A stretch of 64,000 nucleotides of DNA, taken from the NCBI RefSeq assembly GCF_963853765.1, contig NC_088858.1, positions 4,960,001 through 5,024,000 on the forward strand. The letters run 5' to 3'. The DNA comes from Magallana gigas (Eukaryota). Numbering within the stretch: the first letter of the stretch is position 1; the number at the start of each line of letters is the position of its first letter. This document shows positions 1-64,000 of this stretch, one piece after another. The translations under genes were made by a program, and so were the position numbers. The notes below the pieces were generated by a model. The model saw only the letters and a list, made by a program, of their open reading frames with translations. It did no database searches and was not told the origin of the DNA.

Positions 1-3491
<3,491 letters not shown>

Positions 3492-3788
3492 TTTAGTTAT
3501 TATGCTCAACCCGATGTACGACCACCATTTTTAAACAAGTGGTAGGCAGGACGTGACGTAATTTTTTGAATTCAGTTTTGTAAAATATATAATTTCGGAT
3601 ATAATTGGAAAATTATAACATGTCCATTATCCATTATTTATCAATTTCCAACAGAGATATATGTTTTGATAAGTTTAAGGGGTTTAATGAAAATTTTTAA
3701 ATTATTCCCTATATGATGTTTTAGAAAACTATCATTTAAAAAAAATACAATTGTATCCGTTTCGCATTCAAAGTGAAGAAAAAAGAAA

Positions 3789-9451
<5,663 letters not shown>

Positions 9452-10217
9452 CTCTCTCATAAACATTTGTAAAAGACATGTTTGTTGAAATAAATTCTCT
9501 TTGTATACACCAACCTTTTTGTTTTAATCTCTTATGTTAAAAAGTTAATGATTTGAGGTTCAAAATTGGACTCTTTTCCTCACAAATAGAAATGAATAGT
9601 GGTTTTGAGAGAAATGATGAGAAAAATGATGTATACAATAAATTGCCTCTGAAAAAAATCAAGGAAGCTTTGTGAAAGTGCCAGAGTTTTAGAAAATAAA
9701 TGATTTGACTACTAGTATATGTAATCTTGACCTTGTGCAAATGAACTCGGGTCAGGGTCATGACACATCATTTATGTGCCAATTATGAGTCTCTAATGAT
9801 GGATCTTTGAAAAGTTATGAAATGGGCATAATAATGAGAGGAACAGACGTGGTGAATCCTACTTACGGTAATGCTCTCAACTTCCTTAAACTTGTTTTTT
9901 AAAACTGTAATCCAGCACCATTTGAAAGTTCAAAGGGACAAGAAACCTTTCGTTTTACCCCCATACACAGAAAAACACTATAATAAGAGAAAAGCTGAAG
10001 CCCGTAAGTTGTACATACAATATTAAATGAAAAACTAAACACAATTTTTACGAATAGTTGATTTTAAAAATAATTTATTGTAGAAGTAGAAAAAAATCTT
10101 CCAACTTCACCATGATTAATTTGTTTAAATTTCAGTTTAATTTAGGAGGAAACAAAGGTTAAGATCGAAAGTGAACCCTTTTCTCCGATATATGACGAAA
10201 AGTTACAATTGCATAAT

Positions 10218-10894
10218 CACCACGTATAACACAACATGCGGGGTGTATGCTATACTGTACACGGGGTGTAGGCTTCCGAAGCGAGAAAACGGTGTCGAAG
10301 GTACGATATTTGTCCAGTTAATTAACTAAAGGACTTATTTTGCCAAAAAGAGTATGCTTACGAAAGAAAGCATGGATTAAGGAATATATAGACACGTTTT
10401 ATTCCATTGTACATGTTCTAGTTTTCTCAAACACTTCAACACAATTCCGACAGTCAGGGTGAGTTTGACCCTGACGTTCGTTAATGATCAAATATCTGGA
10501 CAAAGGTTCCGTTTATCATCACTGTTTTGTTACTAACAATTACATACCACTTGTGTTTGATTATACATTAATTTTCTGTGAATAAAATCAATCAAATACA
10601 GAAATATTTGCGAAAAAGTGATGTTGTACACGGGGTGTATACAACGTGTTGTACAAGGGGTGTATACAATCGGTTTTTCTTGCAGAGACTAGTGCGTAAT
10701 ATCAATGGAAAATTGATAATGTAGCTCTTTATATTGTCTTGTATCATTCTAGATTATACACCCCCTGTACAACACGTTGTATACACCATGTGTATAACAT
10801 CACTGTTTTCGCAAATATTTCTGTATTCGATTGATTTTATTCACAGAAAATTTACAACATAGCATACACCCCGCATGTTGTGTTATACGTGGTG
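10218..10894. mobile_element. MITE with nested inverted repeats between PSMC4 and the Macro-TIR gene
   Basis: Outer TIR CACCACGTATAACACAACATGCGGGGTGTATGCTA and its reverse complement ending at 10894. Inner inverted arms at approx 10574-10670 and 10756-10850. Flanked by ATAAT at 10213-10217 and 10895-10899. Confidence 0.8.
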
Positions 10895-11063
10895 ATAATG
10901 TTGCTTTTTTTAATTAACTTGACTACAAATGAATACATTTATGAATATGTTCATATTGCAATCGTTTTATTGCACTAGTAATTTTGAGAATTTGAATCTT
11001 AATTCAGATACATTATCCACAAGTGTACATGTTTATTTTCACGAAACAACCTGACAACATTAT

Positions 11064-11205
11064 ATAAATAGTGCCTGTTTTGGAGGGTAACAGTTGAAAT
11101 TGACACCCCGAGAAAACCATTGTCAACCGACGTGGAGCGGGTGTTGACAATAGTTTTCGAGGGGTGTCAATTCAACTGTTATCCTTCAAAACAGGCACTA
11201 TTTAT
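11064..11205. repeat. ~140-bp palindromic (hairpin) interspersed element
   Basis: ATAAATAGTGCCTGTTTTGGAGGGTAACAGTTGAAATTGACACCCC...GGGGTGTCAATTCAACTGTTATCCTTCAAAACAGGCACTATTTAT; the arms pair almost end to end. Confidence 0.8.
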
Positions 11206-11406
11206 TTTATTATACTGAATTTCTTAATTTTAAAGAAAACTATAGAGCTTTTATATTGTAATGACGTGAATTCCACGGCGAACCGTACGTGCATAATTTA
11301 CGCGCATGTAACAATTCGTTGTGTTACCCGTTGCCAGGTACAACTACAACTACAAGTGTCCATTGTGTGCAGTTAGATGAAAAATAAAACGGACAGAATT
11401 CTTTCG

Positions 11407-14400
11407 TCAAAGAATGTTACAGGAGGAGGATTTCTTTTCTGAGCGAGTTCTAGCATCTTTAGATGGGCTTTGGTCAGACACTGGGGGTATAAACTCCGAC
11501 TCCTGGGGCGGATTGTTTGGAGAGGTAGTTAACTCTGGTGCCGTGTCAGGATCCTTGGATTTCGTGTCCTCCTGGGGCGGATCGTTTGGAGAGGTAGTTA
11601 ACTCTGGTGCCGTGTCAGGATCCTTGGATTTCGTGTCCTCCTGGGGCGGATCGTTTGGAGAGGTAGTTAACTTTGGTGCTGTGTCAGGATCCTTGGATTT
11701 CGTGTCATCCGGGAGCGGATCGTTTGGAGAGGTAACAGGCGCGTGTTCTCTGTCTGGCTTTGCATCCTCCTGGCGCGCACTGCTTTGTAGTGGAACCGGT
11801 GCTTGTTCTTTGTTTGGGTCGTTAGACTCGTCAGCCGTCCGAGGAAGTCTTGAATTATCAAAACTCTGAGGTGTATCAGTCATCTTTACCAGACACTTTA
11901 AAATGAAATTAGAATCAGAACATATACTAACGACTTGATCAGTATACATACATACAGGGTGTCCTATCTTATCTGATACCATTGGAAATTCATATAAATT
12001 AAATGTTTGGTCAAATCTTGTAACTTCTAACTCAAATAAAAAGTAAAATAGTTAATTTCTTTTCCAAAAAAAGTTTAAAGAAAAACGTGCTTTTCATTGA
12101 ATTATGATGTCACAAAGTTGCATCACATTTCTTTGGTTGAATTGAATTGTATTCAAGATTGATCGAACAAGAGAGCAGGCATCTTCCGTTTTAAACCTGT
12201 ATTTTCAAACACCGTTTCCAGATATAGCTGCACGAATAATGAAAAAAAAAATACTCTGGGGAAAAAAAATCAACAAGGAACATATTCTTTAAATAGTGAG
12301 AGGATTTGAGGAAATTAGATCATTACAAATGGGATGTTGTGAGGAATTTTACTCATCCAATTGACATTGTTATTGATAAAAAGGACGTCATCTAGACACA
12401 CTCTAATTTTTGTTGTGGTTTTATAAACAATGCTCAGTTTGTCAAAAAGAAAATGGGGGAATAAGATAGCGCAAATGCCCATTGGTTCAGTCGTGAAATA
12501 CATGTACCATTTTGAATTTATTTTTTCCTATTTAAATTCATTCAAATATATTATAATACAAGTTTGCAAAAGCTCAATTTCTAACTATATTCAGGTTTTA
12601 ATATAATTAACAAACGACAAGAAAAAAATATTGCCTTAAATTTTGGTGGTATCGAACCCATAACATAAAAACCCTCGATGTACAAGGTTAGTTTATGACA
12701 GGTGCTCTAACCACTGAGCCATTTCAGACACAACAAAGTATGTTGTTTAAATGTTAAGTGTGACTTTGGCCACGAATTTACGGACTTGTATTATTTTTTC
12801 AAAACGTTCAATTGTTGGGATACAAAATGATATTTTTAATGTATAGTGGGTCATCTCTCCGCATTTTTGTTGACCGAAATCGGTTTGTTTTCCATTAGAC
12901 CTTATTTAGACTATGAGAAAAATATGGAGCTCACACCCACTCTAGGAAAGAAATTGTCTTGAAGCTCTGAAAAATGACACTATTTGCAGGTTTTGATACG
13001 TATACGCCTGTTTGAGTCAACATATTCCAAGTATTGAACATATTTATAGGTTACAAATCAATGATATGTTAAATATATTTTGTTTCAATGATTATTTTTT
13101 TTTTTAAATATCAGATTTATTGATATTTTAATTTTTCAGTAGCTTGTCCGACCGTGTATGGGCATTTTACACGACTTATCCACCCATCTTCTTATGAATG
13201 TCTGTGAAATTTGCTAAGTGAAAATTTACATCAGAAACATTTAAGAAAATGCGTTTGACCTTTTGTTAAATAAATTTAATCAAACGTTATTTAAAGAATA
13301 TATGGTATCAGCTACTCTGGGACACCCTGTATGTACCGACTTTATTAAATATGATTTTAAAATACCGGTAAGTAAACGTTGATCTAAAGTGAATATAATT
13401 ACCTGGCTTAGTTCTAGCGGGACTGCTGAATTCTCTTGAATTCCATTTACAATGATTGGTGATGGTTTAGCTTGGGTAAGACTGTAACGAATAAAACTGA
13501 AATATAGGATTTGATTTATAACAGGCTTAATTCTACAAAGCGACATCTGTGTCTTACTTGAGTTAATTCTTTGTACAAACTTTTGTAGTTTTAAGTATCG
13601 AACCAACATAACACGAAATAAATATTAAAATTAAATGTTAATGGAAATATGATATAATTTTAAAAAGAAAATACTTTAACAACAAATTTGCGTGACCTTA
13701 AAATTGTGAATTTTACGAAATCAAAAGTAATACCCGCAAATATTAATGAATCAAAATTATGTAATTGAGCAATTTGAAAAAAAAAATCGATTAAGGAGAT
13801 GATGAGCAACGTCAGTCGATAAATCATGGACACACTTTTAATTTGGAAGAAAATGTACTAAATTGAAGCATATCTCGAACGTTTTACAATCTTTGAAAAA
13901 ATTATTCAATCATTAAAAATCATCAGGTTAAAAAATGGAAAAATGTTTGTTTTCAAGTGAAAAAAAAGATTGGAATGGCTTTTTTTTACACATTGTATCA
14001 TAAAACGAACGGCCGAGGTGACAAATCAAATATCAAACATGTATACGGTTATGGTATACATTTACAATATTTACAGTTCAATATAAAGAATAAGGATCGA
14101 ATCATTCTTTGAATATTATGAAGTGGTCAAATACGATCGGGCGTGATCAAAGCCCGAAGGACATTATCAAAGATTTGATCAACCCCGAATGTATTTGATT
14201 ACCATATAAAGTTAACAGAATAATTCCTTATTACTATATTTATATAATTTCAACAATTGTTCACTTAAGTTACTGACATTGTTACATTATTTTCATTTTT
14301 ATAGTTATGCAAACCCCGTTCGTGTCCCACAGTGCATCATTTTCGTCATTTATGAAATGTATTTGACAAAGTTAACGTAACAAATCTGATTTGTAGTGTT

Positions 14401-17400
14401 GTAACAGGCAAGAACAAGAAACATGTAAATATACTGAAATGAGTAAATTGTACAAAACATACCCAGCAATTTCAAGCAAAATGTCGTCCGCTAGTTTGGT
14501 CATGGCTGCAAAATCTTGTGATCTGTATGTAAAAGACCCCTGCAGATCCCTTAAAGACAGTTTCACAGTTTTTGTTGATTCTGTGAACATACCGTTCCAA
14601 AATGGGTCCCCTAGATTGATATCAATGGGTAGTAAATGTGCGAATGAAGGTTTATCCGCGAGCTGGGAGGCCTGACACAAGTACAGAACCTTCCTCCCCC
14701 GCTCGTTTCTCTGGCGGATTATGGATATGAAGAGTTCCTCCAAGTGGTGAGGCGATTCCAGATATTGATTCGATAAAAACACTACAATTTTTTGAGACGT
14801 TTGCAAACACTTTAAGTCAGTGCCTGTCCTGTCAACTATAAGACTGGTCTGAATATCCGGGCTTTTCTTTTCTAGCTGGTACAACAAACTAGTGGCCAGG
14901 GAAAGGTCGTTCTGACTGACACTAACTACCACGTGATTCTCAGACTGGTTCAGCGGGGGCACAGAAAAAGAGGATTTCCTCTCCACGCTGTTTGTTCTTA
15001 TATTATATGAATCATACACCTCTTTTTTTCTGATTTCAGACATTCTCTTAAAATCAAACAGGGCGACCTGAAAATCAATCCAAAAAGTAAACAGAAATGG
15101 TGAAATGTTAAATAGAAAGGAAAGAAATAACTCTTTTAAAATAAAGTCTCACCTTTGATGCTGTGTTAGAGCAGTACTTTGGCCTTTTATTTGCTTTAAC
15201 CCAGGATGCAACATCTTTAACAAGACTTGGAATCAATTCACTATACTGGTTTCCTCTAAAGTCTACAAGCCTGTGCTGACCATAAAGGCATGGAACAGAA
15301 GGAATGTCCTCGATACACACAGGAATCAAAAGTAAATTATCGGCCTAAAACGGGTAAAAAAGTCATCAAATCATAATCCTTACGGTTAACAATTTTTTCG
15401 GTTTAGCTAATGAAGTCAAAGATTGACCTAAACAGCTTCAACGTTAAATAATGATATCTCATTATTAGTGAAAAATCTCAAAAGGACGTTAAACAGTAAA
15501 CAGTCAGCAATCAGACTTATTCAAATTACACGGTAAACTTGAACAATGTTGGACTATTTTCTGTAAGCAATATAATTCTAATTTGTCAGGGCTGATGTGA
15601 TATACTTGCTTTGTTTTGACTGCGATACATTGCGATGTTGAACTCTTCCTGACAGACCACAGACGAAAGGTAACTAGGCGACACTAGCGCCACCACACAC
15701 TTGACGGTGTCCAGAGAGTAGTACAGGCCTTTCTGCCACATACCGCCTATGTCACAGAAATTTCAAAAGATGACGTTATAGATTTTACACTAATTCTGCC
15801 TAAAAAATATCTCTGTAATGTGCAATTTAGTACTTCTCTTCTGACGCTTACGCCGAACCATGTAGGCCTATATAATTTAATTCTGGTTGTAACGCGCTTT
15901 CTGATTGGCTAAAAATTATTTTATATCGTATAAAGAATGTTGCCTACGTCATAGTAAGACTAACGTCAAAAACGTATCAATACGCCTGACGTTACGTTTG
16001 AATTTTGTACAAATTTACGTCATTTTAAAAGTCAATTGACCGTTTTTATCAACAATGAAGAGTAATAAAATTAAATTATAAGCAATGAATTCAATATTTA
16101 TTAGTTTTAAACGATATAAAATGGTTTGAAACAGTTTACGCTTTTTTATAAACCGTCTCGCGGTTTATAAAGCGTAAACAGCCCAAAACCATTTTATATC
16201 GTTTAAAACAAATAACTATTGAATTCATTCCTTAAATATATTTAGGAAATAAACAACGTTATTTAGCGAACATGGCGTTATGAATAGCAATTGCTCTGTT
16301 GGCATATTCCATGATGCGCGCTAGCGCATCATGGAAGATATGCCAGCAGAGCAATTCCTATTCATAATGCCATGTTTGCTAAATAATCGTTGTTTATTAC
16401 TTATATTTGCATTTTACCACTCGCAAATACCCTGTATTAGCCTAGACCTAGACATTTAGGTATTGCATTCAGACTTTAATGTATCCTTTATGACGTCATA
16501 GTATACAGACAGAGCAATTGCGATTATAGAAAAATAATTGCAGTTCCTCTGCATAGGCTTATAGTGGGAAAGAACAATGGATATGCAAATATATGTTTAT
16601 GAACCATATAACGACGAACTACCAACCAGCTCCAACGTAGAATTTTGGTATGATTTTTACTGCAATAAAATAATTTTCTATTTTTAAGCAAAGAAAAAAT
16701 TCCAAATACATGTACATTAAATTTAAAATTTGATTATTTTTCTATATCTTAACAGACAAGCAGACATGCATCTTTTCGTTATCTTTTTTTTGTGATATTG
16801 ATTTAGTCTTATTTAAGGAATGAACTCAATATTTATTTGTTTTATACGATATAAAATGGTTTTGGGCAGTAACGCTTTATAAACCGCGAGGCGGTTTATA
16901 AAAAAAGCGTAAACCGTTTCAAACCATTTCATATCGTATAAAACTAATAAATATTGAATTCATTGCTTATAATTCAATTTTTGTACTCTTCATTGTTGAT
17001 AAAAACAGTCATTTGACTTTAAAATGACGTAAATGACCTTTCTTTAAAATGACGAAAAATTGTACAAAATTCAAACGCAATGTCAGGCGTATTGATACGT
17101 TTTTGACGTTAGTCTTACTATGACGTAGGCAACATTCTTTTTACGATATAAAATATTTTTTTTAGCCAATCAGAAAGCACGTTACAACAAGAATTAAATT
17201 ATTACCGGAGCGTATTAGTGCCAAATTGTTAAAAAAAAATCTTTAAAATTCCAACTTTGAAGTTGCAGGACATACCGACTTTTAAATCTTGTCGGTCAAA
17301 AAACACTTCCATATCAGGATACTGCTTCTCAAACTCGTCCAACAAAAGTTGGGCTTGCTTGGGATCTTTGTGAGCATACGAAATGAAGACGTCATGGTTG

Positions 17401-20400
17401 ACATTGTCGTCTGCTTGAGAGACATTACTTTCCCCACCCTCTGTCTCTGTCAGCATCAGCCGAGTACAGACCGACTCCATCTTCAGAGCAGGAGTGTCTC
17501 CTTCCTTCCTGACCCTAGAATACAGTCACCACAGAATAATCATGTAGCGCATTTATAGTATCACGTATTCGATTGCCGAGTGTTAAAATAGTTTTCTTCA
17601 TTTAATAACATATCGTACTTGTATGTACACATCAAACTGCCATCTTTAAAACTAAAAGATTGCAATAGTACTGAAACCAATTTGATTTATGATGCAATAG
17701 TAAGTTGTTAGTTTGCTATATCACTGAGGCAAGAACCGTACGTGATAATTTCTGTAGATGCCTTATTTTACGCGAGTATTTAATTCCGCTCTTTAACCGT
17801 TTTGCATCAAATCGTGACTCGAGAACATAAAATCGCGAACGCCAAATTTTTACTATAGTTGAATTTAGTTTACATTTGTCTGAAAAATAAAAGCGATATT
17901 TTAAAACCCACGAGATGTGCTTCTCAGGATTCTACGCGGATATTAGTTCTTCATGTCTTTATTAGGAATCAACAGTATACATTTGTAGGTAGCGAGATAT
18001 GAAAATGACCTCTAACCTGCAGTCCAGGAACTGGACCAAGCTGATGCTGACCGGTATAATCTGGATAGTTTCAAAGTACAGGGGCACCAGGAAATCTTTT
18101 CCCTTCCTCCGTGTGCAGCAAATGGCCATGTTAAACATTTCCAAACACTCGTCACTTTTGACAAAGTTAGGGGTCAACACTGGAACAATCCTGTCATAAT
18201 GGATCCAAAAGTTTAAGTTAAAGCTCTCTAAAACAACGTTTTAAAAGATGATTGCGTCATCATATAATGTAAATTTCTGATTCAGTTTAAGATTAGATAT
18301 GAATTTCTGATTCATTTTCAAATCAATTTTATTAACACAATCAATACAGATTCAGATTAGAATATATACAATTATAAACCTGACCCTAATCGCATCAGAA
18401 TAATTTCTATTTTAGCTGAAACGCTGCAGAAAACTGAACATCCGCTATTCACAAGTCATGAATTAAGGCATAGAAATTGCTAGACTCTATCAGAGAAATT
18501 GTTCTATATTCTTTATTAACCTTTTACTGCCCATCATCAGATCAAATATTTCCTGCTGCCAGACACCTTTCTGGTCAAACTTGGAGGGGTCGTAATAAAT
18601 GGACAGTTTATCGTTCTTGGCAAGGAGATTCTGCTTCAGTGAGGAAACTATCGTCGCGTCAGTTGGTTGATGCATCAGAAATATGTCATATTCTTTAACA
18701 GCTTGCCTCTACAGGGTGAAAACATTAATTCAAGGTTGAACGCTCGTTTGATAAGAAAGATAACTCATATTGGGAGAATTGGATGCTGTTCCGCAATAAA
18801 TGCAGAATTTTATGCGTTTTTATTCAAATTTAGATGCCGTTTAAAAATCTTTATCATTAAAAGGAAAATTAGTTATAATTGTGCATTGAGTTTGCGAACC
18901 TTGTGAATTACACGAAACGTCCACTAGCTGTTCAAGGATGCAGTACTAAGTTTCCAATTTTCTACTTCATATTTACCGTATGCATATTTTTCGTAGTGAA
19001 TTTACGGGATGTAGAAAAAAGACTGACCTTACGCTGAGATTTCAGGTGTGTTTGCTTTAACTTGGCGAATTTACTATTTAGCTCCTTGTTGTTGTCTTCG
19101 TATAGAACTATCTTTAACTTTTTCAGGGGAAGCCCTGCCTGGATCCAACTTATGGCGCCAGTAACTATTGATTGCAGCACTGTGATTTCGTCCGAGTACT
19201 TTAAATGAAAAAAAAAACCCCAAATAGACACATCATAGAAAATTCACTACATCTATCAGAATAAAGATGTGACATCAAATATTTTCCGCACCACCTACTT
19301 TAGGAAGGTGATCTATATTGATCATTAGAAATGCATTGAATCGGTTACTAAGTATATTTTGTCCCTCTATTTTGTCACCTCAGTCATTGATATAACATAC
19401 CTGAATACTAAAAAGTTACAACGATGCATAAGTGTCAGTCACCTATCATGATATCACGTGTGATTACCTGGTTTCCGGTAGACAGCAGTGGAGTTATAAT
19501 TGTTGTACTCTGGTTTTTCAGGAGAGGAACTAAGACCTTAAAGATATCTCTGATCTGTCGTTCCAGTGAGTTGTCGCTGCAACCTCTTGTTCTACATCAG
19601 TAAACATATCAATGTACACTCTCTGAGCCATAATTCTCAGAATGCTCAAGTTATTTTTCAGGGATTTTTTTTCTCACAATATCAATATATGAGTTTAGAT
19701 AGTTGAATCTTTAAAATATATTCCAGCATTATATTATTTTTTTACGTTTAACTGGGACTGAACATATCTTATTTAAAAACCAATAGCAATCATTTGGTAA
19801 TAAGGTAGGTATAATTTACATGGATATATCTGTACTTATTATCTGCCCCATGGTATAACGCCACTTTAAAATTCGATACTCTTAAATACCTCAAAGTTAA
19901 AACAATGTTTATTCAATAAAAGAAAACGTCATACATGTATATTTATTCTTTAAAAACGCCCCTCTTTCAAAATGGAATTTTGCATTGCCAACGACACGAA
20001 AGTACCCAGATGTTAAATTAAATTGAATTAAAAAAAAGATATCAGCAATCCACACAATGCAGACGTTTAATGTTTCCCATATAACCAGTTTCTTTGACAG
20101 GTATGTGTATTTTCGTTAAAAAATGTCAAAAAGTGACGGAAACGATATCTTGGGGCAGATTATAGTTTCTTCAGAATTTTAAAGACGCATGCAAAAAAAA
20201 CCACCAAATTGAATATATTTTTTCAATAAGATCAATTTTTCGATGATATCTAACTTTTCGAAACAGAGCAATCGTCCAAATGGCAGATCCAGTGGTAAGG
20301 GTTTAGAAAGCCAGCAGGAATAATGGGTCCGTAGGTCCATGTCCTTGTCTTTTGACAATTCCCGGGTGGAGATGCCAAGATTAGCGAAAAGAGCCCCAAT

Positions 20401-23009
20401 CAGAGTCCCTCTGGCGTTTGAATAATCACCTACAATACATATAAACGAAAACTGTATTGTTTCTAATTCAAATACAACGGCAATTAATCATTATTACATA
20501 AATGAGCACATTAATCTACCATATAAGTCATAATTATCGATATATATTTACATTCAAAAAGCAAATGCTTACTTTGATGATTCATGCGGGCTATGAAGGT
20601 AGCGATAACAAAATAAAGCTACTAACGCCGTGATGTATTTTTCTGCAATGTGACAACCTTCATACCCTCATGAGTCACCAAAGAAAGCATTTTATTGTTA
20701 AATTGTCTAGTATGTATTCAGAAAACATTGATTGTTTGGTTCTTATCACGTTAGTGTAACAGTATCACATTGTTAAATTTAGTGAACGTTTGGTTTAGAC
20801 TGACGTTATGATGTATTACCATGGTACAGAAGTTAGAAAATACTGGCATATGTATAACGGCATCATAGTGATACTTTTTTCGTAGTCTCTTATCCACGTG
20901 TCATAATACTCTGACATTCGTGTTACAGTGCCGTAGTGTAACATTTCGATTGACGTTGGTGTTATAATGACTAGTGTTACATTTGGATTGTGTTACAGTG
21001 TCATAGTGCAACATTTGGATTGTGTTACAGTGTCATAGTGTAACATTTGGATTGTGTTACAGTGTCATAGTGTAATATTTGGATCGACGTTGGTGTTATA
21101 GTTACTAGTGTTATATTTGGATTGTGTTACAGTGTCATAGTGTAACATTTGGATTGTGTTACAGTGTCATAGTGTAACATTTGGATCTACGTTGGTGTTA
21201 TAGTGCCATAGTGTTACATTTGGATTGTGTTACAGTGTCATAGAGTAATATTTGGATTGTGTTACAGTGTCATGGTGTAACATTTGGATTGTGTTACAGT
21301 GTTATAGTGTAAAATTTGGATCTATGTTGGTGTTATTGTGACATAGTGTTACATTCGGATTGTGTAAAAAGATCATAGAATAACATTTGGATTGTGTTAC
21401 ATCGTCAAAGTGTAACATTTGGATTGTGTTACAGTGTCATAGTGTAACATTTGGATCTATGTTGGTGTTATAGTAACATAGTGTTACATTTGGATTGTGT
21501 TACAGTGTCATAGAGTATCATTTGGATTGTGTTACAGTGTCATGGCGTAACATTTGGATTGTGTAACAGTGTCATAGTGTAACATTTGGATCTATGTTGG
21601 TGTTATAGTAACATAGTGTTACATTTGGATTGTGTAACAGTGTCATAGAGTAACATTTGGATTGTGTTACAGCGTCATAGTGTAACATTTGGATTGTGTA
21701 ACAGTGTCATAGTGTAACATTTGGATCGACGTTGGTGTTATAGTGACATAGTGTTACATTTGGATTGTGTTACAGTGTCATAGAGTAACATTTGGATTGT
21801 GTTACAGTGTCATGGTGTAACATTTGGATTGACATTGATGTTATTGTGACTTGGATTTTCTTTTAGATTGACGTTGTTGATATGGTCACATAATGTTACA
21901 TTATTATTGGTGTTGGTGTTGTATTGTCATAGTGTAATATTTGGATTGACGTATGTGTTATAGTGACATAATGTAACATTTGGTTTTACATTGCTGATAT
22001 ATGGCCATAGTTTTACATCCTAATTGATGTTTGTATTGTAGTCTTATATCGTTTCTTTTGGATTTATGTTAATGCTGTAGTGTCATAGTGTGCATTATAA
22101 TTGACCGTTTTATTTTGTAATAGTGTAACATTTGGATTAACAATGGTGTTGTTCCGTCTTACTATAATCTGTATCCAGTATTGTTTCCGTCAGATTTGAA
22201 CTAATTTAATAAAAATACTTATCAATATGAACAATGTACAGTTGAAACCGATGATATGAAAAATATCCAAGATATTTTCATTGGCACATCATTATTTTTT
22301 ACTCCGAAAAATTCACAGTATCATAGTGTAATATTTGGATTATCATCTCTGTTGTTGTATTATAGTGCGGCATTTGGATTGGTTTTGGTGTTGTAGTGTA
22401 ATAGTGAAACATTTGTTGAATGTTGATGTGTCATAGTGTTACATTTGGATTGATAATGTTGTTGTAGTGTCATAGTGCTACATTTGGATTGATAATGTTG
22501 TTGTAGTGTCATAGTGTTACATTTGGATTGACGTTGGTGTTATGTTGTCTTAGTTATACTTTAAAATTTAGGTTGACGTTGGTTTTACAGTATCATAGTG
22601 TAATATTTGGATTATCGTAGTTGTACATTACGCAGTGAACCATTTGGATTGACGTTAGTGTTGTAGTATTATACATAAACATTTACCAACATTTCTGTGA
22701 TATAATGTCAAAGTATTACATTTTGCAAAGACTTGGCAATATTGTTTGTGTTTGCATTGAATTTGGCGAAGATATATTGACATTTATTCAAAGCACTGTA
22801 CAGATTTCACGAATCAATTGACAGACTCTTCCCAATGTAATCTATGGTATTGACCTACCAATGAAGGCCGAGACCATGATGATGTCCATTTTCTCCTCCA
22901 CCGGAAGTTTGGTAATGTCCCCGTAACACAACTCCACGACGTGCTCTCCGAATGACGTCACTACAGAGATGGAGTCTTGGAGTCTGATGGCCTCCCCCCG
23001 CGCCTTCAT
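11407..23009 (-). CDS. Macro-like domain + three TIR domains + Pro/Asp/Thr repeat tail + CaaX protein (~907 aa). Exons 23009-22859, 20429-20255, 19591-19468, 19198-19028, 18708-18521, 18190-18017, 17514-17276, 15746-15610, 15344-15153, 15067-14463, 13481-13403, 11895-11407
   Basis: The 12 exons join in frame (2724 nt including stop) with AG acceptors and GT donors, except one GC donor. Macro-type motifs CYGDITKL, IMVSAF, GTLIGAL, TIITPLLSTGNQ. TIR1 YDIFLMHQ...IVPVLTPNFVKSDECLEMF; TIR2 DVFISYAHKD...FFDRQDLKVG...VALVSPSYLSSVVCQEEF; TIR3 HVVVSVSQND...IVVFLSNQYLESPHHLEEL. Ends SSCNIL*. An alternative upstream start at 23072 is possible; a likely 5'UTR exon ends near 24356. Confidence 0.85.
11495..11735 (-). 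repeat. Coding tandem repeat, 69-bp unit (23 aa TSPNDPPQEDTKSKDPDTAPELT), ~3.4 copies
   Basis: TTTGGAGAGGTAGTTAAC recurs at 11516 and 11585 (69-bp period) inside the last exon of the Macro-TIR gene. Confidence 0.9.
12645..12725 (-). mobile_element. tRNA-derived (SINE-head-like) segment within an intronic interspersed repeat
   Basis: The reverse complement has a Pol III A-box-like TGGCTCAGTGG and a B-box-like GGTTCGATACC, but no clean cloverleaf. A related A-box segment is at approx 36647-36680. Confidence 0.5.
15872..17202. repeat. Two ~370-390-bp copies of one interspersed element in inverted orientation (15872-16236 and 16811-17202), in intron 7 of the Macro-TIR gene
   Basis: The arms match as reverse complements over their length (e.g. 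GTTGCCTACGTCATAGTAAGACTAACGTCAAAAACGTATCAATACGCCTGAC vs its reverse complement near 17082-17134). Each arm carries an internal CGCGG/TTTATAAA hairpin. Confidence 0.85.
16248..16398. repeat. ~150-bp near-perfect palindromic element
   Basis: AATAAACAACGTTATTTAGCGAACATGGCGTTATGAATAG...CCATGATGCGCGCTAGCGCATCATGG...CTATTCATAATGCCATGTTTGCTAAATAATCGTTGTTTATT. Confidence 0.85.
20915..22670. repeat. Minisatellite, 32-bp unit GATTGTGTTACAGTGTCATAGTGTAACATTTG plus a 39-bp variant; homogeneous core approx 20975-21830, degenerate flank to approx 22670
   Basis: Tandem units are directly visible. The variant unit starts at 21183, 21318, 21453, 21588 and 21723 (135-bp period). Confidence 0.92.
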
Positions 23010-24132
23010 CCTGTAAACGTATCGTCGGAATTTGCCAAGTACTCGAGTCCAGGATAGTGTTGGAATTCTCATACGTTAGTCACTGTTGAAATTTTGCAAA
23101 ATGGTATGAAATCAATATCCTTGCTAATTAAATTAAATGATTTGTAAAGCGTAAACGGTTACAAATGCAGGCTCAGTAAAGCATACAGATTGAAAGTTCT
23201 GGCGAGCGTTTGCGAGATTCCGCTTTGCTGAACGGGTCTCGAGACGATTACACTTGTTTTCATCCGTAAAAATCGAGCATCCTTAACTTTTCAAACAATA
23301 TGATACATGTGTATACATATGTTAATGAAAAACTGACATGTTAAAATAAGATAATCTATGTTGATTTATATAATTCCTTAAAAAACATATTTCGTGTGTT
23401 GTGGGTAATGTAGTTAAAGCAAATAATCATAAGATTTCCTACTCTTGCAATATCGGCTAAATTGGATTGTTCAATCATAATATCAGGCATTTACAGATAT
23501 CACGGGATAATTTTGGTTTTCCTCACTAATCAGGTAAAAGTATTGGTATAAAAATTATGAAGACTGGGATCTCTTTATTTTCCCTTCCCTTCTGTCGTAA
23601 AAATAGTGAAAAATAAAATTCTCATTAGTTTAGAAGCATTCAGGAAATTCCACCCTGAGTCCATGTGTGTTAGGTTTCACTTTTTAAAAAATCTTAATAC
23701 ACATTAAAATTAGTATCTCTATTCCCGCTTTGTTCCATCCTTTATTTTCAAGGGCTTTGTCCAATTCTTCACTAACAGGGGCTTTGCCCCACCATTCTAT
23801 TCCAGGGGCTTTGCTCTATCCTTCACTTCAAAGAGCTTTGAAGCATCCCTTATAATTAATTAACTTCCAAAAGCTTTGCACTCTGGATCATCACCAGCAA
23901 TACATATTCCTTCTAAATTTTACAAAATTCACCACCTCCTGAGCCCGTACTGTGCAGAGTCTTAACTGGACCTACATGTACTAGGTCCTCATAGCGGGCA
24001 TTCAAGACTAAATGTCTTAAAATTAATATAGCCGTTTCTGAAATTGTTTGATCCACTCATAGGCATTTGTTTTTGCAACAGATGCATTATGTTATTATTA
24101 TGTATTAATAATTTTTCCGTACTCCGTAAACA

Positions 24133-24238
24133 GTATTCTCTTTTGAGAAGTGGACAGGCATAGCCTACATCCATGTAGGCTATAAAGGCTATGTAGCTGG
24201 ATGTAGGCTATGCCTGTCCACTTCTCAAAAGAGAATAC
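24133..24238. repeat. Perfect 41-bp-arm hairpin with a 24-nt loop (mini-MITE-like)
   Basis: GTATTCTCTTTTGAGAAGTGGACAGGCATAGCCTACATCCA (24133-24173) is the exact reverse complement of 24198-24238. Confidence 0.9.
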
Positions 24239-25712
24239 CTAAACAGATAATGAAATTTAAATAGCACTTGAAATTTAAGCATCTTGTATATACATGTATG
24301 TATATTCCGGTCACGACTATTGATCTTTTTAAAATTGAGAGCATTGTTAGATTACCTGAAATGTGTACAAATATGCCGTCTTTGGCCTTTTTCTGGTCAG
24401 GTAAATAATAGTCACAGTGATGTGTTGTCAACGACGCCTGACCAACATGTCGAGGAAAATGTAAACAATGAAACAAGTTAACTCGTACGCCGTTTTATTC
24501 ATAACACGTAAATGTTTTCAGGTGTGGATCCTGGATTTGATGGTTAGAGGGTGTACGTAGGCCCCTTTTCGATATGTTGCGTGGAACAAGACATCGGGGA
24601 GCGGATGGAAATTCTTATTTTAATTAGATTGTAGGCAGGGAATCCCAGTGGGTTCAGGATACAGCCCTGGTGGGGGTCCAGGGGGCGTAGGGTAAAATAT
24701 TGTTGTGATATTAAAAAAGCAATAAAATTACAAAATTTTAAAGGTTTGTTAATTAAAGACCTGCAGTTTAATCAGTTTAAAAAATGGGACGATGTAAATG
24801 TAGTTTCAAAATAGATATCATGACAGCTTGTATTATATAGAAGAGTCGTTAAAAATACTAGTACTGTATATTAACCAATTGCGTGATTAAAATGGGATTT
24901 CTGTACATACGTTACACCATTAAACTCACGGGTTTTCTTCATATTACATATTCATACATATATACATATATTTCTTCATTTTATCAGATAAATTTTATTA
25001 TGGATTAAGTCTTTCTTAACTCTATATGAACTTTAGAATTAACAATTTGTACATGTGGATGTTTGGCAGAATAAAATCTCATTTTTTTTTCTAATTATAA
25101 CCCATATTTAAATCTTCATTTATCATATTTTATACAAAGTAAGTCTCAGAATACATCCAGCTGGTTAATTTGATATGAATTTGCTAGACGATTTCTACTC
25201 ATCAATGGATTGTTTCCTATTGGCGTGCATACATGCACGTCGATGGAGAGCTTTTGATAGAATATTAAGAATTCAATTTGTATCAATTAAAAGACGTAGA
25301 AGTGACCACCATACATGAAAATAAATGCTCTTTCTACATTAACACACTATCAGACCGCGGATTTTGATGTTGTTGATTGTTGGGGGTGTTTTTTGGTTGG
25401 TTGGGGTGGGGGTGTTAACATTCCTGTGTAGTCATATTGATGATAAGACACTGTTTAGGCGACGTTGACACATACATATAAGTAATTATAAATAAATATA
25501 TTGTATAGCATTACATCGTTATTATTTAAAGAACAGTTTAATAAATCATGCAACAAATAAATGATGAAACAGCTCAAAGAATATTAACGAAGAACAATTG
25601 ATAGACTGAAGAGTGCCGGTTGATAACAATTTGTTCGAAGTTAAAGTCATTTGCTTTGGTCGAATTCTGTAAGAAGAAAAAGATTGTTAATCGTTTTTTA
25701 ACAACCCTCAAT

Positions 25713-25828
25713 CTATCCAATAACACCGATCTCCTCTGTGGTGGTTGCGGCGTCCGTGACATAAATCTCCCCATCAGTGGTGGTGGTGGTGTCTGTGAGA
25801 ACAAGACAGAGGAGTCAGAGACCGATAA

Positions 25829-25908
<80 letters not shown>

Positions 25909-28900
25909 TGATGAAGCAATATACAATCATGATGATGTAGTTTTTGGAACAACAGACCTAGAACAATGGGAGTTGTAGAGGGAACAGCCACCATGGTCGT
26001 GTTGATACCTACACAGAGGAGAAATGACACGTGTATTCTAATACAGGACAGGAGTAAATCTTTAATTAAAAAATGGCTTTATATTCAACAATGCATAATA
26101 AGTGATATAACAACTGAGACATAAACATGTTTGTTAAGTCTCTCTATCAAAAACTTGGACCCTACTATTCTAACATTTGAATTAAGCTATTATTTCAAAA
26201 GAGTTAGACCCAATGCATCATTTAGATAAGTATGTACTTCATAAAAATCCTACCATCACAAGCCGCTTTCTTCACATCTTCCTTCAATGTCTGCAGAGCA
26301 TCAAAGTTCTGGGCGTTGAACACATGGTTAGGGTCCGAGGCGATGGAGTTCAGCTCGGCCTTGTCCACACCAGATCCGACTCCGACAGCTACAACAGTTG
26401 CTCCTGTGGCCTTCAGCAGATTGGCCTGTGTCAAGGTCGCAGCCTTGTCGGTGGACGCTCCGTCGGTCAGAACGATGACGAACAGAGAGGAATTGGAACG
26501 CGCCCCGTTGGCTGACAGGATGTTGTGTTCCCGGATGTACTGTAGCGCCTCTCCTGTCTGTGTGGACCCCCCGACGTTGTCCGTCTGCTGAATGGCGTCC
26601 AATATCGGTCGCTTGTCAGAGAACTGGTTCAGGTAGAAGTTGTTCTGTACAGTGGAACCGAAGGACAGCACGCTGAACTGAACGTTGTTGGGGCCGACGG
26701 GAAGGTCCCTGACGAAGGTCTGAACAAAGTCCAGCTGTTTCTGGAAATTAACGGGGCCCTCACTGCCCGAGGAATCCACCGCGAATATTATATCGGCAGT
26801 TTGGATAAAACCGCAAGCTGAAAGAAATTAATGTCAGAATGATCATCTTTGCATTTCGACAACATTTCTACAAAATGATTTAAGAAAGCAAGCATCACTA
26901 TATCAGCAGACAGTAATATATGTAGTCATTACATTGATGTATTTTTTAGCCCGTATCAAAAAAGCAACTACATTTGACCTACTTTGACAAGAGGTGAATG
27001 TCAGTTCCGAGTTTAGCTTGTTCAGAACGTCAAAGTTGGCCACGGTGAACACGTGCTGGGGATCACTGGCGATGCTGTTCAACTCCTGGGTGTTCACTCC
27101 TGACCCGATCCCGATGGCTATCACCTTCATGTTCGGTTGTGATTTTAAGGCTGTGGCTTCCCGTTGTGTGTTGGCGTGACTGTAAATGAATCAGTCATAC
27201 TTTTCCAGTAACATTACAAGAGAACATAATGTCGTGTCACTATTAAAGAAATTATCATTTCATTTTGAAAACAATCAGTCAAATCGCCTTGTATCCATTT
27301 TTTTCGCTTAATTTGAACTTAATTAGTGTATGTTCTAAAATGTCTACTCTTATCAGGGTACGATAATTTTCATGATGTACTGTTGAACATCACATAAGCT
27401 AGGTGAGATTGGATAATCTGTGTAACAGTACTTCATTGACTGTCCGTCCGTCATCACTACTACGATCCGACTGGCGTTTGCTCGTCCACCGTGCGAAGGC
27501 AGGAAGGCGTACGTGCGGGCGTACTGCAGACCCTCATCCGTGTAAGTCGCTCCCGCGTCGTAGGGGATGCCAGAAATGGCTGCCAACAGAGCGGTCTTGT
27601 CACTGAACGAAAGAGGAGAAAAATGGATGGAATAATCTACCGACGGTAGAGTGTGTATTGTTACAGAATAAGTCAACACAAGATAAATGAATATATAAGA
27701 TGGCATTAGATTATTTACTCGCCTGTATTTGTTGAGTTTAATTCTTTCATGAACGTCAGAAGAAAACGTGGCTACTCCGATCTGTGCGTTGTTGGGTCCG
27801 ATGTCAAACTGTCTAGTGAAGTCCTGGACAAACGTAAGCATCTTCTGAAAGTTCAGTCTGGTCTCGCTACCAGAGGAATCGAGGAGGAAAACGATGTCTG
27901 ACAGTCCACTTCCACATTCTAGAGCCAATAAAAAAGGAAGCCAAATTTCCATTTTAAATTGTACGGGAAACTGCAACCAGGAACCTTTACTAAAATCATT
28001 GATATACAAGTATTTACAAGTGTATTTTTTATGATAAGACTATAGTGTTACAAAAGACTTCAAAAAGCCATTAATATACATGTACTCGTATAAATTTCCA
28101 TATTCTTCTTAAATAGAATATAATGAAAAAGACGTTCTTATGCCCTCTGAACACTTTGCGAACTACTTGCACATACCTGGAGAAATGACTGGTGGGTTAG
28201 GAACTGCAAAGAAAGAATTTCCAATTTATTTCAAAGGCACACGAGTGGATCAAGATACATTGCAGATTTCGTGAAAACGGTAAAATACATCCATACTTAC
28301 CAGCGCAGGCCGCTGTTTTGATCTCGTATTGGATTGAATTCAGGGCGTTGAAGTCGGTGACGTTGAACACGTGTTGCAGGTCCGTGGCGATTCCATTCAG
28401 CTCGGTCTGACTCACACTACTTCCAATGCCCACTGAAATGACCTTGACACCCATCCCCTTTAGGTCGTTGGCCTTTTGGATCGTTCTTGAGGTGGAGTAG
28501 GATTGGCCGTCCGTTAGAACAATAGCGATTTTCTGGGCGTTGGGTCTAGCGCCGTGGTGCGAGTAGAAGTGGAACTTGGCACTCGACAGGCCGGATTCTG
28601 TGTGGGTGGAGCCGCCAGAGTACTGGATCGTCTCCAGCTTGTGTAAAATGGACTGCAGGTCTTTGTATGTGTTGAAATAAAACTCACTTCGGCCGTAATT
28701 AGAAAAGGTTACCAAACCAAATTGAACGTGTTGTGGTCCAACTTGAAACCCCTTGATGAATTCGGCGGTGAAGTTGAGTTCTTTTTTAAAATTTTCCACA
28801 CCTTCACTACCTGATGCATCCAGAACGAACACAATGTCTGCTGGCTTGTCCCCACATTCTGAAACCAACATTAATCATATTTGTAACCGTTTCAGCTCAA

Positions 28901-31900
28901 TGTAAAATCATGCACATGTAACTGGATATACGTGAAATTGACAGTAAGTCAGAAAACGAGAACAGGGAATATATGTAGTTTACCTGTGTTTGGTTTCTCA
29001 TCTGCAAAAGAATTAACTTTTTTTTTACTATATCAAAAATTTAATTTACAACATTCTTTCTATGTATTATGAAAGAAAATTTACATGAAACACTTTTAAT
29101 CTCATACTTCTACATGTCTCAAGCTGTAGGTCCGTCTGTAAGGTGGACAGCGATTTGAAGTCGGTGGCGGTGAACACGTGGTTCCTGTCCGTGGCGATCA
29201 CCGTCAGCTCTGACTTGTGCACGTTTTGACCGATTCCTATGGTGATGACCTTGATGCCCGCGCGATGTAACTGGTCAGCCATGACAGCCGTAGCAGGGGG
29301 GTCCGTGGACTGGCCGTCAGTTAACACCACCAATATCTTTGGTACACTGGCGTCTCGAGCGCCATGTGCAGTAGTGAAACTTTCATTCTGAAAATAAAAA
29401 AAAAACGATTACCAGTTTCCAATTATATAATTAACAAACAGGAGACTAGTATTTTAAGTGGATAATCAAATCTTCTCTCGCCAGAGGGCGTTTTGCGCTT
29501 CGTTACATGACTCATTCATGAGTGGAGCGTTGCAGGTACGATACCTCTGAATAGATATTAGTGGATATAACTATGCTTATCTATTGTAACCAGACCAATG
29601 AGCCAGCTTTCTTACCAGTGCAAACTGCAGACCCAGGTCGGTGAAGGTACTGCCCGGGAGGTAGGGGACGTAACCCGTGGCGTTCACAAGGTCCGTCTTG
29701 TTCTGATATGTGTTGAGCCAGAAATAGCCGTGGGGTTTGGTGGAGAATGTAGCTAGACCGATCTGCACTGCGTCTGGTCCAATGTCAAATTTATCTGTAA
29801 AGTTCTGAACAAATTCGAGCTGATGTTGGAAATTGGTAGCACCCTCACTGGCCGAGGAATCCAGCAAAAACATGATGTCCGCCTTGTTGCCGTGGCAAGC
29901 TGCAATGAATTTTTAGAAACCTGGAGTATGTGATTTGAAATCTAATGGACACAAATAAAGCAATATGTATATTCCGTCGCATATTTTGTCGTTATTTTTC
30001 TTTACCATTATAGCCACATGTGGTGGTCTCAATATTCATCATCAGGGAGTGTAAAGCGTCAAAGTCGTCCACACGGTACACGTGCTGAGGGTCCGTGGCG
30101 ATGGCCTCTAGCTCTGCCTGGTTAGCTCCCTTCCCGATACCAATAGATATCACCTTAATCCCCATCTTGTGGAGTCTGTCGGCGGCGGCGGCTGTTTCTG
30201 TGGGCGTTGTCGACTCTCCATCGGTCAGCACGATCACCCACTGGTCCACGCCTGGCCGTCCGCCGTTGGAGGAAGAAAAACTGTTGTTGGCGATGTAATT
30301 CAAAGCGTCCTCTGTGTGGGTTGATCCCAGGTGGTGCCTGATGCTGGAAAGAGCACCCACGACTTGAGTTTTAGATGGGTATTTGTTCAGAGAGAATTCG
30401 GGATGTACTCTAGAGGCAAATGACACCACGCTGAATTGTGTTTCGTTTGATCCCACGTTGTACTGTCTGACGAGGTTTTTAATGAAGAGGGTCTGTTTTG
30501 AGAAGTCTGTGTATGTGATGCTTGAGGAGGAGTCCACGGCAAAGACGATGTCTGCGACCGCTGACTGGCAGTCTGATATTGCATGGAAACTAACATAATA
30601 AGCCGGTGCAAAACTATTTAAAAAACCTCATGTTTCTTATAAGCAAAATGACTGAAGTCGTAACTAACTTAGTCTATTACGAGGAGGAGGAGGAGGAGGA
30701 GGAGGCATGTGCAGAGTGTTAGGTATTAATAACGGGATACTTACGTAAAGCTGCTTGCTGACAAGCCGCGTTAGTGAGTTGGTTTTGGATAGTATTTAGG
30801 AGATCGAAATCTTGCACTTGAAACACGTGGTTTGAATCGCTAGCAATGGCCTCCAATTCAGAGTTTGACACGGAGTTACCAATACCAACAGCAATGACCT
30901 CCGCCCCGGAGGCATGCAAAGCCTGGGCCTGGGTGCTGATGTATAAAAAATGGTATTTATACTAATGAAGTTCATTGCTACGGTGTTTGATTGGGATTCT
31001 TAACTATTACATGTACTACCGGGGTAGTTGCTACCGAGTAAACGCACAATGAATTCGAAATGAATTCTAATATTTTTTTTAATTAATCCTTATATAATAT
31101 GATGAAATAATCGATGTGTCTCTATCGAGGCGAAACCCTCTTTTTCATTCCGCGTTTTTAGCAATGGTAATTTACATACAGGGTGTTGGCATGGCTTGAT
31201 GACTGGCCGTCGGTCAACACAATGACGATCTTCTCGGCGTCCGGTCTCCCCCCATGCTGGGGCTGGAACGAGACTGTCTGCGCATAACTGAGAGCCTTGT
31301 CCGTGTAGGTGGCCCCTGGTCTGTACGAGATCTTCTGGATGCCGCTTACCACGCCTGATACAGTCGAGTAGGTGTTCAGGTAAAACTCGTTGTGGACTGA
31401 CGTTGCAAACGTGATGACGCTGAACTGGGCGGCGTCCGGTCCGACGTTGAATTGGTTGACGAAGTTCTCCACGAATTGGACCTGTTTCTTGAAGTTGTCG
31501 CTCCCTTCGCTGTAGGATGCGTCCAGCAGGAACACGATGTCCAGCTTGGACCTGCATCCTGTAAATAATGCTTCATGTCTCAGTTAAATCTTACGTCAGG
31601 AAAGAACTATATATATAATTGTATTTAGAATACATACATGTATATGATTGACCTATTTGGTTTTTTTATGAGTTGAGTCACGCTTATGGGTTGAGGGGAG
31701 GGGCTTTTACTAGTAATGTTCATGTTAATCCTATTCACTAAATGTATATTGACGTTGATTAGACCAGTCATCGATCTTGAATGTTCGATTTCTAAGTTAT
31801 TGTGTCGGGACTAACGTATAGTATTATTATGTGTGTGCAGAATTTGTATTACGGTGCCAAGCCTTCGTCGGAGAACATTCGACAGAACTGTTAAATTCTT

Positions 31901-32620
31901 GATCTTCGAATTCAAAACTAGCAAAGTGTGACACATTTTGGCCGATGATAAAGTTTGTACCAGCCCAATCTGGTTCTATATACAAGCATATGGATAATCT
32001 CACAAGGAAATCAACTAGGCATGGCTTTCACTCAAACTACGATTATATAATATCATACTTGTCGGTTTTTGAAGTAATGTGATATTCATATATAACTTAA
32101 CTTCGTTTTATGTCGTTGGAAATTATTCTTTAATCATCATTTAACATGACAATTTGAAATGTAGTCAACATATATTAAAGTACATTGTACGTAATTTGTA
32201 TAAAAGTGGGTCACTGACATTGTATTCACCTTCCTGAAATTATTATTGCGCAATCTTCATATGGTTTATAGTTCCGTACCTCCAATTAACACAACAGGAA
32301 ATTTTGAGAGTTTCTGTCTTTGAATTAAATTTAATAGAATTAATTCAATTTTTTCTTCTTTTTTAAATCTTCTTTTTTATTTTATCTAATTAAAAACAAA
32401 TTTATATCTGGCTTAATTAAGACTATCTAGAATTACGATCGAGACTTTGATTTAAGAAAAATAACCCAATAATTATATGTTAAGATTTGTAAATATTTAA
32501 AATATGATTCTCCTCATAAAACTTTGGGTTTGGTGGGTCTCTCCCTAGAGCCGATTTACCTGCAGGTACCTGTGACCAAACTCCGGCTGCGATAGCCCCC
32601 AGCAGAATCAACAGTCTCAT
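25713..32620 (-). CDS. Secreted protein with six tandem von Willebrand factor A domains (collagen VI/matrilin-like VWA array) and a short Thr-rich tail
   Basis: Signal peptide exon MRLLILLGAIAAGVWSQVPA (32620-32560). Six VWA domains, each with MIDAS DxSxS (DASYS, DSSSS, DSSAS, DASGS, DSSGS, DSSGS), VVLTDG and IGIG motifs. Terminal exons GINTTMVAVPSTTPIVL and DTTTTTDGEIYVTDAATTTEEIGVIG* (stop 25713-25715). No collagen Gly-X-Y segment seen. Confidence 0.92.
25832..25906. repeat. (GA)n microsatellite, ~37 units, in the last intron of the VWA gene
   Basis: Pure GA dinucleotide run. Confidence 0.97.
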
Positions 32621-33679
32621 CCCGGCCTGTGAGGTGTCCAGTGTTATGTGTGCGTTCTGTCTGTATCCCATGGTCTGTTGGAGAACGATCCAGTGCTTGC
32701 CTGAGAATGGTCAGATTGCAAACACCTGTTCTTCCAAAGGAGGAACAGATTATCTAGATCTTTATATATAGAGAAAAAGTTGCTCTGAATTTCAGATACA
32801 CAAGCAGTGTGAATTTTTACATCTTTGTAGATAACAGCCATTGTTGCTCGAACCCCATTTAATTCAGTGGAAAAAATCTTCCCTATAAATCGCTATATTA
32901 TAATTATGAAATTGTTAGAGCAGGGACGTATATATAGTATATAGGTCCCTGGTTAGAGTAAGTGCTAAATAAAGTCGGGTTCGGTATTCACTTGTGTATT
33001 ACCAGAGCAAAGTTTCAACAAAATTTCATCATTTAATAACGATAAAACGGAATTTAAAAGTTACTAGTTTCGTTACTGAAGGTAGGTCACATTAGGATAA
33101 ATTGTATTTCATATTAGACTCAGTTAGTGTTCAATAACACGTGTTTTACAGTTTTTATTCCGAATTTCCTTGGGCAATGTACACATGATGATTAGTCGAT
33201 TACATACACGTTCTCTTTATCAGTTACCACGTCTTATTTTGTTTGTTCATAAATTTCATACCCAAAACTAGTCAATTTGTACAACTGCTATCAAATGTTC
33301 ACTGTTAAAAATATGTAAATTATGATGATTGACATTCAAAGTGAAATATAAACATATAATTGTGCAATTTTATCATACACTAACAAAACAATTCATTTGT
33401 AACTATACTCTGCTACCGAGCCCCTGTACTCTGTCCCAAGTTGTCACAAGATCTCAGTTGTACGAATGAGATTCAACTTATTCCCCCATTACCCTCCCAA
33501 CAACCATCACCACCACCCTACATTGAACATTAATATTACATTAACATCTGGATCAGAACTGCCTTATAAAGCCTTGCTTGATGAAAATTGAAAATGCTTC
33601 ACCAGTTTGTTCAGCTTGACGCTTTCAATGTTCTTGATATTTCCATTTATGATTTTATGATTTAAGATGAACTGCTGAG

Positions 33680-35028
33680 ATGTCTAAAGCCACAAAAAGA
33701 AAACATGTCACCAAAGAAGTCCTAGATGAATTCATTTTGCCAACAGAAAATCAACAAGTTGTTAGGGTAAGTATTGGCTTAGTATCAATTAAGCAAAATG
33801 TAAATAATACCTATCAATTTTGTATGGACTAACAGAAGGTGTTATTCTGTAGGTGACTGCTGGCAGGGGAAACAACCTTCATGAAGTGGAAACTGCCAAG
33901 AAGGAAAGGTTCCTTGTTAGTATGCCCACAAGGTTTAGAAAAAATGTCTGGATCAAAAGAGGTAAGCTGTAGTCTTTGTACATAATTATTCTCATGAATA
34001 CCATATTTGAAATGAATTTTGAAAAAAAAAACAGATGCCAAACAACCCTAATTTAAAGTTTTAAAAATCTTTACTCTGGTCATGAACTTGCTTTACCCTA
34101 ATCATAGTTATATTTTTTTCCCTGCTTTTTTCTATAATAAAGAAAGATTCTGCAAAAGTTTTACAATTGTCACGTTTATACACTTCAAATCATGTAAATT
34201 AGTTTATATATTTCATCATACTACCCCGACAAATGCGTAAATTTACTGTAAAATAATTGAAGCATGCTTCCCTATCGCCATCTTGGACTAGTGTAAAGTG
34301 CGTTACCCTAGTCCGTTTCTACACAGTGTAGTTGTAGCACATTGTACTCAATCACTATCCACATGTAAGATAGTTATTCCTGTATGGTTGTTAAACAGTA
34401 AGAAAAATTTAAACCTGTTAAGGTTTTTAAAATATTTTAATCTTTATTTGATACAAAGACTCATATAACGACTGCAATTAAGATAGCTTTCCATAAAAGA
34501 TGTGATGACAATAAATTTCGTGCAGATAACTCTTACAAATATTTGAGTTTACGTTGATTCCTGCTTACAATTTAGACTACCTTAAAGCTGTGATATTTTT
34601 TATTATATAGGTGATTTTGTACTTGTTGAGCCTATTGAGGAAGGTGAAAAGGTGAAGGCAGAAATAATAAGCATACTGTATAAAGATCAAATCAAGTATA
34701 TCCAGGAGGAAGGCAAATGGTAAGATATTTCCTATATTTCCTTGTGAATATCTAATGCAACTATCAAATTTGATTCCCCTTATAGTGATGATTTATTGGT
34801 ACTGAAAGATTCTCTCTAGAACACTACATCCCTCTCATGTGTTGTAGGCCACCAGAGTTTGCTGTGAAGGAAAGCAACCCAGATGAGGGAATTCCAGCAG
34901 ACATGTTACCCCCTAGTGATGATGAAGATGAGGAGGGGGAGTTAACTGTTGTTAATGCTAACCGGAGACAAATTGCAATGTATGAGGAGAGTGAAGAGGA
35001 AAGTGAAGAGGATGAAGAAGAACGCTAA
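33680..35028 (+). CDS. EIF1AD: Probable RNA-binding protein EIF1AD (eIF1A-like OB fold), four coding exons
   Basis: [29 protein letters not shown]|[14 protein letters not shown]...[18 protein letters not shown]|[18 protein letters not shown]...|W|PPEF...[12 protein letters not shown]...NRR...[10 protein letters not shown]. Confidence 0.92.
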
Positions 35029-35187
35029 AGATATAAACAGATTGTGATTGATTAAAGAAGTCTATTGATTCAAAATTTATTGTTAAAGAGCACAGATATG
35101 ATGATTACATTTTTGGGGGATATCATTTTCTATTAAATATAAACAGCATTTCAGTATAATGGTTGCATACACATTTAAACATATAAA

Positions 35188-35741
35188 TCATGGGGATCCC
35201 TCTTGAGGCCAATTTAGCATCTTCAGAATTCCGTACCGGCCGCGACACCTAGGCCCAGGGCCATAGCGTCCGTACTTCTCCAACTGACACTCCTTCCTAG
35301 ACGACCTCCAGCCGATCTGCTGGGTGGAGGTCATTGGGAAGCCAGTCCTAGGGCGAGGCGGGTGGATGGGGGGAAGTTTGAGACCCCTGGTCACTGAACC
35401 GCTCTGTGTGGGGGGCTGGTACTGGTGATGCTTCAGCTGCCAGCTCAACTGAAACAGTTACCGAATTATTTGTTTATACTTCTTTGCAATGGAATAAAGT
35501 TTTGATTAAAACCTGTTCGTATTGTCAATTTTTGTATTGTTAATGATAATAAATGTGCATACATAAAGAGCAGAATAAATAAAGTTGCAAGTTGATTATA
35601 CATGTACATACACTTGATGTTTTACATTGATAAAAAGTATAGAATAAAACCCTTACTAATTTATATTCTTGTACTAAATATCCCCATCTTTTAGGCCATA
35701 TTCGTCTTTGGGATATTGATTCATGCCTTACGTGGTCTTTC
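35188..35741 (-). CDS. CIMIP1: C20orf85/CIMIP1-family ciliary microtubule inner protein; last two coding exons (35741-35657, 35448-35188), first coding exon not resolved
   Basis: (W)KDHVRHESISQRRIWPKRWGYL...LPPI...FPMTSTQQIGWRS...LNWPQEGSP* resembles the family motifs I recall (WPxxWGFL, PxTTxxxIGWRS, LxWPxxG). Confidence 0.72.
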
Positions 35742-37043
35742 CTGGTAAAATGAAACAAATCTTACGTAAAACTGTTGTGCAGAAATCAGTTGTATGGGAC
35801 TTGTCAATACGAATTTTTTATGACAATTAATTTAACAGTATACAAACCAATACATGTAATATAAAATGAACGTCTCGATGTGATTCAAAAGGCCGAGGCA
35901 AATATTGACCAAAATGTACGATTTCAGACGAAGCGGTTGATCAATCTATTAACCAATGGTAGATTGGATTTAGCGGAAAGAACGCCGTAAAATCAGTGTT
36001 TGGTTCACAGAGTTCAAATTCTGCAGCAACAATGTTCACAACTTTAAATATACAAGAGTACTCGTACTTCAGTTGAATATATAAACAATATGTAGTTTGT
36101 CCAGCTCAATCTGATTGTAAGAAAATCAAGTATACCTTGTAGATATTCTAATATAGCTCGCCAGCATTGTAAATTTAACAGATATATTATCAATCAATCA
36201 TTACGATTAAGGGTTCTCGACACCCCGTGACTGTTACATTTTTTATAACAGTACGTCACAGCATGAGGATTTCAGCCAATTGTGATATTGTTCATTTTGC
36301 CAATACTGGGTGTAGCGCAATAGGTACTGTAAGACTTTGGTCTAATGACCCACAGGTTTGGAGTTCGAATACAACAGGGACCCTTATTATTAAGATGATA
36401 CCCCCCCCCTCGAAAAAAAAATAAATCTCCAAACAATGTATATTTAACGTAACATCATTTTGTAACCCTTAAATATGTTAAATGATTTGAACCGGTATAT
36501 ACGTACCAAAAACTTCAAATAGCGCCACTTTTGTTACATGTACATAGAATGGGCCTTTGCTTCATATTTAAGGTCTAATGGAAAGTGAACCATTTTCAAT
36601 CAACAAAAACTCGGAGAGATGCCCACAATATTTGTTGTGATTGAAATGGCTCAGTGGTTAGAGTACCAGACTTACTAGGTAACCTAATAAAACTACATGT
36701 ATTGCTGTAAACGTTTAGTATTTGGCGAGTACAATATTTAGCGTAAAGTAATTTTTGAACAAGTTGGCGATAATTTGAATTAGCGTATTCCTGAATCTGA
36801 TTATTTTTATACATATATGAATTGCATTTAGCGATGTACTTGACTTAGCGGAAGCCGCATTCCGCCAAAAACGCTAAATAGAACACACAGCCAAATGTAA
36901 TACGTTTACAGTATTTTAGGTTGAGGGTTTGTTACCACATAAAACATGTCTTTTCTTTGTGTTAATTAAATTTTCACACTCCAAAATATGTTTCGATGCG
37001 AGTTGATATTTAATATTAAAGGGAATATCCACTGAAAGGTTGC

Positions 37044-37169
37044 GATAGTACAGGCAGTAAAGGAGATGGAGGAATAAAATGATGGAGGATAGTACAGGCA
37101 GTAAAGGAGATGGAGGAATAAAATGATGGAGGATAGTACAGGCAGTAAAGGAGATGGAGGAATAAAATG
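37044..37169. repeat. 44-bp tandem repeat, ~2.8 copies
   Basis: GATAGTACAGGCAGTAAAGGAGATGGAGGAATAAAATGATGGAG starts at 37044, 37088 and 37132. Confidence 0.9.
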
Positions 37170-38984
37170 GCTCAAATGTAAATGTAAATTCAATGATAAA
37201 ATACAAATTCAAAATTAGAGGGTTTTTTCAATAAAATCTATTTATGATAAAATAAAATTGTTTTGCAAAATCAAAGTGTCTACCCAAAGGGAGTTTCAAT
37301 ATACTTTATATGCATGCTGAAACCACCTATATTCCATATTTAGGTTAAATATTGGTACATGTCAAGAAGTAATTGATTTGATGTAATTCGTTTTCTTTGA
37401 TCATTGGTTTTCTTTGATCATTAAAATCTTTTTTAAAAATCTGCTGCAGTAATGAATGATAATCAACAAGCAAACAAACAAAATCCAATAAATATATTGG
37501 TTTGGTGCTGTAGCACGCAGATTCTTCAATGGTAGTTTTAAAACAAGCCCTAAAAATCTTGTTCATGGTGGATATTGTTTTGAAAATATAACTACATTTC
37601 ATTCGGTGATATTATATTTTCAGTCACTAAGTGTTTTTTAAACCATGTTTTTGGGTAAATATATTTACCTTCAACTTTTCAGTTTGATTTGTTCCCCACA
37701 CGAATGTTTAACCCCCTTTTTTAAAATACCAGGTATTTCATACTTTTCATAAAACAAACTTAGAATCAAAACCTTCTAGCCAAAACTGTTATTTCTCTAT
37801 GACAATGTATTATCATTGTCATATACTTTAGTATCTACAAAATGTTCGATAATCAAAAAAGCATCGTATCTGGAATGATCCTTTGCAGACTTTCTAATCC
37901 ATGAACAATTAATCAACTTTTAAAATATTTTGAAAACCTACCATATCTCGTCGTTGTGAACAAAATTAATATGATTTTTCAAAACGTTCGAAGATGCTGC
38001 CATGTTATTGCATTTGTGACGACTTAGTTATTTATGACGTCACAATGTTAGAAACGCCATTCGCAAGGCAATGACGTCACAATACTAGAAACATCATTCG
38101 ATACTCCTAACAAACTTCCGTGTTCTCCCTCAATAAAAAAAACCTCGCGTTTTCATATTGTTCATTTTGAAATTACTGTTTGGGTTTTAAAACAAGTTAA
38201 CGATGTAAAAAGCTTTTATTTTGTAAACTTTGTGTTTACCTCAAGTCAAACCGATATGACGAACTGAAACTGTGCCGATGAAGCTGCATGAATCTACTAA
38301 TATAGTTATACTATAAAGTTATGTAACAGGGGTCCTATTTGATAAATGATGACACTTACGGGTTCGTTAATATAATTTATTCAGCATAGTTATGTTTTAA
38401 AAATCACCCTGTTTATGGAACAGTAAGGCTCAAATATACATGTATATATTTACTGAATCACTTTATTTCATTATTTAATTAAATATTATCTTTATTCATT
38501 ATGTTTACATGTTGATAAAATAATACATAACGTTATTGCTGGTCAAAATAAATTGACACGTAGCTCTGAATGTTGTAAATTAATTAAAACGAAGCTACAT
38601 GTTTACAAATGTACAATTATGAAATTTTACCTTTGAATTATACGAAATATACCGACTATAATGTAAATAATTAAATCCTTAAGAAAAGGGACGAATGCCT
38701 CTTCTTTATCAATTTCATCGACAATACGCGATCCTTCCAAGGTGTGTATATTAAGTGGGTTGTGTCCAATTTTTTTTCAGTAAAATTAACAATATTAGAG
38801 ACAATATTAAAGGACTAAACCATTTTATCAATGTTATTTTATTTCCAAAATTCAACTTCATAATACAGTATATGTACGATATATGCTATAGTGACAAACA
38901 AATGTACTTATATGCATGAACTAATGTTGCAAAAAGATATAATGAAACCCATAACAGGGTCAAACAGCTGCAGGAAGAAATTGC

Positions 38985-41204
38985 TCACACATGTTTTGTC
39001 GAACACAAAACTGAAACAAGAACAGACACAGTGAGCAGTTGCAATAACGTTAGTCTAAGTTGGTGTTGCGATGTCCCAGCGTTGATCTGGTTAAACGGAG
39101 GACACGGATAGTCCCTAGCCAGGAGCTCAGCCTCGTACACCACCGCACCAAACGGCCAGTCTGAAAGTCCATAGATATATACATATATAACATGTAGTTA
39201 CAATTTAATCGCGATTCCGGGAATTGAGCAATTTTACAAACTGAAGCAAGAGGATGGAATGATCGACAAATGTACCAATTTATGTTATAAATCAGATTTT
39301 TTTTCATTATTACAAATGTCCGCTTAATCTTACTCAAGGATTTTCCGTTGATATCTTTAAAAGAATAAATCCTCTTTGTGTTCACCGGAAATCCATAAGA
39401 AAAGGTAAGCAACTCTGTAATGTACAGCGCCATCATACAAGTATTGGAGCCAAATTCTGGAGGAACATTATACACAGATGCCGCATCATCTATAGTCTTC
39501 ATTGAAAAGAGAGAGGTAAAAAGTACTAGAGGATATCATGGCAAATTAAAATGTTTAAAATCTTCATTCATTTTGTTATCGATTGATACAAAATTAAAAA
39601 GATGCCATGTTGCCTTACCTTACTGCAATAGATATGTGCAGTTTTATTCAGCTTGTCAATATCAAGCCTCCCTGAAGAATCTGTAGCTTTCAAATCAGAT
39701 GCTACGAAGGCAAAAACAGCAACGGCATAGAATATGTCTGACCCAACGGAAGGCTGATAAATGGAGCCTATTGCACATGGCTTGGGATAACACGTGTCGT
39801 AAGAAAGTCTTAGAAAGTTTGATATGATCGTAAGGCACTCGGAGGGAGAACTGGATCCCCGGAATATCACAGTGGTGTTCCCGTACTCGTAACTGTAATT
39901 GTCATCTGAAACATACAGAATATACGAGTAAAATTCTCCAATGAATCAACACTATAAAAAGATCAGCCCCGAGACAGATAAGGAGGCTGATGGTCAAAAA
40001 ATTACCCATCAGCTCTACATATTAATATAAGTTTAAGACCTAAAATACCATACCTATTATTTAATAAAAAAAAATAAGCGTTCAAGTAAAATTTGAATAT
40101 TTTCCTATATCTTTATACAGAGTTTTCTTCTCAAGGAGATAAATATAGACTTAATATGGTTACAACCATTGAGCCCTCTTAACAGTTGGACAACACAACA
40201 ACTTTAACAAATACTAGTAACATGTTACCAGTGTGAGCTCTTACTCTTTAAAGAACAGGGATTAAGGATGTCGTAAACTTGTGGGTTCTGTTGTATGAGG
40301 TAATCTTTTACTCTCCTTTCCATGTAATCTTTTCCAAAATTCAAATAACTGTGAGAATATAGATTATATATTCTTCCAGAGATTCGAAGTGTAAACATAT
40401 GAGCTAGGAGAGGCCCGTCGGGTAAAAAGGTTATCTGCGTGGATCCGCCTCCCATTTCTAGGACGCCAACTGCTTTTGATAAGGATCTGAAAATGAAATG
40501 AAATGCATTTAACCGATTTTTAAATGAAAACGTCACATAACCCTTGTCAAACTGCTTTTCATCATAGACTAAAGATGACTTACTGGTGAGAAGAAAAAAA
40601 TCCATTATGATAGTTAGCAGTAATCCAAGCGAACACACCCTCCTCCTCGCCAGAGAGAATTCGGACACTCCTTTCACTATACACAAACCCGTGGTTCCTT
40701 TTGTCTGACAGTACATTTCGCACCATGTTCATCAAAGCAGTGGCCTTTTCTTCTTTTAAAAACCGGAGACCTAGTCATCATAGATAATTAAACTTATTCA
40801 TTAATTGATCATGTGATAAAGTTATAGTGTAATATTAGGAAGACCACGATAATTTGAACATCTGTGCATTATAACTTACCTGCAGTTGCCAGAAGATAGA
40901 TATGGGTTTTGTTATGACTACTGGAAGGCACTTGTGATTCGGCAATAGAGGTTATATTGAGAAGATACTTCGGAAGTAAATCTAAACTATCCTGAAATGA
41001 ACTCAATGAAGGTTTTATTCTTTGTGAAAAGGTCTCTGTTATTTGTAGCGTGGATGAAGTGGATTTTCGTTCCGGCCATGAATACACCCTGAGTTTGGTA
41101 CTAGAACTCCCGGCATCAAGCATGACACTATAGCGAACCGACACGGCGCATGCCCTGTCCACAAGGAAAAGGGTAGCCATACTGAATATGACATATGTAG
41201 TCAT
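38985..41204 (-). CDS. GDA1/CD39-family ecto-nucleoside triphosphate diphosphohydrolase (apyrase), six coding exons, with signal peptide and hydrophobic C-terminal tail
   Basis: All five apyrase conserved regions are present after splicing: ACR1 LDAGSSST, ACR2 LATAGLR, ACR3 LSGEEEGVFAWITANY, ACR4 LEMGGGSTQ, ACR5 NWPFGA. N-terminus MTTYVIFSMATLFLVDRACA. Ends INAGTSQHQLRLTLLQLLTVSVLVSVLCSTKHV* (stop 38985-38987). Confidence 0.92.
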
Positions 41205-41278
41205 TTCCTGTAAGAGAAGATTTTAAATATTCAAATTGCTTTCCATCTTAAGAAACATAATACCTATTATGTGCTTAA

Positions 41279-42056
41279 AGCTATACACGCTATAATTTGC
41301 GTCAATTTTGAATAAAGGGGAAAATGTATGTGTTTGATTACTAATAAAAGTTACCTTTATTCTGTTAATTATAATGCTCAATTCGATCACGTAACAAGTA
41401 TATCAACAAATATTTATTTTCCTGCCAGGAAAGTAATGCCTCCTCGTGAATATCAATCTATCACGTGATATCGACAGCTAAATTTAGCCTATCATAACAA
41501 AACTGGTGAAGGGTCAACATCTTCATAATTGTGATAGTTTCACAAAGGAAAGGATATTTTCAGTAAAGCATAAATTTGTCCCATATACGAGTACAAACAA
41601 AAGAAAAAAATACAAGCCTGTGAGTAGATATGAATACTTCCTTTAAAAAAATGACGTAGACCTGTGTTTTTCCCCTATGTGCTATTTATAGATCCTATAA
41701 GTAAGGGTATCGTGAATGACAAGCGTATTTTACTCATTATACATGTATGTATTTCAATTTAACAACTGTTAAGCAATTAAAAAATCAAGTTGGATATTTA
41801 ATTAGGCAAACAATAACGACCACCTAGTTCTCCGCGGACATGCGCAATCAGGTCGGTTTGCTCTTCCTTCATCAATATTCATGAAAATGTATATTTTCCT
41901 GGCAGGAAAATAAACAATTAAAAATCTATATCTTTGTAACGATCGAGATGGAATTCACCCTTGTAAATTACAGATTAAGGATAACTTTTATAAGTAGACA
42001 AACACATGCGTTTTCACTGTCATTCAAAATTGACGCAAATTATAGCGTGTATAGCT
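41279..42056. mobile_element. Kolobok-like MITE with TTAA target duplication, in the first intron of the NTPDase gene
   Basis: TIR AGCTATACACGCTATAATTTGCGTCAATTTTGAAT and its exact reverse complement ending at 42056; TTAA at 41275-41278 and 42057-42060. AG...CT ends favour Kolobok over piggyBac. Confidence 0.82.
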
Positions 42057-42199
42057 TTAAAACAAGTAGTATACAGTGCTGAAATAATTTTCTTATAGAA
42101 TCATTTTAACATAAACTTGGACCTTTCGTAGGACGACTATCTATTTCTTGCGGTTACTGGTCTAACTATTTTTGCTTCTAGAGAATCCTTGTATTTTGA

Positions 42200-43100
42200 A
42201 ACCACACTCAAAGGTTAAATATAATGTATAAATCCACAATAACTTAGTTCCTGACTATATGTCAGATATTGTACAGGATATGCGATGTAATGCATCTGCA
42301 TATTTTACGAGAAACTCGCAGAACTACAATATACCCGTGTATAGACTGCAAATTTATAAATCATCATTTGTTCCAACTGTGGTCAATGAATGGAATCCCT
42401 TACCTTTGGATACCAGAGATTCGAGTTCGTTATTCTTATTTAAAAACAAAATTTCCAAAATCTCTAACAGTAGCTCCACCTTATTTCAGTTATGGGAAAC
42501 GACGGACTAATATTTTACACACAAGACTCCGTCAAAATTGTGCGCTAAACAGAGATATTTATAGATGCAATATTATATCAAGCTCTCTTTGTTCATGTGG
42601 AAATATTGAAGACGCAGATCACTTCTTTTTTCTCTTGTCCTAAGTATACTACTGTTAGGGAAGAGTTCTTTAATACATTTCCTAGATTTGGCAAAATTCG
42701 TATTCTGGACTCTCGTTCCTTACTTTGGGGAGACAACTCACTCAGTGCGGATGAAAATGAATACCTTTTTCCAATTGTTCAAATTTATATTCAAGGTACT
42801 GGCAGATTTGAATAATCACAAATCTGAGTATTTTTGTTGATAACATTTTGCTTATTTTTAGTTAGCCTATTTATCTCGTTCATCCTTGCATACATGTAAC
42901 ACTAATGTTAAATAACGTTAACTTTCTTACTACATTTATCAAATATCTACGTACTGGTGTAATTTATTATTGTATAAGTACAAACTGAAGTGTATTTGCA
43001 ATAATATTATATTTGTTGTTCAACATGTAGGAAGAGGGAGAATTAAGTTTTTATGACTTGTGCCCAATCCCATTGTAATATATAATGCAATAAAAAATGT
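42200..43100 (+). pseudogene. Decayed 3' end of a CR1/L2-type LINE ORF2 plus 3'UTR
   Basis: Frameshifted pieces NYNIPVYRLQIYKSSFVPTVVNEWNPLP, NILHTRLRQNCALNRDIYRCNII..LCSCGNIEDADHFFF and CPKYTTVREEF are typical of the LINE ORF2 C-terminus. AATAAA and a short tail near 43087-43110. Confidence 0.75.
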
Positions 43101-46100
43101 TCAAATCAAATCGAAAGCCAGACAAATCTTGTTGATTTCAATGAGCCATGGCTGAGTGGCCAACGATGAAATAGACAAATAGACAGACTTACGTCATATT
43201 GCTGTTTGTCACAACAATGGTTCTAAAGGGTTAGACAAATATCGATTGAAAATCATCTAAACATATCGATTGAAAATCATCTAAACTAAGAGTATTCTTT
43301 TTGGTCCATATCACTTAGTGTTAATTTTTCGCTCTCGTTTGCGTTCTACTCGTTTAACTACTCGCCAAATTGCGTTCACCGTTTACAGACAGTTCACATG
43401 CCGTTCACACATCATTCGTTCAGTATTCGCTCACCTTTCGTTCAGTATTCGCTGACCGTTCGTTCAGCTTTCCCTACGTATTCGTTCAAAACGAAAACGT
43501 TTCAGGGACTGAAGAAAAACGTAGAGATCTCGGATGTTATGCGAAACAAAAAAGTTTTTTACACTAGCAAACAAAAAGCGTGATATGTTTGTAGTATTAT
43601 ATTTCAACTGGCACGACGATATTATTCACAAGGCAATATGGCGGTGGAAGCAAATACAAAGTTGGGGGGGGGGGGGTAAATCCAAAAAAAAAAGGTTAAA
43701 AAGAAAAATCCATTTGTGTCGCCAATCGTCAAAACCCTAATTCGGAAGGGGGGTGGGGGTTGGGGTGTAGCCATGGTGCATTGTAAAATTTAAAGATTTA
43801 AAGTACAATGTAGTAAGTCTGGTCAATGTTAGTTTATGAGGTTTACTCACTTCGTGGTGAAATTAAATCAGGGGCAGATCCAGGATTTGCTTTTAGAGGG
43901 GGTGCCAGAACTAGGCAGGGGGCAAAACCCTGGCGGGGGCCAGGAGGCGTAGCCCCCGGGAAGCTCCTGGATTCAAGAGATTTTGTTGGGTAAAAATAAA
44001 GTTTTCAAAGTTAGACTGTTGTGATATTTCTTCACAATTACAAAAATTAGTTTCCTGTTTCAACGACTTTATAGTTCAGGTTAGCGACGTAGCCAGACTA
44101 ATGAACATTCTCTTTGGATTTTTAAAAAATAATTTTTAGGAAATTATGACACATTGAAGTCTTTTTCATCGGATATAATATTGTGCATATTAAGTGTATA
44201 AAGATATTTATGAATTAACATAATTTTACTGTGTAATCGATTTGATTGACGAATACGTGAAATATGACACTAATTCTACATTCATTGTCTACTGTGTACA
44301 CAGTGTATTCATTTATCTAAACATGCTTTGAAAATCCATATCGATTGACCAGCGTTAAAACCATGTACATTTGAAGTCTATTTGCTAAATATAAATAAAA
44401 AGTTTGCAGTGAGGACCCCCCCCCCCCAAAAAAAAAACAACAAAAAAAACACCTGCAAAGAAACTACATTGAATTTTTTTTTTGTCTTAAAAAATTGGTA
44501 GATTTTTCTCGACTCTCAATCGAACCTTTTGTTTTGTACTTAAACGCTGTACATATTATATAGGAAATCGGTTGATAAATTCCGGGAACGAGAACAATCA
44601 AGAGTTTTACTGCCTATTACTACATGGAGGAAATCGAACCCAGAACGGCTAAGGGGACTTAGGGTTGGAGGACATCGAATTTACAGGGTCTTTTTACAAG
44701 GCTCTTTACATTGCCCTGCAAGTCATACAGAAAACAATTCAATACATGTGCTTGCAATTTCTGCAATATGAAACCAAAGTTACGTACATGGTATCTAAAA
44801 CATGTTCAGTCCGCTCCTATTCTACCATAAAAGCAACAAATTCCATAGTAATGTTGGAATAACATAGTTATCCCCATTTTACATCCTATACTACATCTCC
44901 AGCTCCTATATGTACTAGCGTCCACGAAATCAAGTGAAATCAATGAAGTTATAAACAAATTGGCCTCAACATTGTATTACAATTTTTTGGGGGGAATTTT
45001 TTAATGAAATATCCTTTTATTCTTCGGTTACCTGAAGCATTATTTATGTTGTCTGCATTAATTGTGTGTTTATACACACATACGATGGTTTGATTACAGG
45101 TAACATAAATTCAACGTCTCGTAATAATTGTTAACATAAAGAATGCGTAGGTAAGCTGTGTTTTATGATTAATATACGGCATTTGACCACTGCTGTTGTG
45201 CATTGATGAAAACCATCGAGCTCAAACAATTTCTGAAATGACCGAAATATAGATATTATCCTCGTCATTTTCTAAACTTGGGAAACGGTTGTTTTATCTT
45301 ATCACAAAGTCTAAGAAGCATACAGGTGCGCGGGATTTTAACAAAAGAATCTAGCTTACCTTTATTGCTGCAGGCTAACTGTACACTAGCAGGAGGCGAA
45401 CCAGTAATGGTATAAATGTAACATATACCACTGCTCTGGGGGAAGGGGTCGGGTTTACGACAATAACGATCAACCGTCTATAAACACTGTACATTTATTT
45501 ATACAGAGAGCGTCTTACAGCTGAGGCGGAGAAATCATGTTATAATCTGTAGGGAAATATCAAATTCTAGGAATGATAATAACAAGGTTTAGATAATTCA
45601 AGGAGCTTTTCACTTCTTGACTTGTATGTTTTGACTGTCCGCCATAACATTTAAATGCCATTTTTACTGGAGCAAGACTTGCATGTACAGATCTATTTCA
45701 ATTCCATCGTTGAAGCAGTCATGTATCTATACAATTGTAAGTAGCTTTGTCCGTCTGTCTGCGTCTTTTTATAATGACAACAATTGATACTTCGATTTAG
45801 GTCAAACAGATGCGGAGTGCCTTTTGGATGGGATCAGAGGATATACCGCGTATTATTGTGATACAGATTCCTTGAAACATCTCCTGGTTTTTATAAAGGT
45901 TGTTAAACTGGAAGAATCGGTTTTCTCCGTCAGAACATTTTTGTTTGATAGTGATGAAGATAATCGTGATTTAACAACTGGGGGGTTCAGCATTCGTTCT
46001 GTTCACTATGTCTACATTGTAATATCAGAGCTTTATCTTTGGACAATTCTTACAACGAACACCGAATTCTGAATAGGGTCTGATGTAGAAACCACAAATC

Positions 46101-59369: not shown

Positions 59370-61062
59370 GGCTGATTCTCCGAACGCCTACTGCCCAATT
59401 ATCATTATTCAATTATACTGGGCAATTATGGGGCCTTCTAAAGGGGCGCAGGTAGACTTTACCTGTGTTTCCTTCAATGAAAAATAATACAACAGTTTGT
59501 CATTTTTGTTAAATTTTTAATGTCTTTATAATTTAAATTGTTGCATAAATAAAAAGAAAACATTGAATCAATTTTAATATATCTATTTAATTTATTAGCA
59601 CTACATGTAATTCAATAAAACAATGTTTTAAAATTGCATAACATTTTATATACAATTTTCTTTTTATTTTGACACAAAGAACAGTTTTATAACAAACTCA
59701 TAAATACATGGATGTCTAAATCATAAATAACAATTTAAAATGACAAAAAGTTTTAAAAAGTATAATTTATACCAATATATATAAACAATATTTACACAGA
59801 TACTAATATGGGCACTGAGTCTGTCTTAATGTCCTTTCACGTTCAATGTCACTATGTCAATGAAGAAGTTCCGATGCTGAATCTGCGTAGGTCATAAGGT
59901 CGATGAGGCTGGGGCAGGTGTAGAGGGTTCCATCACAGAAGAAGGTCTCGGAGGCAGCAAGGTCTTGAAGGTTGTATGTTGTCGCAAACGCAAGTATCGT
60001 GTTGTTCTGGAAGATGTTATCTAGTAGAAGGAATGGTTGTCCCGTCTCTGTCTCTGTCCATTTCCCCTCCAGTCTGATGTCTGCTGTAGTCTTTGGAAGT
60101 GGTGGTGTCTGTTTCCTGCGGGCTCTGTAGAGTGATGACCTGGCGGTGTTGAAAGCAGCCTCTCGATGAGCTCTCTGCTGGTGTCGCCCCATTCGTTGTC
60201 TCGGAGTTTGTTGGGTTCTTCGCTGAAAATGGAGGGGATGGGCCTAACTTCATCTGTACATCTTATGGAGATGGCTGTCATAATTTGTTTGGCGACAACT
60301 TCAGTGTGGTCCGCTGCATGGGTGTGTTGCTGTTGTCCAAAACCTGTGGGGATGTCGTTCTCTGTTGAGATACTGGCGGAACACCCAGATGTAGTGCACC
60401 TCCAGAAGATCTATCTATTTACAGCTTGGATGAGTTCAGTTCAACATCTTTACAGTAATTGATTTCAAAACAAATATGTAAAAAATATCAGTGATTTTTT
60501 TTACCATAATGATGTTCAATTACATGGTTTTATGACTTTGTTATTAAAAAATATTTAAGATTATGTCGTTCATTTATTCACAGCTAGGACAAATTTGTTG
60601 AAGCAAGTGATTTTTTATCATAATTTTATCTCAGTCATAATTTAGATAATCATCATTTAAAATCTCTGATTTTAATTTATACCTTAAGATATAATGTTTT
60701 ATTTTGTTAAGATGTAAATTTAAAAATGAAGAAAGATATTTTATTTTTATTTTTTTAAATAATATTTAATGATTATTTTATTTCACTGAAACATTTAGGT
60801 TTTTAAAAAAAATATGGTATTTTTAATATAATTTCAGGTACATGCAGCCATTAGCACTATTTATTGCATCTTTTTATTTTTTTAAATTAAAAATAAGACA
60901 ATGTCGTCTACCTGTGAACCAAAGTATATACGTATATGTAAAGTCTACCTGTGTCCTAAAGTATATACAGGTAAAGTCTACCTGTGTTCCCTTAGAGGGC
61001 CCCATAATTGCCTTGACCAATTATTATTTTTAATTGATGAGTAGGCGTTCGGAGAACACACC
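59370..61062 (-). mobile_element. Internally deleted Mutator-like (MULE) DNA transposon with a frameshifted transposase remnant
   Basis: ~90-bp imperfect TIRs (TTCTCCGAACGCCTACT...GGCAATTATGGGGCC.TCTAA.GG...CAGGTAGACTTTACCTGT). CTTTTGGT is duplicated at 59362-59369 and 61063-61070. Minus-strand fragments HTHAADHTEVVAKQ, FNTARSSLYRARRKQTPPLPKT and AFAT...SETFFCDGT resemble FLYWCH-MULE transposases. Confidence 0.82.
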
Positions 61063-61205
61063 CTTTTGGTATATGAAACAGTTTACACAGCGTGAGTCCG
61101 CGCGAAAGCCGACGTTAGATTTTTTCGGGTTATACTAGTCGGGTTCGATGTTCTTTAAACGAACATCGAGCACGATCATAAATTATGATTGCGTAACCAA
61201 ATAAA

Positions 61206-63948
61206 ATGGGTACCAAAGGAAAGACCATCATCTGTCTTTTTAGAAATGATCTGCGAATTCATGACAATGAGGTATTTTAATTACAGATGCAGGGAAGTAT
61301 CTCCTGTTGTCTTGTTTTGTAATTTCTACTTGCCAACTTACTATATCTAATTTTAAACAGTCTATAAATGTCGAACTCAGCATGCTCAAAGCAACACCGA
61401 CAGAAACCGAACATCATATTCAGTACTATCAAGGCTGACAAGCATGCAACATGAATTACAGTCACTGTTGAGTTGCACAAGTCATTCGTTGTCGATCTCT
61501 ACAAAATTTTAATAAGGGCAACTTCCTATTGTCTCTTTGTAATCATTTCTGTAATTTTTGACATCTCAAAAATTAAAGTTAATTTTTCTATGTCTATATT
61601 TGCAGGTGCTGCAGTGGGCTAACAGAAATGCTGACTTCGTACTGCCTATGTACATATTTGACCCCAGACATTTTGGAGGAACCTATCACTTTGGGTTTCC
61701 TAAGACAGGACCCCACAGAACAAAATTTCTACTCGAGAGCATACAGGACTTAAGAAAGAACCTCAAGATAAGGGGCAGGTTAGGCTAAAGCTGTTAATTT
61801 CCAGCCTGATTGATACTTGTAAAAGAATGAGCACTAATGCTTTACACAATTGGTTTTGTTTTGTTAACATAAGTGACCAGTGACAGTGGGTTTTTTCCAG
61901 TGGCCTTGCAGTCAGGAAAGGTAAACCCCATGAGGAGTTAAAGAAGATGATTGACATGTTAGGTCAAAGTTCAGTTCACTCAGTCGTGTTCCATGAAGAG
62001 GTGTGTGTAGATACTTGTGTACTTGAATTTGAAAATTAAAAATAATTCATTTTGGAGAAGGGCATTTTCAATGCAAACAGTCCTGATTCTTTGCTACAAT
62101 AATTTTTACTGCTTCTTCAAACTTTTCTGATCATTGTTCACTACAGAGCAATATGTTTATGAGACAGGGAATTATTTTTGCTACATAACATAAAATCCTG
62201 TCAGTTTAAAAAAGAAAGCAATTTTTCCTGTCAAACTAATAGAAAAAAATAGGCAAGGGATATTATGTAGTAAACAGGTGTTCTAATATTTTATCAGAAA
62301 ATCAAAATTATATCTGTTAAACCATTATCTAATTCAGTTGAACCCACTGTATTATCAAACCTTTAATGAACGGTTGAAGCAGAAAGTAGATATTACAAAT
62401 AGACTGTGTACACTACACTGAATAAAATGGTGATGCTGCTTCATATGTGCATTATTACAAGAAGAAAAAATATTTGAAAACAAAAGAAAAAGAGTTTAAC
62501 TACAATGAGCTGGTTGGTTGAATACGTTGTATGTGATATATTTCTGTTACATACACTTGTTTTTTGTTTTCTTAATAAAATAAGCTGTAACAGTAGTATG
62601 ATATGCAGGTAACTCAAGAGGAACTGGATGTAGAGAAATCCATCAAAAAACATTGTGGAGTTAACATCAAAACGTTCTGGGGTCACACGTTATACCACCG
62701 TGAAGATCTCCCATTCTCTCCATCCCAGTAAGTGGCAATCTGTATTCATTTCTATCTCTCTTACTTAAACAATAGTATATTAAAATCTGATAAGCACAAT
62801 GGTTGTACATTTTCTTTCAATGCTTTAAGAACACCTGATGTGTACACACAGTTCAGAAAACGGGTTGAATCGCAAGCACCTGTCAGAAAGTGCCTGGACA
62901 TGCCCAAGTCCTTCAGGCCTCTGCCGGAGGGAGTAGAGGAGGGGGAGATCCCCACAAATAAAGACCTGGGAGTGGAAGGTAAACACTCTTTTACATTGAT
63001 TTTTTTATGTACACTGTACTTGGGTAGTTCATCATGTACTGTATATTGCAATCATGTGTATAAATACAACTAAGGGAAATATATAAATAATGATGCTTTT
63101 CATATCTGTGATATAGGTCTCTTACAGAATAGGAAATTTTTTTCAGAATGTTCCTTTCTTTGATTTCAGATCCAGTGACAGATCCCAGATCTGTGGTGGA
63201 TTTTCTGGGTGGGGAGTCAGTGGCCATAGATAGACTTCACCATTACCTGTGGGAAACCGATGCCATTGCTACTTATAAAGAAACCCGGAATGGTCTATTA
63301 GGGGCAGACTACTCTACCAAGTTTTCAGTCTGGTAGGAGTGAAAGTCAATTTTATTTATAAAAAAGTTGACAGTATATGTGATTTTCTTATCTCCTAAGC
63401 TATATAATGATTCACATCAAAATCTAGGTAAGAAAGTTTAAGGTGGTATGGGACACCTGTCGATATTAATTTGGATAGTAGATGACATGTATGATCAAAA
63501 TATATCACAGTTTTAAAATGATAAAATTTTACAATGTTTGACCAACAAATATATTTTAAAATTTTTTGGAAAGGTAAAAATTATAAAAGCCCCAGTAGGA
63601 TTTAACTTACAGATTCATAGTAAACCCTGTTACCCATTGCATTATGCTGTACAGTAACAATTTTGGGAAAGAAAACAATTGTAAAGTTATACTTGATTTT
63701 ATTGTTTATTTCGTTCAGAAGTATGTCACAATATGGAGGTATCTCTTACCACCTGAATGATTCTGTTGTATTTGTAGGCTGGCACTTGGCTCTCTTTCTC
63801 CTCGTCACATTTTCTGGGAAGTAAAGCGTTATGAGAACGAGAGAACTTCCAATAATTCCACATACTGGGTTCTGTTTGAACTCATTTGGAGAGACTATTT
63901 TAGATATGTAGCAATGAAGTATGGAAATCAGATTTTTTATGAAGGAGG
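61206..63948 (+). CDS. cry-dash: Cryptochrome DASH, first seven exons; gene continues past the right edge
   Basis: MGTKGKTIICLFRNDLRIHDNE|VLQWAN...PMYIFDPRHFGGTYHFGFPKTGPHRTKFLLESIQDLRKNL...PDVYTQFRKRVES...FLGGESVAIDRLHHYLW...YKETRNGLLGADYSTKFSVW|LALGSLSPR...YWVLFELIWRDYFRY; these are DASH-type motifs. Confidence 0.93.
63442..63753. mobile_element. Kolobok-like MITE in a cry-DASH intron
   Basis: TTAA|GGTGGTATGGGACACCT ... AGGTATCTCTTACCACC|TGAA: imperfect TIRs with a TTAA-like flank. Confidence 0.65.
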
Positions 63949-64000
63949 TAAGAATCTCCAAGATCTTTACCACAGTATATTTTGTCAGTTATTACTACAA

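What the first reader, a model, noticed from the sequence alone, without database searches (positions are those of the whole stretch)
11407..23009. Macro + triple-TIR + CaaX fusion: candidate animal NAD+/ADP-ribose immune signalling module resembling Thoeris
Seen: 12 phase-consistent exons that the ORF track shows only as fragments encode one ~907-aa protein. It has an N-terminal Macro-type fold (GDIT adenine-binding motif and the PLLSTGNQ phosphate loop), three tandem TIR domains, a disordered repeat tail and the CaaX motif CNIL. Established: Macro domains bind ADP-ribose derivatives; many TIR domains (SARM1, plant TIRs, bacterial ThsB) cleave NAD+; in type II Thoeris a TIR-made ADPR conjugate is sensed by the Macro domain of a membrane-bound ThsA. 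Inference: this protein may carry both signal writer (TIR) and reader (Macro) in one lipid-anchored chain, outside the TLR/MyD88/SARM1 architectures. The Macro variant (VSAF.GDYS...GTLIGAL...DLR..YSCWLSKP) reminds me of bacterial TIR-associated Macro-like domains, but I could not verify that. I do not recognise a characterised gene with this architecture.
Basis: partly seen in the sequence, partly recalled or inferred. Interest (0 to 1): 0.88.

Follow-up and report, generated by a model that had tools for sequence, protein, structure and literature searches.

The report
Prenyl-anchored Macro plus triple-TIR gene
This oyster gene really encodes one protein with an ADP-ribose-binding-type (Macro) domain, three TIR immune domains and a conserved lipid-anchor signal; it belongs to an uncharacterised family found from corals to sea urchins, and clear single-TIR relatives occur in bacteria and archaea.

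Summary
Observation confirmed. RNA contigs from several studies join exons 2-10 into one transcript that runs on at both ends. Orthologue alignment supplies exons 11 and 12. The 12-exon model gives 907 aa from the ATG at 23009, or 928 aa from 23072.

The N-terminal domain has no Pfam hit, but a 62-sequence family profile hits only Macro domains in the PDB (Af1521, E 1.9e-4). An AlphaFold model (pLDDT 95) matches macroH2A1.1, Af1521 and PARP9 macro domains at Z 16-17.

All three TIRs are homologous. Only TIR2 keeps the catalytic-type glutamate in every family member. TIR1 has Gln or Met there, and TIR3 lacks a BB-loop segment. The C-terminal Caa(L) box is conserved in molluscs, nemerteans, hemichordates and echinoderms.

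New here: Macro-TIR proteins of 330-400 aa, 30-45% identical over both domains, occur in at least 98 bacterial and archaeal species, mostly as stand-alone genes near conflict-system genes.

The specific link to the Thoeris ThsA Macro domain is not supported (Z 13.3; Pfam ThsA_Macro hits 1 of 62). NADase activity and ligand binding remain untested. Most likely it is a membrane-tethered TIR module regulated by an ADP-ribose-type ligand. Every database name is "uncharacterized". The scan's only earlier notes are two on this same stretch.

The parts
22859..23072 (-). Exon 1: start codon (ATG 23072 or, as in orthologues, ATG 23009), first Macro strands, GDIT (22922-22911), VSAF (22874-22863). Donor phase 1.
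   Evidence: Single copy in the genome. The RNA contig overhangs exon 2 by 259 nt on the 5' side.
20255..20429 (-). Exon 2: Macro loop 1 and helix (GTLIGAL), invariant DLR...CW...CFE positions.
   Evidence: Junctions in RNA contigs. Used as the query that found 207 representatives.
19468..19591 (-). Exon 3: Macro helix and the diphosphate-loop equivalent PLLSTGNQ (19491-19468).
   Evidence: RNA joints 19591/20255 and 19197/19468. Aligns to the Af1521 loop SAGIYG.
19028..19198 (-). Exon 4: C-terminal third of the Macro domain and the linker. First codon is polymorphic (A>G at 19198 in all three RNA assemblies, Tyr>His).
18521..18708 (-). Exon 5: first half of TIR1.
18017..18190 (-). Exon 6: second half of TIR1. 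ECLEMF (18150-18133) has Met at the catalytic-Glu position.
17276..17514 (-). Exon 7: disordered TIR1-TIR2 linker and start of TIR2 (DVFISYAH).
15610..15746 (-). Exon 8: TIR2 core with the BB-loop end and CQEEF (15654-15640; the second Glu is the catalytic-type Glu). Followed by a GC-AG intron (15609-15345).
15153..15344 (-). Exon 9: end of TIR2.
14463..15067 (-). Exon 10: linker and divergent TIR3. HLEEL at 14746-14732.
13403..13481 (-). Exon 11: 26-codon conserved segment (…PSPIIVNG…ELSQ) after TIR3.
   Evidence: Orthologue alignment and splice sites. Not seen directly in reads.
11407..11895 (-). Exon 12: Pro/Asp/Thr-rich tail with 23-aa repeats (69-bp tandem repeat, 11500-11734), then KKSSSCNIL and the stop. 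CaaX box CNIL at 11421-11410.

Best explanation
This is one expressed oyster gene. It encodes a cytosolic protein tethered to a membrane by a C-terminal geranylgeranyl-type Caa(L) box at the end of a long disordered tail. At the other end it carries a divergent Macro domain followed by three tandem TIR domains.

It is the oyster orthologue of an old, uncharacterised metazoan family. The family is seen in a coral, molluscs, a brachiopod, nemerteans, hemichordates and echinoderms. Its Macro-TIR core is homologous to single-chain Macro-TIR proteins of bacteria and archaea.

Most likely mechanism (inferred, not shown):
- The Macro cleft binds an ADP-ribose-type ligand and controls the TIR module allosterically.
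- TIR2 is the only TIR with an invariant catalytic-type glutamate and a full BB loop, so it is the NAD+-cleaving or signal-making unit.
- TIR1 (Glu replaced by Gln or Met) and TIR3 (BB-loop segment deleted) are non-catalytic partners. They would supply in cis the TIR-TIR contacts that single-TIR enzymes obtain by oligomerising.
- The output is local NAD+ consumption or an ADPR-derived messenger at the membrane, in innate defence.
For: Shown:
- One transcript.
- Macro fold. The profile-vs-PDB search returned Macro entries almost exclusively (two unrelated entries and IL-33 chains appear only at E above 0.03), best Af1521 at E 1.9e-4, with GDIT aligned to the Af1521 adenine-contact motif GDIT and TGNQG to its diphosphate loop. 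The AF2 model has pLDDT 95.1. Foldseek gives E 1.5e-10 and TM 0.65/0.72. VIA-align gives Z 16-17 to ADPR- or NAD+-bound macro domains.
- The positions that ring the cleft are invariant or nearly so in 62 animal and prokaryotic members, and all are kept in the window protein: strand ends carrying D52, S68, E129 and P164-G169 in window numbering.
- TIR1 and TIR2 pass Pfam TIR_2 at 49.7 and 75.1 bits. TIR3 scores 22.4 bits but reaches hhalign probability 99% against TIR1 and TIR2.
- The second Glu of C-x-E-E-[FY] in TIR2 is present in 37 of 37 aligned members. It aligns with the Glu of the Y-E-L motif of the NADase AbTir (7uxr), which I take from my own knowledge, not from a tool result, to be its catalytic residue. 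Prokaryotic relatives have it invariant.
- Caa[LFIM] ends 43 of 77 long members across five phyla.
- Prokaryotic homologues are 30-46% identical in the TIR and about 35% in the Macro domain. They occur in at least 98 species, next to NACHT/WD40 STAND proteins, TIR-NACHT-TPR, HipA, restriction-type nucleases, or a patatin/TPR-S/TIR operon.

Established knowledge used:
- Macro domains bind ADPR derivatives.
- SARM1, plant and bacterial TIRs cleave NAD+ with this Glu at a TIR-TIR (BE) interface.
- CaaX ending in Leu directs geranylgeranylation.
Against: - No activity or binding was or can be tested here.
- The same Glu is present in TLR2, which is not known as an NADase. The best PDB sequence matches of TIR2 are scaffold TIRs (TLR15/TLR2 at E 5e-7, TIRAP), ahead of AbTir at E 2.5e-4.
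- The Macro domain lacks the Asn of the MacroD 'NAAN' motif and the triple-Gly loop, so its ligand may differ from plain ADPR.
- The domain arrangement in the full-length model is not reliable (pTM 0.55), so TIR contacts in cis are conjecture.
- No immune-challenge expression data were examined.
Confidence: 0.45

Rival explanations
1. Non-enzymatic membrane sorting adaptor. The prenyl anchor places three TIRs at a membrane, where they bridge TLR/IL-1R-type receptor TIRs and downstream adaptors, as TIRAP/MAL does through its lipid-binding motif. The Macro domain recruits the complex to ADP-ribosylated proteins or senses ADPR as a modulator. No NAD+ is cleaved.
For: The best PDB sequence matches of TIR2 are TLR15/TLR2, TIRAP and IL-1RAcP TIRs. 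Two of the three TIRs have lost part of the catalytic signature. The anchor is conserved. Oysters have very large TLR repertoires (general knowledge).
Against: TIR2 keeps the Glu in all 37 members, and the prokaryotic relatives, which have no TLRs, keep it invariant. All TIRs score much higher with the bacterial-type TIR_2 model than with the animal-type TIR model. Fusion to a nucleotide-binding Macro domain in prokaryotes argues for NAD+/ADPR chemistry.
Confidence: 0.3
2. The Macro domain is an enzyme rather than a sensor. It would remove ADP-ribose from proteins or nucleic acids, or degrade the TIR product. The protein would then be a self-limiting signal generator, or an eraser of viral or PARP ADP-ribosylation.
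For: Structural neighbours include the hydrolases Af1521, YmdB and OiMacroD. The family-specific invariant polar residues Asp103, Arg105, Cys110 and Glu129 (window numbering) could form a new active site.
Against: The MacroD catalytic Asn is replaced by an invariant Ser and the Gly-rich catalytic loop is altered. The closest folds also include the non-catalytic binders macroH2A1.1 and PARP9/14 macro domains.
Confidence: 0.12
3. Gene-model artefact: two neighbouring genes or a decaying pseudogene read as one.
For: The start codon and exons 11-12 were not seen directly in reads.
Against: One RNA contig spans exons 1/2 to 10 and beyond in independent studies. The CDS is open and in phase. Orthologues with the same colinear architecture occur in many phyla.
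Confidence: 0.02

Closest known systems
Type II Thoeris (ThsB TIR + ThsA TM-Macro; His-ADPR signal; PMC11204291, bioRxiv 10.1101/2024.01.03.573942)
   Same: It pairs a TIR with a Macro domain, a pairing in which a TIR-made ADPR derivative is read by a Macro domain. It has prokaryotic roots and sits in conflict-system neighbourhoods.
   Different: Here both domains are on one chain, in animals and in the prokaryotic relatives alike. There is no transmembrane pore part. The Macro domain is not of the ThsA type (Z 13.3 vs 16-17; Pfam ThsA_Macro 1 of 62 at E 0.16). There are three TIRs and a prenyl anchor.
SARM1 (ARM-SAM-SAM-TIR NADase)
   Same: An animal TIR with a catalytic-type Glu, joined to an N-terminal domain that could bind an NAD+-related metabolite and gate the TIR. 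It is not a receptor or a MyD88-type adaptor.
   Different: There are no ARM or SAM domains. The sensor is a Macro fold. Three tandem TIRs replace SAM-driven octamers. It has a lipid anchor. SARM1's TIR is only a marginal sequence match (E 0.8-0.9).
macroH2A1.1, Af1521 and PARP9/PARP14 macro domains
   Same: Same fold (Z 16-17, rmsd 2.7-3.0 A over about 177 residues). The GD(I)T Asp and the (S/A)TG loop are conserved.
   Different: Sequence identity is 11-16%, below the Pfam Macro threshold. An invariant Ser replaces the Asn of NAAN. The family has its own invariant D-L-R, C-W and C-F-E motifs. It is always fused to a TIR.
TIRAP/MAL and other TIR adaptors
   Same: A membrane-targeted cytosolic TIR protein. 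TIR2 matches the TIRAP TIR at about E 1e-3.
   Different: It is targeted by a CaaX box, not a PIP2-binding motif. It has three TIRs and a Macro domain. Its relatives include prokaryotic proteins.
[quoted passage not shown] 2017, cited in PMC6321704 and PMC6836662)
   Same: A cytosolic multi-TIR protein conserved in invertebrates and absent from vertebrates among the hits seen. It may well be one of those catalogued families.
   Different: I could not read that paper, so this was not tested. Standard domain tools do not detect the Macro domain, so that catalogue may not have recognised it; I could not check.

Membership tests
Macro domain superfamily | Three-layer alpha/beta/alpha macro fold | tested here: met
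   AF2 model pLDDT 95.1. Foldseek E 1.5e-10 to macroH2A, TM 0.65/0.72. Z 16-17 to PARP9, Af1521 and macroH2A1.1.
Macro domain superfamily | Sequence-profile relationship to known macro domains | tested here: met
   The family profile vs PDB returned Macro entries almost exclusively. The best is Af1521 at E 1.9e-4, with two colinear segments.
Macro domain superfamily | Match to Pfam Macro (PF01661) above threshold | tested here: not met
   No hit for the oyster-type sequence. Only 3 of 62 members match weakly (best E 0.002).
Macro domain superfamily | Adenine-contact Asp (GDxT) and diphosphate loop | tested here: met
   G51-D52 is (near-)invariant and P164...G169 is kept. They align to Af1521 GDIT and SAGIYG.
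MacroD-type ADP-ribosyl hydrolases | Catalytic Asn of the NAAN motif and the Gly-rich loop | tested here: not met
   An invariant Ser (VSAF) replaces the Asn. Loop 1 reads PGDY..G(T/S)LIGAL.
Macro domain superfamily | Binding of ADP-ribose or a derivative | not testable with these tools
   Needs ITC, DSF or crystallography.
Thoeris ThsA Macro (PF20016) / type II Thoeris | Match to the ThsA_Macro profile, or ThsA as the nearest structure | tested here: not met
   1 of 62 members at E 0.16. PcThsA 8v6s has Z 13.3, rank 46.
Thoeris ThsA Macro (PF20016) / type II Thoeris | Macro domain joined to a transmembrane effector and encoded next to a separate ThsB TIR gene | tested here: not met
   The Macro domain is fused directly to a TIR, in animals and in prokaryotes. 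Most of the 80 prokaryotic loci have no conserved neighbour.
TIR domain | Pfam TIR_2/TIR match above threshold | tested here: met
   In the 75%-identical orthologue, TIR1 scores 49.7 bits and TIR2 75.1 bits (cutoff 28). TIR3 scores 22.4 bits but hhalign gives 99% to TIR1 and TIR2. The window's exon pieces alone are mostly sub-threshold (only the TIR2 exon, 28.9 bits, just clears the cutoff of 28).
NAD+-cleaving TIR enzymes (SARM1, AbTir, ThsB, plant TIRs) | Catalytic glutamate in the alphaC region | tested here: met
   TIR2 has it in 37 of 37 members, aligned to the Glu of the AbTir Y-E-L motif. TIR1 does not (Gln or Met). TIR3 has it in the window protein but not in scallops, and lacks a BB-loop segment.
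NAD+-cleaving TIR enzymes (SARM1, AbTir, ThsB, plant TIRs) | Measured NADase or cyclase activity | not testable with these tools
   Needs enzyme assays with LC-MS.
CaaX-prenylated proteins | C-terminal Cys-a-a-X, conserved among orthologues | tested here: met
   CNIL in the window. Caa[LFIM] in 43 of 77 long family members, including octopus, nemerteans, Saccoglossus and sea urchins.
CaaX-prenylated proteins | Actual lipidation and membrane localisation | not testable with these tools
   Needs metabolic labelling or localisation of a Cys-to-Ser mutant.
SARM1 family | ARM-SAM-SAM-TIR architecture | tested here: not met
   No ARM or SAM hits in the full-length orthologues.

The most novel reading that the evidence does not exclude
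Animals have kept a self-contained, prokaryote-type NAD+/ADPR immune module in which sensor and enzyme sit on one chain. The Macro domain would detect an ADP-ribose-type danger signal: a viral or PARP ADP-ribosylation product, or a TIR-made nucleotide from itself or from another TIR protein. It would then switch on the TIR2 NADase or cyclase at a membrane, giving a second animal TIR enzyme pathway besides SARM1. The prokaryotic Macro-TIR proteins would be a single-gene anti-phage system that has not been described.
Probability: 0.3. Interest if true: 0.88.

Novelty: new variant of a known kind. Interest (0 to 1): 0.72.

Why it matters
Whether animal TIR proteins other than SARM1 use NAD+-derived chemistry in immunity is an open question. 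Bacterial Thoeris and plant TIR signalling suggest they might.

This family offers a concrete and tractable candidate. It is single-copy in the oyster, conserved from cnidarians to ambulacrarians, and lipid-anchored. It has a nucleotide-binding-type domain welded to TIRs, and it has direct prokaryotic counterparts that can be tested for phage defence in E. coli.

It also shows that a sizeable Macro family, always fused to a TIR, escapes the current Pfam, NCBIfam and PADLOC models. Domain-based immune-gene catalogues of invertebrates and defence-system finders may therefore both miss it.

Tried and rejected
- Pfam on single exon pieces gave only weak TIR hits and nothing for the N-terminal pieces. 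Exons are too short, so I switched to orthologues.
- My first 11-exon model joined exon 10 directly to 11926. I rejected it after orthologue alignment showed a missing 26-codon exon and another acceptor.
- A GT donor for exon 8 (15606) is out of phase. The RNA joint shows a GC donor at 15609.
- A search for a 5' exon encoding the N-terminus of the closest orthologue found nothing in the window.
- PADLOC and NCBIfam match only the TIR parts (PDC-S66, SAVED-TIR, ThsB, retron-TIR and others). No model covers the Macro part, and no named defence system applies.
- The ESM Atlas feature search gave scores of 0.84 or less. Those are leads only and are consistent with Macro.
- The full-length AlphaFold model has confident domains but pTM 0.55, so I drew no conclusion on domain packing.
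- The tree (quick search, SH-aLRT only) puts eukaryotes on one side of a branch (90), and the animal topology roughly follows the species tree. Without a root I do not claim a donor or a direction of transfer.
- The Gerdol et al. 2017 catalogue could not be read.
- A literature search for Macro-TIR terms returned no paper.
- Read laying covered only 14445-20440. The exon 1/2, 10/11 and 11/12 junctions were therefore not observed directly.
Full report
**Gene model**

The finding lies on the minus strand of an oyster genome (564 Mb, 29 contigs). Stop-to-stop frames and splice-site listing gave a phase-consistent chain of coding pieces.

I laid Logan contigs of three RNA-type runs from different studies, plus raw poly(A) reads, on 14445-20440. 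The contigs gave joints at 15065/15151, 15342/15608, 15745/17275, 17513/18016, 18189/18520, 18708/19028, 19197/19468 and 19591/20255. These are exactly the borders of exons 2-10. All eight lie in one 2551-nt contig, which runs on 259 nt beyond exon 2 and 286 nt beyond exon 10.

The 15345-15609 intron uses a GC donor. RNA runs hold about a third of the sampled words of the stretch. By my estimate that is roughly the share of the stretch that is exon.

Alignment with orthologues showed that my first model lacked a short exon. It lies at 13481-13403, with good acceptor and donor sites. The last exon starts at 11895. The final CDS is 2787 nt: 928 aa from ATG 23072, or 907 aa from ATG 23009, where the orthologues begin. 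The 5' end is the only open point.

**The family**

A 57-aa piece of the N-terminal domain (exon 2) found 207 cluster representatives among 1.84 billion proteins. Named full-length relatives are 700-1000 aa with the same order of parts. They come from:
- bivalves, gastropods and octopus;
- the brachiopod Lingula;
- the nemerteans Tubulanus and Lineus;
- the hemichordates Saccoglossus, Glandiceps and Ptychodera;
- sea urchins, a brittle star and crinoids;
- the coral Montipora.

All are called 'uncharacterized' or 'TIR domain-containing'. No vertebrate, arthropod or nematode appeared among the named hits, but this was not tested exhaustively.

A haptophyte and a labyrinthulid have related proteins. 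Exon 1 is single-copy in the oyster genome. The closest full-length sequence, P0157, is a transcript-derived protein from a related oyster. It is 75% identical overall and 88% in the N-domain. I used it as a stand-in wherever a tool needed one uninterrupted sequence.

**N-terminal domain**

Pfam finds nothing in it. Among 62 members scanned singly, only three touch Macro (best E 0.002) and one touches ThsA_Macro (E 0.16).

A profile of the 62 aligned domains (A1), searched against all PDB sequences, returned Macro domains almost exclusively. A relaxase, a designed protein and IL-33 chains appear only at E above 0.03. The best hit is Af1521 at E 1.9e-4. The family's GDIT aligned to Af1521 GDIT, and its TGNQG loop aligned to SAGIYG.

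AlphaFold2 on A1 gave mean pLDDT 95.1 and pTM 0.91. Foldseek against the PDB gave 261 hits at E of 0.001 or better. They are led by macroH2A, Af1521, YmdB and PARP14/15/9 macro domains (E 1.5e-10, TM 0.65/0.72). VIA-align gave Z 16.7 to PARP9 macro 2 with NAD+ (rmsd 2.7 A, 177 residues). It gave Z 16.4 to Af1521 and to macroH2A1.1 with ADPR. The Thoeris PcThsA Macro domain (8v6s) scored Z 13.3 at rank 46.

So the domain is a true Macro fold, of a family that current models do not cover. It is not specifically ThsA-like.

Invariant or near-invariant positions shared by animal and prokaryotic members are the GD of GDIT, the Ser-Ala of VSAF, D-L-R, C-W, C-F-E, and P...G of the loop. By the model's secondary structure they fall at strand ends and loops, which in macro domains line the ligand cleft. 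That placement is an inference. All of these positions are kept in the window protein. The Asn that MacroD-type hydrolases need is replaced by an invariant Ser. This favours binding over the classical hydrolysis.

**TIR domains**

In P0157, TIR1 and TIR2 pass Pfam TIR_2 (49.7 and 75.1 bits). TIR3 scores 22.4 bits. Profile-profile comparison gives 99% probability for TIR3 against TIR1 and against TIR2, and 99.8% for TIR1 against TIR2.

TIR2 aligns to the NADase AbTir (7uxr). The second Glu of CQEEF falls on the Glu of AbTir's Y-E-L motif, which I take from my own knowledge, not from a tool result, to be its catalytic residue. It aligns to TLR2 in the same way.

Across 38 full-length members:
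- TIR2 has that Glu in all 37 aligned rows.
- TIR1 has Gln (Met in oysters).
- TIR3 usually has Glu (Asn in scallops) and lacks seven residues of the BB-loop region.

This agrees with the scan's other note on this stretch (s1-394963).

**Tail and anchor**

The tail is Pro/Asp/Thr-rich. It contains 3.4 copies of a 69-bp repeat and is poorly conserved. Its end is conserved...KKSS(S/T)C-a-a-L.

A Caa[LFIM] end is present in 43 of 77 family members of 700 aa or more, from octopus to sea urchins. Lingula ends in CCVS. By established rules a Leu at X directs geranylgeranylation. Lipidation itself is untested.

**Prokaryotic relatives**

Many hits of 330-400 aa have one Macro-like domain and one TIR. 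One is a TIR protein on a 1.2-Mb MAG contig annotated as Candidatus Xenobiia.

A scan of one genome per species found 98 confirmed loci. They include isolates (Nitrobacter vulgaris, Thauera sinica, Nitrosomonas sp., Nostoc spp., Flavihumibacter solisilvae, Agriterribacter humi) and archaea (Methanocrinis, a Promethearchaeota MAG).

Their TIRs are 30-46% identical to the oyster-type TIR1/TIR2. They share even the '...P.YM...QY.DCR' signature, and they have the Glu invariant.

Neighbours are typical of conflict systems: NACHT-WD40 and TIR-NACHT-TPR STAND proteins, HipA, McrB-like AAA_5, and PD-(D/E)xK and FokI/Mrr nucleases. No partner gene is conserved in most loci. A Bacteroidota subset has a fixed operon: patatin-like lipase, TPR-S protein, an unknown 226-aa protein, Macro-TIR, a second TIR protein, an outer-membrane-like protein, and another TPR-S protein.

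In a quick ML tree of the Macro domain, eukaryotes fall on one side of a branch (SH-aLRT 90). The animal part roughly follows the species phylogeny, and the prokaryotic part does not follow taxonomy. This fits old vertical descent in animals and mobility in prokaryotes. The root, and so the direction of any transfer, is open.

**How it most likely works**

Shown: the architecture, its expression as one mRNA, the Macro fold, TIR homology, the residue patterns, conservation of the anchor, and the prokaryotic counterparts.

Inferred:
- The Macro cleft binds an ADPR-type ligand.
- That binding gates the TIR module.
- TIR2 is the catalytic unit, and TIR1 and TIR3 are partner TIRs.
- The protein acts at a membrane in defence.

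The main rival is a non-enzymatic, TIRAP-like sorting adaptor. It is favoured by the TLR/TIRAP-like sequence matches of TIR2. The strict conservation of the Glu, including in organisms without TLRs, argues against it.

**Comparison with the known, and novelty**

The protein resembles type II Thoeris only in pairing TIR with Macro. It fails the ThsA membership tests. It resembles SARM1 in logic (metabolite-sensing domain plus TIR) but not in parts.

I found no paper using any Macro-TIR term. No curated model covers the Macro part. The family may be one of the ecTIR-DC families of Gerdol et al. 2017, a paper I could not read.

Novelty: a new variant of a known kind. Interest: 0.72.

Noticed in passing
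window:15345-15609 (minus strand): Intron 8 of the gene is a GC-AG intron (donor gcaagt). The joint is seen in RNA contigs of three runs.
   Followed up: yes
window:15845-17244, 17645-18044, 20045-20244: Intronic stretches with very high summed contig depth (hundreds to thousands) in RNA runs. They show many variant letters and loose ends on both strands. They are probably dispersed, transcribed repeats or transposon fragments, not part of this mRNA.
   Followed up: no
window:20972-21831 and 22317-22541: Minisatellites in intron 1 (32/135-bp unit x 25/6 copies; 39/71-bp units). Their translation gives the repetitive 'HYDTVTQSKC' ORF fragments in the ORF list. They are not coding for this gene.
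   Followed up: partly
window:19198: All three RNA assemblies read G where the genome has A on the + strand. This changes the first codon of exon 4 from Tyr to His. It is likely a polymorphism. Orthologues have Arg or Asn here.
   Followed up: partly
window:26222-30537 (minus strand): At least four exon-sized ORFs each encode a von Willebrand factor A domain (E 1e-31 to 1e-44). The region is the GC-richest part of the window (43-45%). It is a multi-VWA gene just upstream of the Macro-TIR gene.
   Followed up: partly
window:40225-40716 (minus) and 56243-57664 (plus): A GDA1/CD39 nucleoside phosphatase fragment (E 1e-10), and a 473-aa ORF with a reverse-transcriptase domain (a retroelement).
   Followed up: no
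L079:2728-11424 (Agriterribacter humi); same order in L075, L065 and about 9 other Bacteroidota loci: A conserved operon surrounds the prokaryotic Macro-TIR gene: patatin-like phospholipase, TPR-S/MAP3K_TRAF_bd protein, an unknown 226-aa protein, Macro-TIR, TIR+CarboxypepD_reg protein, an outer-membrane-like protein, and a second TPR-S protein. This is a candidate multi-gene conflict system.
   Followed up: partly
P0094, P0071, P0019, P0151: Variant architectures of the same Macro-like domain. P0094 is a metagenomic HSP70-Macro-TIR protein (715 aa). P0071 has two Macro-like domains in tandem. P0019 is a flatworm (Macrostomum) protein that UniRef names 'VLIG-type G domain-containing'. The Saccostrea gene model P0151 has an extra partial Macro copy at its N-terminus, either a duplication or a model error.
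   Followed up: no
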